Translations under genes and position numbers: made by a program
Part shown: positions 1-64,000 of the stretch, one piece after another
Layout: each line of letters starts with the position of its first letter
Position numbering within the stretch: position 1 is the first letter of the stretch
DNA from: an uncultured Gammaproteobacteria bacterium
GTDB taxonomy: Bacteria; Patescibacteriota; Patescibacteriia; UBA9934
Length of the DNA stretch: 64,000 nucleotides
Assembly (NCBI GenBank): GCA_964401485.1
Contig: CAYNYL010000001.1
Coordinates: 67,834-131,833 of the forward strand
Direction of reading: 5' to 3'
The notes under the pieces: model-generated
Database searches by the model: none
The model's input: only the letters and a program-made list of their open reading frames with translations
What the model was told of the DNA's origin: nothing

Positions 1-282
1 GATGGCGAGTTTTTTGTTTGCGGCGTCGAGGAGGTCGATGCCGAAGTCGTGCGACATGAGCACGACCCAGTAAAGCACGTCGGCAAGCTCCTCGCCGATC
101 GCCTCGCGCTTTGCTTCGACATGCGCGTTAAGCTCCCCTTCCTTCTTCCACTGAAACAGCTCGAGCGTTTCGGTCGCTTCAAGGACAAGCGACAACGCCA
201 TGTCCTTCGGGTTGTGGAACTGCTTCCAATCCCGCGCTTCCCGTATCGCAAGGACTTTCTCTCTATATTCGTCGAGGGTCAT
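1..282 (-). CDS. MazG-like nucleotide pyrophosphohydrolase; 5' part only, the 3' end runs off the window
   Basis: Minus-strand translation from the ATG at 282..280 reads MTLDEYREKVLAIREARDWKQFHNPKDMALSLVLEATETLELFQWKKEGELNAHVEAKREAIGEELADVLYWVV, which matches the MazG/YpjD EExxD motif region. The ORF continues to position 1. Confidence 0.55.
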   Translation of the reverse strand, partial: MTLDEYREKVLAIREARDWKQFHNPKDMALSLVLEATETLELFQWKKEGELNAHVEAKREAIGEELADVLYWVVLMSHDFGIDLLDAANKKLAI

Positions 283-283
283 A

Positions 284-721
284 CTAATTTCCTGCCGATA
301 GAATCAAGGCAAACAGAATGAAGAAGACAAGGTAGTATCCCGACTGGATCCCGAAGCGCATCCAAGCGATTCGCCGGGAATCATTCGTCCACATACTGTT
401 TCCGGCAAGAACGGGAACGACAAGCGCAAGCCAAACGAGAACGGCGAGATACACCGAGAGAAGCGTGTCGCTCGCGGGCGTGACAACCTGATTAAATAGC
501 ACCGCTTGAAAGAGCGCGAGAACGAAGGCAACGCCGTAAAGAGGCATCGCCTTTTTTTGCATCTGTGCCCGCTTTTCCGGGGTCATGCCCTTTACCCCAA
601 TAATCTCCTCCCACTGCTTTGAGAAGAGGACGCCGTACCAAACCGTCCCGAGAACCATAGACGCAACCGCGCAGGCAAGGACCGCAAGTAGATTGATTTC
701 CATATAGATCCATCCTAGCAC
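284..721 (-). CDS. small integral membrane protein, DUF1761-like
   Basis: The 145-aa ORF has several hydrophobic helices. A likely internal start, MEINLL, lies at 703. Confidence 0.45.
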   Translation of the reverse strand: MLGWIYMEINLLAVLACAVASMVLGTVWYGVLFSKQWEEIIGVKGMTPEKRAQMQKKAMPLYGVAFVLALFQAVLFNQVVTPASDTLLSVYLAVLVWLALVVPVLAGNSMWTNDSRRIAWMRFGIQSGYYLVFFILFALILSAGN

Positions 722-768
722 ACTTGATTTTTCTGCAAAAACCGGCTACTTTTGGTCCGGAGGTGAGC

Positions 769-1143
769 ATGGCTTTAACGCCTTTGTCTTGCACGATTGT
801 CTGCGATCGCAAAGACACCGAACGGAGGGTGCGCTTGACGCTCAACAAGCGCACGTGCACCGCTTACCTCGAGTCGAGCCTCTACTCGAAGGACGAGGGG
901 CATCTCGGGTCCCAAACGACCGTCTGCACCTTCGCCGAGCTCGCCCTCGCGCTTGCGTCGGCGATCCCCTGCGGAGAAGGAGCGAACGAGCACTTGATCC
1001 AACTCGAAGAATGCGCGTCGACGCGCTCCCGGAAGCGGGCGCGAACGAAGAAGCTCTCGGAGTGGAAGTCGTTCCCAACCGAGTGGATCCGTCGCGTCGA
1101 GGACGCGCTCGGAGTCTACGTCGAAGAGTCCGTCGCGGCGTAA
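769..1143 (+). CDS. hypothetical Cys-containing protein in a GC-rich island
   Basis: The ATG is at 769 and GGAGGTG sits 2-10 nt upstream. Composition is balanced. The overlapping minus ORF 775..1449 is R/S/L-rich, as expected of antisense. Local GC is about 60%, against about 48% for the core. Confidence 0.4.
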   Translation: MALTPLSCTIVCDRKDTERRVRLTLNKRTCTAYLESSLYSKDEGHLGSQTTVCTFAELALALASAIPCGEGANEHLIQLEECASTRSRKRARTKKLSEWKSFPTEWIRRVEDALGVYVEESVAA

Positions 1144-1192
1144 CCGTGACTCCTCCCCGTCTCCCCCGCCAGCCTCACCGCTGGCGGATTTT

Positions 1193-1633
1193 TTATGTGA
1201 TGTTGAAGCACCAAAGAATGAGCCCGCCCCACCACCCAATAATCGAAATACAGAAGCTGATCGTCGTAACAAATTTCCAAGTTGCGGGAAGGAGCTCGCT
1301 CGCCCGACCTTCGCGCTCTCGTTTAAGAAGGCGCGGACTGAGCCAAAAACTGAGCCACGAACCGTTAAGAACGAGGACGACCGCGATGACTGCGTGAACC
1401 TGAACGACGCCAACAAACGGCTCTCCAAGATAGATCCAAGCACTCGCAAGAATCACAAGAATCATTCCGATCCAAATAAGGGGCTTCGTTACCCGGTGCG
1501 CGCGAATCGTCGCTTCGGTAAAATAGGGCGAACGCTGACCGAGAAATCCAAGGGTCTCGATAACGCTAACGGCACCAAGTCCAATAATGAACCCGGCGAA
1601 GAGAAGAAAAAGCTGGGCGGTAGTAATCTCCAT
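1193..1633 (-). CDS. hypothetical polytopic membrane protein
   Basis: The 146-aa ORF has four predicted transmembrane helices. No named family was recognised. Confidence 0.45.
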   Translation of the reverse strand: MEITTAQLFLLFAGFIIGLGAVSVIETLGFLGQRSPYFTEATIRAHRVTKPLIWIGMILVILASAWIYLGEPFVGVVQVHAVIAVVLVLNGSWLSFWLSPRLLKREREGRASELLPATWKFVTTISFCISIIGWWGGLILWCFNIT

Positions 1634-1695
1634 ATCCCTTAGTATAGCGCACTTGCTATTCCCTGGCTCTCCGATAAGCTAGGAAGGGGGTGCCC

Positions 1696-2040
1696 ATGTC
1701 AAACGAGGATATGATCCGTCTTTGGCAGGATTGCCACCAATTGCGTACGAGTTCAGGACTCCTCACCTGCTACTTGCAACTCAGGGTCGACCTTGCGGGT
1801 CGGCGGGTTGAGATCACAAACGACTCCTATCTCGCCGAAACCCGAATCCTCTTCTTCCGGATCGACACGGCCCTCGAAAACGTACTCGAGGCGATGAAGC
1901 GCCGGGAAACCGCGAGATTCAACCACTCCTTCCTTGACGTGCCCGTCGAATCGCAAGCCGGGTCTCGTCTCTGGCTCATGGTGTGTAGCGACTGGCTCGA
2001 CGAGCTAGAAGCCTTCGTCGCAACCCACCGCGCCCCGTAG
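1696..2040 (+). CDS. hypothetical protein P1, first gene of the orphan trio
   Basis: ATG at 1696 with an AGGAAGGGGG RBS at 1681-1690. The reading frame is closed immediately by the terminator at 2041. Confidence 0.5.
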   Translation: MSNEDMIRLWQDCHQLRTSSGLLTCYLQLRVDLAGRRVEITNDSYLAETRILFFRIDTALENVLEAMKRRETARFNHSFLDVPVESQAGSRLWLMVCSDWLDELEAFVATHRAP

Positions 2041-2080
2041 CCCCGCGGCTCTCTCGAGCTTGCGGGGCGTCGCTTTTTCT
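2041..2080 (+). terminator. intrinsic terminator, copy A, and 5' part of the duplicated cassette
   Basis: A CCCCGCGG...CTTGCGGGG stem is followed by CGTCGCTTTTTCTC. Confidence 0.6.
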
Positions 2081-2087
2081 CTAGACC

Positions 2088-2136
2088 TTGCCAAAACCCG
2101 GGTAAAATGCTAAAAATTCATGTCGCTTGAAGGAGG
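2088..2136 (+). promoter_or_regulatory. sigma70-like promoter plus RBS of P2, cassette copy A
   Basis: TTGCCA at 2088-2093, a 17-nt spacer, then TGcTAAAAA as an extended -10 at 2108-2116. AGGAGG at 2131-2136 lies 9 nt before the ATG at 2146. Confidence 0.5.
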
Positions 2137-2145
2137 CGACTACCA

Positions 2146-2826
2146 ATGTTCAACCCGCCCTTTTTCTACACGCTGATCCGGTTTCCGGAGTTTGAGATCG
2201 CAATCGCTGGCGACAACACCGTCCAAGTTCGCGCATCCGGTAACGCCGGGGGAGGACTGCGGATCGAGTGGACGGACCATTTGCAACGATTTTCGAACGC
2301 ACTCCGTACCGCCGTTCGACTACAGGATATAGGTCGCTACTCGATCGGCCTCCCGAGCAACTTGAAGTGGGCGGTCGATAACGGCGATCGCTTCGGGGAG
2401 GAGCGCTGGGCCGGCCTACCTCCCATTTTCTCCCTTACCCCAACGGACGATGAGTACACGGAGATCAACAAGCTCTTCGGCGAGTCGCTCAATAGTTATA
2501 ACCGCTTCGGTACCCAAGAACCGGTCGGCGCGATCGGAATTGCCTCTTGTAGGAAGTTCGATCTGGTCGCGGTCTTCGAGGACTGCCACGAAGAATCCGG
2601 TCACATTCGTACGGATTGGATCGGCCCACGCTCAGTGTTTGCCGATTCCGCGAAGAACTCTCCCGAGGACGATCCCAAAAACAGGTTGGTCGTCATTCTC
2701 CCCAATGGCCGAACGATCGCTCCCGACGGCGTCGGTGAAGACACCTGCCCGAAAACGACGATAGGACCGGTCGCCTTTCGATTCAGGGAAGATCGGTTAG
2801 GTTCGCTGACGAAGTACCTGATCTAG
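2146..2826 (+). CDS. hypothetical protein P2, paralog of P3
   Basis: 226 aa. The N-terminus FEIAIAGDNTVQVRASGNAGGGLRIEW aligns with P3 FGISAKNRFQVRCEEEAGAGVRWEW. A shared (D/R)WIGP motif is also present. Confidence 0.55.
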   Translation: MFNPPFFYTLIRFPEFEIAIAGDNTVQVRASGNAGGGLRIEWTDHLQRFSNALRTAVRLQDIGRYSIGLPSNLKWAVDNGDRFGEERWAGLPPIFSLTPTDDEYTEINKLFGESLNSYNRFGTQEPVGAIGIASCRKFDLVAVFEDCHEESGHIRTDWIGPRSVFADSAKNSPEDDPKNRLVVILPNGRTIAPDGVGEDTCPKTTIGPVAFRFREDRLGSLTKYLI

Positions 2827-2860
2827 CTGAACGCTGGCGCATTCCCGCTTTCGCCCCCTG

Positions 2861-2967
2861 CCCCGCGGCTCTCTCGAGCTTGCGGGGCGTCGCTTTTTCT
2901 CTAGACCTTGCCAAAACCTCGGTAAAATGCTAAAAATCCTTGTCGCTTTAGGAGGCGACTACCAATG
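2861..2967 (+). repeat. cassette copy B: terminator, promoter, RBS and ATG, near-identical to 2041..2148
   Basis: The 107-bp segment differs from copy A at only about 6 positions. It has the same CCCCGCGG hairpin, TTGCCA at 2908-2913, TAAAAA at 2931-2936, AGGAGG at 2951-2956 and the ATG at 2965. Confidence 0.7.
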
Positions 2968-3615
2968 TACGAGCTCTTTTTTCACTTTATCGTCAAGCCC
3001 GGAATCACCTTCGGCATCTCTGCGAAGAACCGTTTTCAAGTCAGGTGTGAAGAAGAGGCTGGAGCGGGAGTGCGATGGGAGTGGCGCGGAAGTTTGGAAG
3101 AACTCGCAAGCGCGATCAAAGACTCAAAGACACTCGACGAGTCCATGCCGATCGCCTACCACTTCTGGAACAGCGTTGTCCTTAACGAAGGCGAATCCAC
3201 CTTCGAAGACTCCCTCGAAGACTGGTCGAACAGGCCAAAGGCGATCGCTACGACCGTCTTTCTCGAAGACCCGGAGGAGAACCGTGATCTCGACGCCACG
3301 CTCCGACGATTCCTCGAGAGTCGACCGACGTTCGCCAAGGTGGACCATGCGGATGGCTCCGTGTACATATGCGAAGAGCTCCGTCTCATCCAGATCGACG
3401 GTGTGGTCAAAGATCATCTCGGCTTCGTCGTTCACCGCTGGATCGGTCCGATCAAGACCATCCTCGATCAAATCAACCCGATCGAAACAGAGAGAATTCT
3501 CTTGGGCTGGTACGGCCTTAACCTCGCCGACATGCGCGACCCAACGACATCCCTCAAGTTCGAGATCACGATGGACCGCGTCGAGCACCTACTCCTTGTC
3601 CTTCGCTCAGCCTAG
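2965..3615 (+). CDS. hypothetical protein P3, paralog of P2
   Basis: 216 aa with its own copy of the cassette upstream. It is followed by the terminator at 3629-3666. Confidence 0.55.
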   Translation: MYELFFHFIVKPGITFGISAKNRFQVRCEEEAGAGVRWEWRGSLEELASAIKDSKTLDESMPIAYHFWNSVVLNEGESTFEDSLEDWSNRPKAIATTVFLEDPEENRDLDATLRRFLESRPTFAKVDHADGSVYICEELRLIQIDGVVKDHLGFVVHRWIGPIKTILDQINPIETERILLGWYGLNLADMRDPTTSLKFEITMDRVEHLLLVLRSA

Positions 3616-3628
3616 CGACCAAGCCCCT

Positions 3629-3666
3629 CCCCGCCCTCTTTCAAGTCGGCGGGGTTTCCCTTTTCC
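3629..3666 (+). terminator. intrinsic terminator after P3
   Basis: A CCCCGCC...GGCGGGG stem followed by TTTCCCTTTTCC. Confidence 0.55.
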
Positions 3667-3695
3667 GTTGACCAAACCGCCCTCCCCTGCTATAC
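3667..3695 (+). promoter_or_regulatory. sigma70-like promoter for the tRNA pair
   Basis: TTGACC at 3667-3672, a 17-nt spacer, TATACT at 3690-3695. The tRNA begins 13 nt downstream. Confidence 0.55.
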
Positions 3696-3707
3696 TGCCC
3701 CCACAAA

Positions 3708-3794
3708 TGCCGTGGTGGCGGAATGGTATACGCGACGGACTCAAAATCCGTTTCCCTAACAGGATTGAGGGTTCGAGTCCCTCCCACGGTACCA
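3708..3794 (+). tRNA. tRNA-Leu, anticodon CAA, with encoded CCA
   Basis: The acceptor stem is GCCGUGG, the anticodon loop CUCAAAA, and there is a long variable arm. It ends ...CCCACGGUACCA. Confidence 0.85.
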
Positions 3795-3798
3795 AAAT

Positions 3799-3875
3799 GG
3801 CTGGGTAGCTCAGTTGGTTAGAGCGAGGGACTCATAAGCCCTAGGTCGTGGGTTCGATTCCCACCCCCGCCACCA
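3799..3875 (+). tRNA. tRNA-Met or tRNA-Ile2, anticodon CAU, with encoded CCA
   Basis: GGCUGGGUAGCUCAGUUGGUUAGAGC, anticodon loop CUCAUAA, T-arm GGUUCGAUUCC, then CCA. Confidence 0.85.
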
Positions 3876-3949
3876 AAAAGTCGTCCTTTTACAGGGCGAT
3901 TTTTTGTTTATTTTTTAGCTGATTTTAGCCTTTTTTAATCATTTTGCCC

Positions 3950-3978
3950 TTGACATTTTCCAAAAAATATGGTATGGT
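3950..3978 (+). promoter_or_regulatory. strong sigma70-like promoter driving the non-coding transcript
   Basis: TTGACA at 3950-3955, a 17-nt spacer, TATGGT at 3973-3978, with TAATAC as an alternative -10. The region has an AT-rich UP-like upstream stretch. Confidence 0.5.
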
Positions 3979-3984
3979 AATACT

Positions 3985-4497
3985 TCGTTGGAACAGTGCC
4001 TAATGCCCTGTAAACTAACGAAATCCGGAAACGTCGGAGGTACAATGTACCAGAAGCCGTTCCTCTAATAGGGTCAAAGCCCTTCCCTTCCTGCCGGGGG
4101 CTCATCTCGTCGGCAGGCGTGATCGCTTGGATCATGGTATCAACTCAACCAAGCCTCCTTGACCAGGAGTAAATCGGTCGGAGCATTCATGCTCGATCAA
4201 TAAAAACCTTCCTCCTCGCGGATACGGCGAGAATCGGAAGGGCTACATACACAGTATCCGGGGGTTACACTACCTCGACAACTCGAGCTCGGCTGGGTAA
4301 AGAACGGCGCTAATTGCGGGCCTAGTACTTACACGAAGAGTGAACCTGGTGACAGGTGAATCGAGACGTCGACCTCGTCAGGGTCGAACTAAACGGTTAC
4401 GTGCCGATTTCGTCTGAAGTCGGTTCGTCCAGAACGCCCGATCTACTCGGGCTTTGTGAACGCCAAACGACTCGCCTTTACGGCGGGTCTTTTGTTT
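3985..4497 (+). ncRNA. unassigned structured RNA of about 510 nt; a divergent RNase P RNA is possible
   Basis: Only one short alt-start ORF crosses this stretch in any frame. It is bounded by the promoter above and by a terminator, GACTCGCC..GGCGGGTC followed by TTTTGTTT, at 4469-4497. GAAAUCCGG near 4018 and ACAGUAUCCGGGGGUUA at 4251-4267 resemble the two P4 strands of RNase P RNA. Confidence 0.35.
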
Positions 4498-4622
4498 ATA
4501 TGAACCCGAGTTTCCTCCCTTCAACCATGCGATCACAGATACTTCCCAAAATATGAGGACAGGTAGGCATTTTTAAAACCAGCTTGTGATCGGACCCCCT
4601 ATTTCGCGGGACAGACGCCCTC

Positions 4623-5114
4623 CTATAAAACGAACCGTCCAGAAATCGTAAGAAACGTAACGATGGCTCCTGAACACAAGAGTCCAAAAAGAATACCCGC
4701 AAACGCTTGCCGCACTGGAATTTTTAGCGCAACAGCCGCGAGTGTCGCGGTATAAAGTCCCGTTAAAGGAAGTGGGATCCCAACAAAAACCGCAAGGGCC
4801 CAAGCCCCATACCGAGCAAAATGGCCCGATACTTTTCGCTCTGCCCGTAGGACAAGGTGGTCAAGAAACCGAACACTCCACGGCGCGACCTTCTCAAGAA
4901 TTTTGCGAAACGTTGCGAGCCCAAAATATAGTGGAAAAAATGGAATCAGATTACCAAGAATCGCAAGACAAAATACCGTAACAGGGCCCATGTTCCAATG
5001 AAGAATCCCAACAGGAATTGCAAGACGAAGTTCCCCAATAGGAACAGCACCAAGAAGAATGACCGCGAGTTCGCGAGGCACACCCTCAAGCGCTAAAACA
5101 ATTGCCTCTTTCAT
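4623..5114 (-). CDS. putative small multidrug-export membrane protein (Sm_multidrug_ex / COG2426-like)
   Basis: MKEAIVLALEGVPRELAVILLGAVPIGELRLAIPVGI matches the family N-terminus. Four transmembrane segments are predicted. Confidence 0.5.
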   Translation of the reverse strand: MKEAIVLALEGVPRELAVILLGAVPIGELRLAIPVGILHWNMGPVTVFCLAILGNLIPFFPLYFGLATFRKILEKVAPWSVRFLDHLVLRAERKVSGHFARYGAWALAVFVGIPLPLTGLYTATLAAVALKIPVRQAFAGILFGLLCSGAIVTFLTISGRFVL

Positions 5115-5115
5115 A

Positions 5116-6075
5116 TTATTCCCAAGAAAACACATCAAACACCCACTCCGCAAGCGCTTTTACGTCCGTCTCACGATCCGTCTTTGTTTCCGCCCCAAGC
5201 GCCGCAATATAGACCTTGTGCCCGTCCTTCTCAACGGCGCTCGTAAGAACATAGCCCGCCTGCGGAAGATACCCTGTCTTCCCCGCTGTAATCGCAAATG
5301 GAGGCTCCGCAAGATAACTCGCAAGAAGTTGATTCGTATTATCAACCGTAATCACCGCCCCGCTTCCCTGCCTGATGGTTGCCGTAGCAGTTGTCATCGC
5401 TTCTTGAAGCACGTCGTACGTTTCCGCCGTCCGCAAAAGTTTAATCATGTCGCGCGCCGTTGAGGTATTCTCGCTACGAATTCCGGTAGGATCAACAAAG
5501 GTTGTCGAGGTCATCCCGAGCTCCCGCGCCTTCTCGTTCATCTTCGCAACAAACGCCTCCTTTTCCATCCCAGAAAATCGCACGAGCGACTCCGTCGCCG
5601 TATTGTCCGATCCGACAATTGCCGTCGTAAACACGTCCGCAAGCTCCGTCTCGTCAAAATAGTTTAGGTAGAGTCGTCCTCCCCCAACGTAATCGTCGGG
5701 TGTGAGCGTCACCTCTTTTGTTAACTCAGGTTTTGCCTCTAAAAAGACGATCGCCGTCATGAGCTTTGTAACGCTCCCGATCGAGCGCACGTCGTCCGGA
5801 CGCCGTCCAATCATCATCATTTCCGTCACCCCATCCTCAACGATAATGCTTCTCGCAGAAGTAAAAACGCCGAGCGCCTCCTTCTTCACTTTCTTTGGGT
5901 ACGCTGGCGCAAATGGACCAAAAAGCGACGCAGGAACTCCCGTCCCTCGCTCTGGTAAAAAGGTCTCAACGGAAGCGGTTCGCGTATACGCCGACTCTAA
6001 ATCAGCAATATCTGTTTTCAGGTACTGCTTATAAAAGAGCGAGCTCGCAAGATCGTGGATTAGGGTGTCAAACAT
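5116..6075 (-). CDS. D-alanyl-D-alanine carboxypeptidase (serine-type; PBP5/class A beta-lactamase fold)
   Basis: SxxK (SVTK), SxN (SDN) and KTG motifs are present in the correct order. The start is at MFDTLIHD, adjacent to the scpB stop. Confidence 0.7.
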   Translation of the reverse strand: MFDTLIHDLASSLFYKQYLKTDIADLESAYTRTASVETFLPERGTGVPASLFGPFAPAYPKKVKKEALGVFTSARSIIVEDGVTEMMMIGRRPDDVRSIGSVTKLMTAIVFLEAKPELTKEVTLTPDDYVGGGRLYLNYFDETELADVFTTAIVGSDNTATESLVRFSGMEKEAFVAKMNEKARELGMTSTTFVDPTGIRSENTSTARDMIKLLRTAETYDVLQEAMTTATATIRQGSGAVITVDNTNQLLASYLAEPPFAITAGKTGYLPQAGYVLTSAVEKDGHKVYIAALGAETKTDRETDVKALAEWVFDVFSWE

Positions 6076-6076
6076 A

Positions 6077-6604
6077 TTACGAAGCCATGTCTTCAAGCAT
6101 CTTATCAATTTTTGCGTAAGAATGTAACTTTTCGTAGTCCGGCAATTCTTCAACGCGGGTCAGCCCAAGATATTTAAGTGTGTCGCTTGTAAGGCGATAG
6201 CGGGGCTCAAGATCCGTGTCATCTTCATCGATAAGTCCACGGATAAGAAGGTTGCGTAAAATAAGCGATGAATTGACGCCTCGAATCGTCTCGATTTCCG
6301 CCTTTCCGATCGGGCCTCGGTAGGCAATAATCGTCAGCGTTTCAAGTTGCGGTCGTGTAAGCGGGGCCTCTTCGGCCTTGCCCGTAAGCGACGCGAGAAC
6401 TTCGGAAGCCTCGGGCGCAGTCACGAGTTCAAGTGCGTCGTCGAGCTCCTGAAGCCGAATACCCGACCCCTCGCCAAACTTTTCTCGGAGCGAAGCAACA
6501 AGAGCTTCAAGTTCTTCACGAGAACAGGAAAGAAGTTTTTCGAGCTCGCGTTTTTTGACCGGTCGCCCAAGATGAAAGAGTACCGCCTCAAGAAGATGTG
6601 TCAT
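6077..6604 (-). CDS. scpB: segregation and condensation protein B
   Basis: 175 aa with winged-helix ScpB signature sequence. Overlaps scpA by 4 nt. Confidence 0.8.
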   Translation of the reverse strand: MTHLLEAVLFHLGRPVKKRELEKLLSCSREELEALVASLREKFGEGSGIRLQELDDALELVTAPEASEVLASLTGKAEEAPLTRPQLETLTIIAYRGPIGKAEIETIRGVNSSLILRNLLIRGLIDEDDTDLEPRYRLTSDTLKYLGLTRVEELPDYEKLHSYAKIDKMLEDMAS

Positions 6605-7290
6605 AGCGCTTGAATAAGAATATGTTGCTTAGAGTGTTGTTCAGCGATAACGACCTGCCTTCGGACAAGCTCGAGAAGCGCAAGGAAACTAACGACCACT
6701 TCCGCGCGACTTTTCGCTCCCCGCACAAGATCTTTAAAGGCAAATGATTTTCGCGCAAGGATCGCTCGCTCGAGCTCCTTCATCCGTACCTCAATCGAGA
6801 CAACTTTTTCCATGGTCGTTTCTTGCAACGCGAAAAATGGTTCGAGCCGTTTAATAATGGACAAAAAGAGCCGATGAAGATTTCCCGTCGTTACCGCGTC
6901 CGTTGGCGCAAACCGCACCGCCGTCTCCTTCTTTCGGACAATCTGCCTCGACCAAAGCACCCGCTTTCCAAAAAGCGCAACGATCTTTTCCGCCGTCTCG
7001 CGAAACATCGCGTAGAGCCGAAGTTGTTCCTCAAGACTCCCCTCCTCTTCTTCGACCGAAAGGTCCGGAAGAAGCTCGATGCTTTTAAGATGGATGAGGC
7101 GAGAAGCGGTCACGAGAAAATCCGCCATCTCCTCGGGAAGGATTTTCTGCCCCTCAACGTAGCGCAAAAAATCATCCGCGATCCGCGCAAGATTCACCTC
7201 GGTAATTTCGAGCTGTTTCTTCTTAAGGACATCAAGAAGAAGCGCAAGCGGCCCCTCAAACCGTTCCTGTTTAATCGCAAAAAGAGACAT
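6601..7290 (-). CDS. scpA: segregation and condensation protein A
   Basis: 229 aa kleisin. ScpA-ScpB is the conserved gene order. Confidence 0.8.
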   Translation of the reverse strand: MSLFAIKQERFEGPLALLLDVLKKKQLEITEVNLARIADDFLRYVEGQKILPEEMADFLVTASRLIHLKSIELLPDLSVEEEEGSLEEQLRLYAMFRETAEKIVALFGKRVLWSRQIVRKKETAVRFAPTDAVTTGNLHRLFLSIIKRLEPFFALQETTMEKVVSIEVRMKELERAILARKSFAFKDLVRGAKSRAEVVVSFLALLELVRRQVVIAEQHSKQHILIQAL

Positions 7291-7332
7291 GGCCCAAGTA
7301 TAGCAGAAAACGAGGCTTTCGCCCCGTTTTTC

Positions 7333-8730
7333 CTAGTCTTTTGAAATCGAGAGACCGAGCTCGCGAAGTTGCTTTGGTGGAAGTGGCGAAGGAGCATCCA
7401 TAACGGCCGTCTGCGCATTTCCGGTCATCGGGAAGGCCTGCGTTTCGCGAAGGGCCGATTCGCCGGTCATGTTCATCACGTTTCGCTCGACTCCAAGCGC
7501 GATTCCTCCATGTGGTGGCGCACCGTACTCGAACGCGTCGATCATGTGACCCACCGACTCTTGAATCTCTTCGTCCGAGTAGCCCATGTTCTTGTAGGTC
7601 GCGCGAAGAATCTCCGGACGATGGGCGCGGATCGATCCGCCTCCCGCCTCGTACCCGTTACAAACGAGATCGTACTGTGTCGTAAGAATGTTCTCAATAT
7701 TTGTTCCGTTCATGTGGTCGTCGAGGTGCTCCGGCTTTGGCATCGAGAACGGATTGTGCGTAAACGTCCAACCACCTTCATCATTTTTCTCAAAGAATGG
7801 GAAGTCGACAACCCATGCGTACGCAAGCACTCCGTTCGCCTTATCCTCTTCCGTTCGAAGATCGAACTTGTCGGCGCCATACTTCGCCATCGACTCTTGG
7901 TACGTAACGCGCGGGAACGGCTTGTACTTAACGGTGTAGCCAAGCTTTTCGACCGTCTCGATCACCATCCCCTCAACCATATTCATGACATCTTCTTGCG
8001 TCACAAAGCTCATCTCGATATCGATTTGTGTGTGCTCAAATCCGCGGTCCGCGCGTGGATCCTCGTCGCGAAGCGCGCGAGCCGTTTGGAAGTAACGCTC
8101 AAATCCCCCAACCATCAAAAGTTGTTTGTATTGCTGTGGGGACTGTGGAAGTGCAAAGAATTTTCCAGGTTGCAAACGGGAAGGAACAACGAAATCGCGC
8201 GATCCTTCCGGTGTCGCTTTCGAAAGAAGCGGAGTTTCAATTTCGCAAAATTGATTCTTGAAAAGATACTCGCGCGCCCCTTGGATAAAGCTACTCCTAA
8301 GTCGCATGTTGCGCTGGAGACGCTCGGTACGAAGATCAAGATAGCGATACTTAAGTCGTGTCTCTTCATTGATCCCTGCCGTATCCTTGTCGAGCTCAAA
8401 CGGCGGCGTCTTCGCCTCGTTTAACACGGTGATTTTCTTCACCATAAGCTCAACCGTTCCCGACTTCATGTTCGGGTTGACCTGCTTTTCTCCGCGCGCC
8501 TGAACCACGCCCTCAATTTCAACCACCCACTCGCTTCGAAGCGTTCCGGCAACCGCGTCCGCTTCTTCGCCCGACTCGCTTGGAACAACAACGAGCTGGA
8601 GAAGCCCGTCTTTATCGCGAAGGTCGAAAAATTTAACCTTTCCCATGTCTCGGCGAGCGTGAATCCACCCCGCCACTTTTACCGTTTCCCCCACCTTCGT
8701 AACCGTCTCGGACGTCATGATTCTTTGCAT
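7333..8730 (-). CDS. aspS: aspartyl-tRNA synthetase, short archaeal/eukaryal type without the GAD insertion
   Basis: FALPQSPQQYKQLLMVGGFERYFQ and the class II motifs are present. 465 aa, against about 590 for the bacterial type. Confidence 0.85.
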   Translation of the reverse strand: MQRIMTSETVTKVGETVKVAGWIHARRDMGKVKFFDLRDKDGLLQLVVVPSESGEEADAVAGTLRSEWVVEIEGVVQARGEKQVNPNMKSGTVELMVKKITVLNEAKTPPFELDKDTAGINEETRLKYRYLDLRTERLQRNMRLRSSFIQGAREYLFKNQFCEIETPLLSKATPEGSRDFVVPSRLQPGKFFALPQSPQQYKQLLMVGGFERYFQTARALRDEDPRADRGFEHTQIDIEMSFVTQEDVMNMVEGMVIETVEKLGYTVKYKPFPRVTYQESMAKYGADKFDLRTEEDKANGVLAYAWVVDFPFFEKNDEGGWTFTHNPFSMPKPEHLDDHMNGTNIENILTTQYDLVCNGYEAGGGSIRAHRPEILRATYKNMGYSDEEIQESVGHMIDAFEYGAPPHGGIALGVERNVMNMTGESALRETQAFPMTGNAQTAVMDAPSPLPPKQLRELGLSISKD

Positions 8731-8744
8731 AGAATATAGCTACT

Positions 8745-9554
8745 TTACCTAGTTTGCCTTGGAATATCAAGCCCTACGCTCGCAAGAAGCCCCTCCCAAA
8801 AAGGCGCCCGCTCGTAGCCTGGCAAATGGAGCATCATAAGATCATGGACGATTTTTGCGTGTGATTCGATATGCTCTTTTTTAAGGGACGGAAGGAGCGC
8901 ATCCGCAAAACTCTGGTCACGCGAGACCCGAAGAAGCGTAATCACCTCCTCGTCGATACGAGTCGCGGAAAACCATTCCCGCTCGTCCTTTTTCGCACAA
9001 TCCGTACAAATAAGACCTCCTTTTCCGCCATGCCAACGAAACGACAACGGCACAATCTCGTCATGACAAGAAAGGCATTCGCGTAGAGCGACCTCGTATC
9101 CAAGACGCTTCATGAATTTAAGAAGAAACCCCCCGAGAAGATATGTCGCGCGCGTAATCGAGAGCTCGTCTTCTTGATCAAGAAACGATAGCCAATCAAG
9201 AACAAATTGATAGAGCCCCGGATCATGTTCATCTTCGTGCGTATAACGATTCACAAGCGCAAGCGACGCGCCCGCGAGAAGCCGACGCTCAAGCGACCTC
9301 GTAAACGCGCGATAGCGATGGAGCCCATCAACCGCAATAACGGTTGTCGATCGCCGTCCGCGGATCACCTCTAGCGCCACAACACCAAACGGCTCGAGGT
9401 GCGACGCGAGCTTCGCCTGCATCTTCTGCGCCCCGCGCCCCGTTACCCGAATCTTCCCGTAATCTGCTGTAAGAATCGCGTACTGCCTATCCGACTCAAA
9501 CACCGGCGCAACCTGTAGTACAACCCCTTCGGTCTTCAGGCTCGCCCAAGACAT
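8745..9554 (-). CDS. recO: DNA repair protein RecO
   Basis: N-terminal OB fold and a C-terminal CxxC...CxxC zinc motif (CLSCHDE...CTDC). Confidence 0.8.
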   Translation of the reverse strand: MSWASLKTEGVVLQVAPVFESDRQYAILTADYGKIRVTGRGAQKMQAKLASHLEPFGVVALEVIRGRRSTTVIAVDGLHRYRAFTRSLERRLLAGASLALVNRYTHEDEHDPGLYQFVLDWLSFLDQEDELSITRATYLLGGFLLKFMKRLGYEVALRECLSCHDEIVPLSFRWHGGKGGLICTDCAKKDEREWFSATRIDEEVITLLRVSRDQSFADALLPSLKKEHIESHAKIVHDLMMLHLPGYERAPFWEGLLASVGLDIPRQTR

Positions 9555-9556
9555 AC

Positions 9557-9943
9557 CTACTCTTTCGAAAAATACTCGTTCAAAATAAACATCGCCGCAA
9601 GCGCATCCTTATCCTCGCGTGTCCCCGTTTCGTTGCGAAGCGCGTGGCTCGCGATCGTCGTGTCGCGCTCATCAACCGTTTCGATCGGCACCCCGATCTT
9701 AAACGTACGAAGTTCTTCGATAAACGCTTCGACGCGCTCCGCCGACTTCCGTTTCTCACCATCCGGCGTATACGGCATCCCAATAATAATTTTCTCGAGC
9801 CCTTCTTTCTCTAAAATCGCTCGGATTCGTCCCCCTGCCCCCTCTCGAGATACAACGTCAAACGGAAACGCAAGCGCCGTTTCGGAATCTCCGATCGCGA
9901 GCCCAATCCGCTTCTCTCCGTAATCGATTCCGAGAATACGCAT
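9557..9943 (-). CDS. ruvX: Holliday junction resolvase-like YqgF/RuvX
   Basis: ILGIDYGEKRIGLAIGD N-terminus and ...ERDTT..A motifs. The start is MRILGIDYG. Confidence 0.8.
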   Translation of the reverse strand: MRILGIDYGEKRIGLAIGDSETALAFPFDVVSREGAGGRIRAILEKEGLEKIIIGMPYTPDGEKRKSAERVEAFIEELRTFKIGVPIETVDERDTTIASHALRNETGTREDKDALAAMFILNEYFSKE

Positions 9944-9944
9944 A

Positions 9945-10406
9945 CTATTCGGCAGGCTCCGGAATGGTAACCGCCTCTGGAACAAAAACGAATTTTTCCA
10001 TCACCACTTCTTCCGCAACCTTTACCGGGAGATCATCATTTACAACAAACACTCCGTCCCCATTATCAACATGGAGAAGCGCAAGATAGGATGTTCCCGG
10101 GATCATTGTTGTCGTAAGCGGAATCGTCGTCTCGCTCTCTCCCGCGATAATCAACGCCGAAGTTCCGATAATTTCCGCTGGAGCTCCAGAAAGAGATTCG
10201 TGGATCGTTACAAATCCATTTTTTGGAATCGCAACCGTAAGCGGAACTCCTCGCCCATCCTCCGGAAGCTCTCCCACAACAATCGATCCGCTCTCAAGAG
10301 GCACCTGATAATAAGCAAGATCGCTCGCCTCTTTCGAAAGGAAAAAGAAGGCGCCAAGAAGAATGACTATAATACCGACAAGACCAATTTCTAAATACTG
10401 TTTCAT
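9945..10406 (-). CDS. hypothetical membrane-anchored protein
   Basis: One N-terminal transmembrane helix followed by a beta-rich domain of about 120 aa. No family assigned. Confidence 0.4.
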   Translation of the reverse strand: MKQYLEIGLVGIIVILLGAFFFLSKEASDLAYYQVPLESGSIVVGELPEDGRGVPLTVAIPKNGFVTIHESLSGAPAEIIGTSALIIAGESETTIPLTTTMIPGTSYLALLHVDNGDGVFVVNDDLPVKVAEEVVMEKFVFVPEAVTIPEPAE

Positions 10407-11185
10407 AGAGTGATCGTAGGTTGTGGAGTGAGAATTTCGGGACCATTTTTCGTAACGGCAATCGTGACCTCAAAATGCGCCGCCATCGATCCATCGATCG
10501 TTGTAATCGTCCAACCGTCTTTCGCCGTTTTCACTTCCTCGCTTCCCCCCGTAACCATCGGCTCAATCGCGAGACACATCCCGTCCTCAAGCACGACTTT
10601 AGGAAATGAACGGCTGCGGAAGTTCGGGACGTTCGGCGCCTCGTGGACTTTGTGCCCAACGCCGTGCCCAACAAGCGCTTTTACAATCCCGTACTTCTCC
10701 GTATCAATCATATCCTCAACCGCTCCCGCAATATCGGCGACCGTATGTCCAAGCGTTGCCGCCTCGACCCCCGCATACATCGCGTCACGCGTGACCCGCA
10801 TGAGCTTAAGCCGATCCTCGCTCACCTTCCCAATCGGAATCGTGACCGCCATATCGGTACAAAGCTCCTTGTACCAACAACCGATATCAAGTCCAACGAT
10901 ATCTCCGTCCTGAAGTGCGATCTCGCGCGTCCCAACGCCGTGCACAACCTCTTCGTTACGCGAAATACAAACCGTCGCCGGAAACGGAATCGCCCCACCC
11001 CCCTTGTATCCAAGAAAGGACGGCGTTCCTCCGCCCGCCTCGATGACCTCGGTTGCAATCCGATCAAGCTCCCGCATTGTCACGCCCGGTCGCGCCGCGT
11101 CTACCGCCGCCTGAAGCGCCCGAGAAAGCAGCGCCCCGCCCTCTCGCATCGCTTGAATTTCCTCCTGTGTTTTAATCATTGCCAT
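10403..11185 (-). CDS. map: methionine aminopeptidase type I
   Basis: The metal ligands are present in D..D..H..E..E spacing, with typical MAP1 length and sequence. Confidence 0.85.
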   Translation of the reverse strand: MAMIKTQEEIQAMREGGALLSRALQAAVDAARPGVTMRELDRIATEVIEAGGGTPSFLGYKGGGAIPFPATVCISRNEEVVHGVGTREIALQDGDIVGLDIGCWYKELCTDMAVTIPIGKVSEDRLKLMRVTRDAMYAGVEAATLGHTVADIAGAVEDMIDTEKYGIVKALVGHGVGHKVHEAPNVPNFRSRSFPKVVLEDGMCLAIEPMVTGGSEEVKTAKDGWTITTIDGSMAAHFEVTIAVTKNGPEILTPQPTITL

Positions 11186-11196
11186 ACGCGCGTTAA

Positions 11197-11751
11197 TTAT
11201 CGATCTCGAACCGTCGCCTTCATCCGCTCGGCCACTTCTTCGATCGTTCCCATCCCATCCACAAAACTCACGAGTCCTTTCGCTCCGTATCCTTCAATAA
11301 TCGGAAGTGTCTCGCGCTCGTATATTTCAAGTCGTCGTCTAAGTCCTTCCTCGGTATCATCCGCTCGCCCTTCCTTGATCGCGCGCGAGGCAATTCGTCG
11401 AAGCGTCTCTTCACGCGGAATAACAAGAACGATCACCTGCGTTGGCGTGTCATACTTTTCATAAAGAGCGCGCTGCAAATCGTTACGCGGATACCCATCA
11501 ATAATATATCCATTTTTCGCATCGTCTTGCGCCACCCGTTTCTTCATCAAGGTCAACGCAATTTCATCTGAAATAAGCTCGCCCGCTTTTAAGATATGAT
11601 CAATCTTCTCTCCAATCTCCGACTTTTCCGCTACTTCAGCGCGACACAAATCCCCCATGGAAAATGCTGGTACACCGAGTTCCTTGCTCAAAAGTTTCGC
11701 CTGTGTCCCCTTACCGCTTCCCTGTGGTCCTAAAATCAAAATTTTATACAT
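11197..11751 (-). CDS. adk: adenylate kinase
   Basis: P-loop GPQGSGKGTQ and the LID domain. The start is MYKILILG. Confidence 0.85.
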   Translation of the reverse strand: MYKILILGPQGSGKGTQAKLLSKELGVPAFSMGDLCRAEVAEKSEIGEKIDHILKAGELISDEIALTLMKKRVAQDDAKNGYIIDGYPRNDLQRALYEKYDTPTQVIVLVIPREETLRRIASRAIKEGRADDTEEGLRRRLEIYERETLPIIEGYGAKGLVSFVDGMGTIEEVAERMKATVRDR

Positions 11752-11813
11752 AGTGCTAAAGTAGCTTATCAAATCCCGAACAAAAAACCAGCCCCTTTCG
11801 GGACCGGCTTTTT

Positions 11814-13064
11814 TTATTTCATTTCGTAACGTCTCATGGCAATTTGAGACTCCACCTGCTTAATCATGTCGATTACAACCGAGACCATGATAAGGATCGA
11901 GGATCCACCAACCACCAAGTTCTGCGTTCCGGTAACCTCTTGAACAATGAGCGGAAGAACTGCGATAGCCCCGAGGAAGGTCGCCCCCGTAAGAAGAAGA
12001 CGATTCTGAACCCAGGAAAGATAGCTTCGCGTCTGCTCGCCCGGTCGAATTCCAGGAATGAACGCTCCTTGTTTCTGCAAATTCTCCGAAATCTGCTCCG
12101 GCTTGAAAACAACCGATGAGTAGAAATACGTGAAGATGAAGACAAGCAAGAAGTAGGCAATCCCGTAAAATACGCTATTTCCAAAGAGTTGGAGAATGAA
12201 CGTGGAAATCGACTGGACCGCTTCCGTTCGTGCTCCCGCAAGGAATTGCGCAATGATTGGAGGGAAAATAAGGACTGCAATCGCGAAAATGATCGGGATC
12301 ATTCCCCCCATATTGATTCGCATTGGAAGCTTCGACATCGATCCCCCGCCACCTCGAGCGTACTGAATCGGAATATTGCGTTGCCCCTCGTTAATAAGGA
12401 CTACCGCGATAATGGTAACGACCGTAAGCGCTGCGAACAACACAATGTCGAATAGATCAGATTTCGTATAGGTCGCCGCTGTTTGTGAAATAAACTGCGG
12501 GAACCCTGCGATAATTCCTCCCAAGATAACGAGCGAAAGTCCGTTTCCGATATGACGCTCGGAGATAAGTTCTCCAAGCCACATAAGAAAGACGGTACCC
12601 GCCGCCATCGACAAAAGCGCAAAGAACAGGTTAAGAGGCGACAAATCGATTCCCGTTACACCTTGTTGCGCAAAGATATTAAGGATTCCATATCCTTGAA
12701 GGAAGGCGAGCGGAACAACCGCAACACGCGTCCATCGATTAATCGTTTGCTTTCCACGCTCTTCTTTTTGCATCTCTTCAATCTTTGGGAAAATCATCCC
12801 AAGAAGTTGCGAGATAATTGAAGCGGTAATGTACGGTCCAACACCAAGAGCAACGATCGAAAAACTTTCGAGCGTCCCTCCCGAGAAGAGGTTTAAGAGG
12901 CCTAGAAATTGGTTGCTTTGTAAAAGCGCACCAACTCCACTCGCATCAATACCTGGAACCGTAATGTGGGCCGCGAGTCGGAACACGATAAACACGAAGA
13001 AGACGAATAGAATGCTGTTACGCAATTCTTTAATCTTCCAAACTCTCTTCACATCTTCCCACAT
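11814..13064 (-). CDS. secY: preprotein translocase subunit SecY
   Basis: 416 aa with 10 transmembrane segments. It follows rplO as in the spc operon. Confidence 0.9.
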   Translation of the reverse strand: MWEDVKRVWKIKELRNSILFVFFVFIVFRLAAHITVPGIDASGVGALLQSNQFLGLLNLFSGGTLESFSIVALGVGPYITASIISQLLGMIFPKIEEMQKEERGKQTINRWTRVAVVPLAFLQGYGILNIFAQQGVTGIDLSPLNLFFALLSMAAGTVFLMWLGELISERHIGNGLSLVILGGIIAGFPQFISQTAATYTKSDLFDIVLFAALTVVTIIAVVLINEGQRNIPIQYARGGGGSMSKLPMRINMGGMIPIIFAIAVLIFPPIIAQFLAGARTEAVQSISTFILQLFGNSVFYGIAYFLLVFIFTYFYSSVVFKPEQISENLQKQGAFIPGIRPGEQTRSYLSWVQNRLLLTGATFLGAIAVLPLIVQEVTGTQNLVVGGSSILIMVSVVIDMIKQVESQIAMRRYEMK

Positions 13065-13075
13065 AGAAATAACGT

Positions 13076-13507
13076 TTAGGAAATAGATCCACCAGCAGCC
13101 GTAATCGCTTTCTTTGCCGCGTCAGACGCGAGGCATCCGCTAACGGAAACAGCGATTGTAAGCGCCCCCTTCGAAAGAATCTTGACCGGTCGGCGCGTTG
13201 TCTTGATAAGCCCCTTCTTAAGAAGAGTCTTAGGAGAAACAGGCGCGTTCGTTCCAAAATGCTTTTCAATGTCCGCGAGGTTAATCGCTTGCGCTTGTGG
13301 CGCTTGCGAGATAAATCCGCGAAGCTTTGGCGTCGAGAGAAGGAGTTTTCGCATTCCGAGTTTCTTAAGTCCCGAAACTCCGGATCGCGATTTTTGTCCC
13401 TTTTGTCCACGTCCAGCCGTCGTTCCCTTTCCGGATCCGTGTCCTCGTCCAACGCGCTTGAATTTCTTCTTTGCGCTTGGTTTTAAATTGTGTAGTGAGA
13501 TAGCCAT
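13076..13507 (-). CDS. rplO: 50S ribosomal protein L15
   Basis: GRGHGSGKGTTAGRGQKGQ motif. Confidence 0.9.
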   Translation of the reverse strand: MAISLHNLKPSAKKKFKRVGRGHGSGKGTTAGRGQKGQKSRSGVSGLKKLGMRKLLLSTPKLRGFISQAPQAQAINLADIEKHFGTNAPVSPKTLLKKGLIKTTRRPVKILSKGALTIAVSVSGCLASDAAKKAITAAGGSIS

Positions 13508-13508
13508 A

Positions 13509-14093
13509 TTATTTAGCTACAACGGCTTTTTTAGCAGGTTGCTTTCGCGCCTGTGTCGCCGCCTTTTGCTCAGGAGAGATCTTCATAAGCTCGAGCGCCT
13601 TGAATGTTGCTCGCGCGTTGTTGATCTTGTTTGACGATCCAAGAAGCTTTGATACGGCGTTTGGAACTCCAGCGAGTTCAAGAACAACACGTACCGGACC
13701 TCCGGACTTAAGTCCCGTTCCTTTTGGAGCAGGCATAAGCATGATTTTTGCAGCACCGTACTTAAGCGAAACATTGTGTGGCAAAGTCTCGTTTACGATT
13801 GGAACCTCAATCAAGTGCTTTTTTGCTTGTCGGAATGCTTTTTCAACCGCGATAGCGACGTCGGCACCCTTTGCAATACCGATACCAACGCGACCCTTCT
13901 TGTCTCCAATAATGAGACACGTTCGGAATCGCATACGCTTTCCTCCCTTCGTTACACGCGTAACGCGTGCAAGTTCGAGAATGCGTTGATCGAATTCCTT
14001 TGGCTCTTGTTGTTCACGTCGTCCGCCACGTCGTGCGTTTCGGATTTGACCCTTACCACCGCCTTGTCGTTGTCGATTATCTTGTTCTTGCAT
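13509..14093 (-). CDS. rpsE: 30S ribosomal protein S5
   Basis: The S5 dsRBD and C-terminal domain are present. The start was chosen as MQEQ, after the L18 stop. It is directly followed by L15 with no L30 gene between them. Confidence 0.85.
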   Translation of the reverse strand: MQEQDNRQRQGGGKGQIRNARRGGRREQQEPKEFDQRILELARVTRVTKGGKRMRFRTCLIIGDKKGRVGIGIAKGADVAIAVEKAFRQAKKHLIEVPIVNETLPHNVSLKYGAAKIMLMPAPKGTGLKSGGPVRVVLELAGVPNAVSKLLGSSNKINNARATFKALELMKISPEQKAATQARKQPAKKAVVAK

Positions 14094-14097
14094 ATTC

Positions 14098-14460
14098 CTA
14101 GAATTGAAGTCCTTGTTCGCGAGCCGCTTCCGCAAGCGCCTTTACGCGACCATGATATTTATAACGACCTCGGTCAAAGACGATTTCAGTAATTCCCGCT
14201 GCAACAGCACGCTTTCCAAGCTCAGCTCCAACAAGCTTTGCAAGCTCCATTGGCTTTACTCCTTTGCGCTCAAGCTTAAGATCTGACGCTGATGCAACCG
14301 TCTTGCGCGCCTTATCGTCGATCACCTGCGCCGAAATGTGCTTTGCCGATCGGAATACGGAAAGGCGTGGGCGATTTGATGTCTGTGCAATCACCGTTCG
14401 AACGCGGTGTGCGCGTCGAACTTGGCGTTGCTTTTTCATTTTTGAGATATGGTTTGACAT
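14098..14460 (-). CDS. rplR: 50S ribosomal protein L18
   Basis: 120 aa with an L18 signature C-terminus. Confidence 0.9.
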
Positions 14461-14465
14461 AGTGT

Positions 14466-15014
14466 TTATTCACCTTTGGCCGCCTTACCTACCTTACGCT
14501 TAATCACCTCATCATTATACTTGAAGCCCTTTCCCTTGTACGGTTCCGGCTTCTTCATCGCTCGGATTTCCGAAGCGACTTTTCCAACGAGGTCTCGGTC
14601 GATTCCTTCAAGCGTAAGCGCGTTCGCCTCGATTGTTCCCTTGATCCCCTTTGGAAGGGTGTAAAGAGATTCGTGCGAGAATCCAAGTTGCATCTTCAAG
14701 GTTTCCCCCGCGACTTGCATCTTGTATCCTACTCCGTTGAGTTCAAGAATTTTCTTCCAGCCGGTTGTAACTCCGCGAACCATGTTCAAAATATGAGCAC
14801 GTGCGGTTCCCCAAACGGCGGTTCCATTTGATGTATCCTCCATCGTTACATCGATAAACGAAGCACCGCTCTCTTCGCGAAGCGAAACAACAAGTTTCTC
14901 GTCAACAGCACGAGTAAGCTCGCCCTTTGGACCCGTAATCGTAACTACATGATCCTTGAACGTCATCGTCACTCCCGAAGGAAGTGGGACGGATTTTTTT
15001 CCAATGCGTGACAT
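14466..15014 (-). CDS. rplF: 50S ribosomal protein L6
   Basis: [16 protein letters not shown]-terminus and two L6 alpha/beta domains. Confidence 0.9.
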
Positions 15015-15015
15015 A

Positions 15016-15411
15016 CTAGAATACTTCGCAAATAATTTCTCCCCCGAGGTGACGCTTTCGCGCTTCATTTGAAGACATCATGCCGTTTGGTGTTGAAACG
15101 ATCGCAAACCCTTGTCCAAAACGGACTCGAGGAAGCTCGTCAGCCTTCGCGTAAACGCGTCGTCCCGGCTTACTTACACGATTGATTTCGGAAATCGCGT
15201 TTGTTTTTGGATCAACATACTTAAGCACAATCTTCAGTGTTGGCTTTAATGCCTTTTCAAGAATCTCTGCATGCTCTACAAACCCTTCTTTTTCAAGAAT
15301 TTTTGCAATGGCAAACTTGGACCGTGAAGACGGCATTTCGACGTTCGCCTTTCGCGCGAGGACCGCGTTTCGGATGCGACTCAACATGTCGGAAATTGGA
15401 TCTGTCATCAT
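15016..15411 (-). CDS. rpsH: 30S ribosomal protein S8
   Basis: MMTDPISDMLSRIRNA N-terminus. Confidence 0.9.
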   Translation of the reverse strand: MMTDPISDMLSRIRNAVLARKANVEMPSSRSKFAIAKILEKEGFVEHAEILEKALKPTLKIVLKYVDPKTNAISEINRVSKPGRRVYAKADELPRVRFGQGFAIVSTPNGMMSSNEARKRHLGGEIICEVF

Positions 15412-15416
15412 AGGAT

Positions 15417-15602
15417 TTACCAGCTTGCTTTTTTAATGCCCGGGATTTCTCCGGTGTTTGCGAGTTCTCTAAAGCAGATACGGCAAAGGCCGAATTCGCG
15501 CATGAACGCACGTGGGCGTCCGCACTTCCAGCATCGATTGACGCGACGCGTCATGTACTTCGGCTGCTTCTTTGATTTTGCAATATGATTTTGTGAAGCC
15601 AT
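15417..15602 (-). CDS. rpsZ: 30S ribosomal protein S14, type Z (zinc-binding)
   Basis: 61 aa with CxxC..CxxC (CWKCGRP...CRICFRE). Confidence 0.9.
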
Positions 15603-15603
15603 A

Positions 15604-16149
15604 TTATGCGTCTGCTTTTTTAAATGGGAACCCGAGAGCCTTGAAGAGAGCCATTCCCTCTTCGTGTGTTCGTGCCGTTGTCGTGATTACAACCTGCAAT
15701 CCGTGGATTTGCTCGATTGCATCCGCGTCTACTTCCGGAAAGGCCAAGTGCTCCTTGAATCCGTAGTTGAAGTTTCCGTACGAATCAACGCTTGATTCTC
15801 CGATTCCTCGGAAATCTCGGATACGTGGGAAGGTGAGCGATACGAGCTTCTCAAGGAAGTTCCACATGCGCTCTCCACGAAGCGTCGCAACGACTCCGAT
15901 CGATTGTCCTTGTCGGATCTTGAATCCCGCCTCAGACTTTCGTGCTTTTGTAATTACTGGCTTTTGACCTGTAATCGCCGTCACTGTCTCTTGAAGGACC
16001 TCGATAAACTTCGAGTCTCGCTTCGAGTTAAGACCGCTGTTTACTGTGATCTTGAGAATCTTTGGAATGTCCATGTTATTCTTTCGACCAAGCTCCGTCT
16101 TAAGCATCGGGGCGATCTCTTTCTTAAATTGTTCTTTGAGCGTAGACAT
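15604..16149 (-). CDS. rplE: 50S ribosomal protein L5
   Basis: 181 aa with L5 signature sequence. Confidence 0.9.
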
Positions 16150-16150
16150 A

Positions 16151-16468
16151 TTATTCGAGATCTTCTTGTCCTTTCTTCGTTCGCAAGATTCGGACCTTTG
16201 TTGTTTTAGTATCTTGCTTCAAGAGCTTGTAACCGACGCGACCTTCTCCTGTTTTTCCTACGACACGGACGTTTGAAAGATGAAGTGGCGCATTGAACGA
16301 AACGCGTTGTCCCGGTTGGTTACCGCGCTTCTTTACATGCTTAACCGATGGGTTTACGCCTTCGACAACAACCTTTTCGATCGATGCCAAAACCTGAACC
16401 ACTTTTCCGGTTTTTCCCTTGTTCTTTCCCGCGATAACGCGGACCATGTCTCCAGTTTTAATCTTCAT
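16151..16468 (-). CDS. rplX: 50S ribosomal protein L24
   Basis: KOW motif: MKIKTGDMVRVIAGKNKGKTGKV. Confidence 0.9.
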   Translation of the reverse strand: MKIKTGDMVRVIAGKNKGKTGKVVQVLASIEKVVVEGVNPSVKHVKKRGNQPGQRVSFNAPLHLSNVRVVGKTGEGRVGYKLLKQDTKTTKVRILRTKKGQEDLE

Positions 16469-16473
16469 ATCGT

Positions 16474-16845
16474 TTAAAGCACTTCAGGAGCCAAGGAGAT
16501 GATCTTTGTGAATCCCGCTTGTCGAAGTTCTCGAGCAACCGGTCCAAAGATACGTGTTCCTTTTGGTTCTTTGTTGTCTTTGTTGATGATCACAGCGGCG
16601 TTTTCGTCGAAACGAATGTAGGAACCGTCCGATCGTCGTACTTCCTTTCGGGTACGAACAAGAACAGCGTGTACAACGTCACTCTTTTTCGTCGCGTTGT
16701 GAGGCGCGGCAACTTTTACAACGCCCGTGAAGACGTCTCCAAGTCGTGCATAGCGCTTTTTATATCCGCCGAGAACACGAATAACCTGCAAGCGCTTCGC
16801 TCCGGTATTATCCGCTACCTCGACCATGCTTCGATGTTGCAACAT
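16474..16845 (-). CDS. rplN: 50S ribosomal protein L14
   Basis: [18 protein letters not shown]-terminus. Confidence 0.9.
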
Positions 16846-16846
16846 A

Positions 16847-17113
16847 TTAGGCGTTCTTATTTACAACGCGCCATCGCTTATCCTTAGAGATTGGGCGTGT
16901 TTCTTCGATCGTAACTTCATCTCCAATATGATACGCATTCTCTTCATCATGCGCCTTGAATTTCTTGCTGACCGTGTAGCGCTTCAAATACTTGGAGTGC
17001 ATAACCGTTCGGTCAACCTGAACAACAACGGTCTTGTTCATCTTGTCAGAGACGACCGTTCCGATTAATCGGCGCTTGGTTGTGTTCGTTGTCGTTGTCA
17101 TATTAGTTCGCAT
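16847..17113 (-). CDS. rpsQ: 30S ribosomal protein S17
   Basis: [18 protein letters not shown] fold. An alternative start, MTTTT at 17098, would avoid the overlap with rpmC. Confidence 0.85.
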
Positions 17114-17297
17114 TCTTTAACTCCGCGAGGCGGGTTAATACGCGTGCGATTGCGCGTTTCGTTTCCTTGATTTGGTGATACTTTCGAAGTTGGTTCACCG
17201 ATGTTTGCATTTTGAGACCGTAGAGCGTCCCGCGGAGTGTTCCCAACTCTTTTTGCAAATCTTCGAGCGTGAGGCCGCTGATTTTCTTGTAGTCCAT
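17103..17297 (-). CDS. rpmC: 50S ribosomal protein L29
   Basis: 64 aa helical protein with L29 signature. Confidence 0.85.
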
Positions 17298-17298
17298 A

Positions 17299-17712
17299 TT
17301 ATGCTCGGGTTACAACTTTCGTTTTCATTGGAAGCTTGTGGGACGCGAGTCGGAGCGCTTCTTGCGCTTGCTCGAACGTCACACCATCCATTTCGAACAT
17401 GACCGTTCCCGCTCGTACCGGCGTCATGTAGTAATCGACGCCTCCCTTTCCTTTACCCATCGGCGTTTCCGCTCCGTGGTTTGTGACTGGGTGATCCGGG
17501 AAGATTCGGATCCAGATTTTTCCTCCTCGCTTGATGTAGCGCGTCATTGCACGTCGCGCCGCCTCAATTTGTCGAGCCGTGACCCAAGCCTCCGTCATCG
17601 CTTTAAGTCCGAAGACTCCAAACGCTACGGTTGTTTTTGACGTCGCAACGCGATCGCCAGCCGTTCGTCGCTTGTGTTGTTTTCGGAATTTTAATTTCTT
17701 TGGCATTAACAT
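17299..17712 (-). CDS. rplP: 50S ribosomal protein L16
   Basis: MLMPKKLKFRKQHKRR N-terminus. Confidence 0.9.
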   Translation of the reverse strand: MLMPKKLKFRKQHKRRTAGDRVATSKTTVAFGVFGLKAMTEAWVTARQIEAARRAMTRYIKRGGKIWIRIFPDHPVTNHGAETPMGKGKGGVDYYMTPVRAGTVMFEMDGVTFEQAQEALRLASHKLPMKTKVVTRA

Positions 17713-17722
17713 ACGACTCTAA

Positions 17723-18412
17723 TTATTGGCGACGTGTCGCTTGAGCTTTTTCAATTTTCTTCTCCGTTTCGTGCTCGAAGACTTCTCCTCGATAGATCCA
17801 AACCTTGATTCCGATCGTTCCCCAGATCGTGCTCGCGGTAACGCGCGCAAAATCGATGTCAGCTCGGAGGTTGTGGAGAGGAATGCTTCCTTCCGAAAGC
17901 ATTTCTCGACGGGCGATTTCCGCTCCGTTAAGTCGTCCTGAGAGCGCGATCTTTACTCCCTTCGCTCCGGACTTCATAACGCGCTCTCGCGCCATCTTCA
18001 TCGACCGGCGGAAAGGCATACGCTTTTCCGTTTCTTGCGCGATTTGTTGACCAACGATCGCGGCAGAAAGAGCCGGCTTCGCAACTTCTTGAATGTTCAA
18101 GTTAAGCGCTACTCGGCGACCTCGGTAGAAATTCGAAACGAGTTTCTTTTTGAGATCTTCGATTCCCGCTCCGGCGCGTCCAATGATAAATCCTGGCTTT
18201 GCCGCGGTAATCGTAACGGTAACCTTTTCTGCGTTTCGATCGATAAGGACCATGTCAACGCCCGCATCCTTCAATTCTTTCTTAAGGAACGCGCGAATAC
18301 GAACGTCCTCTCGAAGGAATGGAATAAATTTCGCTGCTCCTGCAAACCACTTCGAGTCCCAACCGTAAATCGTTTGGAGACGGAATGCTTTTGGATGAAT
18401 TTTTGTACCCAT
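17723..18412 (-). CDS. rpsC: 30S ribosomal protein S3
   Basis: MGTKIHPKAFRL N-terminus with a KH domain. Confidence 0.9.
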   Translation of the reverse strand: MGTKIHPKAFRLQTIYGWDSKWFAGAAKFIPFLREDVRIRAFLKKELKDAGVDMVLIDRNAEKVTVTITAAKPGFIIGRAGAGIEDLKKKLVSNFYRGRRVALNLNIQEVAKPALSAAIVGQQIAQETEKRMPFRRSMKMARERVMKSGAKGVKIALSGRLNGAEIARREMLSEGSIPLHNLRADIDFARVTASTIWGTIGIKVWIYRGEVFEHETEKKIEKAQATRRQ

Positions 18413-18420
18413 ATCATCGA

Positions 18421-18789
18421 TTATTTAACCGCCTTCTTAGCAACCTTCTCAACCGGAGCATCGTTTGAAACGACAATCGTGATGTGAGACATGCGCTTAC
18501 GAATTGGAGTTGCGCGACCCTGTGCTCGAGGAGTTACGCGGTGAATGACGGGACCTGGATTCACAAACGCTTGCGCGATTACGAGTCCGTCCGCCGTTCC
18601 CTTTTGGTTGTTCACCAAGTTCGCAACTGCAGAGTTCAAGACCTTAAGAACCGGCTTAGCCGCGGCCTTGGTTGAGAACTGCAATTGGAGACGTGCCTGT
18701 TCAATCGACATTCCTCGCACCAAGTTCACGACAAGTCGTGTCTTTCGTGGAGACATGCGGATGAATTTTGCTTCTGCTTTAGCTTGCAT
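18421..18789 (-). CDS. rplV: 50S ribosomal protein L22
   Basis: 122 aa with L22 fold sequence. Confidence 0.9.
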   Translation of the reverse strand: MQAKAEAKFIRMSPRKTRLVVNLVRGMSIEQARLQLQFSTKAAAKPVLKVLNSAVANLVNNQKGTADGLVIAQAFVNPGPVIHRVTPRAQGRATPIRKRMSHITIVVSNDAPVEKVAKKAVK

Positions 18790-18798
18790 ATGATATCG

Positions 18799-19074
18799 CT
18801 ATTTTGCCGCAACCTCAGCAACCTTTCCTCCATGACGTGTAAATCGTCGTGTTGGAGCAAATTCGCCAAGTCGGTGACCAACCATGTTTTCCACGATCTT
18901 CACCTTAATATGTTCACGACCATTATGAACGGCAATGGTAAACCCGACCATCTCTGGAGTGATGGTTGAAGCGCGCGCCCAGGTCTTGATCGCAGCTCCC
19001 GTTGGGGTGCTCTTTGCGACCTTCTCCATGAGACGTGCGTCAACGTATGGTCCTTTTTTCAAGCTTCGTGACAT
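18799..19074 (-). CDS. rpsS: 30S ribosomal protein S19
   Basis: [13 protein letters not shown]-terminus. Confidence 0.9.
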
Positions 19075-19077
19075 AAA

Positions 19078-19914
19078 TTAGTTATTCTTCTTATTTCGGC
19101 GTCGGATGATCAATGCATCAGACGATCGCTTTCGGCGTGACTTCACACCAAGAGCCGGCTTACCCTTCGGAGTCTTTGGATTCTTGAGACCGATTGAGTT
19201 TCGTCCCTCTCCTCCTCCGTGTGGGTGGTCTACTGGGTTCATCGCCTTTCCACGAACGGTTGGGCGGAATCCTCGGTGTCGTGTTCGTCCTGCCTTTCCC
19301 CAGCGAACAAGTCGCCAGTCAGGGTTCGAAACGTTTCCGATACTTGCCATACAGGTCGAAGGCACCATTCGTACCTCGCCCGACGGAAGTTGGATTGTTG
19401 CAAAATCTCCCTCGATCGCGAGAAGAAGCGCGCTTCCTCCCGCTCCTCGAACCATCTGTCCACCACGTCCTGGTTGCAACTCGATGTTGTAGATCGACAT
19501 TCCTTCCGGAATAACTGCGAGCGCGAATCGATTTCCTGGCTTTGGATCACCTTTGGACTTCGACGCAACGATTTGCATCCCTACTTCGAGACCAGCTGGC
19601 GCGAGAACGTAGCGTCGCTCCCCGTCTGCGTAGGCAACGAGCGCGATACGAGCTCCACGGTTTGGATCGTACTCGATCGTTTGGACGGTCGCTGGGATAT
19701 CGAGTTTATCGAACTTCCAGTCGATTACGCGTACGCGTTGCTTCGCTCCACCTCCTCGGTGTCGAACGGTGATTTTTCCACCCGTTCGTCCCGCGAATTC
19801 CTTACGTGCAACAGTAAGTTTCTTGAGTGGCTTCTTTGTTGTTACATCTTTGAACGATTGTACGCTTGAATTGCGTCGACCGGCCGATGTTGGCTTGTAA
19901 ATTCTGATACTCAT
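19078..19914 (-). CDS. rplB: 50S ribosomal protein L2
   Basis: The start was chosen as MSIRIYKPTSAGRRN. The conserved GGGEGR block is present near the C-terminus. Confidence 0.9.
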   Translation of the reverse strand: MSIRIYKPTSAGRRNSSVQSFKDVTTKKPLKKLTVARKEFAGRTGGKITVRHRGGGAKQRVRVIDWKFDKLDIPATVQTIEYDPNRGARIALVAYADGERRYVLAPAGLEVGMQIVASKSKGDPKPGNRFALAVIPEGMSIYNIELQPGRGGQMVRGAGGSALLLAIEGDFATIQLPSGEVRMVPSTCMASIGNVSNPDWRLVRWGKAGRTRHRGFRPTVRGKAMNPVDHPHGGGEGRNSIGLKNPKTPKGKPALGVKSRRKRSSDALIIRRRNKKNN

Positions 19915-19915
19915 A

Positions 19916-20356
19916 TTAGACGCCTTCAAAAATATCTACCTTAGAACCCTTTGGAAGGAAGATCATTGCCTTCTTTACGTTGCTCTGTCGTCCCATTGTT
20001 CGACCAAAGCGTACGGCAGCACCGCGTACATTGATAATGTTAACGCGAACTGGGCGCACTCCGTAAACGGCAGCGAATGCCTTTTGTACTTCGATGCGCG
20101 TTGCGCTCTTTCGTACTTCAAATGCAATCACGCTTGCTTCGGAAAGACGCGCCGTCTTCTCCGAAATAACTGGTCGAAGAAGAACTTCAGCGGTTTGCTT
20201 TGTCATTCCTTTCACGGTCTTTTTTGCTTCAGTCGCTTTTGCCTTCTTTGCCGCAGGCTTTTTCGCGGTTTTACCTTCCGACTTTTTTGCTTTCGAAGTG
20301 GCGGTTTCCTCCATAGGTTGCTCGCCTTGCTTCTTGAATCGATCGAGAATACTCAT
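19916..20356 (-). CDS. rplW: 50S ribosomal protein L23 with a Lys/Ala/Glu-rich N-terminal extension of about 50 aa
   Basis: The core LLRPVISEKTARL...VNIINV carries L23 signature. The extension KAKKSEGKTAKKPAAKKAKATEAKK lies in frame. An alternative internal start, MTKQT, is at 20206. Confidence 0.85.
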   Translation of the reverse strand: MSILDRFKKQGEQPMEETATSKAKKSEGKTAKKPAAKKAKATEAKKTVKGMTKQTAEVLLRPVISEKTARLSEASVIAFEVRKSATRIEVQKAFAAVYGVRPVRVNIINVRGAAVRFGRTMGRQSNVKKAMIFLPKGSKVDIFEGV

Positions 20357-20357
20357 A

Positions 20358-20990
20358 TTAGTTTGCGTACATCGCCGTTAATTCTTCGAGCGACTTCTTT
20401 GAAACGATAATCGTGTCGTACTTCAATACGTCGCGAACGTTCAAGCTTTGGCTAAAGAGCGTTGCCGTCTTTTCCAAGTTCTTCGCTCCAAGCCGTACCG
20501 CTACGTCATCTTTTGACGTAACAAAGAGGACAGACTTTCCAACAACCGGAAGCGCTTGTTTCAATGCCCCAACCGATTTTGTCTTATTTGCGTCAAGCTC
20601 AAAACTCTCAACAACAAGGAGTGCATCGTTTGCAACCTTATCGGTAAGCGCCATTGCAAGCGCCTTTCGACGTGCCTTTTTATTGATCTTCAAGAAGAAG
20701 TTTCGGAATGCATTTGGTCCAAAGGTTACTCCTCCACCAACCCAAATTGGTGATCGGCGCGAACCGTGACGTGCTCGTGCTGTTCCCTTTTGTTTCCAAG
20801 GCTTCTTTCCCGTTCCAGCAACTTCTGAACGATCTTTTGTATGCGCGTAGACAGTGCGTCCATTTGTTTCTTGTGCGCGTACCGCGTCATGAATCAATGT
20901 TGACGTCGCAGGAACAGCAAACAATGCATCGTTTAACTCAACGCTTCCTTGTTTTTCACCTGTTCGTGTATAGAGGGTTACTTCTGCCAT
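20358..20990 (-). CDS. rplD: 50S ribosomal protein L4
   Basis: 210 aa with L4 signature. Confidence 0.9.
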   Translation of the reverse strand: MAEVTLYTRTGEKQGSVELNDALFAVPATSTLIHDAVRAQETNGRTVYAHTKDRSEVAGTGKKPWKQKGTARARHGSRRSPIWVGGGVTFGPNAFRNFFLKINKKARRKALAMALTDKVANDALLVVESFELDANKTKSVGALKQALPVVGKSVLFVTSKDDVAVRLGAKNLEKTATLFSQSLNVRDVLKYDTIIVSKKSLEELTAMYAN

Positions 20991-21598
20991 ACATTTCCAT
21001 CAGTTGCGACGACGGTGACGAGGCTTCCCCGGCTTCCCGGTACCGCACCTTTAACCGCAAGTAAATTATTTTTTGTATCAACGGCTACGATCTCGAGGTT
21101 CTTTACAGTGACGCGATCCGATCCCATGCGTCCACCCATGCGCATTCCTTTGAATACGCGTTGGATTCCACCGGCTCCGATCGAACCTGACTTACGAAGC
21201 TGATCCTTGTGTCCGTGAGTCGTTGGGTGTCCGTGGAAACCATGGCGCTTAACAACACCTTGGAACCCTTTACCCTTCGACGTTCCGATCACATCGATCT
21301 TCTCGCCTTCTGTAAATACCGTAACATCTAGGACCTTACCTCGCTCGAGTGACGTATCATCCGTTGCGACCTCCTTTAAATCGGAGAAGCTACCGAGATC
21401 TCCAAACTCACCTTTCTGTGCTTTTGCGAGATGCTTCGCTTCACCGAATCCCAATACAACCGCGCGCGCGCCGTTTGCTTGGGTTTTGACCGCGGTGATC
21501 GTACATGGACCAGCTTGAATCATGGTCACTGGTACAACCGTTCCGTCAGTCTTAAAGACTTGCGTCATTTCCAACTTTTTCCCTAAGAGGACTTTCAT
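20978..21598 (-). CDS. rplC: 50S ribosomal protein L3
   Basis: MKVLLGKKLEMTQVF canonical N-terminus. The ORF track shows an upstream in-frame extension to 21664 that is probably not translated. Confidence 0.85.
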   Translation of the reverse strand: MKVLLGKKLEMTQVFKTDGTVVPVTMIQAGPCTITAVKTQANGARAVVLGFGEAKHLAKAQKGEFGDLGSFSDLKEVATDDTSLERGKVLDVTVFTEGEKIDVIGTSKGKGFQGVVKRHGFHGHPTTHGHKDQLRKSGSIGAGGIQRVFKGMRMGGRMGSDRVTVKNLEIVAVDTKNNLLAVKGAVPGSRGSLVTVVATDGNVWQK

Positions 21599-21890
21599 AT
21601 TATTCATTAGGCCTGGTCGCGGCAAAGTATGCCGTACAAAAAACCAGAAGACGTTATCCATCACCTGATAGAAAACAGCTTCTAGTTCTCAAATTTCTCC
21701 TCCGTGATTTTGAGAATGATGTGGTTAATTAATGGACTCGGTTCCTTTCTATCCTTGGAAGAAGCGGCGAGTAGGTTTTCTCCGTAGAGATCTTATACTC
21801 GGTTCGACTCAAGAACGTTTTTTGGTTTTGAACCCGCGAGAGACCTCCACCTCTCGCCGGGTCAAAACCGGCTGCCCCAAGGGGCGTTTA
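21599..21890 (-). promoter_or_regulatory. unusually long S10-L3 spacer of 292 bp carrying two hairpins; candidate terminator, attenuator or leader
   Basis: On the minus strand a GCCCCUUGGGGC hairpin plus AGCCGGUUUUG lies immediately after the S10 stop. A perfect 10-bp stem, CCCGGCGAGAG..CUCUCGCGGG, follows. Confidence 0.4.
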
Positions 21891-22226
21891 TTACATTTTG
21901 ATTTCAACGTCGACTCCGGACGGAAGGTTCAAGGTCATAAGAGCATCCATTGTTCCTTCTGTTGGGTTAACGATATCGATCAAGCGCTTATGAATGCGCA
22001 TCTCGTACTGATCGCGTGACTTTTTATGGACGAACGTCGATCGGTTAACGGTGTAGCGTCGTTTCTCGGTTGGAAGCGGCACTGGACCAAGGATTGTCGC
22101 CCCTGTTCGTTGCGCCGTCTTCACAATCGTATCGGTTGCCGTGTCGATGATCTTGTGATCATAGGCGCGGATCTTGATACGAATCCGTTGTTTAACTTCC
22201 TCCGAAGTGTTTGTTTTAGCATTCAT
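21891..22226 (-). CDS. rpsJ: 30S ribosomal protein S10
   Basis: 111 aa with S10 signature. Confidence 0.9.
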
Positions 22227-22282
22227 AGAAAGAACGATTCAGCAAAAAGGAAAAGGCCGAAGCCCTTTCCTATTTGACATTA

Positions 22283-23461
22283 TTACTCAACAATTTTGGT
22301 TACAACTCCAGCTCCAACTGTTCGTCCACCTTCGCGGATCGCAAAGCGCATTTGCTCTTCGATAGCAACTGGTGAAATAAGTTGGATGGTCGTGTTAACG
22401 GTGTCTCCAGGCATAACCATTTCTGTTCCTGCTGGAAGTTCTACAAGCTCTCCGGTTACGTCCGTTGTTCGGATGTAGAATTGTGGCTTGTATCCCTTGA
22501 AGAATGGCTTGTGTCGTCCACCCTCTTCCTTCGTCAACGCGTAGATTTCCGCTTCAAATTTCGTGTGTGGTTTTACCGCACCGATCTTTGAAAGCACCAT
22601 TCCTCGCTCAACATCTTCCTTCTTGATACCTCGAAGAAGAAGTCCGGCATTGTCTCCAGCCTTTCCTTCGCTAAGTTGCTTGTTGAACATTTCGATTCCG
22701 GTAACAACGGTCTTAACCGTGTCTCGGAGTCCTACCATTTCTACTTCATCGTTCAAGTTAACCATTCCTCGCTCGATACGTCCCGTTACAACGGTTCCTC
22801 GTCCTTCGATTGAGAACACGTCTTCGATTGGCATCAAGAATGGCTTCGCTGTATCTCGAACAGGCTCTGGGATGTATTCATCGAGGGCCTTGATAAGCGA
22901 TTTGATCGAATCTTGCGCAGCAGCATCTCCCTCTACAGCCTTAAGAGCTGAACCACGGATGATTGGGGTTGTGTCGCCTGGGTACTCGTACTTCTTCAAA
23001 AGATCACGAACTTCTTCCTCAACGAGGTCGATAAGTTCTGGATCGTCAACCATATCAACCTTGTTCAAGAAAACAACGATGTATGGAACTCCAACTTGGC
23101 GAGCAAGAAGGATGTGCTCTCGTGTTTGTGGCATCGGACCGTCTGCTGCCGAAACAACAAGGATCGCTCCGTCCATTTGAGCCGCTCCCGTAATCATGTT
23201 CTTTACGTAGTCAGCGTGTCCTGGACAGTCAACGTGCGCGTAGTGACGAGCTTCAGACTCGTACTCAACGTGCGATGTCGAAATCGTAATACCTCGCTCT
23301 CGTTCTTCTGGAGCGTTGTCGATTTGGCTGTAGTCCTTCTTTTGGTTCGAAGGTGAGTAAAGAATAGAAAGCGCTGCAGTAAGCGTTGTCTTACCATGGT
23401 CGACGTGACCAATGGTTCCGACGTTTACGTGTGGCTTTGAGCGATCAAATAGTTCGGCCAT
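22283..23461 (-). CDS. tuf: elongation factor Tu
   Basis: [15 protein letters not shown] and NKVD GTPase motifs. 392 aa. Confidence 0.95.
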
Positions 23462-23531
23462 AGTGTGTTAATTTAAGTGCGAAAAGTATACCAAATGCCT
23501 TGAAAAAGCGCAAGTCTTTGCCGTAACGCGC

Positions 23532-23858
23532 CTACTCGATTGGCTCGAGATAGAACTGTTCCTCGCCAAAAGTGCCTGAAGTTGGCTCTTTTTCTTGGAT
23601 TTCTTCGAGGGTCGGAACCTCAAAATCCTCTTCATTTACGGGGCTTTTTTCAATTACCGGCTCCTCGGGCCTTGTAACCTCCTCAAGAGGCTCGTCGTGA
23701 CCATGGTCGTGGTCGTGCGCGTGGTCGATCAATTCCTCGAAAACCGCGAGGGGGAGAAGGACTTGTGGCTCGTCATCTTCCCGATCACTTGTCACGATCA
23801 CCGGAGCCCCCGTTTTTTGAGCGATTTGGATTAATCGCTCGAGTCTTGGATATGCCAT
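23532..23858 (-). CDS. small acidic protein; N-terminus resembles a Phd/YefM-type or AbrB-like fold, followed by a His/Asp/Glu-rich tail
   Basis: 108 aa between fusA and tuf. Its own promoter reads TTGACG, 16 nt, TAAGAT, directly downstream of the bidirectional fusA terminator at 23884-23910. The tail includes HAHDHDHGHDEPLEE. Confidence 0.5.
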   Translation of the reverse strand: MAYPRLERLIQIAQKTGAPVIVTSDREDDEPQVLLPLAVFEELIDHAHDHDHGHDEPLEEVTRPEEPVIEKSPVNEEDFEVPTLEEIQEKEPTSGTFGEEQFYLEPIE

Positions 23859-23927
23859 ATACCCCGCATCTTAACGGATATTGCCAGTCCGTCAATACGA
23901 AAAAACGCCCGTTTTGGGCGTTTTCTC

Positions 23928-26012
23928 TTAACCTTTTCGTTTTGCAATAATTTCGGTCGCAACGTTTGATGGAACTTCTTGGTATTCGTAGAACTCCATC
24001 GAGTAGCTCGCGCGTCCCTGCGTAATCGAGCGAAGGCTCGTCGCGTATCCGAACATTTCGGAAAGTGGCACGATCGCGAGAACCGTCTTTACGTTTCCTC
24101 GATCACCCATTTCTTGGATTTGCGCGCGCTTTGAGTTCAAGTCTCCAACAACGGTTCCCATGAAATCTTCAGGGGTCACCGCTTCAACCTTCATCATCGG
24201 CTCAAGAATAACCGGTTTCGCTTTCTTTACCGCTTCTTGTACCGCGAGCGAACCAGCCATCTTAAAGGCCGCTTCGTTCGAGTCAACGTCATGGTAGGAA
24301 CCGTCAAAAACGGTTACCTTTACGTTAATCATTGGGTATCCAGCGATAATTCCGCGCTCAAGCGCTTCCTTCGCTCCCTTTCCAACTGGAGCAATGTATT
24401 CGCGAGGAATCGCTCCTCCCTTTACTTCGTCAACGAATTCGAACGGAAGAGCTTCAGGTCCGGTCGCAGGCTCAACGCGCACCCAGGCATGACCATACTG
24501 TCCACGTCCTCCGGATTGCTTTACGTATTTTCCTTCTCCTTCTGCGGATTGTCGGATCGTTTCACGGTAGCTTACCTGCGGTCGACCAACGTTTGCCGTT
24601 ACGCCGTACTCGCGCTTCATTCGGTCAACAATGATTTCAAGGTGAAGTTCTCCCATTCCTGAGATAATCGTTTGAAGGGTATCTTCATCCGTTCGAACGC
24701 GGAACGTTGGATCTTCTTCCGCAAGCTTTTGAAGCGCCATCGAAAGCTTCTCTTGGTCAGCCTTCGTCGCCGGCTCAAGCGCAAGCGAGATAACCGGTTC
24801 TGGGAAGGTAATCGACTCAAGAACGATTGGGTGATCCGGGTCACACATCGTGTGTCCAGTAAACGTTCCCTTAAGTCCTACCGCTGCGGCGATTTCTCCC
24901 GCATACACCTCCTCTACGTCTTCACGCGAGTTAGCGTGGAGTCGAACAATTCGAGAAATTCGCTCTTTTTGACCAGTGCTTGAGTTCAAGACATATGAAC
25001 CAGCTTTAAGCGAACCCGAATAGACACGGAAGAACGCAAGCTTTCCAACAAACGGATCCGCCGCGATCTTAAACGCAAGAGCGGAAAACGGTTCGCTATC
25101 CGAAGTCTTTCGTTCAATCACTTTTTCTGGTTCATCAGGATCAAATCCTTCAACCGGAGGAACATCAAGTGGGGACGGAAGGTAGGCAACAACACCATCA
25201 AGCATCGCTTGTACTCCTTTGTTTTTAAGCGCCGATCCGCAGAGAACTGGGAAAATATTGAGAGAAAGGGTTGCTTTACGCAAAATGCGCTTAAGTTCAT
25301 CCATCGGGATCTCTTCCCCCGAAAGATACTTGTCCATCGCGACTTCGTCGTTTTCTACGATCGCTTCAACAAGACGCGCGCGCCATTCCTTTGCCGTTTC
25401 CGCGTAATCCGCAGGGATTTCGATCTCATCGATCTTCTTTCCTTCATCATCGCGGTACATGTGCGCCTTCATCGTAAACAAATCGATAATTCCTTCGAAT
25501 TTATCTTCTGTTCCGATTGGAAGTTGGATTGGGTGGGCATTTGGGGTAAGTCGCGTTCGGATTGATTGAACATCCTTATAAAAGTCCGCACCTGTTCGGT
25601 CGAGCTTGTTAATGAAACAAATTCGAGGAACTTTGTATTTATCCGCTTGTCGCCAAACGGTTTCAGATTGTGGCTCAACTCCCGCAACTCCATCAAATAC
25701 CGTTACACCTCCGTCAAGAACACGAAGCGAACGCTCAACTTCAACAGTGAAGTCTACGTGTCCAGGGGTGTCGATAATGTTAATTCGGTGATCCTTCCAG
25801 AAACAGGTGGTCGCGGCAGCCGTAATCGTAATTCCACGCTCCTGCTCTTGCTCCATCCAGTCCATCGTTGCCTCTCCTTCGTGTACTTCTCCAATTTTGT
25901 GCTTCTTTCCGGTATAGAAGAGCACGCGCTCGGTTGTCGTTGTCTTACCAGCGTCAATGTGCGCAATAATTCCGATGTTTCGGGTCTTGTCTAAGGAGTA
26001 GTCTCGAGGCAT
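23928..26012 (-). CDS. fusA: elongation factor G
   Basis: 694 aa with AHIDAGKTT and DTPGHVDF motifs. Confidence 0.95.
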
Positions 26013-26034
26013 ATGATAAACGTTTTGATAGAGA

Positions 26035-26505
26035 TTAGCGTCGTGCGAAGTGGGCGAAGGCGCGGTTTGCGTCGGCCATCTTTTGGACGTCTTGTCGCTT
26101 CTTTACCGCTGATCCTTCATTATTTGCTGCGTCCATGATTTCGGTCGCGAGTCGTTCCGCCATCGGCTTTCCTTTTCGGGCGCGTGCAGCTGCGAGCATC
26201 CACCTAAACGCGAGGGCCTGTCGGCGCTCTCCGCGTACTGGAACTGGAATCTGGTAGTTTGCTCCTCCAACACGCTTTGATTTTACTTCAACCGCTGGCA
26301 TCACGTTCTTCATCGCGGTGTCGAACACGTCAATCGACTTTTGCTTTGTTTTCTTTTCGATTACTTCAAAGGCATCGTAGACAATTCGTTCTGCAACGGT
26401 CTTTTTTCCGTCATGCATGACGTAGTTTACGAGTTTAGAAACAACAACGCTCCCGTATTTAAAATCGGGACGAGTAATTCTGACTGGGGCTTGCTTTCCA
26501 CGCAT
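26035..26505 (-). CDS. rpsG: 30S ribosomal protein S7
   Basis: 156 aa with S7 signature. Confidence 0.9.
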
Positions 26506-26572
26506 AGGTATATTGGTTCCGTTTGCTTTCGCAACTTCCCGTGTGGTTTGACGGTACTACGGATGGTTAAAT

Positions 26573-27001
26573 TTAGGATTTCTTAACTTTCGGACGCTTT
26601 GTACCGTACTTCGATCGTCCACGTCGGCGCGATTCGATACCGGTCGTATCATATCGTCCTCGAACGATGTGGTAACGCACACCCGGAAGATCTTTTACTT
26701 TTCCTCCACGGATCATTACGATCGAGTGCTCTTGGAGGTTGTGTCCTTCTCCTGGGATATAAGCGTTTACTTCTTGACCATTAGAAAGTCGAACACGAGC
26801 GACTTTTCGAAGAGCCGAGTTCGGTTTCTTTGGGGTCATTGTCATTACGCGCGTACAAACTCCTCGCTTGTAAGGCGCTCCACGGCTTAACGTCGTTTTC
26901 TTGCGGTGCAAGGTGTCGAGCGTGAACTGCATCGCAGGCGACTTTGATTTTCGCTTCGATGTTGTTCGGTTTTTTCGAATCAACTGGTTGATCGTAGGCA
27001 T
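26573..27001 (-). CDS. rpsL: 30S ribosomal protein S12, with an N-terminal insertion of about 14 aa
   Basis: [10 protein letters not shown]...KRGVCTRV...[10 protein letters not shown]. The start ATG is at 27001. The ORF track's 27016 start is a TTG 5 codons upstream. Confidence 0.9.
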
Positions 27002-27062
27002 AATAAATGTGGGCAAAGTGTAGCATGACCCCTAAAAACGGTCAATATTCGGGCCCCTCGCG

Positions 27063-27737
27063 TCAAAAAACGCTCGAGAGGACCTCAAAACAGGCGCCAT
27101 TTGTTAGGAGTTCACAGGCAATTCCCGACGGAATACTGACAAAAAAGAACGGGTTTATACGCGTTGTTATTGATAAAATCACAAGAAAAAGGAGGACAGT
27201 TGGGGCATACTGACGAATCGCCTCGCGCGTTCGTTGCTCATGTGGTTTATCAAGAACAAGGTCAAGAACCTTCGAGCCGTCAAGCGGATCAAGGGGAATT
27301 AAGTTAAATATCGCGAGCGAAAGGTTAATAATGACCATCGCGACAAGAAACAAGGTCAATCCCGAGCCGAGCCCGATAAGCCCCAAGGCCGTAAGAACCG
27401 CAAATATCCCCGAAGAAAGAAGCGCTAGAAAAAGATTTGAAGCGGGACCCGCGAGAGCGATATGGAAGGCGTCACGCTTTGGGTTTGCGAGGTTATACGG
27501 ATTGTAAGGAACCGGTTGTGCCCAACCGAATCCAACGAATAAAAACATGATAAACCCCATTGGTGAAATATGGGCAAGCGGATTAATCGTTAGCCGACCT
27601 GCGAGTTTTGCTGTTCTATCCCCTTTTAGCGTCCCAACGAGCGCATGGGCAAATTCGTGGAATGAGAGGGAGATCAAAATTGCAATGAGCCAAATTAGAG
27701 CCGTGATCGGGCTCAAAAAAAACAAATCAATCAGCAT
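27063..27737 (-). CDS. site-2-protease-family zinc metalloprotease (peptidase M50)
   Basis: A HEFAHA zinc motif sits inside a transmembrane helix. The protein is multi-pass. Confidence 0.7.
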   Translation of the reverse strand: MLIDLFFLSPITALIWLIAILISLSFHEFAHALVGTLKGDRTAKLAGRLTINPLAHISPMGFIMFLFVGFGWAQPVPYNPYNLANPKRDAFHIALAGPASNLFLALLSSGIFAVLTALGLIGLGSGLTLFLVAMVIINLSLAIFNLIPLDPLDGSKVLDLVLDKPHEQRTREAIRQYAPTVLLFLVILSITTRINPFFFVSIPSGIACELLTNGACFEVLSSVF

Positions 27738-29022
27738 AGGAAATATCCGCTCCAATCGAAATCAACTTATCAAAGAGTTTTTCGTACCCACGTTCGAGGT
27801 GGTGGATTCCGTCGATGCGCGATTCGCCTTCCGCGACAAGCGCCGCGGCAACGTAGGCGAGGCCCGCACGAATATCTGGAACCGTCATCGTTCCGGCAAC
27901 AAGTGGCGTTTTACCTGTAATAACGGCGGTTTGTTGGTAGTTTTGAAGCTTGAACTGACCGGAGATTTCTTCCGGAAGGTAGGCAATTTCAATCTTCGCA
28001 CCCATTGCGTTCAATGTTTCCGTATAGCGGAATCGGTCCTCATAAACGGTTTCGTGGATTTTCGATACCCCTTCGGCTTGAGTCAAAACCACCGCAAACG
28101 GCTGTTGCCAGTCGGTCGAAAATCCAGGGAACGTGTCCGTTTCGATCGTCGTCGCCTTGTAATTTCCATCTCCGAAGAATCGAATTCCGTCATCTTTCAC
28201 CTCATATCCTCCGCCAATCGAGCGAATCGCGTTTAAAAACGTAATCATGTCGCGCTGTACCGCCCCTTCGCAAAAAATATCGCCACCGGTTGCGAGCGCA
28301 AGACAAGCAAATGATCCCGCCTCGAGACGATCCGGCAAAACGCGATGCTCGCACCCGTGAAGCTCCTCGACACCCGTAATAATAACTGTTCGTCCTGCCC
28401 CAACCTCGATATTTGCCCCCATTTTTTGGAGCATCGCAATCAGCTCCATAATCTCCGGCTCGATCGCCGCGTTTTGAATTACGGTCCGACCCGAAGCTAA
28501 CACCCCGGCAAAAATAATCGATTCAGTCGCACCGACCGACGGATACGGAAGCTCAACCGATACTCCGCGAAGCCCTTCTTTTGCCGTAAAATGCCACCCC
28601 TCGTCGGTTACTTCGACCGTCGCCCCCATTCTTTGAAGCGCGCTTACGTGATAATTCACTGGGCGCGGACCAATCTTATCGCCCTCAACTTTCGGGATCG
28701 TCGCCTCGCCCGAGCGGTGCATCAAAGGCGCGGCAAGAAGAATCGAAAGCCGGTTCTTGCGAGTGAGCGCCATTGTTGAGGTCGAACGGATTTCCGGAGT
28801 CGCTGCCCTTAGCGTATGGTCCTCAATACTTGCCGTAGCCCCAATCATCTCGATCAATTCTTTCGCAATATCAGTTTCTTCTTGTAATGGAACGTTATGT
28901 AAAATCACCTGCTCCTTTGTAAGAAGGCTCGCAATAATCATTTTTGACGCCGCATTTTTCGCCCCCGCGATTTTTACCGTTCCCGTAAGCCGACTTCCAC
29001 CGCGGATTAAAAATTGTTTCAT
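27727..29022 (-). CDS. murA: UDP-N-acetylglucosamine 1-carboxyvinyltransferase
   Basis: 431 aa with an EPSP-synthase fold. MKQFLIRGGSRLTGTVKIAGAKNAA N-terminus. Confidence 0.9.
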   Translation of the reverse strand: MKQFLIRGGSRLTGTVKIAGAKNAASKMIIASLLTKEQVILHNVPLQEETDIAKELIEMIGATASIEDHTLRAATPEIRSTSTMALTRKNRLSILLAAPLMHRSGEATIPKVEGDKIGPRPVNYHVSALQRMGATVEVTDEGWHFTAKEGLRGVSVELPYPSVGATESIIFAGVLASGRTVIQNAAIEPEIMELIAMLQKMGANIEVGAGRTVIITGVEELHGCEHRVLPDRLEAGSFACLALATGGDIFCEGAVQRDMITFLNAIRSIGGGYEVKDDGIRFFGDGNYKATTIETDTFPGFSTDWQQPFAVVLTQAEGVSKIHETVYEDRFRYTETLNAMGAKIEIAYLPEEISGQFKLQNYQQTAVITGKTPLVAGTMTVPDIRAGLAYVAAALVAEGESRIDGIHHLERGYEKLFDKLISIGADISYAD

Positions 29023-29023
29023 A

Positions 29024-29554
29024 TTAGCGTAGGCGTTTCGCCCAAGTTAGTACTGATTCGACGAACTCTCTCGCGCGCTCAACCCATTGTGCATTCGGGG
29101 ACGCCGGATCAAAGTCTTCAACATACGGCGTAAGGAGCGACGGCGGAAGAACGATCCCTTTCGCACCAATCCACGCCTGGCGAAGTGCCACAACCATCCG
29201 TCCCCCACCCCACTGACCGCTTGACACACCAACGATCGCAAGCGGTTTATCTCGAAGTTCCTTACTATCCGCAAAATCAATTGCGTTTTTCACGGCTCCC
29301 GGAAGACTTTGGTGATATTCCGGCGAGACCATGACAATAACATCCGCCTGTTTATACGCATCTAAAAGTCGTTCCCTTCCCTCTCCTCCATTTTCTCCGT
29401 TATAGACCGGTAAATTCAGTTCCATTAAATCGACAAAATCGACGCTCGCTCCCGCCTCCTCAAACAGTCGCTTGAGTACACCAGCCGGCTTCTCGGATTG
29501 TCTTCCAACTCGCACAGATCCCAAAATAAGCGCAATCCGTAAGGATTCATTCAT
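29024..29554 (-). CDS. NAD(P)H-dependent FMN reductase-like flavoprotein
   Basis: LILGSVRVGRQS...VMVSPEYHQSLPGAVKNAIDF matches the FMN_red family. Confidence 0.65.
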   Translation of the reverse strand: MNESLRIALILGSVRVGRQSEKPAGVLKRLFEEAGASVDFVDLMELNLPVYNGENGGEGRERLLDAYKQADVIVMVSPEYHQSLPGAVKNAIDFADSKELRDKPLAIVGVSSGQWGGGRMVVALRQAWIGAKGIVLPPSLLTPYVEDFDPASPNAQWVERAREFVESVLTWAKRLR

Positions 29555-29600
29555 ACACGCACAGCGTACCAAAATCGACCCCGAGCGACAAGAAACGAGA

Positions 29601-29640
29601 AGGCCCCGGGTGAACGTATTTCACCGCGGGGCCCACGAGG
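29601..29640 (-). terminator. GC-rich hairpin terminator of the 473-aa orphan gene
   Basis: A GGCCCCGGGTGAA..TTCACCGCGGGGCC stem, followed on the minus strand by a T-rich tract. Confidence 0.45.
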
Positions 29641-29651
29641 TTCACGGACGC

Positions 29652-31073
29652 TTAGCTCGAAACCGGCGCGCGCCTGACTCGACGCCTGCGATCAACGGGA
29701 GACGAGGACTCGTCCTCTTCTTGAATGAGCTTGTCCCACTCCTCAAGCGTATCCTTCGGAAGTACCGCCCTGAGAAACCCAAGAACCCGAGCACGCTCAC
29801 GGATTCCATGGTTATCGTCAAGTTTCGACCACTCGGTAGAAAGGTGATTCCATACCGTAATGGTGATCACTTCGCAGCGATTGATCACGGTACGCCCCCT
29901 AACGACATGCTCAATCGTTCCAAGCACCTTCGCGTCGCTGTACTCATCACTACGCAACTTGTGACCGGCGTTATGCTCGTTCGACTCGATCTTCGTGAGT
30001 CGGAACGGCAGTTGAGAAAACAGCCGCTCCGCGATCATCTGATTGAAGTTCGCTCGGTCGGCGTGCGTCGGGAGACGGAATGCGCCAACCTCCTCGATCG
30101 CAACGAGGACAAACTTCCCACCAACACCATCCTTCATCAGACTATCCCGCAGGTCCTCCGAAGTGAGAATCCCCTCTTCGTCGATCTTGCGTTCAGTCTT
30201 CATGATGCTCGAGAGCAGTTCTTTCGCTCTCGGATCGCAAAACACCCAGTATCGAACACCGTTAATGAGCATCGTCGCTCGGCAACGGAACTCCTTCACT
30301 CGGACGCGCTTCCTACGACGACCGCGCTGGGCCGCCCACTCACGCGCAAGGCTGTTATCCTCAAACAACCTCACGTTCTGTGGAACAAGCCCCTCCTTGT
30401 CACCCTTTCGAATGCCGGCGATGCGCCCGGTTACGGGATTGCACTCCGCCGCAATCGAAAACCTCCGTTCGAGTCCCGGTTCCAGAATGCGCTCGTCCCA
30501 ACCACTCTGCAAAACATCAACCGCAAGCGCGCGAAGCGAGAAAGGGTCGGCGTGATCAGCAAAGAACCGCGCGATCGTAAAGGCGAGTTTGAACCGCGCG
30601 TGAAGCGGAACAAGCCTCGACCACTCGCCGTCACCCGGAGGTGAGGCGATTTGTTGCATCAGCCTCACCGGGTCCACGTTGGACTTCACCTGGTTGTTGA
30701 AGTCGAGAGCGGGAAGGATAGACCGCAAATCACCCTCAAGCGCAATCATCCTCAAATCAGACTTGTGTCTGACCGTAATCTGACCAAGACGCGCCACCAG
30801 CCATTCCGCACCGGTCGCTCGTAGCGGAGCCGCCGCACGATCACCCGGGGGCAATCGTGACCGCAGAAAAGCGACGCGAACCTCGACGCCCGTCTTGATT
30901 CGCTCAAACATCGCGTAGGCAAGACGCGGATCCGCAATCTCCACCACGATATCAAAGAGTGCGAGTTCATCACCTCCATTCTCGAGAAACTCAGGTCCAA
31001 GCTCCTCAAGGATGACCTCGATCCACCGAACCTTGTACGGCGGGAACTGCTCCACCGGATCGATGATACGCAT
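29652..31073 (-). CDS. large orphan protein of 473 aa in a GC-rich insert; function unknown
   Basis: Long uninterrupted ORF. Local GC is about 57%, against about 48% for its neighbours. It lacks a P-loop, a YxDD motif and a tyrosine-recombinase signature. The C-terminal tail is Arg-rich. Confidence 0.55.
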   Translation of the reverse strand: MRIIDPVEQFPPYKVRWIEVILEELGPEFLENGGDELALFDIVVEIADPRLAYAMFERIKTGVEVRVAFLRSRLPPGDRAAAPLRATGAEWLVARLGQITVRHKSDLRMIALEGDLRSILPALDFNNQVKSNVDPVRLMQQIASPPGDGEWSRLVPLHARFKLAFTIARFFADHADPFSLRALAVDVLQSGWDERILEPGLERRFSIAAECNPVTGRIAGIRKGDKEGLVPQNVRLFEDNSLAREWAAQRGRRRKRVRVKEFRCRATMLINGVRYWVFCDPRAKELLSSIMKTERKIDEEGILTSEDLRDSLMKDGVGGKFVLVAIEEVGAFRLPTHADRANFNQMIAERLFSQLPFRLTKIESNEHNAGHKLRSDEYSDAKVLGTIEHVVRGRTVINRCEVITITVWNHLSTEWSKLDDNHGIRERARVLGFLRAVLPKDTLEEWDKLIQEEDESSSPVDRRRRVRRAPVSS

Positions 31074-31412
31074 GACCCCTCCAGGGCGCTAAAGGTTGAT
31101 CTCAAGAACTGTATCGCCCCGCGTAGTACGGGACGACTCTAAACCGTAGCAAAAATGAAAAAAACCCGCAATGCAGGTTCTCTTCTGGTGCCCCAAACGA
31201 AAGGTGTAAGTTGGTCCGTTTCCCATTTGGGTAGTGGCGATAGGCCTCGAAGACGGTAGCGCGCTAAGCGCCTCACGTCTCGAGCAAAACCGCCTGGACC
31301 GCTGTATCTCCCCTAGATCGAGGAAATCTTTCACGAAGTAGTTGGCCAATTACAGTGACTTTCGCCTGAAGCACCTTTATCATTACACCAATCGGACCGT
31401 TTGGCAACGGGC

Positions 31413-31880
31413 TTAGACGCCTTCGCCAAAATGATACTTATCTGTCAATTTTTCGTAGGTAAAGAGCTCTTCCGGTTTAAAGAAGCGGTTGATTTCAACT
31501 TCCGCTGCTTCTGGGGAGTCCGAGGAATGGACCATGTTTGCAGGAACATTCATCGAAAGATCCGCACGAATCGTTCCAGCGTCCGCCTTTCGCGGATTTG
31601 TCGCTCCAACAATCTTTCGTACAACCTCGATTGACTCGAGTCCTTCAAGGATCATTGCAACGACCGGGGTCTGTTGCATAAACGTCTTCAAGTCATTGAA
31701 GAATGGCTTCTCCTTAAGGTGACCGTAGTGCTCAATAAGCGTCGCATCGTCAAGATGTGTCATCTTCATCGCAACGATTTTTAAGCCAGTTTGTTCGAGA
31801 CGAACAATGACTTCGCCGACGCGTTCCCGCTGAAACGCATCCGGCTTAATAAGGACCAAAGTTTTTTGAATATCTGCCAT
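31413..31880 (-). CDS. ndk: nucleoside diphosphate kinase
   Basis: LVLIKPDAFQR and the NxxHxSD active-site region (NMVHSSD). Confidence 0.9.
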   Translation of the reverse strand: MADIQKTLVLIKPDAFQRERVGEVIVRLEQTGLKIVAMKMTHLDDATLIEHYGHLKEKPFFNDLKTFMQQTPVVAMILEGLESIEVVRKIVGATNPRKADAGTIRADLSMNVPANMVHSSDSPEAAEVEINRFFKPEELFTYEKLTDKYHFGEGV

Positions 31881-31922
31881 AGATTTAGTTAGCGAGAACG
31901 CTACAATAATAGCATAGGTTTG

Positions 31923-32786
31923 TCAATTTTGTCGCCCGAGAGAAAATGTTGCAACGCGAATCGTCCCGTCGGGATATATCTGAATCCGTATATCACCGTT
32001 CTCATCCGTACGAAAGAGCTGTACACCGTGACGCTCGAGGCGAGTAAGGGTTTCGCTCGCGGGATGACCATAGTCATTCCCCTCCCCAAGACTCATTATC
32101 GCAAGCTCAGGATCGGCGAGCGTAAGAAGGGTTTCCGAAGTTGAGGTACGACTTCCGTGGTGTCCAACTTTTAACACGTCAACGTCGCGAAGACGTCCCG
32201 CGATCTCAAGCTCCTCTTCACTAGGAAGATCGCCGGTAAAAAGAAGTGACGTTCCATAGACGGAAAGAATTCCGGTTATTGAGGCGCTATTTGCATCCTC
32301 TGGATTCAACGCCTCCCCGCGCGGGGGCCAAAGGACCTCAAACGTCGAGCCATTGTTAAATGTGATGATATCTCCGGTGAAGAGATACTGTTCGTCCATT
32401 TCGTTTACGAGCGTCTTATAGACGCGACTCTCGTAGGGGTAGTCCGGGAGAAAAACGTGATCAAAGGTGAAATAGTGTAAGGCATGGACAATGCCGTCAA
32501 TATGGTCAGCGTGTGGATGTGTTCCTATGACATACTCAATCCTTCGATCCCAAAACGACATCGTCTCCGTCAATTTTTCGACAACCGAAGATCCTGGACC
32601 GCCGTCAATCAATAATTGCTCGCGACCCATATCGATAAGGGCCGAATCCCCTTGTCCAATGTCATAGAACCAAATTGTCACGATCCCCGACTCCGGCGCT
32701 CCGGAAAATACGCGATCACGAAAAAGCGCGAAGAGCACTGCTAGCGCGAGGAGGAGAAGGAACGCGAAGAGTTTCGTCCGAGCCAT
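31923..32786 (-). CDS. comEC: ComEC C-terminal metallo-beta-lactamase domain protein (split ComEC, part 2)
   Basis: YDIGQGDSALI...HPHADHIDG MBL motifs. It overlaps the upstream ComEC ORF by about 45 nt in a different frame. Confidence 0.7.
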   Translation of the reverse strand: MARTKLFAFLLLLALAVLFALFRDRVFSGAPESGIVTIWFYDIGQGDSALIDMGREQLLIDGGPGSSVVEKLTETMSFWDRRIEYVIGTHPHADHIDGIVHALHYFTFDHVFLPDYPYESRVYKTLVNEMDEQYLFTGDIITFNNGSTFEVLWPPRGEALNPEDANSASITGILSVYGTSLLFTGDLPSEEELEIAGRLRDVDVLKVGHHGSRTSTSETLLTLADPELAIMSLGEGNDYGHPASETLTRLERHGVQLFRTDENGDIRIQIYPDGTIRVATFSLGRQN

Positions 32787-34162
32787 AAGAGAAGAATCAC
32801 AATGAACCAAAGAAGAATCGCAAGCGGAGTCGAGAAAGAGAGCGGGACGGTCGCAAACGGAAGGTCGGCCGTTGTGCTAATGATAAAGAGAATCACCCGA
32901 AGAAGGAAATCAGTCATAGCGGAAAGCGGAAGAGAAAGGATCGGAACGAAGGACAGTGGGACTGAAAGCGCCCCGAGCGCCATCGTCATCGGGACAAGTG
33001 GAAGGACAAGGGCGTTCACAAAAAGCGCGATAATGGAAAAGGTTCCAAATTGGAGGGCGATAATCGGAAAGGTCGCGACCGTTGCGGAGATCGTCGAGGC
33101 CACGGATTCGCGAATGCCAAACGCCTCCGGAAGAAAGTCGAGTCGCTCCCCTACCGGTTTTGTTAGATATAGGAGTCCCGCCGTTGAAAGAAATGACAGC
33201 TGGAAGGCAACATCATCTCGAAGAAGATACGGGTTCATTAAGAGCATCGCGCAGGCGGTGAGAAGAAGGCCTTGCTCAGCTCCACTACGTCGACCAAAAA
33301 TCCGTGCCACAACGACAAGCGTCGCCATAAGTCCCGCGCGCAACACCGGTGGATCTCCACCGGCGAGCCAAACGTACACAAAAATCGCGCCAATAAGAAC
33401 GACCCCAGCGGATTTACGCCGAAGCGAAAGCGCAAGCAAGAATCCGAAAATAACAGTGGCAAACATTGTAACGTTGTAGCCGGAGGCGGCAACGATGTGA
33501 GAGGTGCCGGTTTTTTGGAAGGCCGATGACCATGCGTCGCTGAATTCTTTTTCGCCCAAAAGAAGCCCGTTAAGCAAGGTGCCTTGGGGCACGCCGTAGA
33601 TATGATCAACGCGATCGGTAAACGCTTCGCGGAGTTTTGTTGCAAGGCCCGCCCCGTCCTCAACGGTGAGACGCCTTGGTCGCATACAAAGCGCGTAGAC
33701 ATCCTTGGTCGCGAGGTACCAATCATAACGAAACCCGTCAAACGGTTCGGGCGCTTCGAGCGAACAAGTAAAGGAGACTTTGTCACCCGGAAGAATCTCA
33801 TTCCACGGATCGGTAAACAGAAGGATGCGATTCTCGACAGAAATATCATTCACTTGCACCTGGCGCCCAATCACTTCGAGTCGCTCACGTCCTTCAACGC
33901 GCGCCACCCGCGCCTCGACCTGCACCTCCTGACCCACGCTCGCGCGCACGGAATGTTCGGATGGACCCGACTCAAGATACAAAAAAACGCCCCCGGTAAA
34001 GGCGATGACCGCCGGCAAAAAGACAAGTGTGGTTTGCTTCGGAAAAGCGCCAAGGGCGATTATAAGGAGAACCCCAACCCAAATCGGAATACCAAAGCTT
34101 GCGACCGCGATTCCAAATAACCATCCAAGACAGAGCGAGCGGAGGAATCCCGCCGGTGTCAT
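32741..34162 (-). CDS. comEC: ComEC N-terminal part: DUF4131 plus the competence channel domain (split ComEC, part 1)
   Basis: 473 aa, polytopic, with ComEC competence-domain sequence. Confidence 0.7.
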   Translation of the reverse strand: MTPAGFLRSLCLGWLFGIAVASFGIPIWVGVLLIIALGAFPKQTTLVFLPAVIAFTGGVFLYLESGPSEHSVRASVGQEVQVEARVARVEGRERLEVIGRQVQVNDISVENRILLFTDPWNEILPGDKVSFTCSLEAPEPFDGFRYDWYLATKDVYALCMRPRRLTVEDGAGLATKLREAFTDRVDHIYGVPQGTLLNGLLLGEKEFSDAWSSAFQKTGTSHIVAASGYNVTMFATVIFGFLLALSLRRKSAGVVLIGAIFVYVWLAGGDPPVLRAGLMATLVVVARIFGRRSGAEQGLLLTACAMLLMNPYLLRDDVAFQLSFLSTAGLLYLTKPVGERLDFLPEAFGIRESVASTISATVATFPIIALQFGTFSIIALFVNALVLPLVPMTMALGALSVPLSFVPILSLPLSAMTDFLLRVILFIISTTADLPFATVPLSFSTPLAILLWFIVILLLWLGRNSSRSFSSSR

Positions 34163-35427
34163 AGGCCAATTCCAACAACGGTAAACCCTTTTTTGCGGAG
34201 CGCAAAATGTGGAAGCGCGTGTTTTCCGTCTCCGATAATCGGCTTACGAAGTGCCTTCTTCACCACATCAAAATCTGCCTCGATAAATTCCGGGAACTCC
34301 GTAAGCACAAGGAGTGCATCAGCGCCGACGAGCGCGTCGTCCTTCGAGGTCACGAGCTCAATCGCACCCTTGAAGTGTGCCTTTGCGTTATCGCGAGCGA
34401 GCGGATCGTAAGCACAAATCTTCACTCCACGAAGGAGGAGTGCCTCGACAATCCGTACCGCTGGCGATTCGCGAAGGTCGTCCGTACCCTTGTTAAACGC
34501 GAGCCCCCAAACGGCAAGCTTCGTCTCGGGAGTTAAGACCAGGAAGCGATCGAGATTTGCAAGAAATGCTTTGTGCTGGGCATCGTTCACTTCGATAATT
34601 GGGGCAATCAGTTTTGACGCATAGCCATGGTCACGCCCGGCACGATCAAGCGCAAGAACATCTTTTGGAAAACAGGATCCGCCAAATCCCGCGCCCGTCC
34701 CCAAAAATCGATTCCCGATTCGGGAGTCGGCGCCAACAATCGCTTCAATATCTTTAATATGTCCACCGGTAACTTGCGCGATATTTGCAACCTCGTTCAT
34801 AAACGAGAGACGAAGGGCAAGCATCGTATTTGACGCGTACTTTGCGATTTGTGCGGAAGCGATATTGGTAACAAAAATCGGAGCCTGGACGAACGTGTAG
34901 ATTTCTCGAAGGATCTGCTCGTCGCGGTGTGTCGACACGCCAAAGACAAGTCGCTCCGGTTTTTCGAAGTCCTCGAGCGCTCTCCCCTGTCGCAAAAATT
35001 CCGGATTGACCGCAAGCGACAAATCCTCTCGACCGAGCGCAATACGAAACTCACGCTCACTCCCCGGAGGCGTAGTGCTCTTAACAACGACAAGCGTCCC
35101 CGCCCTCGCAACCATCGCGACTTCTCGCAGTGCACTATTCACAAATCGCAAATCGCACTCGCCGTTCTCCCCTTGTGGAGTCCCAACACAAACGAATACA
35201 ACACCCGCCTCCCCGAGCTCTTCGTAACTCGTCGTAAACAGAAGTCGCTCTCCCGCCTCTTTCATCGCCTCGCGAACACCCGGCTCTTCAAACGGCACCT
35301 CCCCCTTTCTCAACCGCGCAACCTTCGCCTCGTCAACATCAACGCAAACAACCGTGTGCCCCGCCTTCGCAAGCGCCACAGCTTGGATTAGTCCAACATA
35401 TCCCGCCCCAACAACCGCAATTTGCAT
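34159..35427 (-). CDS. ugd: UDP-glucose/GDP-mannose 6-dehydrogenase family protein
   Basis: MQIAVVGAGYVGL Rossmann N-terminus and a catalytic GGSCFPKD motif. The start is at 35427, with a GGGGGAG RBS. Confidence 0.85.
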   Translation of the reverse strand: MQIAVVGAGYVGLIQAVALAKAGHTVVCVDVDEAKVARLRKGEVPFEEPGVREAMKEAGERLLFTTSYEELGEAGVVFVCVGTPQGENGECDLRFVNSALREVAMVARAGTLVVVKSTTPPGSEREFRIALGREDLSLAVNPEFLRQGRALEDFEKPERLVFGVSTHRDEQILREIYTFVQAPIFVTNIASAQIAKYASNTMLALRLSFMNEVANIAQVTGGHIKDIEAIVGADSRIGNRFLGTGAGFGGSCFPKDVLALDRAGRDHGYASKLIAPIIEVNDAQHKAFLANLDRFLVLTPETKLAVWGLAFNKGTDDLRESPAVRIVEALLLRGVKICAYDPLARDNAKAHFKGAIELVTSKDDALVGADALLVLTEFPEFIEADFDVVKKALRKPIIGDGKHALPHFALRKKGFTVVGIGL

Positions 35428-35467
35428 AATCTCCCCCGTTTTACCCCGTGCTATACTATTTGTAAAT

Positions 35468-37231
35468 ATGAAAAAGAAGGAGGCAACGGGGCTCGATGTT
35501 TTACAAGTATACTTCGGCCAAGCACGAAAACATTTCTTTAAACTGCTTACCGTTTTTGTATTCATTACCATTGGTAACATCGCAAGTATCGCGATTCCAT
35601 GGGTCATGAAAGATCTCTTCAATTTGCTCGAACAAACAACACCGACAAGCGCAACATTCGCTATTTTTACCCCCGTACTCACCCTTTTCGTATCTGTTAA
35701 ACTGTTGGAATGGTTTTTTTGGCGCGTTCACGATTTTATTTACATTCCTTATCTGCCGAAATCCATGGCGGATCTTGAACTCTCCGCGTACAAAAAACTC
35801 CTCGCACAAAGCGAGTCCTATTTTCAAAATGAGTTTGCCGGGTCTCTTACTCGCCAAATCCGTCGACTATCGGATGGCTTTGATCAATTTAGTAGCCATG
35901 TCATTTTTGAAATCTACCCAACGACCGCAATCCTTGTCGGATCCATCATCGGACTAAGTATTCAACGTCCAATTCTTGGACTCGCCTTCGGCATTTGGGT
36001 TACGGTGTTTATCGGCATACAGTTTTTTCTTACACGAATCGCATCGCGTTACGACGTGAGACGCGACGAACTTGATTCGAGCCTAAGCGGAGAAATCGCT
36101 GACTCGGTTTCAAACGCAATAACAATCAAAAGTTTTGCAACCGAAGACTTAGAGTTTCAAAAGCTTACGGTGGCGGAACAAAAATTAGCAAAAGCGACCT
36201 CGTTAAGCTGGACGGCTCACATGCTTATTTTCACCATTCAAACATTACTCATTATTACAATTGAGGTTAGTCTTTATTATTTTGGGGTAAAACTTTGGCT
36301 CGCTGAACAAATCACTCTTGGCGATATTGCCTTTATTCAAACGTTCCTTGCGCTCGTTTTCTTTAAGATTTGGGATGTTGCGCGTATCTTTAGAAAGATC
36401 GCTTCAACGATCACCGGAAGTAAGGAAATAGTAACAATGATGAATCAGAAAATTGAGATTACGGATATTTCTAGCGCTCAACCGCTAAAAGTGAGGGCGG
36501 GGAAAATTGTTTTTAGCAAAGTTTCATTTGCCTTTCAAAAAAATCAACCGGTCATTAAAAATTTGTCGCTCACGATTGATGCAAAACAGAAAGTTGCCCT
36601 TATTGGACCTTCAGGTGCGGGAAAGTCGACCATGGTCAAACTCTTGATGCGATTCTTTGATCTCCAAAAAGGAACAATCACAATAGACGGACAAAATACG
36701 GCGAAAGTCACTCAAGCCTCGCTTCGCTCCGCAATCTCTATCGTCCCTCAAGATCCAATTCTTTTTCATCGCTCCCTACTCGATAACATCCGCTATGGAA
36801 AACAGGATGCGACGATGGACGAGGTGATCGACGCTGCGAAGAAGGCACACTGCCATGAATTTATTTCTGCACTCAAGGACGGTTACGAAACATTTGTCGG
36901 CGAGCGTGGTGTTAAACTTTCCGGTGGCGAGCGCCAACGCGTCGCGATCGCTCGTGCGATTCTTCGCAACGCGCCCATTCTTGTTCTCGACGAAGCAACT
37001 TCGGCGCTCGATTCGGAGTCCGAACACCTGATTCAAGATGCCCTCCGAGAACTTATGAAAAACAAAACCGTAATCGTAATCGCCCATCGCCTCTCGACGA
37101 TTATGATGATGGATAAAATTGTCGTAATCGAAAACGGTAAAATCACCGACACCGGCACCCACGCCGAACTCCTCAAAAACCGCGGGACCTACAACAAACT
37201 TTGGGAACTCCAAGCCGGTGCGTTTAACTAA
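35468..37231 (+). CDS. ABC transporter, fused permease and ATPase (MsbA-like exporter)
   Basis: Six transmembrane segments followed by Walker A GPSGAGKST, an LSGGERQR signature and Walker B ILVLDEAT. The ATG lies 11 nt after a TGcTATACT extended -10, so the mRNA is probably leaderless. Confidence 0.85.
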   Translation: MKKKEATGLDVLQVYFGQARKHFFKLLTVFVFITIGNIASIAIPWVMKDLFNLLEQTTPTSATFAIFTPVLTLFVSVKLLEWFFWRVHDFIYIPYLPKSMADLELSAYKKLLAQSESYFQNEFAGSLTRQIRRLSDGFDQFSSHVIFEIYPTTAILVGSIIGLSIQRPILGLAFGIWVTVFIGIQFFLTRIASRYDVRRDELDSSLSGEIADSVSNAITIKSFATEDLEFQKLTVAEQKLAKATSLSWTAHMLIFTIQTLLIITIEVSLYYFGVKLWLAEQITLGDIAFIQTFLALVFFKIWDVARIFRKIASTITGSKEIVTMMNQKIEITDISSAQPLKVRAGKIVFSKVSFAFQKNQPVIKNLSLTIDAKQKVALIGPSGAGKSTMVKLLMRFFDLQKGTITIDGQNTAKVTQASLRSAISIVPQDPILFHRSLLDNIRYGKQDATMDEVIDAAKKAHCHEFISALKDGYETFVGERGVKLSGGERQRVAIARAILRNAPILVLDEATSALDSESEHLIQDALRELMKNKTVIVIAHRLSTIMMMDKIVVIENGKITDTGTHAELLKNRGTYNKLWELQAGAFN

Positions 37232-37880
37232 AAATCGTCTTGATTTTTACACTTAATTCTTCAGCAAAGAGGGCGTGGCCTTCAGCGCCAAAATGCAGAC
37301 CGTCCTCCCCGAGATACCTCTCATCAAAAGCCGAAAAGAAATGAACTCCGCGCCTTTCGGCGATCGATCGGTATGCAGACTCCAACTCGCTTAATTTACC
37401 GTTTCCATTGGACCACCCGCTTTGCACATAGTCCGATTCCTCGTTCATCGCGATCGGTGAAATGATCAGCAGTTCAGGCTTTTTCAAAAAGTGACTTGCT
37501 TCCGTCACAAAAAGCTCAATGAAATACTTTTCTAAGTCTCGAGCAATCTTCTCTATCGAATTCTGAAACTTATCTTTCAAGTCATTCGTACCAAGCATCA
37601 CAACCACGAGATCGAGAGGATCATGAGAAAGTACGCAAGGATAGAAGTAGCTCGCGCCATGATAAAAGTATTCGAGACCCTCGCCCTTGGATGCCAAGTT
37701 TAACACCTTGGTCGCGACCGTTCGACCACACAGTCCTTCTTCAATAATCTCAAAACCCTCACCGAGTTTTGACTGCAGTAGCCCCGTCCAACGAATATCT
37801 GAAGGAAATCGTTCACCTTGATTAGGTACTGCGCCCCAAGTATTTGAATCACCAAAACAAAGTATACGTTTCTTTTCCAT
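37224..37880 (-). CDS. SGNH/GDSL-family hydrolase
   Basis: ILCFGDSNTWG block I and a DG..H C-terminal catalytic pair. Confidence 0.7.
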   Translation of the reverse strand: MEKKRILCFGDSNTWGAVPNQGERFPSDIRWTGLLQSKLGEGFEIIEEGLCGRTVATKVLNLASKGEGLEYFYHGASYFYPCVLSHDPLDLVVVMLGTNDLKDKFQNSIEKIARDLEKYFIELFVTEASHFLKKPELLIISPIAMNEESDYVQSGWSNGNGKLSELESAYRSIAERRGVHFFSAFDERYLGEDGLHFGAEGHALFAEELSVKIKTIFS

Positions 37881-37881
37881 A

Positions 37882-38094
37882 TCAAACCTGCTTTGCGTCA
37901 AATTCCGCGCGCATGCGTGTCATCCACTGCTCTTGATTTTCCCCAGTACGCGCCTCCATCCCCATAATACTCGCACGGTGCGCGTCATCCGACATCATAT
38001 GTCCAACCGCTTGATTCATTAACGCCTCGAACGTTTCTCCAGAAAACGTCTGGTCACAGGTCCCACCGAGCTCCTTACAGGTAAATGTCTTCAT
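37882..38094 (-). CDS. DUF1059-family small protein
   Basis: 70 aa. MKTFTCKELGGTCDQTFSGETFEALMNQAVGHM matches the DUF1059 pattern. Confidence 0.6.
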   Translation of the reverse strand: MKTFTCKELGGTCDQTFSGETFEALMNQAVGHMMSDDAHRASIMGMEARTGENQEQWMTRMRAEFDAKQV

Positions 38095-38096
38095 AG

Positions 38097-40499
38097 TTAA
38101 ATAACAAAGTTAATAAGTTTTCCCTCGATGTAGATCTCTTTCTTCGGCTCACCCGTCAAATGCTTCGCGACGTTTTCGTGGGCCTTTGCGAGCGCAAGAA
38201 TTTCTTCTTTTGCCGTACCCGTTTTAACCGTAACGCTTCCGCGAAGTTTTCCGTTAACCTGAACCGCAATTTCCATTTCGTCAGCGACCAAAAGTTTTTC
38301 GTCGTACGCTGGCCACGTCTTCGCATCAAGAATTCCCGACCCACCAATCTTCTCGAACGTCTCGCTCGCGACATGCGGAGCGAATGGACAAAGAACTTGG
38401 AGGAACATCTGCAAACTTGTTTTTTGGATTCCGCCCTGCTCGTTTACAACGTTTACAAAACTCATCATCTCGGCCACCGCCGTATTAAACCGCATAGCTT
38501 CGATATCTTCGCCAACTTTTTTCATCATCTTGTGAAGCGCTCGAGAAACATGATCCGACTGCTTTTCCTTCACGAGCTCCGGAAGACGCATAACACGGTC
38601 AAGGAATCGCTTGACTCCAACCACCCCGTTTTGACTCCATGGCGCAGGTTCTGAAAACTGACCAATAAAAAGCTCGTAGACGCGAAGCGTGTCCGCGCCA
38701 AACTCCTGTACAATCTCGTCTGGATTGACGACATTCCCCTTCGACTTACTCATCTTCGTCCCGTCTTCCGCGAGAATCAAACCGTGACTTGTACGCTTCG
38801 AGTACGGTTCAGACGTTGGAACAAGCCCCTCGTCATACAAAAACTTGTGCCAAAAACGGGAGTAAAGAAGGTGGAGCGTTGTATGTTCCATTCCTCCGTT
38901 ATACCAATCGACCGGCGTCCAATAATTAAGTTTCGCGCGATCGGCAAATGCGTTTTCATTTTTCGGATCGGCGTAGCGCAAGAAATACCAAGACGACCCC
39001 GCCCAGTTTGGCATTGTATCCGTCTCGCGTTTCGCGGGACCTGCGCAGGTTGGACACGTCGTATTTACAAAACTCTCAATTGTCGCGAGTGGCGACTCGC
39101 CGTTTTCAGTTGGTTGATACGCCTCGACCTCGGGAAGCACAACCGGAAGCTGTTCGTCCGGCACCGCTACCCATCCGTCTTTTTCACAATGCACAAGAGG
39201 GATCGGCTCACCCCAGTAGCGTTGGCGACTAAAGACCCAATCTCGTAACTTGTATTTAGTGGCTTTTTTACCGACTCCGCGAGCCTCGAGAGTATCCGTA
39301 ATTGCATTTCGCGCCTGTGTCGAATCAAGTCCATTAAATTCACCAGAATTGATCATGATACCCTCACCATCGTATCCAAAACCAAAATCTCCTTCCGTCA
39401 TATGAGGACCCAACACTACAACCTGACGCGGAATTTCTAGTTGCGGGAATCGTAGACCCATTTCCGTAACGAACCCATTATCTCTAACGTCGTGCGCCGG
39501 GACCGCCATAATCGCACCCGTTCCGTAATGTGGGAGAACATAATCCGAAGTCCAAATCGGGATTTGCTCGTTTGTCATTGGGTTTACCGCATACATCCCG
39601 GTAAACACACCCGTTTTTTCTTTTGTATCATCGCCCCGCTCGATATCGGTCTTTTTCAGCGTACTCGCGATATAGTCCCGAACTTCGTCGCTACTGTTAT
39701 TTGATAGAAGTTTATGTTCTGGGGCAATGACCAGAAAGGTTGCACCAAAAATTGTATCCGGTCGTGTTGTGAAGACGGTAAGTTTTTCTTCGCTTCCGGC
39801 AACTTGAAAATCAATCTCCGCGCCTTCGCTTTTTCCGATCCAATCTTCCTGTTGCTTTTTCACTTTCGGAAGATAGTCGACGGTATCGAGGTCTGAAAGC
39901 AAACGCTCAGCGTATTTCGTAATCGCGATCATCCACTGCTCCTTCTCTCTCTTCTCAACTGGTCCGCCACAACGCTCGCACACCCCGCCGGTCGCTTCTT
40001 CGTTTGCGAGTCCAATCTTGCACGACGGGCACCAATTAATTTCCGTCTTCGCTTTGTACGCTAAACCCTTTTTGAAAAACTGCAAAAACTGCCACTGGGT
40101 CCATTTGTAATAACCCGGGTCTGTCGTACTAATTTCACGCGACCAATCAAAAGAGAGGCCGAGCGCGCGGAGCTGGCGCTTAAAGGTCGCGATATTTGCG
40201 GCCGTCACCTCCGCTGGCGGTCGCCCCGTCTTAATCGCAAAGTTCTCGGTCGGGAGACCAAACGCGTCCCATCCGATCGGATAAAGCACATTGTAGCCCT
40301 GCATTCGGCGCTTGCGAGCGACGACGTCAAGCGCGGTGTAACTTCGCGGGTGGCCAACATGGAGCCCGGCGCCCGACGGAAATGGAAACTCAATCAAGAG
40401 GTAGTACGGCTCCTTCGCCGAGAAGTCCTCGGCATGAAAAATCCCCTCGTCTTCCCAACGATTTTGCCATTTTTTATCAATCGCGCGATGGTCGTACAT
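38097..40499 (-). CDS. leuS: leucyl-tRNA synthetase
   Basis: 800 aa with HVGHPRSY (the HIGH region) and KMSKS, plus an editing domain. Confidence 0.95.
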   Translation of the reverse strand: MYDHRAIDKKWQNRWEDEGIFHAEDFSAKEPYYLLIEFPFPSGAGLHVGHPRSYTALDVVARKRRMQGYNVLYPIGWDAFGLPTENFAIKTGRPPAEVTAANIATFKRQLRALGLSFDWSREISTTDPGYYKWTQWQFLQFFKKGLAYKAKTEINWCPSCKIGLANEEATGGVCERCGGPVEKREKEQWMIAITKYAERLLSDLDTVDYLPKVKKQQEDWIGKSEGAEIDFQVAGSEEKLTVFTTRPDTIFGATFLVIAPEHKLLSNNSSDEVRDYIASTLKKTDIERGDDTKEKTGVFTGMYAVNPMTNEQIPIWTSDYVLPHYGTGAIMAVPAHDVRDNGFVTEMGLRFPQLEIPRQVVVLGPHMTEGDFGFGYDGEGIMINSGEFNGLDSTQARNAITDTLEARGVGKKATKYKLRDWVFSRQRYWGEPIPLVHCEKDGWVAVPDEQLPVVLPEVEAYQPTENGESPLATIESFVNTTCPTCAGPAKRETDTMPNWAGSSWYFLRYADPKNENAFADRAKLNYWTPVDWYNGGMEHTTLHLLYSRFWHKFLYDEGLVPTSEPYSKRTSHGLILAEDGTKMSKSKGNVVNPDEIVQEFGADTLRVYELFIGQFSEPAPWSQNGVVGVKRFLDRVMRLPELVKEKQSDHVSRALHKMMKKVGEDIEAMRFNTAVAEMMSFVNVVNEQGGIQKTSLQMFLQVLCPFAPHVASETFEKIGGSGILDAKTWPAYDEKLLVADEMEIAVQVNGKLRGSVTVKTGTAKEEILALAKAHENVAKHLTGEPKKEIYIEGKLINFVI

Positions 40500-40510
40500 A
40501 TGTCCCTATA

Positions 40511-40885
40511 CTAATAGGAGTTGTCTTCGTCGGCAAGCATCTTGAAGGCTAGCCATTCCTCATTAGACAAGACCCGAATCAGCTCCTGCCATGCGCCGTT
40601 AGGCTTACTTGTTCGAAAAGTACTAGCGAGCAACGCTACACCCTTTAAAGTATAGACGGTTACTGGGTGACGGCGCGGATCGCACCATCGGCTCGTCACC
40701 GAGTATCTATAGTGAAATTCGACATATTCGTCTCTATTTAGGCGATAATAGTACTCCTCGGGATTTTGTAACATGCGTCTTTTTAGAGCTTGATTGATAA
40801 TTCTTGTTGGTTTTTGAAAAACTTGGGCAAGATTTTCATCTGCGACGACGTATTTTCCACGGACAAAATGGATGCGAAAAAACAT
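40511..40885 (-). CDS. ORF6N-domain (KilA-N-like) DNA-binding protein, paralog 1
   Basis: KYVVADENLAQVFQKPTRIINQALKRR matches the ORF6N N-terminal signature. Confidence 0.6.
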   Translation of the reverse strand: MFFRIHFVRGKYVVADENLAQVFQKPTRIINQALKRRMLQNPEEYYYRLNRDEYVEFHYRYSVTSRWCDPRRHPVTVYTLKGVALLASTFRTSKPNGAWQELIRVLSNEEWLAFKMLADEDNSY

Positions 40886-40990
40886 AAAACCCCCAGCATG
40901 TGCGGGGAGTTTAATTACCTTTCTAGTCTAGCGCGTTTAGATTGTTCAGCAAGCTGTAATCCACAGTCGCGGGGCGATGTGTGTCTTTTT

Positions 40991-41019
40991 TCTAGAGATC
41001 ACAAATTGTGACCTCTAGA
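40991..41019. promoter_or_regulatory. 29-bp near-perfect palindrome, TCTAGAGATCACAAATTGTGACCTCTAGA; putative operator about 105 bp upstream of ORF6N paralog 1
   Basis: 14-bp arms with one mismatch. There is no U-tract on the gdh-transcript side. Confidence 0.5.
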
Positions 41020-41044
41020 AATTTTAGACAAGCCACCCCACCTA

Positions 41045-42259
41045 TCAAACCAACCCCTTCTCTTTCCCGGCCTCTTCCAGTCGCTTTAATGCCAAGATAA
41101 AGGCTCCGCGACGGAGGTCGGTCGAATGTGCCGTAGCTGTTTCATAAACCTTAACCGCCGAATCCGCCATGGTTGCACGTAGACGCGAATCCACTTCCTC
41201 GGCCGTCCAGTGCTCGCCCTTCATATTTTGCTCCCACTCGTAATAGCTCACCGTCACGCCACCGGCGTTTGCGAGAATATCCGGGATGACGTGAATTCCT
41301 TTTGCAAAAAGAATGTCGTCGGCTTCCGGAGTCGTTGGACCATTTGCAAGTTCGAGGATAAGTCGCGCCTGAACAGCTCCCGCGTTTTGCTCCGTAAGGA
41401 CACCCTCAAGCGCGGCCGGCACAAGAAGATCGCAAGAGAGTGACAAAAGTTCATCGGGAGAAATTGAGGTCGAGCCTGGGAAATTCGCAACCTGACCCGT
41501 CTCGTCCTTCCATTTCGCAAGCGCAACAATATCAAGACCTTCCGGGTTCACGATCGCCCCCTTTGAGTCGCTCGTCGCAATAACCTTCATCCCTTCGCGG
41601 TGCGCAATCTCCGCAAACGTACGCCCTGCGTTTCCAAATCCTTGAACAACAACCGTTTGCAAATCAGTGACCCCTAGAGATTCTTTCATTGAACTTAGAA
41701 CGTACCAACCACCCTGCGCTGTCGCCGCTCCGCGTCCCTCGCTTCCGCCAGCGGGAATCGTCTTTCCGGTCACAACCGCTTTGTGTCCAAACTCGTCCGC
41801 GATCCAATCCATCTCGCGCGGAGTCGTATTTACGTCCGGCGCCGGTACATCAATTTCCGGTCCGATATAGTCTTTCATTGCTCTCGCCCATCCGCGCGTT
41901 ACACGCTCAAGTTCCGCAACTGAATAGCCCTTAGGATCGAACGTCACCCCACCCTTCCCTCCTCCGAGCGGAATTCCAACAACGGCGGTCTTCAGGGTCA
42001 TCCAAAGCGAAAGCGCGCGTACCTCGTTAATATCAACCTCGGGATGAAATCGAATCCCTCCTTTAAATGGACCGCGCCAGTTATTGTGCTGGACACGATA
42101 CGCTTCGAGCGTTACCGAACTTCCATCATCTCGCGTCACCACAAGCTCCTTTCGAATCTCGCGCATCGGCGTCTCCATCGCCGAAATCACCTTCGGATCA
42201 ACGGTTGTTAACTTCGCCGACCGCTCAATCTGATTAATTGCATTTTCAAAAGCATTCAT
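41045..42259 (-). CDS. gdhA: glutamate dehydrogenase (Glu/Leu/Phe/Val dehydrogenase family)
   Basis: GGGKGGV catalytic glycine-rich motif and a C-terminal Rossmann fold. Confidence 0.85.
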   Translation of the reverse strand: MNAFENAINQIERSAKLTTVDPKVISAMETPMREIRKELVVTRDDGSSVTLEAYRVQHNNWRGPFKGGIRFHPEVDINEVRALSLWMTLKTAVVGIPLGGGKGGVTFDPKGYSVAELERVTRGWARAMKDYIGPEIDVPAPDVNTTPREMDWIADEFGHKAVVTGKTIPAGGSEGRGAATAQGGWYVLSSMKESLGVTDLQTVVVQGFGNAGRTFAEIAHREGMKVIATSDSKGAIVNPEGLDIVALAKWKDETGQVANFPGSTSISPDELLSLSCDLLVPAALEGVLTEQNAGAVQARLILELANGPTTPEADDILFAKGIHVIPDILANAGGVTVSYYEWEQNMKGEHWTAEEVDSRLRATMADSAVKVYETATAHSTDLRRGAFILALKRLEEAGKEKGLV

Positions 42260-42262
42260 AGA

Positions 42263-43024
42263 CTAGGTTCGTAATTTATAGCCCGTACCAAAAATTCTAC
42301 TCGCGATGCTAAAGGTGACAAGGGCAATCGTTCCGGTCACCGCGAGAGAAAGCCAAATCGACGCATCGCCATAACCGAGAAAACCGTAGCGGAATCCGTC
42401 GACGAAGTAAAAGATCGGATTAAATCGAGAGATGATCTGGATTTGCTCCGGAAGCATGTCAACCGAGTAGAACACCCCTCCAAGGTAGATAAGTGGGGTA
42501 AGAATGAACGTAAGCACCATCGATGATTGGTCAAACGTCTTTGCAAAAATCGCAACAATAATTCCAAGCGACGCAAAAATGATCCCGATTAGTAGCGCAA
42601 AAATCGGAATCCAAACCGCTTGCGCAAACGGAAGGCGCGCAAAGATCATCCCAACAAGAAGCGTCACAACCGCAACCGAAATTCCGCGGACAAGCGCCGC
42701 GCCAAGATAGGCCGCGACGATATGTCGACCCTTCATCGGATAGGTTAGAAGCTCGCGAATTGCGTTCGAATACTTCGCGATCATAATCGACCCGAGCGGG
42801 TTATTAAACGCATTCATCATCAAGGCCATCGCGGCAAGCCCCGGAATAAGCACCGGCAAGTATTCGTTAAACCCTTCCGCCCCACGACTTGCCCCAACAA
42901 TCGATCCAAACAGTACAAAGTACAGAAGGTTTGAAACGATTGGCGCGCCAAGCGTTTGCATCCACACATCCATAAATCGCTTTACCTCCTTGTAAAACAA
43001 CGTCCATGTTGATCGTAAAAACAT
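42263..43024 (-). CDS. ABC-2 type transporter permease
   Basis: 253 aa with six transmembrane segments. It is coupled to the upstream ATPase. Confidence 0.7.
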   Translation of the reverse strand: MFLRSTWTLFYKEVKRFMDVWMQTLGAPIVSNLLYFVLFGSIVGASRGAEGFNEYLPVLIPGLAAMALMMNAFNNPLGSIMIAKYSNAIRELLTYPMKGRHIVAAYLGAALVRGISVAVVTLLVGMIFARLPFAQAVWIPIFALLIGIIFASLGIIVAIFAKTFDQSSMVLTFILTPLIYLGGVFYSVDMLPEQIQIISRFNPIFYFVDGFRYGFLGYGDASIWLSLAVTGTIALVTFSIASRIFGTGYKLRT

Positions 43025-43025
43025 A

Positions 43026-43934
43026 TTAGGCGCGGGTTAATGATACGAATACATCCTCGAGCGTTGGTTCAACGACCTCAAAGTGCATGACCGGAAGATC
43101 GGCGTCGGCAACAGCTTTAAGCACCGCTTTATAGTCAGTCTCATCAAACGAAAGCGTAAGCGTCGTATCGTTCACGCTCGGGGAAAATGATTCTAAAATT
43201 TTCGGGACTGTTATCTTTTCAGACAGCGCGATTACAAGTTGTCGCTTGCTACTAAAGCGCTTCTTTAACGCGTCTTTGTGATCAAGCGCAATAAGCTCTC
43301 CCTTCCCAATAATTGCAACACGGTCGCAAAGAAGTTCGACCTCCTCGAGATAGTGCGAGGTAAGAACAATCGTCACGCCCTGCTTGTTGAGTTTCCGTAC
43401 AAGTTCGTAGAGATCGTGACGAAGTTCAACGTCAACACCAGCCGTCGGCTCGTCGAGCACAAGCACCTCGGGACGATGCACCAAAGCTTTTGCGATCATT
43501 AGTCGTCGTTGCATTCCGCCGGAAAGTTGGCGCGGTTTTACATCACGCTTATCTTTGAGCGAAAGCGTCTCAAGTAGTTCCTCTAGATAATCTTCATCAA
43601 CCGGAAGTCCGTAAAACCCGAACTGAAGTCGGAGCGCATCCTCAACAGGAAAGAACACATCAAACCCAATCTCTTGCGGAACAATTCCGATCTTTCGTTT
43701 CGCGAGTGTATGGTCAACGTCAATATCGACTCCAGCGATTACCGCGCGCCCCTCGGTCTTTCCTGTAACGCCCGCAAGAATATTAATCAGTGTTGACTTC
43801 CCCGCTCCGTTTGGCCCAAGAAGTCCGAAAAACTCGCCCTTCTCGATCGAAAACGTTACCCCCTTAAGCGCCTCCGTCATCCCCTTCGGTCCCTTGTACG
43901 ACTTTTTCAGCCCCGAAATTTCCAGTGCTAACAT
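43026..43934 (-). CDS. ABC transporter ATP-binding protein
   Basis: Walker A GPNGAGKST, signature LSGGMQRR, Walker B VLVLDEPT. Confidence 0.8.
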   Translation of the reverse strand: MLALEISGLKKSYKGPKGMTEALKGVTFSIEKGEFFGLLGPNGAGKSTLINILAGVTGKTEGRAVIAGVDIDVDHTLAKRKIGIVPQEIGFDVFFPVEDALRLQFGFYGLPVDEDYLEELLETLSLKDKRDVKPRQLSGGMQRRLMIAKALVHRPEVLVLDEPTAGVDVELRHDLYELVRKLNKQGVTIVLTSHYLEEVELLCDRVAIIGKGELIALDHKDALKKRFSSKRQLVIALSEKITVPKILESFSPSVNDTTLTLSFDETDYKAVLKAVADADLPVMHFEVVEPTLEDVFVSLTRA

Positions 43935-43935
43935 G

Positions 43936-44859
43936 TTACTCTTTATGTGATAAATATCTCTCCGCTTCGAGCGCCGCTTGGCATCCACTTCCGGCCGCCG
44001 TGATCGCTTGGCGGTAGTGTGGGTCGATTACGTCACCGCACGCAAACACGCCCTCGATATTCGTCTTTGTCGAATCTGGGACATGTTTAATATAGCCCTT
44101 CACGTCGAGTTCGATCGCGTCCTTAAACAAATCCGTATTTGGTTTATGACCAATCGCCGCAAAATACCCCGTCGCTACAATCTCGCTCGCCTCCCCCGTT
44201 TTATTATTCACGGTCAATACTTTTTCAAGAGCGCTTTCTCCAACAAGTTCCGTTGGGCTCGTGTTAAAGACAATCGTAATTTTTTCATTCTTCATTGCAC
44301 GCTCTTGCATCGCCTTTGACGCACGAAGCGCTTCACCACGAACAAGCACCGTTACCTTGCTCGCAAACCGCGTTAAAAAGGTCGCCTCTTCCATCGCTGA
44401 GTCTCCTCCTCCGACAACAACAACCTCCTGATTCTTAAAGAAAAATCCGTCGCAGGTTGCGCAGGCCGAAACCCCCTTCCCCATAAGTCGCTCCTCGCCC
44501 GGAATCCCAAGCCACATCGCCGAAGCGCCCGTTGCAATAATCAAGGTCTCCGCAAAATACTCTCCACTTCCCGCCGTAACTTTGAACGGTCGGACGGAAA
44601 AATCGACCGCCGTTACCATCTCGTCTTTAACAGTCGTCCCAAACTTCTCCGCCTGACGCCGAAGATTCGCCATGAGCTCCGGGCCCATAATTCCACCATC
44701 CTCGCCCGGCCAGTTCTCGACTTCACTCGTAAGCATTAATTGCCCACCAGACTGGAGTCCCGCAAACAAAATTGGCGATAATTGCGCCCGACTCGCGTAA
44801 ATCCCCGCCGTATACCCCGCCGGCCCCGATCCAATAATAAGTGTTTTTTGTACAGCCAT
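43936..44859 (-). CDS. trxB: thioredoxin-disulfide reductase
   Basis: GSGPAGYTAGIYA, the redox CATCDG motif and a second GGGDSA nucleotide-binding site. Confidence 0.9.
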   Translation of the reverse strand: MAVQKTLIIGSGPAGYTAGIYASRAQLSPILFAGLQSGGQLMLTSEVENWPGEDGGIMGPELMANLRRQAEKFGTTVKDEMVTAVDFSVRPFKVTAGSGEYFAETLIIATGASAMWLGIPGEERLMGKGVSACATCDGFFFKNQEVVVVGGGDSAMEEATFLTRFASKVTVLVRGEALRASKAMQERAMKNEKITIVFNTSPTELVGESALEKVLTVNNKTGEASEIVATGYFAAIGHKPNTDLFKDAIELDVKGYIKHVPDSTKTNIEGVFACGDVIDPHYRQAITAAGSGCQAALEAERYLSHKE

Positions 44860-44979
44860 AAAATCCTTTAGATTTGTAGCTTATCACGACTTCCCGATTG
44901 ACAAAAGTGCCATTTTATGGTATGTTTCTTGGTTCTCGCGAAAGCGAAAACGCCTTTACAACCGCCCCTGGAGGCAGAG

Positions 44980-45606
44980 ATGAACCGCAACCACATCCGC
45001 TATAACTACTACCGCTTCTGGTACTGGTATGGCGGACTCCCCTGGATCCTTCGTCAGATCGTCGCGACAGCCGTCTTCTACGGGCTGACGTACCTGCTGG
45101 TCGGTCACTCGACCGTCCGGTGCTTCGTCGATGGCGAGGAAGTCGTCGGTCAGTGCCGAGTCCTGAACTTCAAGGGTGAGGAGATCGGAACCGCACCGCT
45201 GACGCGTCGACTCGAGTTCGGCTGGGGAACCGTTACCGTCTACCCACCCAAGGACGCCGTCGTCAACACGGAATACATCGGGTGGGGCTGGATCTCGACC
45301 GGCATCGGGAACGACATCGGCGCCTTCCTCGGAGTGACCCCACCATTCGATGCGCGATTCGAGACGCTCGAGGCGCAGACGCACATCACCTGCACCGTCA
45401 ACGGCGACCCCCAGAACTGCGAGGTGGAGCTCAACGGCAGTCACCTCGGAGTAACGCCAGTCGAGCAGGCGCTCGGCGTCGGCGAGTTCCGGGTCACCGT
45501 CTACCCGCCCGACTGGGCGGAGACGACAATCGCCCATCAGGAATGGACACTCGCAAGCCCGAACGGCGAAGGCCAGAACCTCGTCGCCGAGTTCGAGGGT
45601 TTCTAA
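44980..45606 (+). CDS. membrane-anchored protein with two PEGA-like repeats, in a GC-rich insert
   Basis: GGAGG RBS. One N-terminal transmembrane helix. Internal repeat ...G.TP.......G...VTVYPP(K/D)... occurs twice. GC is about 62%. Confidence 0.55.
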   Translation: MNRNHIRYNYYRFWYWYGGLPWILRQIVATAVFYGLTYLLVGHSTVRCFVDGEEVVGQCRVLNFKGEEIGTAPLTRRLEFGWGTVTVYPPKDAVVNTEYIGWGWISTGIGNDIGAFLGVTPPFDARFETLEAQTHITCTVNGDPQNCEVELNGSHLGVTPVEQALGVGEFRVTVYPPDWAETTIAHQEWTLASPNGEGQNLVAEFEGF

Positions 45607-45616
45607 CTTCTCGACA

Positions 45617-45672
45617 CCAACGGCCCCGCTGCCGGCAAGACACCTCGTGTCTCTCGCTGGCGCGGGGTGTTT
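45617..45672 (+). terminator. GC-rich intrinsic terminator after the PEGA gene
   Basis: CCCCGC...long imperfect stem...GCGGGG followed by TGTTTTGTT. Confidence 0.45.
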
Positions 45673-45704
45673 TGTTATGCTACGGTTTCTTTCGAGGAGG
45701 GTTC

Positions 45705-46067
45705 ATGCCAAATTTTCAGGGAATTCTTCAGTTCCTTTTAGAGGCGGTAGAACTTCAACTTCGTCTTACAATCGAGTGCCTCCTGGATCTCAAGGCGCGA
45801 ATGCGTCAGTTCACCCGAGGTGATCAGCTGGCGCACTACCGTGCCGACACCCCCTGGACCGGACCATCGATAGACCTGCTGTCCCAACTCATTCCGCTCG
45901 AGAAAGCTCGCAGGAGACATCGCGCAAGGCGCCGATCACTTCTTCGGCTCGCGCGCGCGATCCGGTCAACGCTACGGCGCCATCACGTCGTGCGTCCAAC
46001 GGTCGAGCACTACATCGGTCGGATGGAGCGACTCCACCCGCAATTCTTCACCCCTCGCTTCTCGTAG
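45705..46067 (+). CDS. hypothetical Arg-rich protein of 121 aa
   Basis: The ATG is preceded by GAGGAGGG. The ORF track's longer 45282 version comes from an overlapping frame. Confidence 0.4.
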   Translation: MPNFQGILQFLLEAVELQLRLTIECLLDLKARMRQFTRGDQLAHYRADTPWTGPSIDLLSQLIPLEKARRRHRARRRSLLRLARAIRSTLRRHHVVRPTVEHYIGRMERLHPQFFTPRFS

Positions 46068-46166
46068 CCGGGGGTTTTCGTTTTTCATGAAAATAAAAGA
46101 CGCCGGCCGTGAATCAGCCGACGTACACACGAACGCCCCGGGCTCAGATGAACCTGGGGCGAGAAA

Positions 46167-46781
46167 CTAGAGACGCTCGGAGCGCCGGATGCGCAGGGAA
46201 CGGTGGATACGATCGACCAACGGAAACCGCCGAGCAACGAACGCCTGGAGCGTAGGGATGATCTGTCCCTTTGCCGACGACCGGTCGAGATGGACCGTCT
46301 CGATCGTCACCTGACCGAGATGGTCCTCGGCGTAAATCGCGACCTTGAGAGCGCGTAGCGTATCACAGAAGATGACGACCTCTCGCTCGCCCTCGGCAAC
46401 CCCCCTGTCACGCAGAATCTGCGCGGCATTCGAAAGATTATCGGGCGTAGTATAAGCGTCATCATCGAGGATGCAACGCGCACCGATCCCGGGCGCACGG
46501 CGGCCGATCTGATCCCGCATGAGATCCGCCTCGGACTCACCGGGCGCCGACAGCCGCTGCGTATATCCCCCGCTCACAATGATGAAATCCGGATTCCACT
46601 CCCGAGCAAACTGCACCACTCGGTCAAGGTACCGCTCCAAACCGGGCGACACATAACACCCATACCCGCACACAAGAAGCACCTTCTTCACAACCGCCTC
46701 CAAAGCAATCCTTCTCTCACCACCAAGACTATCTTGATGATGAAAGCTAGACGGGCCGGCGGCAGAAAGCCACCGACCCAC
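46167..46781 (-). CDS. DUF218 (YdcF/ElyC/SanA-like) domain protein
   Basis: VLLVCGYGCY...IIVSGGYTQ...ESEADLMRDQI pattern. The start is GTG. GC-rich. Confidence 0.5.
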   Translation of the reverse strand: MGRWLSAAGPSSFHHQDSLGGERRIALEAVVKKVLLVCGYGCYVSPGLERYLDRVVQFAREWNPDFIIVSGGYTQRLSAPGESEADLMRDQIGRRAPGIGARCILDDDAYTTPDNLSNAAQILRDRGVAEGEREVVIFCDTLRALKVAIYAEDHLGQVTIETVHLDRSSAKGQIIPTLQAFVARRFPLVDRIHRSLRIRRSERL

Positions 46782-46808
46782 GTGTTCGGAATGCGTCGAC
46801 TCCGTAAC

Positions 46809-47426
46809 CTACCGGAAGGCACGCAGAATGATGTCGAGCCCAAAATCACCGAGCTCCTCGCGAATCCGCGCAAACTCCTCTGGCTCCTCGAGCCCCAAGC
46901 CGCACTCCTTCGCTTCAGCGACAAGTCGCCACAGCGTACGAAGATCCTCGATCGGAAGATCCGGCAAATCGGCCGTCGTCTTCCGGAAGTCGTTCACCAG
47001 CTGCTTCAGTGAGAAGTAGACGTGCGGCATGCGCTCGATCGTTCCGTCGTCGAAGGCCTTGCAGATGTTGCCGTGCGGCACCTCTTGGTGCTCATTGCAC
47101 CCGTGCAAGCGGAAGCAAGACTTCGTGACGAATTCCCCCGTACCCGCGCGGACCAGCTTGTCGACCACATCCCCGAAGGTCTGACAGATCGGAAGATCCG
47201 TGATCTTGGAGATGATTTCCTCGGCCTCAAGCGCGGTGATTTCACCCGCGCTCAAAATGTCATGAATCTTCGCGAACCCGACCTCGCGGGAGCTGATGAC
47301 AAGGTTTCGGATCTTGCCGGTCTTGATGCTCTCGACCGCCAGAGCGAACGTCCGAACCCCAGCCTGGTTCAAAAATGACGCCCGAACCAGCTCAAACATT
47401 GCCCAACCCATGACAAACTCCATGCG
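46809..47426 (-). CDS. hypothetical Cys/His-containing protein
   Basis: The start was chosen at MEFVMGW, at 47426, because positions upstream of it are occupied by the trxA terminator hairpin at 47487-47520. Confidence 0.4.
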   Translation of the reverse strand, partial: RMEFVMGWAMFELVRASFLNQAGVRTFALAVESIKTGKIRNLVISSREVGFAKIHDILSAGEITALEAEEIISKITDLPICQTFGDVVDKLVRAGTGEFVTKSCFRLHGCNEHQEVPHGNICKAFDDGTIERMPHVYFSLKQLVNDFRKTTADLPDLPIEDLRTLWRLVAEAKECGLGLEEPEEFARIREELGDFGLDIILRAFR

Positions 47427-47486
47427 ACTTCCCCGGGTCGCGGATGAGAAAATGAACGTAGGGGAAAAAGGAAGATAACAAAAAAG

Positions 47487-47520
47487 ACGCCGGCCGTCAA
47501 CGGGCAAGCGTCTCTTTTAT
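47487..47520. terminator. bidirectional intrinsic terminator after trxA
   Basis: AGACGC..17 nt..GCGTCT has T-runs on both sides. Its 3' half is the 16-mer that is repeated at 46098. Confidence 0.55.
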
Positions 47521-47826
47521 TTAGGCAAATCGCTCGAGGCGGGCGCGCAAATCTTCCTTTGGCATGACCCCTGCGAATTGGTCGACGACCTGTCCACCCT
47601 TGAAGATCATGAAGGTTGGAATTGACCTTACATTGTACTGCATCGCAAGTTGCGGCTGCTCGTCAGCGTTTACTTTTCCGATTTTGACATGCTCCATTTC
47701 GGAAGCGAGCTCGTCAACAAGCGGGCTCATAACGCGACATGGTCCACACCAAGGGGCCCAAAAATCCACCAAAACCGTCCCACCGCTCGAAATCGTTTGA
47801 TCGAAGTTTTCTTGTGTTAGTTCCAT
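47521..47826 (-). CDS. trxA: thioredoxin
   Basis: WCGPC active site. 101 aa. Confidence 0.9.
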   Translation of the reverse strand: MELTQENFDQTISSGGTVLVDFWAPWCGPCRVMSPLVDELASEMEHVKIGKVNADEQPQLAMQYNVRSIPTFMIFKGGQVVDQFAGVMPKEDLRARLERFA

Positions 47827-47846
47827 AGAAGCCTACTTTATCATGA

Positions 47847-49862
47847 CTAGATTTTGAAGGTAAAGATACGAGCTTTTTCTTCTTCCTTGTAGACGTCGAT
47901 AATATCGCCCACTTCAATTTTCGTCTTTCCTCCAAATTCGATTCCACACTCCGCTCCCTGTTCAACGTCGCGAACGTCCGCCTTACCCGACTGCAAGCGC
48001 AAAATCTTTCCTTCCCCGATAACCTGCTCTCCCCTGATAACACGCGCTGTCGCACCGTTCTCGATCTTTCCTTTCGTAACCTGCCCTCCAACAACAAATC
48101 CCTTTTCCGTCTTCATAAACGTCGCGAGAACACGCATCTGTCCAAGTTCCGTGTACACCCGTTCCGCAGGAATAAGCGCCTTGAGTTTTTCAACAACGGC
48201 GTCAAACAAATGATAGATAACCGAGAACTCTTTCACTTCAACTTTATTATCTCGCGCAAGTTGCCCAGCGTGAGCCGTCACCTTTACGTTGAACGCAAGA
48301 ACGAATGCGTTTGTCGCCTCGGCCTGTAAAATTTCCGCTTCTCCGATATTTCCGAGCCCTCGTCCAACGATTTTTACGCCGACGTGTGGATCTTGGATTT
48401 TTTCAAACATTCCGATCAAGGCTTCGAGCGAACCGAGTACGTCCGCCTTTACAATGATATTTAAGAACACTTTCTTCTCGTCATCATCATTTGATTTTGC
48501 CTTTGACGACGCAACCGTAATTTCCGAAGCTCCCGTCTTTCGACTTGCTTGTTCCTTCATTTTCTCGAGCGACTTTGGATCTTCCGGTACTTCAATAATA
48601 TCTCCAACGGAAGGCGCATCCTTAAGTCCGATAATCTGTACCGGCATTGACGGTCCCGCTTCCTTTACGCTCTTGCCGTCCCATGACCGCATCGCGCGCG
48701 CTTTTCCGTAGTGCATTCCGCGAACGCCAAGCACATCTCCAACATGCATCGTTCCAGCCTGGATAAGCATCGTTGCGACAGGACCCTGGTTCTTATCGAT
48801 ATTTGATTCGATAACGGTTCCGATCGCTCGACGATCTGGGTTTGCAACAATGTTCTCTTTTTCAAGATCACGAACAAGAAGGAGCATGTCGAGAAGCTGT
48901 GGGATGTTTTGTCCCGTCTTTGCGGAAACCGGTACGAGAATTGTCTTTCCTCCCCAATCTTCCGGAATCAAATTTTGCTCGGCGAGTTGTCCCTTAATCC
49001 GCTCAACGTCCGCGTCCGGTTTATCAACTTTGTTAATCGCAACGACAAACGGCATTCCCGACGCCTTAATAATGTCGATCGCTTCTTTCGTTTGCGGTTG
49101 AATTCCATCGTCAGCGGCGATAACAAGAATCGCGATGTCCGCAACCTTCGCTCCACGAGAGCGCATAACCGTAAACGCTTCGTGACCTGGGGTATCAATA
49201 AACGTCAATTTCTTTCCCTGGTGCTCTACTTGGTACGCACCAATATGTTGCGTAATTCCTCCCGCCTCGCCTCCCATAACGTTCGTATTGCGAATCGTAT
49301 CGAGAAGCTTCGTCTTTCCGTGGTCGACGTGACCCATGATTACGATTACCGGAGGGCGAGGAGCCATTGATGCCTTATCTTCTCCAGCGATCGCTGCCTC
49401 AAGAACATCGAGTCCGGCATCCGAAGTATCTTCGGTTCCCTCTTCTTTTTTCGTTGCGATATACCCCAAATCTTCCGCAACAATCGACGCGGTCTCGAAA
49501 TCGATTCGCTCGTTTAAGGACGCGAGAATTCCCGCGCGCATAAGTTCCTGCATCACCTTCGCGACCGGCAAATCGAGCTGTGCCGCGAATTCGCGTACCG
49601 TAATAACCGGTGGAATTGCAATCGTTTCCGCCGTTCCTTCCTTTACCGCGTTCTTTCGATCCTGACGTGCCTTTTGGTCAAGCATTTTCTTTTGAAGATA
49701 CTGACGCTTCTTGTATTCGGCCCATGCGCGTTGGATTCGTCCAACCTCACGATCCGAGACTTTTAAGGCTTTTTTTCCAATGTCAAACCCAAGCTCAGGG
49801 AGCTTTTCGCGCAATTCATCGGCAGAAACGCGCAATTGACGGGCTAATTCGGTAATATTCAT
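47847..49862 (-). CDS. infB: translation initiation factor IF-2
   Basis: GHVDHGKT and DTPGH GTPase motifs with IF-2 C-terminal domains. Confidence 0.95.
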   Translation of the reverse strand: MNITELARQLRVSADELREKLPELGFDIGKKALKVSDREVGRIQRAWAEYKKRQYLQKKMLDQKARQDRKNAVKEGTAETIAIPPVITVREFAAQLDLPVAKVMQELMRAGILASLNERIDFETASIVAEDLGYIATKKEEGTEDTSDAGLDVLEAAIAGEDKASMAPRPPVIVIMGHVDHGKTKLLDTIRNTNVMGGEAGGITQHIGAYQVEHQGKKLTFIDTPGHEAFTVMRSRGAKVADIAILVIAADDGIQPQTKEAIDIIKASGMPFVVAINKVDKPDADVERIKGQLAEQNLIPEDWGGKTILVPVSAKTGQNIPQLLDMLLLVRDLEKENIVANPDRRAIGTVIESNIDKNQGPVATMLIQAGTMHVGDVLGVRGMHYGKARAMRSWDGKSVKEAGPSMPVQIIGLKDAPSVGDIIEVPEDPKSLEKMKEQASRKTGASEITVASSKAKSNDDDEKKVFLNIIVKADVLGSLEALIGMFEKIQDPHVGVKIVGRGLGNIGEAEILQAEATNAFVLAFNVKVTAHAGQLARDNKVEVKEFSVIYHLFDAVVEKLKALIPAERVYTELGQMRVLATFMKTEKGFVVGGQVTKGKIENGATARVIRGEQVIGEGKILRLQSGKADVRDVEQGAECGIEFGGKTKIEVGDIIDVYKEEEKARIFTFKI

Positions 49863-49926
49863 GTCGGAACAATAGCGGAAAAACGCAATTCGGTCAATTT
49901 CAGAGGGTCATGGTACGATACGGGAT

Positions 49927-50613
49927 ATGCCCGCGGGTTTTCTTCTTATCGACAAGGACGTGGATTGGACCTCGTTTGACGTCGTCGCAAAACTCCGTGG
50001 AATTACAAAAATCCGCAAAATTGGCCATGCCGGAACGCTTGATCCGTTCGCTACTGGCCTCCTTATCGTCGCGGTTGGTCGCGAGGCGACCCGCGAAATC
50101 GATACGTTCGCAAAACAGGAGAAAAGTTATCTTGCAGAAATCACCCTCGGTGCGACAACCAACACTCTCGACCCGGAAGGCGAACTCCTTCTTGATCCGG
50201 GGGCACGTGAGATCCCAAAAGAAGAGATTGAACGAGCGCTCGAGGAACTTGTCGGAGAATCGATGCAAATCCCCCCAATCTTCTCCGCGATCAAAAAGAA
50301 TGGGAAAAAGCTTTACGAGCTCGCCCGAGCCGGCGTTGACGTAACCCCCGAACCTCGACGCATCATCATCTATTCAGCCGTCCTTGAAACCGACCCCCTT
50401 TATAAAGACGGGCTCACAACCTGCAAAGTTCAATTTACCGTTTCAAGCGGAACCTATATTCGTGCAATCGCCCGCGATCTTGGAGCTTCACTTGGAACAC
50501 TCGGTTATCTCACTGCGTTACGACGACTAAGTATCGGTTCTCGCTCCGTCGAAGATGCCCACAAGCTTTCCGAATTAACCGAGGAAAATTGGCAAACATT
50601 CCTCGAAAATTGA
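49927..50613 (+). CDS. truB: tRNA pseudouridine-55 synthase
   Basis: HAGTLDP catalytic Asp motif. It is divergent from infB. Confidence 0.85.
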   Translation: MPAGFLLIDKDVDWTSFDVVAKLRGITKIRKIGHAGTLDPFATGLLIVAVGREATREIDTFAKQEKSYLAEITLGATTNTLDPEGELLLDPGAREIPKEEIERALEELVGESMQIPPIFSAIKKNGKKLYELARAGVDVTPEPRRIIIYSAVLETDPLYKDGLTTCKVQFTVSSGTYIRAIARDLGASLGTLGYLTALRRLSIGSRSVEDAHKLSELTEENWQTFLEN

Positions 50614-50662
50614 TTGACGCAAAAAATCTACCGTGCTAATTTAGCCCCGTAACTCATAAGCA

Positions 50663-52204
50663 GTGGTTTACGGCGTTATGGTCATTCCAATTATCATCGG
50701 TGTCGTCTCCCTCGCTCTCGGAGGCACACTTGGCTACTTTGGTAGAGCAAAACTGATCCAGGGAAAGATGTCGAACGCGGAAGAACGCGTTGAAAAAATG
50801 CTCGCGGAAGCAAAGACAAAAGAACAAGCGGTGCTTCTAGAGGCAAAGGACAAAGCCTTACAAATTATCGAAACAGCAAAAACGGAAGAAGCAAATCGAC
50901 GAAAAGAAATTTCAGATGCGCAAAAGCGCGTTGAGGAACGTGAAAATCGATTCGATCAAAAGCTCGCGGATCTCGAACGCAAAAATGAAGCGATCGAAGT
51001 AAAACGAAAGGGTCTCGAAGACGAGATGCTTAAACTCCAACTTCTTGAAGAAGAGGCGAAGGGAGCACTTGAAAAAGTTGCAGGACTTTCAAAAGATGAA
51101 GCAAAGAACATGCTTCTGAAAAAAATCGAAGAGGAAGAGCAAGACGCGCTCATGTCCCGCCTCCATAAAATGGAGGAGCAGGGCGAGGAGGAAATTGAAC
51201 GAAGGGCGCAAAAGGTTCTCGCGCTCGCGGTTGAACGCTTCGCGGGAAGTCACGTCGTTGACGCAACAACCACCGCGGTTGAGCTCGCAAGCGAGGACAT
51301 GAAGGGACGCATCATCGGAAAAGAGGGACGCAATATTAAAGCGATGGAGCGTCTCACCGGTTGCGAATTCATTATCGACGACACCCCAGGCGTTGTTATC
51401 ATCTCTGGATTCTCCCCTGTTCGTCGGCAAGTTGCCAAACGCGCGCTCGAGATGCTAATGAAGGACGGACGAATTCAGCCGGCGCGTATCGAAGAAGCGA
51501 TTAACGAAGCGAAGGTCGATCTTGCGAAAGAGATGAAGAAGGCAGGAGAGGACGCGCTTTACGAACTCGGAATCCCGGTTTCGTCGATCGATCCGAAACT
51601 GATCGCGATTCTTGGTCGCCTCAAGTATCGAACAAGTTACGGACAAAACGTTCTCCAACACTCGATTGAGGTTGCGCGAATCTCGGGTATGATCGCCGAG
51701 GAGCTCGGAATGGATACATTCAACGTGAAAAAAGGTGGACTCTTCCACGACATCGGAAAAGCGGTCGACCACGATATGCAGGGGGCCCACCCACAAATCG
51801 GGTACAACATCATGAAAAAGTTCGGGTGGCCAGAAGACCTTTGCTACCAATCGATTGCGCACCATGAAGATAAACCGCGCACAATCGAAGGGGTAATCGT
51901 AAAGGCCGCCGACGCAATTTCCGGAGCTCGTCCGGGAGCGCGCCGAAATAGCGTCGAGGATTACCTCCAACGGCTCCAAGCACTCGAAGATACCGCGATG
52001 GAATTCTCGGGTGTCGAAAAGGCTTACGCGATTCAGGCAGGACGAGAAGTGCGCGTGTTCGTTAAACCACAAGAGGTTGACGACTACGCCGCGTACCAAC
52101 TCGCAAACTCGATTGCAAAGAAAATTGAAAATGACTTAACCTATCCGGGCGAAGTACGCGTAACGGTTATCCGTGAAACACGCGTCGTCGAACATGCCCG
52201 CTAA
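50663..52204 (+). CDS. rny: ribonuclease Y
   Basis: N-terminal transmembrane helix, a coiled coil, a KH domain, and HD-domain H...HD motifs (LFHDIGK). Confidence 0.9.
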   Translation: MVYGVMVIPIIIGVVSLALGGTLGYFGRAKLIQGKMSNAEERVEKMLAEAKTKEQAVLLEAKDKALQIIETAKTEEANRRKEISDAQKRVEERENRFDQKLADLERKNEAIEVKRKGLEDEMLKLQLLEEEAKGALEKVAGLSKDEAKNMLLKKIEEEEQDALMSRLHKMEEQGEEEIERRAQKVLALAVERFAGSHVVDATTTAVELASEDMKGRIIGKEGRNIKAMERLTGCEFIIDDTPGVVIISGFSPVRRQVAKRALEMLMKDGRIQPARIEEAINEAKVDLAKEMKKAGEDALYELGIPVSSIDPKLIAILGRLKYRTSYGQNVLQHSIEVARISGMIAEELGMDTFNVKKGGLFHDIGKAVDHDMQGAHPQIGYNIMKKFGWPEDLCYQSIAHHEDKPRTIEGVIVKAADAISGARPGARRNSVEDYLQRLQALEDTAMEFSGVEKAYAIQAGREVRVFVKPQEVDDYAAYQLANSIAKKIENDLTYPGEVRVTVIRETRVVEHAR

Positions 52205-52209
52205 CCTCT

Positions 52210-52494
52210 ATGAACCGATCAGCCATCGCCCTCAAACTCTCCGAAAGACTTGGAATGAACAAACAAGTTGCGGAAGAAGCGATTAAAACAATCGAAACAA
52301 TTATTACCGACGAACTCGTCGCTGGTGGCGAAGCGACCCTCGCGGGGTTTGGAACATTTTCCTCCCGCGTCCGCGCCGCTCGAAAGGGTGTAAACCCGCG
52401 CAATCCGAAAGAGTCGATCGATGTTCCAGAGGTCCGCGTCCCAAAGTTCAAGTCAGGGAAGAATTTGAAGGACGCTCTAAAGAAGAAGGCCTAA
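52210..52494 (+). CDS. hup: DNA-binding protein HU
   Basis: 94 aa. GFGTF and the beta-arm R.GRNP region (ARKGVNPRNP). Confidence 0.85.
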   Translation: MNRSAIALKLSERLGMNKQVAEEAIKTIETIITDELVAGGEATLAGFGTFSSRVRAARKGVNPRNPKESIDVPEVRVPKFKSGKNLKDALKKKA

Positions 52495-52802
52495 GTCCTT
52501 ATACGACCATAGTGGCCCGCAAATAGAAACACGGCGCGTTTCGTATAGACCTTGTACGGATAGCGCCGATTTCTTTTTTCATTTCCGCGATGACCTTCGA
52601 CAACATAAATTCGATGCATTTCTGCAGACTCGAGCTTAAAATGCGTCACGTGCTCGACAAAAAATGTGCGTCTCGCGTATTGATTAAGCACACGTGTTTT
52701 TACACCAAAACACTTCGCTAAATCTTCATCGAGCACAACGAGCTGACCCCGAATTCGATACCAGTGTAGATGTTCTCCGTAAAATAAAAAGCCTCCCTGC
52801 AT
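52491..52802 (-). CDS. ORF6N-domain (KilA-N-like) DNA-binding protein, paralog 2
   Basis: GQLVVLDEDLAKCFGVKTRVLNQYARR aligns with paralog 1 and with ORF6N. Confidence 0.55.
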   Translation of the reverse strand: MQGGFLFYGEHLHWYRIRGQLVVLDEDLAKCFGVKTRVLNQYARRTFFVEHVTHFKLESAEMHRIYVVEGHRGNEKRNRRYPYKVYTKRAVFLFAGHYGRIRT

Positions 52803-52895
52803 AGTTTATGTATGGGGAGCTTGAACATAGATTCTCACGAGCTCGGCCATGCGTGAAGATGGGGTTGTGTACTCTTTTTTGTGAGGCAGGGTATC

Positions 52896-52959
52896 CGATC
52901 ACAGATTGGTTTAATAATGTACTGATCTACCTTGCTGATTTATGGGTCATCTGTGATCG
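52896..52959. promoter_or_regulatory. perfect 11-bp inverted repeat, CGATCACAGAT ... ATCTGTGATCG, separated by 42 bp; lies about 95-155 bp upstream of ORF6N paralog 2
   Basis: It shares the GATCACA / TGTGATC core with the palindrome upstream of paralog 1. Confidence 0.45.
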
Positions 52960-53036
52960 CATGCCACCGAACATGCAACGAGGTACGCGCCTAAAAATAA
53001 AACGACGTGCCCCGCGAAGGACACGTCGCCTAACCG

Positions 53037-54476
53037 CTAATACGACTTTGCAAAGATCACGCGTCTCTTTGACGGCGCGCCTGTTTTAATACAGACACCT
53101 GCCGTTTCTGGTTCACTGAACGGGATGCATCGGATCGTCGCGCCCGTCTCTTCCTTGATCACCTTTTCCGTTTCAGGAGATCCGTCCCAGTGAGCAAGCA
53201 CAAACTTCCCTTCTTCGATCGCCCTCGTAAACGCGGTCCAATTCTTTGCCGAAACGGTTCGGGTTTTTCGAAGCGTAAGGGCGCGCTTGAACAGATTTTT
53301 TTGGATCGCCTTGAGAAGTTTTCGGGTGGCGGAAACGGCGTCTTTTAATGGGACGGTCATTTTCTCGCTTGTATCCCGACGCGCAATAATGCACTGCCCC
53401 GCTTCAAGATCACGAGGTCCAACTTCGATTCGAACCGGTACTCCCCGCTTTTCCCAGTAGAACATTTTCTCCCCCGGACGCATGTCGCGCGCTTCAACCT
53501 CAACGCGCACTCCTTTCTTTTCAAGCCCTGCGCGAAGGGCCGCTACGGCAGACATGACACTCTCTTTCTGTTCCTCCTTAAACCAAAGCGGGAGTAGCAC
53601 AACCTCGATCGGCGCAATATTTGGAGGAAGGACGAGACCCGCGTCGTCACTATGGGTCATGATAAGACCTCCGATCATGCGTGTTGAAACTCCCCAACTT
53701 GTTTGCCAAGCAAACTGTTCCTTATTTTGTTCATCGGTAAATTTGACCCCAAACGCTTTCGCAAAATTCTGTCCGAGCATGTGCGACGTTCCAAACTGCA
53801 AAGCCTTTCCATCTTGCATCATCGCCTCAACGCAGTACGTTTTCTCCGCCCCGGCAAATCGCTCACTGTCGCTTTTCACACCAGGGATAACCGGTACGGC
53901 AAGGACATCTTCTGCAAACGCGCGGTACACCTCAAGCATCTCCCGTGCACGAAGATCGGCCTCGGCTTCGGTCGAATGGACCGTGTGACCCTCCTGCCAA
54001 AGAAATTCCGTCGTTCGCAAAAAGAGGCGCGTGCGTTTTTCCCAACGCACAACGTTCGCCCATTGGTTAATCAAAAGCGGAAGATCGCGATACGACTGCA
54101 CCCAACGACTAAACGTATCGTACATGATTGTCTCCGAAGTTGGTCGAACAACAAGCGGCTCATCAAGTGGAACACCTCCCGCCTCGGTAATCGCCGCAAC
54201 TTCCGGCGCAAATCCCTCAACGTGATTCTCTTCCTTCGTCAAAAAAGACTTCGGAATAAAAAGTGGGAAATAGGCATTCTTCACGCCCGTCTTTTTAATC
54301 TCCGCGTTAAGCACCTCCTGCATCCGCTCCCAAATCGCATATCCGTACGGCTTAATAATCATGCACCCTTTGACCGGTGAATGCTCCGCCATATCTGCCC
54401 CAGCAATCACGTCTAGGTACCACTCGTTATAATCCTCGGCGCGGGTTTTGATTTTTTTCTCGTCCATAATGGTCAA
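53037..54476 (-). CDS. proS: prolyl-tRNA synthetase, archaeal/eukaryal type (C-terminal Zn domain ending in Tyr)
   Basis: 479 aa with class II motifs and a C-terminal ...KSY. There is no bacterial INS editing insertion. Confidence 0.85.
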   Translation of the reverse strand: MTIMDEKKIKTRAEDYNEWYLDVIAGADMAEHSPVKGCMIIKPYGYAIWERMQEVLNAEIKKTGVKNAYFPLFIPKSFLTKEENHVEGFAPEVAAITEAGGVPLDEPLVVRPTSETIMYDTFSRWVQSYRDLPLLINQWANVVRWEKRTRLFLRTTEFLWQEGHTVHSTEAEADLRAREMLEVYRAFAEDVLAVPVIPGVKSDSERFAGAEKTYCVEAMMQDGKALQFGTSHMLGQNFAKAFGVKFTDEQNKEQFAWQTSWGVSTRMIGGLIMTHSDDAGLVLPPNIAPIEVVLLPLWFKEEQKESVMSAVAALRAGLEKKGVRVEVEARDMRPGEKMFYWEKRGVPVRIEVGPRDLEAGQCIIARRDTSEKMTVPLKDAVSATRKLLKAIQKNLFKRALTLRKTRTVSAKNWTAFTRAIEEGKFVLAHWDGSPETEKVIKEETGATIRCIPFSEPETAGVCIKTGAPSKRRVIFAKSY

Positions 54477-54479
54477 ATA

Positions 54480-55625
54480 TTAGCGTTTGTAGCCAAAAGT
54501 CGCAAACCAGGTCGCAATCGGAACCGTTAAAAGAAGCCCCATCGTTCCCGCAAGCGTTCGCACAATCTCCTCAACAATCGGTTCCTCATTGATAAATCGC
54601 GAGAAGGTAATTGCGTCCGTCATAAGAAAAAGGAGGAGGAGCGGGGTCGCAACTCCAGCATAGGCAAGCACAAGTGTGTTAATCGTCGATGCGATATGGT
54701 GTTGTCCAAGACGCATCCCGCGATTAAAGAGCTCCTTCCGTGTCAATTTCGGATTCGCCTCCGCGAGCTCCTCGATCGCCTCCGTTTGGGCAACAGCAAT
54801 ATCGTCAAGAACTCCAACCGCTCCAATTAAAATTCCGGCGAGGAGAACGCCCTTTGGAATAATGACCTCCGAGGAGAAGTAGAGCATAACCGCCTCTTCG
54901 TTTGCGAGCCCGGTTAAATCTGTTATTCCCGTAAAGAGCTTCGCAAAAAGAAGAACGAGGAACGTGCCGATGACTGTTGAAGCGAAAGCACGAAGGGTTC
55001 GAAGGTTAAAGCCATGCGAAAGATGCATGTTTACAAGTAGGATCGCAACCGCGCTCAAGACAGCAATCACAACAGGATCATTTCCTCGAAGAATCATCGG
55101 GTACATGAACCCAAAAAGTACGATTCCGGTAACAACGAGTCCGCCTACCGCCTTAAGCCCTCGTACACCACCCGTTGCGAGAATCGTAATGAAAAATAGC
55201 GCAAGAATAAACAGGAGCGCCTTCGTTCGTACAACGTCAATTAGGTATACCGCATCAAGCGTTCCACTTGAGGTTACGGTTTGGATAAGCACACGGTCTC
55301 CGACACGAAGGTTGTAGCGCACACCTTCGATCAACGCGAGTGAGGTATCAATTGTGTAAAAGGCCCCGTTTTCTTCAACGACAAATTCGAGCTGACGCTC
55401 GCCATTCACCTCAAATTCGCGCACGATCTCAACGACGCGCGCGCGAAATTCTCGGGTCTCGGCCGGCGTGTACGCTTCAATCCCCTCCCCAATTGTCCCA
55501 AGTCGGTCTTCAATCTCCGCAATCCGCTCGTCAAACTGCGCAAAATCCGATGAGACTTCCCCAACCTGCGCGAACGCAAAAAGAGGCGCGAACAAAAGCA
55601 CTGCCCCGGCAAGCACGGCTCGCAT
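54480..55625 (-). CDS. YibE/F-family membrane protein
   Basis: Signal-like N-terminus, then an extracytoplasmic domain, then a polytopic YibE/F-like region. Confidence 0.55.
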   Translation of the reverse strand: MRAVLAGAVLLFAPLFAFAQVGEVSSDFAQFDERIAEIEDRLGTIGEGIEAYTPAETREFRARVVEIVREFEVNGERQLEFVVEENGAFYTIDTSLALIEGVRYNLRVGDRVLIQTVTSSGTLDAVYLIDVVRTKALLFILALFFITILATGGVRGLKAVGGLVVTGIVLFGFMYPMILRGNDPVVIAVLSAVAILLVNMHLSHGFNLRTLRAFASTVIGTFLVLLFAKLFTGITDLTGLANEEAVMLYFSSEVIIPKGVLLAGILIGAVGVLDDIAVAQTEAIEELAEANPKLTRKELFNRGMRLGQHHIASTINTLVLAYAGVATPLLLLFLMTDAITFSRFINEEPIVEEIVRTLAGTMGLLLTVPIATWFATFGYKR

Positions 55626-55626
55626 A

Positions 55627-55848
55627 CTAGTTTACCGCCTTCATTCCGTAATGAATCAAAATCAAGAGAAGGCCAAACGCCATGATCCCAAGCGCCAAGT
55701 TAAGCAGGCTTCTTGTGTCATTATCATCACGCATGAACGAGAAGAAAATCACGTGCGCAAACCCCTCAATGATAAGAAGTGGAATTGCAACAAGAATAAT
55801 TCCCAGGATAAAAATATACGTCATATTACCCCCAGTATAGTGAGACAT
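55627..55848 (-). CDS. small two-helix membrane protein
   Basis: 73 aa. Translationally coupled, with a 1-nt gap, to the YibE/F gene. Confidence 0.4.
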   Translation of the reverse strand: MSHYTGGNMTYIFILGIILVAIPLLIIEGFAHVIFFSFMRDDNDTRSLLNLALGIMAFGLLLILIHYGMKAVN

Positions 55849-55888
55849 TGACGTTTCGACAAGATTTAGGTACTATTTACGGCGAAAT

Positions 55889-55965
55889 GCGGCGTTAGCT
55901 CAGGGGATTAGAGCATCTGTCTTCGGAACAGAGGGTCGGGGGTTCAAATCCCTCACGCCGCACCA
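55889..55965 (+). tRNA. tRNA-Arg, anticodon UCG, with encoded CCA
   Basis: Acceptor GCGGCGU/ACGCCGC, anticodon loop CUUCGGA, T-loop GGUUCAAAUCC. The upstream promoter reads TTGACG, 17 nt, TACTAT. Confidence 0.85.
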
Positions 55966-55971
55966 GGGAAT

Positions 55972-56046
55972 GCGCCTATAGCTCAGCGGTAGAGCAGGTG
56001 ACTCTTAATCACTTGGTCGGGGGTTCAAATCCCTCTGGGCGCACCA
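55972..56046 (+). tRNA. tRNA-Lys, anticodon CUU, with encoded CCA
   Basis: Acceptor GCGCCUA/UGGGCGC, anticodon loop CUCUUAA. Confidence 0.85.
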
Positions 56047-56082
56047 AAAAAATCACGACTCAAGGTCGCGATTTTTTATTTA
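56047..56082. terminator. bidirectional intrinsic terminator
   Basis: An AAATCACGAC..GTCGCGATTT stem flanked by A-runs on one side and T-runs on the other. Confidence 0.6.
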
Positions 56083-56730
56083 TTCGAGAAGTTTACCCAC
56101 AAGCGCCTCGGTCGACTCGGTCTCCTCAAGAATGACGTCCGCAATTGTGAGATCGAGATTTGCATTATGCCGTCGGCGAATCGCAAATGTCTTTACGCGT
56201 GACGCAACGCCGGCCAAAATACCAGGAAGCGAATCCTCAAGGATAAAACACTCTTCGGGAGACACGTGCATTTTCTCCATCGCAAGGAGGTACGGTTCGG
56301 GATCCGGCTTCAACCTTAAAACGTCGTCCCCACTCAAACAGATCTCAAAATACGACCGAATTCCCGCCGTCTCAAGAAGTGCATCCATTCCCGATTTCGC
56401 CGCAGAAGTCACGAGCGCCAACCGCACCCCGCGTGTCTTAAGCGCCTCAAGGAGCGCGAGCGCCCCCGGCGCAAGCAAGACCTCCTTTGAGCGCGCAACA
56501 ACCGCGCGCTCATAGTACGCGATGTACTCCGCAACCGAAACCGTGATTCCCGTTCGGGCGATTATGTCCTGCACAACCAACACCTTGCCCTTTCCTATTT
56601 CGCGCACAAATCCCTCCGGCAACCCCTTCCCACCAAAATGTACAATCGTTTCATCGTGCGCCCGGTCACGCATCGTCTCCGAATCAACAAGCGTTCCATC
56701 CAAATCAAAAAGTCCAACCGTTTTTGTCAT
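56080..56730 (-). CDS. HAD-superfamily hydrolase (beta-phosphoglucomutase-like subfamily)
   Basis: DLDGTLVDS motif I, a T/S motif II, and K...(E)D motifs III/IV. Confidence 0.7.
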   Translation of the reverse strand: MTKTVGLFDLDGTLVDSETMRDRAHDETIVHFGGKGLPEGFVREIGKGKVLVVQDIIARTGITVSVAEYIAYYERAVVARSKEVLLAPGALALLEALKTRGVRLALVTSAAKSGMDALLETAGIRSYFEICLSGDDVLRLKPDPEPYLLAMEKMHVSPEECFILEDSLPGILAGVASRVKTFAIRRRHNANLDLTIADVILEETESTEALVGKLLE

Positions 56731-56747
56731 CGACATAGCTTCTTCGA

Positions 56748-57434
56748 CTACCAACCCGTCTTTTTAAGAGCCTGTCGCGCAGCGTCAACTTGCGCTTCTT
56801 GCTTACTCGTTCCCGTTCCTTCCGCAATCATCTCTTTTCCAAGATAGACTCCAATCCTAAATTGCTTTTGGTGGTCAGGCCCGGTCTCCTCGAGAACTTT
56901 ATAATTTGGCGTAACCGAGCTTCGACTTTGTGCCGCCTCTTGGAATTTACTCTTTGGGTCGATATGAAGTTGCTCTTCCATGATCGCAGGGAGCGTCGCG
57001 ACAACATGGCGCTCAACAAACACCTTCGCTACGTCCCAACCTGAATCAAGATAGACCGCGCCAATTGTCGCCTCCATCGCATTCGCCAAAATCTTATTAC
57101 GCGCCTTCGAATTCGTATCCTTACTCTCTCCGTGCGAAAGAAGAAGTTGAGACTCGAGATTGATTCCGCGAGCGATATCGGCAAGATTTTGTCCATTTAC
57201 AAGCGCCGCGCGAAGGTTCGTAAGTTCCCCTTCCGGGTTATCAAAGGTCTTATATAAATACTCTGTCACAACGAGCTCAAGAACAGCGTCCCCCAAAAAC
57301 TCCAAACGTTCATTGTGATCAAGTGCAAAATCAGGATTTTCGTTCAGGTAGGAACGGTGGACAACGGCCTGCGTTAGATTTCCTCCCTCAACGAATGGAA
57401 TCCCGATTGATTCCGCAAATTCTTTCAAGTTCAT
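56748..57434 (-). CDS. rnc: ribonuclease III
   Basis: [11 protein letters not shown] signature and a C-terminal dsRBD. Confidence 0.9.
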
Positions 57435-57922
57435 ACAGTTGGTAAAACAAGTGGTGGCTTCTCTTCTTTCTTTGGTTTCTCTTCATCGGCCTTTTTCGCA
57501 ATTCCCTCCGCGAGACGGGCACGGAAAATCGCTCCAAGAACTCCGTTCACAAATTTTCCCGAGGCCTCTCCCCCATAATTTTTCGCGAGCTCAATCGCTT
57601 CGTTAATTGCGACTTTCGAAGGAATCCCTTCGTCAAACATGAGCTCGTAGGCTCCGACGCGAAGAACGCTTCGATCGGTATTTGTCATCTCAGATAACGG
57701 CCACTCCGGAGCGAACTTTGTTAACGCTTCATCCACTTCGCCAAGATGAGAGATGATTCCCTCAACCTGTTTCTCAACGTACCCGCTATCGTCAAAACCC
57801 GGTGCAAACTCCTCGCGCACATGCTCAACCATTTCCGGAAGACGCTCGGTTGGTCGGCCGTGAAAGTCCCACTGAAACAGGACCTGCATGACCATGGTAC
57901 GAGCTAAATGACGATTCGACAT
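57431..57922 (-). CDS. nusB: transcription antitermination factor NusB
   Basis: [15 protein letters not shown]-terminus with an all-helical NusB fold and a Lys/Glu-rich tail. Confidence 0.8.
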
Positions 57923-57981
57923 AGTGGTTCAAGTATACTAAAGGCGTTCGCAAAAACCAAACATGCCCCGAAGGGCATGTG

Positions 57982-58236
57982 TTATTCCGCTTTAGCGGTC
58001 TTCTTTTTCGTGGTCTTTTTTGGCTTGGTCGCTTTCGCTTCCGCCTTCTTTTCAACCGCCTTTTCAACGATCGCTTCAACCTTCTTTACTTTCTTCATCG
58101 CTGAAGGTGGAGCTCGGTGTGGAAGACGCGCTTCTCCGGTTTTCTTGTCGGTAACGATAAGAATCGGCTTGAGGGCGTGGTGCGATCGTCGTCGTCGGAC
58201 TTTTGAGCGTGAGCTTCTAAATGATGGTAATGGCAT
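57982..58236 (-). CDS. rpmF: 50S ribosomal protein L32 with a Lys/Ala/Glu-rich C-terminal extension
   Basis: SRSKVRRRRSHHAL matches the L32 core. A KA-rich extension of about 35 aa follows. Confidence 0.7.
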   Translation of the reverse strand: MPLPSFRSSRSKVRRRRSHHALKPILIVTDKKTGEARLPHRAPPSAMKKVKKVEAIVEKAVEKKAEAKATKPKKTTKKKTAKAE

Positions 58237-58308
58237 AGACGGGTAAATTCAATGGGCAAATGATAACTGAAAGCGGTTTTTTCGTCAAGAATTGGGGTAA
58301 AAACATAC

Positions 58309-58343
58309 GAAGAGACCGACCCTCTGGGGCGAGGGTCGGTCTA
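58309..58343 (-). terminator. perfect 12-bp GC-rich hairpin downstream of the orphan gene
   Basis: GAGACCGACCCTC..GAGGGTCGGTCT. Confidence 0.4.
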
Positions 58344-58360
58344 AGCCGGAGCACCGCGGT

Positions 58361-58843
58361 CTAGCGGGGATCCGGGTAGGAAGTGCGCGGGAGACGCGCC
58401 GTCGGACTGTTGCGAACCGGACCCTCCTTCTTCTTGCGGCGAGAAGGGTTCTCGCGGTGGGCGAAGACGAAGGTCGGCTCGATTCCGCTTGGGAGGTTGG
58501 CCGAGACCGTCTGCTCGATGAAGTAACGCACGCGAGCCTGCGTGGCGCCGTCACTCTTCGTCACGAGGGCACTCTCTTCCGAGACTTGCTTGACGAGAAC
58601 CCGATCCTTCACCTGCCCAAAAAGGACCGTTACCTCGATCAGGCTCTCGATCTTGTCGCTCGGAAGGAAGTTGTTTCCGAGGTGAGCATGAACCTGTCGA
58701 CTCGTCGGGATGCTCTTCGCGAGCGCCCGCCGAATTTGCGCAGAGAGTTCGTCGGGCGAACCGTCACCGATAAGTTGAACCGTGACGGTGAACCAGGTTT
58801 CCACCCCGAAAGGATGAGTCCGCTCAGGACGCTGACGTCGCAT
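58361..58843 (-). CDS. hypothetical protein in a GC-rich islet
   Basis: About 160 aa from the MRRQRPERTHPFGV start. Local GC is about 60%. Confidence 0.4.
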   Translation of the reverse strand: MRRQRPERTHPFGVETWFTVTVQLIGDGSPDELSAQIRRALAKSIPTSRQVHAHLGNNFLPSDKIESLIEVTVLFGQVKDRVLVKQVSEESALVTKSDGATQARVRYFIEQTVSANLPSGIEPTFVFAHRENPSRRKKKEGPVRNSPTARLPRTSYPDPR

Positions 58844-58913
58844 GAACACTCCAGATGCCGGAATTGGCGGGCGTATAGTAGCAAAAATCCTTGCATTTAG
58901 CAAGGATTTGCTC

Positions 58914-59450
58914 TTAGCCGCGGGATTCAACCACCGACCACTGCAAGTTACTGAAAAATGCCTCGATATACTTCGCTCGCTCGCTTGGAAGGTAATCGAT
59001 GAGGAAGGCGTGCTCCCAGACGTCCATCGCGAGAAGAACGGTCACCCCGGCCAAATGACCAAGTTCATGGTCGCTCACCCAAATATTCATCAACCGTCCC
59101 GTCACTTCGTCACGCACAAGAAGCACCCAACCGATTCCACGCATCATCCCCATCTTCTTAAACTCCGCCGTCCACGCCTCCTCGGTTCCCCACTGCGCCA
59201 CGATCGCCTCACCAACCTTCGAACCCGTCCCCTCCCGTTTTTCAAACTGCTCAAAATAGAGCTCATGTAGTCGCATTCCGTTAAACTCAAACGCCAATCC
59301 CTTTTCCGAATCCTTCTTATAATCAGAAGCGTCAGCCAAAATCCGATTTACGTTCTTCACATATCCTGCATAAAGCCCCAAATGTGCCTCGATTTGCTTT
59401 GACGATAGCCCCGCAAGTTCCCCGAATGAAAATGTTTTTACTTCATACAT
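58914..59450 (-). CDS. sodA: Fe/Mn superoxide dismutase
   Basis: DVWEHAF metal-binding motif. The start was chosen at MYEVKTF. Confidence 0.85.
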   Translation of the reverse strand: MYEVKTFSFGELAGLSSKQIEAHLGLYAGYVKNVNRILADASDYKKDSEKGLAFEFNGMRLHELYFEQFEKREGTGSKVGEAIVAQWGTEEAWTAEFKKMGMMRGIGWVLLVRDEVTGRLMNIWVSDHELGHLAGVTVLLAMDVWEHAFLIDYLPSERAKYIEAFFSNLQWSVVESRG

Positions 59451-59536
59451 ATAGGCCGATTGTACTGTGGAAAAGTGCGGTTGTGAAGAGTGCCTTGGCA
59501 TGGCAAGATAGGACGGCTAATTACTAAGATGTACCT

Positions 59537-60205
59537 ATGAAGAAACTCGCCTTACTCGTTGCGAGCATCGCCCTTATTGGAGCGGGATGCCTTGCAAAAG
59601 AACCTGTTGAAACACCCGTTGTTACAGAAACCCAACCCGTTGTCCTTGTTGATGGAACTTACACGGTAAACGAAGGGAGCACGATTCGCTGGAGCGGACG
59701 AAAGCTCGGAACAGAGCATTTTGGAACAATCGGTCTTAAGTCAGGAACAGTAACCGTTGCAAACCAAGCGCTTACGAGCGGAGAATTGGTAATCGACGTT
59801 GGGACGCTTAAGGATGAGGATATCCAAATCGAAGCCCTCCGCAACCAACTCGAGAAGCACCTTAAGTCCGCAGACTTCTTCGATGTTGAGAAATTCCCAA
59901 CGGCAACAATTTCCATCATGGGAATCGAGGGAAGCACAGTGATCGCGAATGCAACAATCAAGGGCATTACAAAAGAAATCCGATTCCCTGTTGAACTCAT
60001 GACGGAAAATGATCTTCTCTACGTAAAGGGAACCTACGAAATGAACCGCGCGGATTTCGACATTCGCTACGGATCAAACACCTTCTTTGATAACCTCGGT
60101 GATTCGGCCGTCGCGGACGCCGTTCCTTTGACAATTGATCTCACTTTCAAAAGAGACGTTGTTGCAGAAGCGACAACCGAGGCAACGACAGAGGACAACG
60201 ACTAA
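59537..60205 (+). CDS. YceI-like lipoprotein
   Basis: Lipobox LIGAGC, with YceI-family sequence throughout. A terminator lies at 60220-60246. Confidence 0.7.
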   Translation: MKKLALLVASIALIGAGCLAKEPVETPVVTETQPVVLVDGTYTVNEGSTIRWSGRKLGTEHFGTIGLKSGTVTVANQALTSGELVIDVGTLKDEDIQIEALRNQLEKHLKSADFFDVEKFPTATISIMGIEGSTVIANATIKGITKEIRFPVELMTENDLLYVKGTYEMNRADFDIRYGSNTFFDNLGDSAVADAVPLTIDLTFKRDVVAEATTEATTEDND

Positions 60206-60255
60206 TACACAAATTAAAAACACCTCGCTCTCGCGGGGTGTTTTTTCGTTTAACA

Positions 60256-60606
60256 TTATTCCTCTACCGGAGTAGCCCTAACTGCATTTCCCCATTCTTG
60301 ACCCTCTCTCCAAATATGCAAGTACCAATACGCAGGCGCGGCAACGAATCCCGCCCAAAGAAGCGCGATCGACCACCCAATCTTTTCTTTCCAGTGCATA
60401 CCTTTATTCCTGTAGACCAAGCGAATGAAAAAGAAGGCCCCTAGTATGAGTAGTATTCCAATTATCAATACAACTAGTACGACAATTGTCACCTCAGTAT
60501 CAGTGTCGGCAATCGGTCCTGACGCAGTTAGAGCCGCGGTTGTTATTTTAAAAGCCGGGAACAGAAACGCTATAGCCCCCAACCCAATTTTTTTCACTTT
60601 TGTCAT
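60256..60606 (-). CDS. hypothetical membrane protein
   Basis: 116 aa with three predicted transmembrane segments. Confidence 0.4.
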   Translation of the reverse strand: MTKVKKIGLGAIAFLFPAFKITTAALTASGPIADTDTEVTIVVLVVLIIGILLILGAFFFIRLVYRNKGMHWKEKIGWSIALLWAGFVAAPAYWYLHIWREGQEWGNAVRATPVEE

Positions 60607-60624
60607 ATTCGCGTCTTTATTTCA

Positions 60625-60939
60625 TCAATCCCCAACCCTCCAAATAAACATCCTGCCATCATCGGTAAGCTCCATAAATTCAGAGTCCTCGGCCGCATCT
60701 TGACGCAAAGAAACGAAAACCTTAACACCCCCATCAAAATGGAGAACGGCCTCAGAATTCAACTCGACAAGATCCGTACATATTCGTCCCACAAGATCGG
60801 AAAACATCCCTCCTTCAATTTTTGATGCGGCGTATAAATTCAACACGCCGCCATGATCGAATCGAATCTGAAAGTAATCCTCCCCGCGATCGGCGCTAAG
60901 GACCATTTTACCTACCACACGGTCTCGAATAAGGTTCAT
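60625..60939 (-). CDS. putative immunity protein for orphan RHS-CT toxin 1
   Basis: 104 aa. Its start lies 8 bp after the toxin stop, the typical toxin-immunity coupling. Confidence 0.5.
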   Translation of the reverse strand: MNLIRDRVVGKMVLSADRGEDYFQIRFDHGGVLNLYAASKIEGGMFSDLVGRICTDLVELNSEAVLHFDGGVKVFVSLRQDAAEDSEFMELTDDGRMFIWRVGD

Positions 60940-60947
60940 ATTTTGGA

Positions 60948-62047
60948 TTAATAATCAATCTGATGATGTGCCTCCTTCGGAGAAACAGTTTTTCCTGAAT
61001 AAGGATCCACTCCTTGACCAAGGCCATTTTGGTACTTAATATATCCTGTTGGATTTGGATTGTTTGGATCCATGATACGCATTTTATCAACCTGACCATT
61101 CGCCCCACCGTGTCCCCCTATGAATCCTGTTCCAGTCTGCGCACCGCTTCCGCCGATTGAAGGAACGGGTCCAACCGCCCCGTCAGGAACAGGATATGCG
61201 GTTCCTCCGGGCGTTACGATGAAATTAGGTACATTGCTCGAACCAGTTTGCACCGCCTTCTTAATCGGTCCATCAACCGCCTTCACCGCCGCCTCCCCGA
61301 CAATCAAACCTCCTTTCACCCCCTTCGAGCTAACCCCGGGAATTGCGAGTGCCGCTACTGCGATACCACGATCCGCGACAGACAGAGTCTTTCCGGTTGC
61401 TACATCCTTGCCTACGACCACCGAGTAAGCGTCGGAGAAGGTGTCGACACCGGGAGTAGCCGAGATCACCGACATCGTCGTTTTACTGATAGCGCGGTCA
61501 ATATTGATAATTGCCCGTACGGCCCATGTCGCCTTTATAGCCTTCATTCCACTAGGATCGTACATCGAGATCGGATTATTTCTTGCGTAGGCGTACTTGT
61601 TGAGAGACTGCGGATCGTAGTAGTCACCTTCCCAAGGATCCAGGCTTAAGAATCTTCCGGTGTCGGTCGAGAGGTAACGAGCTTCAAAATAGGAAAGATC
61701 GGTTTCTTCGTCTCGCTCTTTATTCGTGTAGTCGAAACGATTATCGGAAGGGGTACCAATGACCTCGTCCACGAGGACGTTACCATAGGGTTCATAGTAT
61801 TTGAAGGACACTAGATCTCCAGCATCGTCCGTCATTACCGCAACAGATCCGAGGTGATCCGTGTGGATCCACTCTTCGGTTAGGTCGTTCCGTCGTCCGT
61901 TCGTTTGAAGACCGGCGCGCCGTTGAGAGAAAGGTGATGTTCGGTGTCGCCATTAGCCGTAATTACGTAGTCGCCGAGATATGCCGTTCCACCACCTTGA
62001 CGTTCAAGGCATTGCAAACTACTCAAGCCGATCAAGATGAACCAATC
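60948..62047 (-). pseudogene. orphan RHS C-terminal cassette 1: RHS repeat-associated core plus a variable C-terminal toxin domain, disrupted by a 1-nt frameshift near 61890
   Basis: The intact ORF 60948..61835 begins DHLGSVAVMTDDAGDL...YYEPYGNVL...GRFLSLDPWEG...NKYAYARNNP. Upstream, a different frame encodes YLGDYVITANGDTEHHLSLNG, homologous to copy 2, and ends at a stop. Confidence 0.6.
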
Positions 62048-62870
62048 TTAATTCATTAACCATTGGAAGCCACTTTTCTGATTTTTCGTCTATATCTTCC
62101 TCAAAATCTTCTTTAAAGATCTTGATAAGCTCCTCTTTGAGATCAGAAACATTCCCGTTTTCAAGAATTGCACCTATCCGCAAGGCTTCGTGGGAATAAT
62201 CAAAATCATCTCCATACTTCCTAAACTCCATAATGTCATATCGGTCGAGAATCGCTTCAACAATTTTTGTTCTACGCTCAATTCTTGGAAGATCCGTTAT
62301 CCAGGATGGCTCTGGAGGGAAAAAACCACTTGACCGTCTGTAAACATCCACTAAACGTTCAACTTCAAATTCGAGCATTTCGTGCAAGCTCCCCCAACTT
62401 CTTATCGAATCGCAGGTCTCCCGATCAATATGCTCGACTATGCCACTATTCACATCCATAATTAAGTAATCCGATTCTTGGCCTACGCTTCCTACAATCA
62501 TCTTATCGGCAGATAACCCAATAGGTCTCTCGTCTGTATTCGCGGTTACAATGTCAAACGGTAGCCACCGCCCCATCCCCATGCGATCGGAACGCCAGCG
62601 TTTTCCATAGATACTTAACCGACCAGCGAAGAGGCTTAATCCATTTGTTTCATGCAAGAACCGAATGAACTCAGGGTGAATCCGCCCGATTTGCGATTCG
62701 AGATGATTAATTTCTTCATCCGAAAGTGGGGCCCACAGAACATGATATTTAGCTTCCGATCCCAAGTGCTCTGCTCGACCCACGAGCTCAGTACCGCCAG
62801 GTAAAATCTCATAACCGGTTTCAATGACTAATCGTACGGCCGGGTTCAGGATATCTCTATATTTCTGCAT
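62019..62870 (-). CDS. SUKH/Smi1-Knr4-family immunity protein
   Basis: 283 aa containing FIRFLHETNGLSLFAGRLSIYG. Confidence 0.6.
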   Translation of the reverse strand: MQKYRDILNPAVRLVIETGYEILPGGTELVGRAEHLGSEAKYHVLWAPLSDEEINHLESQIGRIHPEFIRFLHETNGLSLFAGRLSIYGKRWRSDRMGMGRWLPFDIVTANTDERPIGLSADKMIVGSVGQESDYLIMDVNSGIVEHIDRETCDSIRSWGSLHEMLEFEVERLVDVYRRSSGFFPPEPSWITDLPRIERRTKIVEAILDRYDIMEFRKYGDDFDYSHEALRIGAILENGNVSDLKEELIKIFKEDFEEDIDEKSEKWLPMVNELRLVHLDRLE

Positions 62871-63072
62871 ACGTTATTCAACCAAATCCCCACTAGTAGG
62901 GTTTTGCCAATTTCCTCCATGTGCATCAAGATGCTCGTTGCGAGTTTTAAATGTAATATTATGCGGATCACCGGCAAGCTCCGGGTAGGCTTTTACGCTA
63001 TTGATATGATGACCTTGGAATCCGGAGGCTTTTCCTGTTTCGATAATTTCCTTAACTTGCTCTATGCAAACT

Positions 63073-63795
63073 TCAATGCAACCAAATATTCACGCCCGAT
63101 AGCGCAATGGGAACCGTAGCGGCAAACTGGGTAAATTCTATTTCCTGAGGCGTAAGCGGCTTCTGCGTCACCATGTTCACCCCAGAGACCGCCTCATACG
63201 AGTCTCGAAAATCGGATACACCGGGGATGAAGCTCGTGCCGAGGTCAACTATTGCCCCGAGCACCGCGTCGAGTCCGCGCATGATTCTAAATGCACTAAA
63301 CTTTTCCCCCGTCGGGTCATTGTACGTGATCGGATTATTTCTTGCGTAGGCGTACTTGTTGAGAGACTGCGGGTCGAAGTAATCTCCTTCCCATGGATCT
63401 TGGCTTAAGAATCTGCCGAGATCGGTTGAGAGGTATCTTGCTTCGAAGTAGGAAAGACCGGTTTCGGCGTCGCGTTCTTTGTTTGTGAACTCGAAGCGAT
63501 TTTCTGGAGGAGTACCAATGATCTCATCCACGAGGAGGTTACCATACGGTTCGTAATACTTGAAGGAGGTTAAATCTCCTTGGTCGTCGGTCATGGCAGA
63601 CACCGATCCAAGGTGATCAGCATGGATCCATTGGTCAGTGACGGTCATTCCATCGTCATGGCGCTCAAAGATTGGAGAACCGTTAAGAGAGAGGTGGTGC
63701 TCGGTGTCGCCGTTCGGGGCAATGACATAGTCTCCGAGGTAGACGGTGGTGTCGGAGGAGTTGACGATCTTTTGGATGCGGTCGCCGGCGCTACT
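63073..63795 (-). CDS. orphan RHS C-terminal cassette 2: RHS core plus a distinct C-terminal toxin domain
   Basis: VYLGDYVIAPNGDTEHHLSLNG...WIHADHLGSV...YYEPYGNLL...GRFLSQDPWEG...NKYAYARNNP, then a tail unrelated to copy 1. The first ATG is at 63648. The homologous frame is open back to the stop at 63796-63798. Confidence 0.6.
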   Translation of the reverse strand, partial: SSAGDRIQKIVNSSDTTVYLGDYVIAPNGDTEHHLSLNGSPIFERHDDGMTVTDQWIHADHLGSVSAMTDDQGDLTSFKYYEPYGNLLVDEIIGTPPENRFEFTNKERDAETGLSYFEARYLSTDLGRFLSQDPWEGDYFDPQSLNKYAYARNNPITYNDPTGEKFSAFRIMRGLDAVLGAIVDLGTSFIPGVSDFRDSYEAVSGVNMVTQKPLTPQEIEFTQFAATVPIALSGVNIWLH

Positions 63796-64000
63796 CTATT
63801 ACAATGCCAATGTTTCTTAGTTGTTTTTTTGGATTCCAGTTGGCGGGCCTTGCCACTATACCGATATCCTCCGAATCCCATTTCATTCCCCCCTTGATCC
63901 AATTCTGACGATACTGATTTATGAGAACCTCTTCACTCTCCGTTTCCGAGTAGTCGGCATAACCCGTCTGAAAACCGCACGATGAACAGATCTCGTAGGA
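63791..64000 (-). CDS. 3' end of an unassigned minus-strand ORF; the 5' part lies beyond the window
   Basis: The frame is open from the window edge to a TAG at 63791-63793 and reads ...NQYRQNWIKGGMKWDSEDIGIVARPANWNPKKQLRNIGIVIE. It may be the immunity gene or toxin tip of an upstream full-length RHS locus. Confidence 0.3.
   Translation of the reverse strand, partial: SYEICSSCGFQTGYADYSETESEEVLINQYRQNWIKGGMKWDSEDIGIVARPANWNPKKQLRNIGIVIE

Follow-up and report, generated by a model that had tools for sequence, protein, structure and literature searches.

Why is a short stretch of control DNA kept nearly unchanged when the genes behind it have diverged almost beyond recognition? This question is raised by a locus in a 64,000-nucleotide stretch of DNA (the window) from an uncultured Gammaproteobacteria bacterium (GCA_964401485.1 CAYNYL010000001.1:67834-131833). 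A first-pass annotation had described three tandem orphan genes there, the second and third (P2 and P3) each preceded by a near-identical cassette with a terminator, a promoter, a ribosome-binding site (RBS) and the start codon. It had proposed that the cassette is a mobile or gene-converting module, that the coding sequences are under strong diversifying selection, or that the cassette itself encodes a small RNA or a recombination site. The explanation that we favour, and hold to be reasonably probable, is that the locus is a lineage-specific tandem array of paralogous, fast-evolving orphans with conserved, duplicated intergenic control regions, located in a variable island. The evolution at work is of an ordinary kind and affects proteins with no assigned function. 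Expression signals and coding sequence evolve here at opposite extremes in a small space: some 110 nt of control DNA have been retained and in part homogenised, whereas the encoded proteins have changed nearly past recognition and the set of genes turns over.

The repeated cassette and its modules

The two cassettes lie at 2039-2148 and 2859-2967 and are identical at 103 of 110 aligned columns. Their alignment includes an ungapped match of 96% between 2040-2128 and 2860-2948 and a match of 100% between 2131-2149 and 2950-2968. Over the span of about 107 bp with about six mismatches that had been reported before, we counted five substitutions and one 1-nt indel, in agreement with that estimate. 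The repeated block takes in the hairpin of the upstream gene and its homology ends exactly at the start codon. Both the repeat and its modules are seen directly, and none of the shuffled versions of the window contained a second copy of either cassette half. We compared the window with Logan contigs, which are independent assemblies from two other sequencing runs. All were 100% identical to the window, one of them carrying an identical P3 gene, and they break within the exactly shared part of the cassette, ending at window position 2069 or starting at 2889. Because contigs from other runs break inside this part, an assembly artefact is ruled out as the source of the repeat.

Further copies of the cassette were absent from the 64-kb window, from 9 kb of left flank and, outside its island, from the 18.6-kb contig of a related genome (L002). 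Scans with DNA patterns gave zero matches to the promoter module in viral contigs and zero matches to the hairpin in metagenome and viral contigs. With no copy outside the island in any of the sequence and collections searched, the suggestion that the cassette is mobile found no support.

As part of the favoured explanation, each cassette is probably a composite of three functional modules, and aligning the seven intergenic elements of the two islands reveals such a modular mosaic. Module A is a terminator-like hairpin with a T-run, CCCCGCGGCTCTCTCGAGCTTGCGGGG followed by CGTCGCTTTTTCT, of an island-specific type termed T1. Copy 1 lies at 2039..2081 (+ strand) and is 97.7% identical to copy 2 at 2859..2901 (+), which was delimited by repeat alignment and folding; copy 1 is also 84-86% identical to L002 848-889 and 2583-2624. 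The stem has 11-13 bp (-24 kcal/mol) and is separated by a spacer of 5-6 nt from a run of T5-6. A terminator consensus scan picked up only a shorter sub-stem of 5 bp. The hairpin contains the palindromes CCGCGG and CTCGAG, and CTCGAG occurs in five of the seven hairpins of the two islands. In L002, an RBS without a promoter comes after the same hairpin, an arrangement that would fit an attenuator or a processing site as well as a terminator. A second type, T2, is of the same family by sequence alignment and closes the island at 3626..3668 (+; CCCCGCCC...GGCGGGG); it is related to L002 hairpins at 3116-3143 and 3942-3968. In the window, a hairpin of this family is found 3' of every + strand island gene from P1 onward; in L002, four of its seven island genes have one on their 3' side. 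Matches to CCCCGC-N8-24-GCGGGG number three in the 64-kb window and four in L002, all of them inside the island, and the 9-kb left flank has none except cassette 1.

Module B is a sigma70-type promoter found by consensus scan. In copy 1 (2087..2117, +) it comprises TTGCCA at 2088-2093, a spacing of 17 nt and TGC-TAAAAA at 2108-2116, and in copy 2 (2907..2937, +) TTGCCA at 2908-2913, again 17 nt, and TGC-TAAAAA. The spacing in the cassettes can be written as TTGCCA-17/18-TAAAAA(T), with TGC before the -10. Judged against the consensus, these match ordinary sigma70 signals (9 of 12 positions), and 9 nt separate the end of AGGAGG from the ATG. The blocks conserved in L002 are the -35, the extended -10 and the Shine-Dalgarno sequence (SD); the first two are found there at 3166-3197 ahead of P0003, the L002 gene related to P2.

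The anatomy of hairpin, promoter, RBS and ATG given in the first-pass annotation is therefore correct, and to it we add module C, a hairpin in the 5'UTR. In copy 1 (2122..2140, +; -10.1 kcal/mol) this is GUCGCUU-GAAGG-AGGCGAC and contains the SD AGGAGG, half of which is held by GUCGCUU...AGGCGAC. Copy 2, found by folding, is at 2942..2959 (+; -8.9 kcal/mol). All three copies share one and the same stem and differ in the length of the loop alone (5, 4 and 3 nt). The 5'UTR is very short, and its one SD-carrying hairpin probably sets the rate of translation and/or protects the 5' end of the mRNA. Judged from their sequences, the modules are predicted to terminate, initiate and stabilise transcripts.

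The island and its orphan proteins

The genes of the locus are orphans as originally stated, but the unit is larger than three genes. The island runs from about 720 to 3670 and includes a gene at 769..1143 (+) that encodes A124, an orphan of 124 aa (GC3 0.81). This first island gene is preceded by a promoter and RBS region at 722..768 (+; cttgatttttctgcaaaa...ctacttt...ggaggtgagcATG) that is 82% identical to L002 2139-2191, which sits ahead of the A124 ortholog, L002 gene 2186-2563 (BLASTP E=1.9e-10, 35% identity; global identity 32.5%, dN 0.84, dS 0.91). A reading frame at 1193..1633 on the - strand, present in the ORF list and called as a gene in Logan contigs, encodes a predicted membrane protein of 146 aa with a sub-threshold NCBIfam match only and no counterpart in the L002 island. 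There follow P1 (1696..2040, +; 114 aa), for which no family was found and whose position matches that of L_148 in L002, P2 (2146..2826, +; 226 aa) and P3 (2965..3615, +; 216 aa). P2 is the ortholog of P0003, which lies in the syntenic island of L002 (39.6% amino acid identity).

The block lies directly upstream of tRNA-Leu(CAA) and tRNA-Met (3709..3875, +), a neighbourhood that had been recognised before, and the same pair forms the right border of the L002 island. In both genomes the island is found between a DUF1761 gene and tRNA-Leu, and the shared right flank comprises tRNA-Leu, tRNA-Met, an ncRNA-like region, Sm_multidrug_ex, PBP, ScpB, ScpA and AspRS. The gene content is five in the window and seven small orphan genes in L002. 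With the neighbour Sm_multidrug_ex as bait, L002 was the sole syntenic genome in GTDB representatives, and no syntenic locus was found in JGI metagenomes. The block is GC-rich, as had been noted (0.54-0.57 versus about 0.50 in the rest of the window).

P2 and P3 were proposed to be homologous and deeply diverged, and our results agree with this. By BLASTP they share 22% identity over 170 aa (E=2e-8), and their codon alignment has 41.8% nucleotide identity (dN 1.04, dS 1.48), not the more than 80% that would make this simply a recent duplication. P3 also matches P0003, with 26% identity over the N-terminal 69 aa (E=1.9e-4) and 28.7% in a global alignment. Because the identity of P3 to P2 (22%) does not exceed that to P0003 (26-29%), the duplication is not recent. 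The alignment of P2 and P0003 is gap-poor and full-length (dN 0.60, dS 1.64). This alignment supports the reading frames, as do their GC3 of 0.69-0.81 and the codon score, which on the + strand is best in the annotated frame; in the case of P2, a frame on the opposite strand scores marginally above the annotated one. Two alternative ORFs were rejected as genes. The ORF at 2927-3808 (+) has a negative codon score (-0.356). The ORF at 3124-3588 (-) scores 0.225 versus 0.24 for P3, as expected for a frame opposite a real gene, and is without a homolog, whereas P3 has one.

The orphan status of the proteins was borne out in large collections. P1, P2, P3 and A124 gave nothing above threshold in Pfam, NCBIfam, PHROG and PADLOC, and P3 had a sub-threshold match to phrog_30024 (E=0.019). 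A profile search of 1.84 billion representative proteins (and 5.8e9 clusters) returned only P2, P3 and P0003. What is new here is thus an unusually isolated protein family, with three members among approximately 15 billion predicted proteins. Matches were also absent for the island proteins in PDB sequence profiles, for P2 in phage genomes and P3 in plasmids (tblastn), for P2 in an exact look-up in the assembly index, and for related loci in a P2-family search of viral contigs.

A small, possibly related family in this uncultivated lineage is also added. Leave-one-out HMMs recovered L_148 (7e-10), L_234 (2e-8), L_122 (4e-7) and L_128 (1e-3); L_124 was borderline (0.07), and P1 (1.3) and A124/L_125 (2.7-4.2) were not recovered. 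P3 was the best non-member match in most of these runs (E 0.012-0.13), and an hhalign comparison of the small and P2 families gave P=0.014 overall and 0.006 for the N-terminal half. The sole link of P1 to L_148 is a C-terminal motif match (E=0.037). P1 and A124 were rejected as paralogs (BLASTP E=2.9, with no support from the leave-one-out HMMs), and neither is linkable by sequence to other island proteins.

P1-P3 are predicted to be cytoplasmic; they have pI values of 4.9-5.3, and no hydrophobic N-terminus or membrane-spanning stretch was seen when the sequences were inspected by eye. A single-sequence AF2 model of P1 (pLDDT 58.6) shows four long beta-strands and then a helix, with a second helix at the C-terminus after a linker, and a model of P2 (pLDDT 57) has repeated modules of beta-strands plus helix. 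From these low-confidence models, the proteins are probably built from modules of four beta-strands and a helix. The predicted topology of P1, with four antiparallel strands, a helix and a second helix, resembles the beta4-alpha fold of Whirly, MRP1-MRP2 and SsgA-SsgB, but P1 does not have enough residues in its second half to form another four-stranded sheet and there is no sequence similarity. An internal repeat in P2 was unsupported (hhalign of N-half versus C-half, P=0.14). Foldseek gave TM-scores of at most 0.22 for the P2 model against the PDB, which are meaningless, and nothing at E<=0.001 for the P1 model against viral structures. We tentatively entertain the idea that P1-P3 are binding proteins in genetic conflict with phage, host or competitor, a role that would account for how fast they change and for the turnover of genes. 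Were more genomes of the clade to appear, the locus would allow a test of whether such orphans take part in genetic conflict.

Rates, conservation and homogenisation

Two genomes carry the island, so that comparisons between genomes are of one pair. By blastn, only the intergenic modules align within the island (78-92%); the flanking 9 kb aligns at 82%. The much stronger conservation of non-coding than of adjoining coding DNA, which had been noted within the window, thus also holds between the window genome and L002. Housekeeping orthologs have dS of 0.4-1.8 (mostly 0.8-1.8), dN of 0.02-0.20 and third-position identity of 45-79% (most 45-58%). The island pairs have dN of 0.60-1.04, and the island coding sequences evolve 3-40 times faster than neighbouring genes. 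Conservation between genomes and the contrast in rates are both direct observations. Because the synonymous sites of the flanking housekeeping genes are saturated, the intergenic modules appear to be under purifying selection. Of the strong diversifying selection proposed for the coding sequences, the fast rate stands (dN 0.6-1.0 versus 0.02-0.20), but positive selection is not demonstrable because dS is saturated and there are only three sequences.

Hairpins are 97.7% and 97.6% identical within the genomes versus 84-88% between them, a homogenisation that is seen directly. The within-genome excess is significant (Fisher p=0.003; binomial 3e-4) for modules compared over 40-60 sites, where the four between-genome hairpin comparisons are not independent. 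Paralogous copies have genome-specific states in common, CTCTCTCGAG...GCGTCGCTTTTTC in the window and CTCCTCGAG...GCGCCGTTTTTTA in L002. This points to gene conversion of the hairpin, with a signal that covers about 43 nt only. The promoter and UTR are 90.3% identical within the genome versus 82-87% between genomes (p=0.36). The earlier idea of a gene-converting module is thus supported for the hairpin half and is not needed for the promoter half. With more genomes from the clade, the locus would be a convenient case for measuring the lengths of gene-conversion tracts in non-coding DNA.

A rather unlikely alternative is that purifying selection acts alone because every base matters for expression, the hairpin excess being small-sample noise or lineage-specific co-adaptation to a trans-acting factor. 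This would be consistent with the lack of a significant excess in the promoter/UTR half and with the position of the substitutions between the cassette copies, which are located where change is expected to be free (the -35/-10 spacer, the discriminator and the UTR loop). However, both genomes independently show 1 difference in 42-43 hairpin sites within versus 5-7 between, and genome-specific states in paralogous hairpins are a classical signature of concerted evolution. Such evolution by gene conversion is known from bacterial tuf genes, rRNA operons and intergenic repeats. There too, paralogous copies in one genome resemble each other more closely than orthologous copies in different genomes do. 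The difference is that a non-coding hairpin of about 43 nt (possibly up to 110 nt) is homogenised here and coding DNA escapes completely.

According to the tandem-array explanation that we favour, the island would be a variable site between the DUF1761 gene and tRNA-Leu(CAA), and P2 and P3 would have come from duplication of a unit of promoter, UTR, coding sequence and hairpin. This duplication would predate the split of the window genome from its nearest known relative. After the split, the coding sequences would have diverged almost to the limit of recognition and the control modules would have been held by purifying selection. The hairpin module would additionally have been homogenised in each genome by gene conversion or by unequal recombination between direct repeats.

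Gene shuffling, other readings and known systems

The modules could instead be portable homology arms by which whole genes are swapped, inserted or deleted between strains, so that P3 or P2 arrived by homologous recombination and not by an old duplication in place. We think this improbable. It draws on the differing combinations of modules in the two genomes (T1 plus promoter in the window; T2 plus promoter, and T1 directly to a different RBS, in L002). Island gene content also differs strongly between genomes with collinear flanks, and the GC3 of the island genes (0.62-0.81 versus 0.46-0.58 in the flanks, in both genomes) would be consistent with a distinct gene pool or with recombination that takes place often. 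Against this, no recombinase, integrase or transposase was found among the genes checked on either side of the island (window, L002 and L005), the cassette was not found elsewhere in metagenome or viral collections, and P2 and P3 are paralogs of each other and not unrelated cargo. No population variant was seen either, the Logan contigs being identical to the window.

We also compared the locus with known systems that move or diversify genes. As in an integron array, small co-oriented orphan genes are each followed by a hairpin repeat that is very similar within the genome; here, by contrast, there is no IntI integrase, the stem is short (11-13 bp), the genes are paralogs and two have a promoter of their own. 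The seven hairpin sequences contain no GTTRRRY or RYYYAAC core of attC, and the island-flanking genes of the window, L002 and L005 contain no recombinase domain. A diversity-generating retroelement is not indicated, as there is no RT among the neighbouring genes and the sole long repeat within 8 kb is the non-coding cassette. Nor is an integrative element at the tRNA, as the island is 5' of tRNA-Leu with no repeat of tRNA sequence within 8 kb and no integrase. As a comparison for the hairpins, REP elements and BIMEs likewise form GC-rich hairpins of conserved sequence in intergenic DNA, at gene 3' ends. An REP element can stabilise the mRNA upstream of it; REP elements are present in tens to hundreds of copies per genome and go with RAYT transposases. 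The hairpin family described here has, by contrast, seven copies in all, confined to one island of 3-4 kb in each of two genomes, with none in the other approximately 80 kb examined.

A more far-reaching idea, which we consider very unlikely, is that the island is self-contained: its beta4-alpha proteins, possibly Whirly-like, would recognise the CCGCGG/CTCGAG hairpins or the SD-bearing 5'UTR hairpins and so couple control of translation or transcripts to hairpin-guided, recombinase-free shuffling and homogenisation of cassettes. If true, the island would amount to a cassette array that has no integrase and evolves in a genetic conflict.

It is highly improbable that the cassette encodes a product or a signal that goes further than ordinary control of expression (a small RNA, for instance, or a riboswitch-like leader or a protein-binding site), perhaps one that the island proteins themselves read. 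The sequence of the hairpin, with its palindromes, is conserved as well as its structure, the cassettes have folding z-scores of -2.65 and -3.5, and P1 has a sub-threshold Pfam match (E=0.086) to Translat_reg, the family of the phage translational repressor RegA. However, Rfam returned tRNAs only at gathering score and nothing credible for the cassette at E<=1, and the terminator-like hairpin together with the UTR hairpin explains the folding signal. None of the structural and Pfam leads reaches significance, and the gap of about 6 nt between hairpin and promoter leaves no room for an independent transcript. The small RNA or recombination site suggested earlier found no support, and no recombinase was found among the genes checked. 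The three genes can hardly be an anti-phage defence system: although the block is accessory, GC-atypical, variable and adjoins tRNA genes, and a 1326-aa Eco57I/ResIII-type enzyme, a NucS-like protein and a PDDEXK protein are encoded 1-9 kb left of the window start, MazG-like and DUF1761 genes separate these from the island, PADLOC-DB 2.0 models gave no match at E<=1 for A124, P1, P2 and P3, no enzymatic or nucleotide-binding domain was found in the island proteins, and these appear to be paralogs and not complementary components.

Returning to the favoured tandem array, its arrangement can be compared with the upstream homology box (UHB) gene family of Borrelia burgdorferi, which reportedly comprises the ospE/ospF/erp paralogs. 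Recombination among paralogs has been invoked for that family. The Borrelia genes encode surface lipoproteins of a pathogen and are carried by multiple cp32 prophage plasmids, with homology extending into the signal peptide, whereas the genes described here are chromosomal, tandem and predicted to be cytoplasmic, with homology that stops at the start codon and no sequence relationship to the Borrelia family. In both cases, a near-identical upstream block with promoter and RBS lies ahead of strongly diverged paralogs.

Cassette pair and the proteins behind it

The first-pass annotation described two near-identical cassettes, each ahead of one of two diverged orphan genes, and both the pair and all of its named elements were recovered. 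In a global alignment, the cassette before P2 (2039-2148) and that before P3 (2859-2967) are identical in 103 of 110 columns, and a repeat search matched 2040-2128 to 2860-2948 at 96% and 2131-2149 to 2950-2968 at 100%. Each cassette has a hairpin (CCCCGCGGCTCTCTCGAGCTTGCGGGG, then CGTCGCTTTTTCT; module A), a promoter with TTGCCA and TAAAAA separated by 17 nt and the extended -10 TGC just before TAAAAA (module B), and AGGAGG followed by ATG. A 5'UTR hairpin, GUCGCUU / AGGCGAC (module C), is formed by the 19 or 18 nt just ahead of the start region (-10.1 and -8.9 kcal/mol) and holds the Shine-Dalgarno sequence within its loop and 3' arm. The homology stops exactly at the start codon. Logan assemblies from two other sequencing runs are 100% identical to the window and end at 2069 or start at 2889; a k=31 graph would have to break at these points if the 59-nt exact repeat is real. 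That the cassette might be a common repeat is not what the 64-kb window indicates, since no third copy of either half was found in it with up to 3 mismatches allowed. The two-copy result occurred in 0 shuffled windows.

P2 (2146-2826, +) and P3 (2965-3615, +) match in BLASTP with E=2e-8, sharing 22% of 170 residues; in the codon alignment, identity is 41.8% overall and 37.5% at third positions, and dS is 1.48. The two are thus homologous yet deeply diverged, as had been proposed, and the alternative of a recent duplication with over 80% nucleotide identity fails. In line with the lack of a recognisable family noted from the sequence, P1 (1696-2040, +), P2 and P3 match no family in Pfam, NCBIfam, PHROG or PADLOC. 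When 5.8 billion clusters were searched with word seeds, nothing came up beyond the query proteins themselves, and an exhaustive HMMER search of 1.84 billion representatives with a P2+P3 profile returned three proteins: P2, P3 and P0003, a 229-aa protein of a related genome (E=1e-32) that is 40% identical to P2. P3 resembles P2 (22%) no more than it does P0003 (26-29%), which places the duplication before the split of the two genomes, with the P3 ortholog either lost or never sampled in the second. The exact sequences of P3 and of a further gene, A124 (769-1143, +), are recorded from Logan assemblies only, and the NCBI record holds P1 and P2 without them; in the deposited genome, P3 and A124 may lack annotation or have been given different start codons.

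P1-P3 are acidic (pI 4.9-5.3), and all proteins of the variable gene block to which they belong, hereafter the island, are hydrophilic (GRAVY -0.2 to -0.8). No hydrophobic N-terminal or membrane-spanning stretch was seen when the sequences of P1-P3 and the other island proteins assessed were read by eye. AlphaFold models of P1 (one sequence, pLDDT 58.6) and P2 (three sequences, pLDDT 57), both of low confidence, have four antiparallel strands and then a helix.

A syntenic island in a related genome

P0003 sits on an 18.6-kb contig (L002) of the MAG GCA_964491425.1, and on either side of the island this contig has the same gene order as the window. The left flank is a DUF1761 gene, and the right flank in both genomes is tRNA-Leu(CAA), tRNA-Met, about 0.5 kb of non-coding DNA, Sm_multidrug_ex, D-Ala-D-Ala carboxypeptidase, ScpB, ScpA, AspRS and RecO through to SecY. 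Across 9 kb of flank the DNA identity is 82%; the flanking proteins share 74-97% of their residues, with dN of 0.02-0.20 and dS of 0.4-1.8. Gene content of the MAG and the window includes RNase Y (window), an archaeal-type ProRS, a 461-465-aa AspRS, ScpAB and the order SecY-Adk-Map. This gene content looks unlike Gammaproteobacteria, a class for which RNase Y, the archaeal-type ProRS, ScpAB and this gene order are atypical, and the class label of the related MAG may be wrong.

The window island contains A124, a predicted 146-aa membrane protein on the opposite strand, P1, P2 and P3; that of L002 contains seven co-oriented genes of 234, 128, 122, 124, 125, 148 and 229 aa. Recognisable orthologs are A124 and L_125 (32.5% identity, same promoter) and P2 and P0003 (39.6%). 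P1 is the positional counterpart of L_148, with a match confined to a C-terminal motif (E=0.037). When the islands were compared by blastn, the intergenic elements alone aligned, so the earlier claim that non-coding DNA is better conserved here than adjoining coding DNA holds between genomes too.

In L002, a small and statistically supported family (leave-one-out E of 1e-3 to 7e-10) comprises L_148, L_128, L_122 and the two halves of L_234 and has the motif (I/F)PxEW(V/I)xxI close to the C-terminus; in leave-one-out HMMs L_124 is borderline and membership of P1 and A124/L_125 is unsupported. The 234-aa protein (L002 130-834) is an internal tandem duplication of the family module, with two domains found by the family HMM (E=8e-31 and 1e-24, self-inclusive) and a whole-protein E of 2e-8 when left out. 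P3 was the top non-member in most leave-one-out runs (E of 0.012-0.13 among 936 ORFs), and hhalign of the small family against the N-terminal half of the P2 family gave P=0.006-0.014. A link between the small family and P2 and P3 is suggestive only.

Alignment of all seven intergenic elements from the two islands showed a mosaic of modules. Module A lies 3' of each + strand window-island gene from P1 on and of four of the seven L002 genes, as subtype T1 (CCCCGCGGCTC..CTCGAGCTTGCGGGG) or T2 (CCCCGCC.GCTC...GTCGGCGGGG). Outside the islands, the pattern CCCCGC-N8-24-GCGGGG was absent from the window, from the 9 kb left of it and from L002. Both window instances of T1 stand ahead of the promoter. 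In L002, T1 also occurs twice (848-917 and 2583-2652); there it runs straight into another RBS and a promoter is absent, so that the hairpin may be an attenuator and not a full terminator. Modules B and C occur there once, before P0003, attached to a T2 hairpin (3114-3224). The two T1 copies of L002 are themselves a near-identical cassette pair (T1 hairpin, T-run and RBS GTGYAGGAGGTTT; 66/75 identical) and precede the paralogs L_128 and L_148, which share only 29% identity. The second genome thus shows the same phenomenon independently.

Rates of change in genes and cassettes

The island ORFs are probably real genes, given that the P2-P0003 alignment spans both proteins in full with few gaps, that no other + strand frame exceeds the annotated one in codon score, and that GC3 is 0.69-0.81 (window 769-3615). 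GC3 in the L002 island (130-3911) is 0.62-0.77, and in flanking genes 0.46-0.58. This shift is kept in both genomes though flanking genes differ at a dS of about 1 or more, and its persistence in both lineages leads us to speculate that a process still at work, for instance biased gene conversion where the region recombines, is a likelier cause than recent import.

The proteins evolve very fast. Comparison of P2 with P0003 gave a dN of 0.60 and a dN/dS of about 0.37, and A124 with L_125 a dN of 0.84 and a dN/dS of about 0.9, as against dN of 0.02-0.20 for neighbouring genes of the same genome pair. Of the strong diversifying selection suggested earlier, the fast protein evolution stands; positive selection is not implied, because dS is saturated and two or three sequences are compared.

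Synonymous sites between the window and L002 are near saturation, with third-position identity of 45-58% in most genes. Against this, the hairpin at 84-88% between-genome identity and the promoter with the UTR at 82-87% are under purifying selection on sequence. Invariant blocks of the latter are the -35, GGTAAAATG-N-TAAAAAT, the UTR stem and the SD, and differences fall in the spacer, the discriminator and the loop (5, 4 or 3 nt long). This is the substitution pattern of a putative working promoter and structural RNA hairpin.

The proposal of a gene-converting module fits one half of the cassette. Within genomes, hairpins differ at 1 of 43 and 1 of 42 sites, compared with 5-7 between genomes (Fisher p=0.003; binomial 3e-4), and hairpin variants are genome-specific and common to paralogous copies. 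The hairpins are not simply young, because the adjoining genes are 22-29% identical with saturated dS. They have been homogenised within genomes, and the simplest route would be gene conversion or else unequal recombination involving the direct repeats. By contrast, the promoter and UTR half (90.3% between the two window cassettes) is not significantly above between-genome values (p=0.36).

Comparison with known systems and neighbouring DNA

The locus is best read as a mostly conventional tandem array of rapidly evolving, lineage-restricted paralogs with conserved expression signals and a homogenised hairpin part. What is unusual is the isolation of the protein family, the sharp contrast, in which homology ends exactly at the start codon, the island-restricted hairpins and the lasting GC3 shift. 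The closest analogue in behaviour, with no sequence relationship, is the 'upstream homology box' family of Borrelia (listed among the references of PMC10016077), whose diverged paralogs are reportedly each preceded by a nearly identical block. For a defence system PADLOC gave no match, although genes of restriction type are present a few kb leftward. A small RNA within the cassette, as suggested from the sequence, drew no family match in Rfam. Judged on the island and the flanking sequence examined, an integron array (no integrase or attC core sites), REP elements (hairpins not dispersed), a DGR (no reverse transcriptase or template/variable repeat pair) and a tRNA-targeting integrative element (wrong side of the tRNA, no att repeat or integrase) were rejected.

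Directly left of the window start, 1-9 kb from the island, is a neighbourhood of restriction or defence type (Logan contig SRR13355622_16424, 1-9500): a MazG-like gene is followed in the list of its genes by those for a DUF8426/NucS-like protein, a 1326-aa Eco57I/ResIII/T5orf172 enzyme, a PDDEXK_1 nuclease and two proteins of no family. Within the window, one GC-rich kilobase (GC 0.58) includes a 473-aa ORF (29652-31073, -) that matches no Pfam family, and at 45000-47500 (GC 0.59-0.61) are genes for a PEGA-domain and a DUF218 protein and two ORFs of no family; neither region has island-type hairpins or proteins.

Immediately 3' of tRNA-Met lies a non-coding stretch of about 510 nt (window 3950-4500, +; L002 about 4275-4900) that matched no Rfam family, with cut-offs of E<=1 for the window and E<=5 for L002. 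Its signals are a strong promoter (TTGACA-17-TATGGT, 3950-3978) and a canonical terminator (4469-4489), and its fold has an MFE of -189.7 kcal/mol (z=-4.1). Between the genomes, the 5' 90 nt or so and 3' 110 nt or so are nearly identical, the middle is variable with about 80 extra nt in L002, and pairing is kept in at least one stem change. The stretch is a candidate new large structured RNA.

Follow-up and report, generated by a model that had tools for sequence, protein, structure and literature searches.

On balance, we read positions 3950-4497 on the + strand of the DNA analyzed here (a stretch of 64,000 nt, hereafter the window) as a new, narrowly distributed, independently transcribed and structured noncoding RNA whose selected parts are two terminal modules, a reading to which we give somewhat better than even chances. 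The region carries transcription signals, is noncoding, matches no known RNA family, has terminal modules under a purifying selection that fits hairpins, and is conserved in a mosaic fashion (Table 1). In our best explanation, the RNA is confined to a small Patescibacteria clade related to Uhrbacteria.

A self-contained noncoding unit

Upstream of the RNA unit lies a tRNA-Leu(CAA)/tRNA-Met(CAT) pair at 3709-3875, which is served by a separate promoter (3668) and terminator (3874-3906). Downstream, the unit is bordered by a convergent gene on the - strand (4623-5153) that encodes a small multidrug-export protein (PF06695). By virtue of its own promoter and terminator, the unit is self-contained and separate from the tRNA operon. 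A preliminary description, made from the sequence, had proposed a near-consensus TTGACA-17-TATGGT promoter here, and our promoter scan bore this out. Across both strands of the 64-kb window, nine sites reach a score of 10/12, and three of the nine combine that score with a TG-extended -10 element and a 17-nt spacer: the site at 3950-3978, the tRNA promoter at 3668, and a site at 44898. The TGGTAT core of the -10 element is invariant in the window and in the three homologous loci described below (L002, L013, and L014). The AT-rich segment at 3907-3949, a possible UP element, hardly differs from L002 where the alignment covers it, despite the saturation of 4-fold sites between the two loci. The intrinsic terminator that had been placed at 4469-4497 was likewise recovered by a terminator scan; read on the - strand, its hairpin has a poor U tract. 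The repeat of TTTTGTTTAT at 3902 and 4490 proved to be merely two terminator tails, not a transposon end, and a search of the RNA unit for terminal inverted or direct repeats resembling transposon ends yielded none that was convincing.

Every frame of the unit (3950-4497, + strand) is closed by stops of all three types, and six-frame translations of the L002 and L013 homologues revealed the same closed frames. The earlier statement that about 510 nt lack a substantial ORF is therefore accurate; indeed, 3809-4622 is the largest gap in the 64 kb without an ORF of at least 90 aa. The sole + strand ORF of at least 30 aa that touches the RNA (4356-4556) reads through the terminator, and the part of it that lies in the 3′ module differs from L002 by 10 amino-acid changes versus 1 synonymous change. 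No + strand gene was found downstream of the unit. An own promoter, an intrinsic terminator, and the lack of an ORF, the generic hallmarks of an independent bacterial noncoding RNA gene, are thus all present at 3950-4497.

On the + strand, the window RNA folds with a z-score of -4.1, and the - strand reaches -2.1; 19 control windows of the same length, taken across the 64 kb, gave -0.57 +/- 1.18. Together with the promoter, the terminator, and the closed frames, these values confirm the observation of a noncoding unit. Relative to shuffled sequences, full-length folding reaches -4.1, -6.0, and -5.2 in the three lineages, the first value being that of the window. The preliminary description had further called the stretch G+C-rich and helix-forming. 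Folding of the whole RNA (z = -4.1) upholds the second part of that claim, but less strongly than stated: the last 100 nt (z = -5.6) provide most of the folding signal of the window, whereas the 323-nt middle alone reaches only -1.9, versus -2.6 and -4.8 for the corresponding body in L002 and L013. The first part does not stand as evidence of selection, because the G+C content of the body (0.54) matches that of 4-fold sites in the genome (0.52); the flanks are AT-rich because they hold the promoter and the terminator. Given this neutral composition and the weak folding signal in the window, constraint may be absent from much of the body, and with it from most of the "large RNA."

Several observations were made elsewhere in the window. 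Among the control windows, the 513-nt one that starts at 21601 was alone in folding strongly (z = -4.6). In the ribosomal-protein operon, a 226-nt noncoding gap (21665-21890, - strand) separates the S10 and L3 genes, with a long hairpin, GGTTTTGACCCGGCGAGAGG...CTCTCGCGGGTTCAAAACC, directly after the S10 stop; this gap has no Rfam match at E<=5. Directly upstream of the tRNA pair, two paralogous orphan proteins (2146-2826 and 2965-3615) share 22% identity. L002 encodes one homologue (40%) in the same place, and the orphan proteins co-occur with the RNA in both lineages that could be checked. They are without other homologues in a set of 5.8 billion proteins and match nothing in Pfam, PHROG, or PADLOC, and the AlphaFold model of the orphan neighbor (pLDDT 32) was unusable. 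At 750-1200 and 1800-2100, G+C content is 0.61-0.64, compared with 0.51 for the window on average; the ORFs that overlap there match no family and lack an L002 counterpart, and these segments look like a variable island beside the tRNA genes.

Table 1 Features of the RNA unit and its flanks, in window coordinates.
Feature	Position	Strand	Basis or remark
AT-rich upstream (UP-like) region	3907-3949	+	Between tRNA-Met terminator and -35 box
Sigma-70-type promoter, TTGACA / 17-nt spacer / TG-extended TATGGT	3950-3978	+	Promoter scan; predicted start ~3984-3987
5′ module	3985-4075	+	
Hairpin P1	Outer 3985-3991/4015-4021; inner 3993-3996/4008-4011 and 3998-3999/4005-4006	+	Window MFE
Hairpin P2, UCCGG / UCGGA	4024-4038 (4024-4028/4034-4038)	+	Window MFE
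Hairpin P3, GGUAC-AAU-GUACC	4039-4051 (4039-4043/4047-4051)	+	Window MFE
Micro-ORF MYQKPFL* (MYQKPFRI* in L002)	4045-4068	+	Direct reading of sequence
Conserved tail AGAAGCCGUU, predicted single-stranded	4052-4061	+	Within 17-nt block 100% identical in L002
Variable hairpin-rich body	4076-4371	+	Unalignable with L002/L013
Island motif ACAnACAGnnUCCGGGGG / ACAUACACAGUAUCCGGGGGU (the "P4 3′ strand" of the preliminary description)	4244-4264	+	18/21 nt recur in L002
Conserved ACCUCGUCAG	4372-4381	+	Common to window and L002; degenerate in L013
3′ module	4399-4497	+	
Hairpin H1, 9 bp, loop GUCU	4403-4424 (4403-4411/4416-4424)	+	Window MFE
Hairpin H2, long, irregular, 13 pairs, three 1x1 internal loops, loop 4442-4446	4426-4462 (4426-4441/4447-4462)	+	Window MFE
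Intrinsic terminator, 8-bp stem (6 GC), loop UUUAC, then TTTTGTTT / UUUUGUUU	4469-4497	+	Terminator scan
Conserved spacer to export-gene stop codon, inverted repeat CGATCACA...TGTGATCG	4498-4622		Sequence comparison

Conserved ends and a variable body

Searches of genome and metagenome collections and of a 5.8-billion-protein resource recovered three other copies of the RNA, all from close Patescibacteria relatives. L014 is a strain 98.6% identical to the window, L002 is a MAG, and L013 is the 1,091-nt JGI contig Ga0451708_0152886. The export protein of the window shares 75% identity with its L002 counterpart and 69% with that of L013; between L013 and L002, the figure is 87%. DNA of the window occurs in SRR29476910 and SRR13355620, and relatives occur in JGI 3300043411. 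With the export protein as query, L002 was the only RNA-bearing locus to emerge from the genome-contig search, and L013 and L014 were found by protein search. The RNA is ~510 nt long in the window, and its L013 and L002 versions measure ~560 and ~590 nt, respectively. Neighboring proteins point to Patescibacteria, the nearest named relatives being Candidatus Uhrbacteria at ~53% identity, and to a lineage for which few sequences are available. At 4-fold sites, the export gene is saturated (identity 0.36 to L002 and 0.33 to L013). Beyond these loci, the 19-mer TCGGTTCGTCCAGAACGCC of the 3′ module gave six chance matches in the metagenome collection, none with flanking similarity to the RNA. In viral collections, 17-26-mers returned nothing or chance matches, the best of which (L035) lies inside a phage protein gene, and blastn against phage records found no match to the RNA. 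Covariance models of the two modules detected no further copies of either in the window or in other Patescibacteria loci.

The 5′ module, composed of three hairpins and a tail, is 91% identical between the window and L002, and the same figure applies to the whole block that runs from the tRNAs past the promoter to ~80 nt into the RNA. All 13 pairs of P1 are kept in L002, its 7 variable columns falling without exception in loops or bulges. In P2, a C-G pair becomes U-G and the L002 loop reads AAGCG instead of AAACG, and the sole change in P3 is a loop A to G, found in both L014 and L002. Overall, 9 of 22 unpaired columns of the module vary, versus 1 of 46 paired columns (Fisher p = 8e-5). The 3′ module is 86% identical to the window in L002 and 98% in L013. 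Two pairs of H1 switch between G-U and A-U, the others being invariant, and these G-U pairs are compatible with the + strand only. Both strands of H2 are 100% conserved in all four sequences, and all five of its loop bases differ in L002. Variable columns of the 3′ module again concentrate in unpaired positions (9 of 24, versus 4 of 68 paired; p = 5e-4).

In alignments of both modules, 100% of cells stay paired, the structures under test having been derived from the window sequence itself. The changes in paired columns (n = 5) comprise three G-U/A-U or C-G/U-G switches and one compensatory replacement, in which the basal pair of the terminator, G-C in the window, is C-G in L002. This is the sole compensatory double change in 3-4 sequences that represent three independent lineages, and with so few sequences the shuffle control is not significant (123/500). 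Because identities of 86-98% persist although 4-fold sites are saturated, the modules are under purifying selection, and the pattern of substitutions, as judged from these alignments, is good evidence for RNA hairpins under selection, short of formal covariation. Cofolding gave a helix between the 5′ and 3′ modules in the window, and this helix is absent from L002. As a side observation on the tail, AACGTCTTCTGG at 21644-21655 (- strand), which spans codons 3-6 of L3 counted from the ATG at 21661-21659, is complementary to the tail sequence CCAGAAGCCGUU with 1 mismatch. Tail-complementary sites with <=2 mismatches number 11, versus 5.4 +/- 2.5 expected; this comparison is post hoc, and we do not rely on the candidate site at the start of rplC.

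Between the modules, 300-450 nt could not be aligned across the homologues by MAFFT, shared k-mers, or sensitive blastn. A possible long-range helix of 9 bp would join 4078-4086 to 4236-4244 within the body. The sole alignable exception is the island at 4244-4264, which lies 107 nt before ACCUCGUCAG in the window and ~7 nt before it in L002, that is, ~100 nt nearer the 3′ module in L002; it is absent from L013. Of the 12 differences between the window and L014, 5 fall within 30 nt at the start of the body (4079-4108), and none falls in 4109-4389.

L013 has a different architecture. The contig starts within the promoter spacer and keeps the TGGTAT core, after which ~450 nt are unlike the window or L002, and the covariance model of the 5′ module finds no such module in it. 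From the equivalent of 4399 onward, it is 98% identical to the window, and nothing upstream of 4399 aligns. Across the 125-nt spacer (4498-4622), the window is 87% identical to L013 versus ~50% to L002, where the stem of the inverted repeat is kept through an A-T to G-C change. Set against the export-protein identities, these spacer identities indicate recent common ancestry of the window and L013 for 4399-4622, not for the body and not clearly for the export gene. This mosaic pattern, observed in a single 1.1-kb metagenomic contig, suggests recombination: either breakpoints lie both inside and beside the RNA gene, or L013 is a chimeric contig. A real mosaic would mean that the body was replaced rather than slowly diverged, and would be the most unusual trait of the locus. 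Whatever the role of the 3′ module, it does not depend on the 5′ module, which is missing from L013. The spacer may be part of the RNA or of the export-gene 3′ UTR, or it may act as DNA.

Alternative origins of the unit

More distant relatives (L003, L004, L017/18, and L042-45), with export proteins 43-57% identical to that of the window, carry a convergent gene for a 156-183 aa protein in the same slot and orientation as the RNA. Its product is a predicted membrane protein whose YdjM/PLC-like similarity is sub-threshold only. Three further contigs (L012, L015, and L016) end before the RNA slot; L015 and L016 are independent assemblies of a relative with 58% identity, and both break inside the export gene. 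In L003 (4648-5069) and L004 (6091-6439), the tRNA-Met beside tRNA-Leu is inverted or duplicated. The locus appears prone to rearrangement.

Because the distant relatives carry a protein gene in this slot, the RNA unit could be the scar of a gene loss, which is the main rival to our reading, although we think it improbable. The membrane-protein gene would have been lost or replaced, leaving a transcribed, largely functionless remnant with regulatory ends, namely a promoter-proximal set of stabilizing hairpins and, as insulation for the convergent export gene, a terminator block. Consistent with such an origin, the unit is about as long as that gene, and its body has neutral G+C content, folds weakly, and resists alignment just as saturated neutral DNA would. 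However, tblastn comparison of the L003 and L004 slot proteins with the three RNA regions produced noise only. Moreover, the slot gene of the relatives overlaps the stop codon of the export gene, whereas the window instead has a new terminator and a 125-nt spacer. The ~190 nt of module sequence under strong purifying selection go far beyond what a promoter and a terminator need, and a streamlined genome kept a body of 300-450 nt in three lineages. As these genomes are so small, a strongly promoted noncoding unit of 500 nt is unlikely to have been kept for nothing.

It is also unlikely that two unrelated elements adjoin here. The universal segment, 4399-4622, would then either serve the convergent export gene, as a bidirectional terminator or a 3′ UTR structure, or act as a recombination anchor, and the 5′ module would be either a real short regulatory RNA or a mere stabilizer. 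The joint conservation of the 3′ module and the spacer in L013, in which everything upstream is different and the 5′ module is missing, agrees with such a division, as does the conserved stem that the spacer has of its own. Yet we found no terminator after the 5′ module and no promoter before the 3′ module, which argues that the two modules belong to one + strand transcript; in addition, the G-U pairs of H1 fit the + strand only, and on the - strand, the U tract of the terminator is poor.

We give rather little credence to the idea that the RNA is modular, its body being exchanged by recombination with the promoter region and the 3′ module and spacer as anchors. The evidence for it is the L013 contig. 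Were this so, related cells would hold unrelated RNA "cassettes" of 300-450 nt in one expression slot, and a hypervariable RNA of this kind, beside fast-evolving orphan proteins and tRNA genes, could allow strains to be recognized, for instance when these episymbionts interact with phages or hosts.

That the unit is a messenger or leader RNA for the micro-peptide MYQKPFL, or for some other very small ORF, we regard as very improbable. A GGAGG stands 4 nt before the ATG, and L002 retains the first six codons. However, the conservation is of 17 nt identical at the nucleotide level, without any synonymous change that would signal selection on a peptide; the tail of the peptide differs in L002; there is no downstream gene to regulate; and the RNA contains no other ORF of at least 30 aa. 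Since the Shine-Dalgarno-like GGAGG lies within P2/P3 and the AUG in the loop and stem of P3, and since L013 has no equivalent, the micro-ORF at 4045-4068 is probably incidental.

Known RNA families and a proposed role

At the gathering score, Rfam 15 identifies four tRNAs only in the whole 64-kb window. At E<=10, the region 3850-4650 has no match to RNase P, SRP, 6S, ROOL, GOLLD, or HEARO, the families that the preliminary description had named for checking, nor to OLE or introns; because listed matches at E ~8 score 13-15 bits, anything above ~15 bits would have been visible. Permissive Rfam searches of L002 and L013 (E<=10 or E<=5) likewise matched no family, and covariance models of raiA, group I/II introns, and the other large noncoding RNAs of Rfam had no match at these thresholds in the window or in L002 and L013. 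A tmRNA had already been rejected, correctly so: the sole tmRNA signal in Rfam is the 3′ end of tRNA-Met (3850-3875), and ARAGORN reports none. The alternative that had been offered, a new large noncoding RNA, gains support from the closed frames, the own promoter and terminator, the lack of an Rfam family, and the hairpin-like substitutions of the end modules.

The other suggestion of the preliminary description, a divergent RNase P RNA, fared poorly, and even a highly divergent form is scarcely credible. The two strings that had been likened to P4, GAAAUCCGG and ACAGUAUCCGGGGG, are present as quoted, superficially resemble P4 strands, and both occur in L002, where the 3′ string recurs; the 5′ string overlaps hairpin P2, and the RNA gene adjoins tRNA genes. 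Both putative strands are absent from L013, and neither the window nor L002 or L013 matches any RNase P model at E<=10. The CR-I and CR-V consensus strings of RNase P, used as queries, have no match in the RNA within 3 mismatches. Of the candidate P4 strands, only CCGG/CCGG can pair, and the AAA/UU flanks of a real P4 cannot. Helices P1 and P2 cannot form, because the predicted transcript start lies <=3 nt before the first hairpin. A further 230 nt in the window, and 140 nt in L002, follow the candidate 3′ strand of P4, and the segment that would have to hold the S-domain and CR-II/III, the would-be catalytic and specificity core, is part of what is unalignable among the homologues. RNase P RNAs of CPR bacteria are often missed at normal thresholds (PMC8172020), but diverged ones "still had many conserved features" (Lui et al., PMC8172020), none of which the candidate RNA shows. 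As a model search alone is indecisive for CPR, our rejection rests on anatomy and nonconservation, and on anatomy the RNase P reading is already refuted. The region should accordingly not be annotated rnpB; a search for the true RNase P RNA of this genome has to look elsewhere, at lowered thresholds.

Comparison with other systems brings out partial likenesses. ROOL and GOLLD RNAs are large, form units of their own, and lie beside tRNA genes. The candidate RNA, at ~500-600 nt, shares these traits, and its function, like theirs, is not deducible from context; it differs in having no similarity to their models at E<=10, no phage homologue or phage-family context that we could find, and a distribution limited to one small clade. 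As its body is not conserved, there is also no evidence of an ornate conserved fold. It recalls a type A RNase P RNA in size, in its tRNA-gene neighborhood, and in two CCGG-containing strings reminiscent of P4, but differs in model, motifs, P1/P2/P4 topology, and core conservation. Like CsrB and RsmZ, it is a fast-evolving chain of hairpins between a conserved promoter and terminator; unlike those RNAs, which carry many GGA-type loop repeats, it has no repeated loop motif. The restriction of what is common to all lineages to the last ~100 nt (hairpins and terminator) is reminiscent of sRNAs derived from 3′ ends, from which it differs in that the primary transcript is noncoding rather than an mRNA and the 3′ module has no evident conserved single-stranded seed. 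We know of no RNA chaperone in this lineage. Finally, it resembles hok-type mRNAs in being a few hundred nucleotides long, structured, strongly promoted, intergenic, and fast-evolving, with conserved 5′ and 3′ ends, but it has neither a small hydrophobic ORF nor robust conserved 5′-3′ pairing. Two specific candidates were tried and discarded: a Csr/Rsm sponge, with no 4-6 nt k-mer enriched over shuffles in all three variants, and a type I toxin mRNA, with no small hydrophobic ORF in six-frame translations of the three variants.

We therefore return to an independently transcribed RNA with selected ends, for which we propose the following model. The near-consensus promoter would drive, and the intrinsic terminator would end, an RNA of ~510 nt. 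Selection acts on the 5′ module (3985-4075) and the 3′ module (4399-4497), while the body would be a chain of hairpins that drifts at a near-neutral rate or is swapped by recombination. The product would be a stable, abundant transcript that acts in trans through a binding partner, with function residing in the terminal modules, most likely as platforms to which a protein or another RNA binds; a further task of the 3′ module would be to shield the 3′ end, and the body would act as a structured spacer. Against this model stand the single compensatory pair, the neutral G+C content of the body and its weak folding in the window, the missing 5′ module of L013, and the failure of the 19-mer search to find a true homologue in the metagenome collection.

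Noncoding RNAs of Patescibacteria (CPR) are almost unexplored. If real, the RNA described here would be a new RNA family of one clade, and its conserved ends around a replaceable body would set it apart from the large RNAs described to date, which are conserved uniformly.

Follow-up and report, generated by a model that had tools for sequence, protein, structure and literature searches.

Tandem orphan rhs modules in a Patescibacteria (CPR) genome: the probable distal part of a toxin/immunity array

Introduction

Are truncated rhs sequences that lie in tandem in the streamlined genome of a member of the Patescibacteria (CPR) spare toxin/immunity cassettes, self-standing genes, or the debris of genes that were once complete? 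Orphan rhs-CT/rhsI modules situated downstream of main rhs genes were reportedly described in Enterobacteria by Poole et al. in 2011 and by Koskiniemi et al. in 2014. A first-pass annotation of the 64-kb stretch of DNA analyzed here (64,000 nucleotides; hereafter the window) proposed an arrangement of this kind at its far end. The host is placed in the Patescibacteria by its LeuRS, which is 64–67% identical to those of Parcubacteria/Uhrbacteria.

Results

Architecture of the two modules

Positions 60625–63795 of the minus strand contain two tandem modules in the same orientation, designated A and B. Each proceeds from an rhs core fragment through a PT-TG region and a toxin domain, which differs between the two, to a small gene (Table 1). 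Both modules and their different C-terminal domains are present where the first-pass annotation had placed them, and their conceptual proteins score 68–75 bits with the RHS repeat-associated core model TIGR03696 (cut-off 32.5). In each case the core is a 3′ fragment of ~440 nt that maps to positions 1160–1260 of the RHS_core model (1261 positions in all), where the shell terminates, and that finishes in a DPxG motif; homology extends from YLGDYVI (61984) to DPSGM (61545–61559) in module A and from TVYLGDYVI (63747) to DPTGE (63304–63318) in module B. Stops close the frames ~45 nt ahead of the core homology; the frames open as first proposed, after a stop at about 62048 in module A and at 63795, after the stop at 63796–63798, in module B.

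Upstream of both fragments we found no start codon and no RHS_repeat/YD match. The Pfam models for YD/RHS repeats (PF05593, PF25023) matched neither module, and tblastn recovered no other RHS sequence in the window, in agreement with the reported lack of YD-repeat sequence upstream of either module. An N-terminal secretion/trafficking domain is likewise absent, and the core fragments are preceded just by small genes. With an N-terminus-less 3′ core, a variable C-terminal toxin region (CT) and a closely linked small gene in each, the modules have the layout of orphan rhs-CT/immunity cassettes arranged in tandem, as had been proposed.

Table 1. Features of the array and its flanks, with positions in the window.
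Feature	Position	Strand	Remarks
116-aa predicted membrane ORF	60256..60606	-	18 nt downstream of Imm1; array membership uncertain
104-aa cognate immunity candidate (Imm1)	60625..60939	-	8 nt after CT1 stop
Module A C-terminal region	60948..61544	-	PT-TG 61326–61457; CT1 60951–61232; stop 60948–50
Module A rhs core fragment	61545..62047	-	TIGR03696 68.3 bits; broken by 1-nt deletion at 61883
45-nt identical run	61569..61613 = 63328..63372	-	encodes PQSLNKYAYARNNPI
Intact 283-aa SUKH-1-like gene	62019..62870	-	PF09346 E=1.5e-4
Tox-GHH (HNH/EndoVII) nuclease domain	62874..63089	-	+1 frame relative to core/PT-TG; stop 62874–62876
Module B linker + PT-TG	63073..63303	-	PT-TG 63091–63228; TGA stop 63073–63075
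Module B rhs core fragment	63304..63795	-	TIGR03696 75.2 bits; aligned with module A and L010
Edge ORF, 3′ end (69 codons + stop)	63791..64000	-	runs off window; stop 63791–63793

Module A carries an intact toxin domain and a candidate immunity gene

All of the core motifs listed in the first-pass annotation can be found in the modules, but in module A they do not share one frame, since YLGDYVI..HHLSLNG is read in a different frame from HTDHLGSV. The module A core lacks one nucleotide at 61883 when compared with module B and with L010, a 90.6%-identical relative, and the deletion creates a TAA codon at 61880–82. Judged against these two sequences, the deletion is the derived state. The C-terminal region of module A is annotated within a 295-aa ORF (60948–61835; P0003). 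Its PT-TG region (PF14449; 38.3 bits against a cut-off of 23.5) lies between the scaffold and the toxin, CT1, which is an intact, predicted all-beta domain.

Classification of the two C-terminal domains, which the first-pass annotation had recommended, identified that of module B as a Tox-GHH nuclease; CT1 is covered by no Pfam or NCBIfam model. CT1 has 41 homologues, at 42–61% identity and with the same end position, and is full length here; elsewhere the family is fused to RHS-type and PT-TG pre-toxin regions. An AF2 model of the domain (pLDDT about 93 over residues 31–127) had a single fold match in the PDB that stood out from noise. This best match, to the PT7 DNase toxin (8owu_C), is weak (E 0.45, probability 0.89), with a TM score of 0.58 normalised to the 76-residue target and an rmsd of 5.1 Å. 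Profile and sequence searches of CT1 against the PDB gave no meaningful match, and a search for PT7/PT8 sequences by CT1 motifs in the Levy-lab preprint supplement found no occurrence.

We also considered Ntox10 (PF15520) as an identity for CT1 and rejected it. The model matches neither the window protein nor 37 of 40 family members, and in the three members from Leptospira it covers only the N-terminal ~80 residues (profile positions 1–81 of 193), a linker outside the shared C-terminal domain. CT1-family members are mislabelled 'type 10' in Leptospira annotations.

The 104-aa gene, Imm1, had been described as coupled to the module A toxin by 8 bp, and 8 nt do separate the toxin stop (60948–50) from position 60939. 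The Imm1 family comprises 22 representatives in 1.84 billion proteins. When an Imm1-family HMM was run against 924 ORFs, it matched only those that come immediately after CT1-family toxins, in three unrelated loci (L007, E = 2.5e-23; L008, 3.4e-21; L009, 5.2e-11). This conserved adjacency supports the prediction that CT1 and Imm1 form a cognate pair.

Module B holds a frame-shifted nuclease remnant and a SUKH-1-like gene

The PT-TG region of module B (PF14449) scores 25.8 bits against the cut-off of 23.5 and also sits between scaffold and toxin. The Tox-GHH match that follows (PF15636; 43.2 bits, cut-off 25) covers profile positions 40–77 of 78 only. The family is characterized by G[HQ]H, NIxF and [DE]H motifs together with N-terminal WxxE and W motifs (PMC3482391). 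In module B the GHH, NITF and NEH (EH) motifs can be read directly in the sequence, and what is present falls short of a complete, in-frame domain that includes WxxE and W at its N-terminal end. No frame of the module contains a detectable counterpart of the first half of the model. Two conceptual frame repairs were tried, one of which recreates W-L-H-E (WxxE), and the Pfam match was extended by neither. The GHH piece had no tblastn match in 90 comparison loci. Because the nuclease is frame-shifted off its core, it is inactive as encoded.

The first-pass annotation placed the 283-aa gene immediately after module B. This is true with respect to the stop of the GHH remnant, which lies 3 nt away, but 200 nt separate the gene from the end of the core frame at 63073. 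As regards the proposed assignment of the protein to the SUKH family, the PF09346 (SUKH-1/SMI1_KNR4) profile is covered in full (positions 1–123 of 125), but at 22.8 bits the match is below the gathering score of 25.4. The protein also has a weak YrhA-family match and an extra, helical C-terminal extension of ~110 aa beyond the SUKH match. It has no PDB match by sequence, and a single-sequence AF2 model (pLDDT 37) is unusable for judging the SUKH fold. The protein is identical in two Logan assemblies and has no tblastn match in the 90 comparison loci. Tox-GHH, Imm-SUKH and RHS repeats form a tabulated association (PMC3482391), and by analogy the 283-aa SUKH-1-like protein is probably the immunity protein for the GHH nuclease.

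Core identity and recombination potential

The homology between the two cores, given earlier as ~85% identity over ~270 bp, is real, but its extent required correction. In register, identity is 82.3% over 266 nt, and the module B segment that pairs with 61570–61835 is 63329–63594 rather than 63334–63600. Modules A and B are homologous up to the DPxG motif and no further; with L010 included, the homology sets in no more than ~45 nt from the stop of the upstream gene and again ends exactly at DPxG. From the alignment, the 45-nt identical run at 61569–61613 is the best candidate substrate for recombination between the modules. Taken together, 82% identity and a single 45-nt perfect run make a modest substrate for homologous recombination. 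The proposal that core homology would allow a cassette to recombine into a main gene may hold for module A, whose core would be usable in this way, but not for module B. There the toxin is out of frame, so the module is a dead cassette beyond rescue by recombination in the core, and of the two modules only A is a 'loaded' cassette.

Flanking genes

The ORF at the window edge ends at 63791, as annotated, and continues beyond the window. It has no Pfam match and no tblastn match in the 90 comparison loci; going only by its position directly before module B, it may be the immunity gene of another module farther upstream. At the other end of the array, the 116-aa predicted membrane ORF has no significant family in Pfam or NCBIfam and no tblastn match in the same 90 loci. 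A search for plasmid DNA matching the module region found none.

Other assemblies and related loci

Two independent Logan assemblies from different runs (L001, L002) span the CT of module B, the SUKH-like gene and the start of module A. The order is the same, both frame breaks are identical, and there is 1 SNP in ~1.5 kb; over three assemblies from different samples, the sequence is identical but for one SNP. The L001 and L002 contigs begin at the module B copy of the 45-nt repeat (63328–63372).

[quoted passage not shown] In a set of 80 related metagenome loci, the core terminates an open frame of >1,300 codons in 12 cases, and in ~39 a stop lies <400 codons upstream. Some related cores thus close RHS genes of >1,300 codons, and others form orphan arrays. 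In the L010 module the HNH motif is also out of frame. The closest homologues are similar short modules in Uhrbacteria, Peregrinibacteria and Gracilibacteria assemblies.

Discussion

We consider it likely that the locus is the distal part of an orphan rhs C-terminal toxin/immunity array in a Patescibacteria (CPR) genome. Each module retains just the last ~140 codons of the RHS shell, a stretch that includes the ARYxxxxGRFxSxDP...NNPxxxxDPxG region, which normally precedes and releases the toxin tip. By analogy with the Rhs/CDI orphans of Salmonella and E. coli, the intact immunity genes would be the selected and expressed parts, affording protection against matching toxins from relatives. Module A could be transferred onto a full-length rhs gene via the ~300-nt, 81–82% identical core downstream of its frameshift, and such a transfer onto the main rhs gene would swap the toxin that is deployed. 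Module B, on the same analogy, would now amount to an immunity gene with a decaying toxin remnant.

A role for module A as a self-standing, internally expressed, TA-like pair rather than a silent spare would be compatible with an orphan array, and we regard it as conceivable but rather unlikely. The product would be the 295-aa ORF, or a shorter one starting near DPSGM, expressed from a promoter inside the conserved core. CT1 is intact, in frame with the ATG-started 295-aa ORF and 8 nt from Imm1, and in both modules a TCAACA-17-AATAAT site lies shortly before DPxG, within the conserved 45 nt. [quoted passage not shown] Against this, our promoter and terminator scans, which do not cover CPR promoters, detected nothing above chance in the region (5 promoter-like sites found, 5.4 expected by shuffle), and direct reading of the sequence revealed no convincing Shine-Dalgarno before the candidate starts. 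The hexamers fall within the coding sequence of the peptide motif that is most conserved, which accounts for their own conservation without a promoter.

Frameshifts in both toxin reading frames, a Tox-GHH domain whose N-terminal half was undetected in any frame, and the displaced HNH motif of L010 would suit a bleaker view, in which the entire block, immunity genes included, is a functionless, decaying relic of former rhs genes or cassettes in a reduced genome. We think this improbable: the 104-aa and 283-aa ORFs and CT1 are intact and have the full length seen in their families, the three assemblies from different samples are nearly identical, and quick deletion of useless DNA would be expected in a streamlined genome. 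Less probable still is an origin of the modules by deletions in place, as the 3′ ends left over from two formerly full-length rhs genes, rather than by addition as cassettes, even though the window contains no main rhs gene and the homologue list is dominated by short RHS-core ORFs. The two cores start at the same point, YLGDYVI, which lies no more than ~45 nt from where the small gene before it stops; such a shared start fits duplication or insertion of a module, not two independent deletions. In the related L004 and L008 arrays, moreover, fragments of this sort come after a full-length gene. The sequence here contains repeats, and in other assemblies the contigs are interrupted precisely within the core repeat. 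It is nonetheless very improbable that the tandem arrangement or the frameshifts are artefacts of assembling a repeated region in a metagenome-assembled genome, given that the two independent Logan assemblies reproduce both.

As a probable orphan array, the locus resembles the rhs orphans of enterobacteria (Starsta et al. 2020, PMC7043789) in its 3′ core fragments without start codon or delivery part, in the variable CT right after DPxG with an immunity gene, here a candidate, immediately downstream, and in its tandem, same-orientation modules with core identity between copies. It differs from them in its Patescibacteria host, with no type VI secretion context visible here, in the presence of a PT-TG linker between core and toxin, in having no main gene within the window, and in having one frame-shifted toxin. 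Module B is like known Tox-GHH/Imm-SUKH pairs (Zhang et al. 2012, PMC3482391) in combining HNH/EndoVII nuclease motifs, an RHS scaffold and a following SUKH-type gene, here a putative one. In contrast to those pairs, it has the C-terminal half of the Pfam model only, in an out-of-frame domain, and its SUKH match is sub-threshold and accompanied by the added helical extension. CT1 can be compared with PT7(Bc)/PIM7, a DNase toxin-immunity pair of Bacillus cereus LXG toxins (8owu; bioRxiv 10.1101/2021.10.19.465003), in being a small domain at the C-terminal end of a polymorphic toxin, followed by an immunity gene (a candidate in the case of CT1). Unlike PT7(Bc), it is longer and is carried on RHS/PT-TG rather than LXG scaffolds, and it lacks sequence similarity to PT7(Bc); any homology is tentative.

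The first-pass annotation considered such a locus unusual in CPR bacteria, which overstates its rarity. Modules like these occur in Uhrbacteria, Peregrinibacteria and Gracilibacteria, and CPR RHS toxins have been published, among them an RHS toxin of 2487 aa accompanied by an immunity gene in a Saccharibacterium (PMC6031116) and a TccC protein in a Gracilibacterium (PMC6851277). The present locus shares with these an RHS-type polymorphic toxin with a neighboring immunity gene, a candidate here, in a small-genome CPR host; unlike the full-length proteins of those reports, only orphan modules are visible here.

A bacterial warfare locus of this kind is well known, and the finding is therefore real but ordinary; with an architecture familiar from textbook Rhs orphans, it raises no new question by itself. 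RHS toxins in CPR have been reported already. The CT1/Imm1 pair, of a family absent from Pfam and NCBIfam, offers a clean, testable case of a toxin and its candidate immunity protein. A streamlined Patescibacteria genome devotes several kilobases to contact-warfare modules in which toxin frames decay but immunity genes stay intact, an observation that bears on how CPR epibionts compete with kin or survive their neighbors' toxins. More speculatively, and we hold this combined proposal to be doubtful, CT1/Imm1 may be a new family with a possible PT7-like DNase fold, distributed over RHS, PT-TG and Leptospira-type scaffolds, in an array that may work without a full-length RHS delivery gene. If so, the array would serve purely as an immunity island, or else as a collection of TA-like modules, and the epibiont would be shielded from toxins of neighbors or hosts. 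Beyond the window, what appears to be the same 181.7-kb contig carries a third module (P0002), whose core is common also to P0004, a strain variant with another CT.

Anatomy of two orphan RHS modules

Six-frame translation of 60600-64000 revealed two homologous stretches on the minus strand, modules A and B. Their conceptual proteins match TIGR03696, the NCBIfam model of the RHS repeat-associated core, at 68.3 bits (A) and 75.2 bits (B) against a cut-off of 32.5 bits, which confirms the pair of RHS-core modules described in the first-pass annotation. Both align with positions 1160-1260 of the 1261 in the RHS_core model, the last ~100 residues of the RHS shell, and in each the core is followed by a PT-TG pre-toxin domain (PF14449; 38.3 bits in A and 25.8 bits in B, cut-off 23.5). 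As had been claimed, no YD-repeat-like sequence was found upstream of either module; the homologous frames open directly past stop codons, and similarity to other RHS cores starts about 45 nt past the stop of the preceding small gene. A tblastn search of the 64-kb window with eight RHS-core proteins recovered no core copy besides these two. The window contains two orphan modules, and their original reading as orphan C-terminal toxin (CT)/immunity cassettes is correct.

Coordinates of features in and around the two modules
Feature	Coordinates	Strand	Remarks
Module B	63795-62019	-	core fragment, PT-TG, toxin domain, small gene
Stop preceding module B frame	63796-63798	-
Core segment in register, B	63329-63594	-	266 nt
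Identical run, B	63328-63372	-	45 nt
Sigma-70-like site, B	63362-63334	-	TCAACA-17-AATAAT
Stop of module B core/PT-TG frame	63073-63075	-
Tox-GHH stop	62874-62876	-
SUKH-like gene	62019-62870	-	283 aa
Module A	62047-60625	-	core fragment, PT-TG, toxin domain, small gene
Stop preceding module A frame	about 62048	-
1-nt deletion, module A	61883	-
TAA closing module A core frame	61880-61882	-
Core segment in register, A	61570-61835	-	266 nt
Identical run, A	61569-61613	-	45 nt
Sigma-70-like site, A	61603-61575	-	TCAACA-17-AATAAT
CT1 domain	60951-61232	-	last ~95 residues of 295-aa ORF
Imm1	60625-60939	-	104 aa
116-aa ORF	60256-60606	-	about three membrane spans predicted; begins 18 nt past Imm1
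Edge ORF	63791-64000	-	partial, runs off window end
Aspartate--tRNA ligase	7333-8730	-	465 aa

In register, the cores are 82.3% identical; they share an identical 45-nt run and are about 77% identical overall over 427 nt, and the similarity breaks off abruptly past the DP(S/T)G codons. The shared core had been recognized in the first-pass annotation, with one coordinate pair off by 5 nt and a different identity. The motifs it listed are also present, but it overlooked that both modules are broken. In module A, the core frame encoding YLGDYVI..HHLSLNG..DDGTT closes at a TAA and the text resumes in another frame as ..EEWIHTDHLGSV.. Module B and L010, a related locus from another assembly (GCA_020049755.1) that is 90.6% identical to the module A core, carry one extra nucleotide at the break point and read through it (..DDGTTITDQWVHTDHLGSV..), and the 1-nt deletion in the window is therefore derived. 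In module B, the core/PT-TG frame stops 200 nt short of the 283-aa gene. These breaks are not assembly errors, because Logan assemblies from two separate runs (SRR13355622, SRR29476910), which span the stretch from the module B CT through the 283-aa gene into the start of module A, contain both and show one SNP in ~1.5 kb relative to the window. The two Logan contigs each open within the repeated core of module B and break off in the core fragment of module A, as expected where an assembler meets a repeat.

Module A carries an intact toxin tip and a conserved partner

The C-terminal domain of module A, CT1, defines a conserved family of 41 homologues (42-61% identity) with the consensus FIVSPGGTAFPVPKGATGP..GGANGQV.TMRIM..GYIKYEN..QGVDPYTGKT...SHFPID. 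Since nearly all homologues stop within one residue of the window protein's end, the domain here is complete. In the family it is joined to an RHS-core end (..RFLQTDPVG..NLYAYV.NNP..DPTG) or to PT-TG, the arrangement expected of a polymorphic-toxin tip. No Pfam or NCBIfam model covering CT1 was found. Ntox10 was considered and rejected, as it matches only the N-terminal ~80 residues of three Leptospira members and not the shared C-terminal domain. These proteins (P0262, P0271 and P0273), annotated "polymorphic toxin type 10", match positions 1-81 of 193 of that profile only; their C-terminal domain belongs to CT1, and the label thus names the wrong part.

An AlphaFold2 model of CT1 from a 40-sequence alignment is confident (pLDDT about 93, residues 31-127) and predicts an all-beta structure with one short terminal helix. 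Its sole above-background PDB match is weak (8owu_C; E 0.45, probability 0.89, TM 0.58 on the 76-residue target) and is to PT7(Bc), a Mg-dependent DNase toxin of novel fold whose structure was solved with its immunity protein (8owu). No sequence-level link from CT1 to PT7 or PDB proteins was found, and "nuclease-like" is a lead for CT1, not a result.

Imm1 begins 8 nt past the module A toxin stop, the coupling originally described. Its family is sparse: a search of 1.84 billion proteins gave 22 representatives at E≤1e-3. All three fetched contigs with CT1-family toxins have a 106-111-aa ORF starting 13-14 nt after the toxin. An Imm1-family HMM, built without these three ORFs, was scanned against 924 ORFs (all fetched loci and the window); it matched exactly these three (E 2.5e-23, 3.4e-21 and 5.2e-11) and, except for the window's 104-aa gene itself, no other. 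That the HMM picks only CT1-adjacent ORFs is good comparative evidence that CT1 and Imm1 are a cognate toxin-immunity pair. Module A holds one intact tip with a conserved partner gene. The 116-aa ORF that follows has no family match; it could be a further orphan immunity gene against a membrane-targeting toxin, or unrelated.

Module B carries a broken nuclease and an intact SUKH-like partner

Between the module B core/PT-TG stop and the 283-aa gene, the DNA encodes GFQGHHINSVKAYPELAGDPHNITFKTRNEHLDAHGGNW in the +1 frame. Its Pfam match is Tox-GHH (PF15636), with 43.2 bits where the cut-off is 25, and it has the family-defining motifs G[HQ]H, NIxF and [DE]H (PMC3482391). Its stop falls 3 nt before the 283-aa gene's ATG. 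The match spans no more than positions 40-77 of the 78-position profile, and two conceptual frame repairs did not lengthen it; the nuclease is thus out of frame and possibly N-terminally truncated as well.

The 283-aa protein matches SMI1_KNR4/SUKH-1 (PF09346) over profile positions 1-123 of 125 at 22.8 bits (E 1.5e-4), just under the gathering score of 25.4, and has a weak YrhA-family match too. It had no match in PDB by sequence, and its single-sequence AlphaFold2 model (pLDDT 37) was unusable. An association of Tox-GHH, Imm-SUKH and RHS has been tabulated (PMC3482391); likewise, the gene here sits directly after a GHH nuclease. In line with the first-pass assignment to the SUKH family, the protein is probably a SUKH-1 immunity protein, although formally it falls short of membership. 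In module B, the GHH nuclease is frame-shifted and its SUKH-like partner gene is intact.

Proposed working of the modules

In orphan Rhs/CDI systems, immunity proteins protect against relatives' toxins and orphan tips recombine onto full-length genes. By analogy, the immunity genes would be the selected parts of these modules, guarding against toxins delivered by relatives. [quoted passage not shown] Module B would not be rescuable by core recombination, since its frame is broken past PT-TG and ahead of the nuclease.

Module A might be expressed in a toxin-antitoxin-like manner from an internal promoter, as described for rhs CT/immunity in Salmonella (PMC7043789). Each module has a sigma-70-like site within the 45-nt stretch, just upstream of DPxG, a placement reminiscent of the internal P2 promoters in rhs genes of Salmonella. 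However, shuffled sequence contains such sites at least as often, and internal expression is a possibility alongside the grafting of module A proposed here.

Related loci and possible cassette exchange

The closest core homologues are short proteins (250-420 aa), several from Uhrbacteria, Peregrinibacteria and Gracilibacteria assemblies, and those whose context was fetched (L005, L011, L012) belong to arrays like this one, mostly at the edges of contigs. Two loci have the canonical layout: in L004, a long RHS gene (RHS repeats, PT-TG, Ntox24) and Imm53 precede more core-fragment modules; in L008, a 2409-aa RHS gene and a DUF6984 gene precede an orphan CT1-family ORF with its Imm1-family partner. 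A core alignment was used to retrieve 80 metagenome loci; in these, 12 copies of the core lie at the end of frames that run without interruption for >1,300 codons and about 39 have a stop <400 codons upstream (orphan-like), so this core subfamily occurs on full-length genes and, more often, on orphan fragments.

Cassette shuffling, suggested earlier, is consistent with L010, whose protein P0004 joins a core of the module A type to yet another tip. This core is a mosaic, module-A-like upstream and module-B-like at the ITYNDPTG junction, as recombination between cores might produce. L010 (1-1867) runs from an HNH-type toxin end through a DUF4265 gene to the in-frame module-A-like core and its tip, in which an HNH motif (DHAIPKSQGG..CRTCNLQKG) is again in another frame.

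A 2222-aa full-length SpvB + FG-GAP + RHS protein, with a core 55% identical to module B, is encoded at 4241-10909 (+) of L014, which may come from a CPR bacterium. L014 is a 174-kb Hainich groundwater contig (0.2 µm fraction), and the gene's neighbours are pseudopilin genes and genes for a 1096-aa amidase/SpoIID protein, an RsmI-like (TP_methylase) and a TsaB-like (TsaD-family) protein. Contigs from several independent assemblies break off (L001, L002) or open (L005, L011, L012, L013) within RHS core repeats. Fragmentation of RHS arrays is therefore systematic in these lineages, and MAGs probably under-report full-length RHS genes.

Host and extent of the array

For the proteins of modules A and B and for P0002, a 308-aa third-module protein, the recorded NCBI contig is in each case 181,708 bp long, and from this matching length the array probably comprises at least three modules. 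P0002 is not encoded in the 64-kb window (tblastn); its residues 1-76 match the module B ORF exactly, and a different 190-aa tip (..FGWTTEKTLAKSYRDHGKGLG..GFRRWVDSEGRVRLYEPETNTLGSYTKDGDAITFMK..) with no Pfam match follows. From its position, the edge ORF probably encodes the immunity protein of the module next upstream.

Orphan rhs toxin/immunity arrays are of a well-described kind. In CPR, where the first-pass annotation considered such loci rare, a Saccharibacterium is known to have a 2487-aa RHS/YD protein next to an immunity gene (PMC6031116) and a Gracilibacterium a TccC protein (PMC6851277), and RHS-core proteins are already named in database annotations of several CPR MAGs. Literature searches on polymorphic toxins or RHS in Patescibacteria/CPR yielded few papers, none of them on orphan arrays, and the topic is thus under-described rather than new. 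What is modestly novel is the CT1/Imm1 family and the evidence of toxin frames decaying while immunity genes persist in a reduced genome.

Housekeeping genes in the window encode EF-G, IF-2, LeuRS, ProRS, AspRS, RNase Y and ComEC. The best named matches of the LeuRS, at 64-67% identity, are all Patescibacteria, Parcubacteria or Uhrbacteria, and the CPR attribution made at the outset is therefore right. The aspartate--tRNA ligase has only 465 aa and aligns with the bacterial model of 590 positions in two disjoint segments, which suggests that it has lost the insertion domain.
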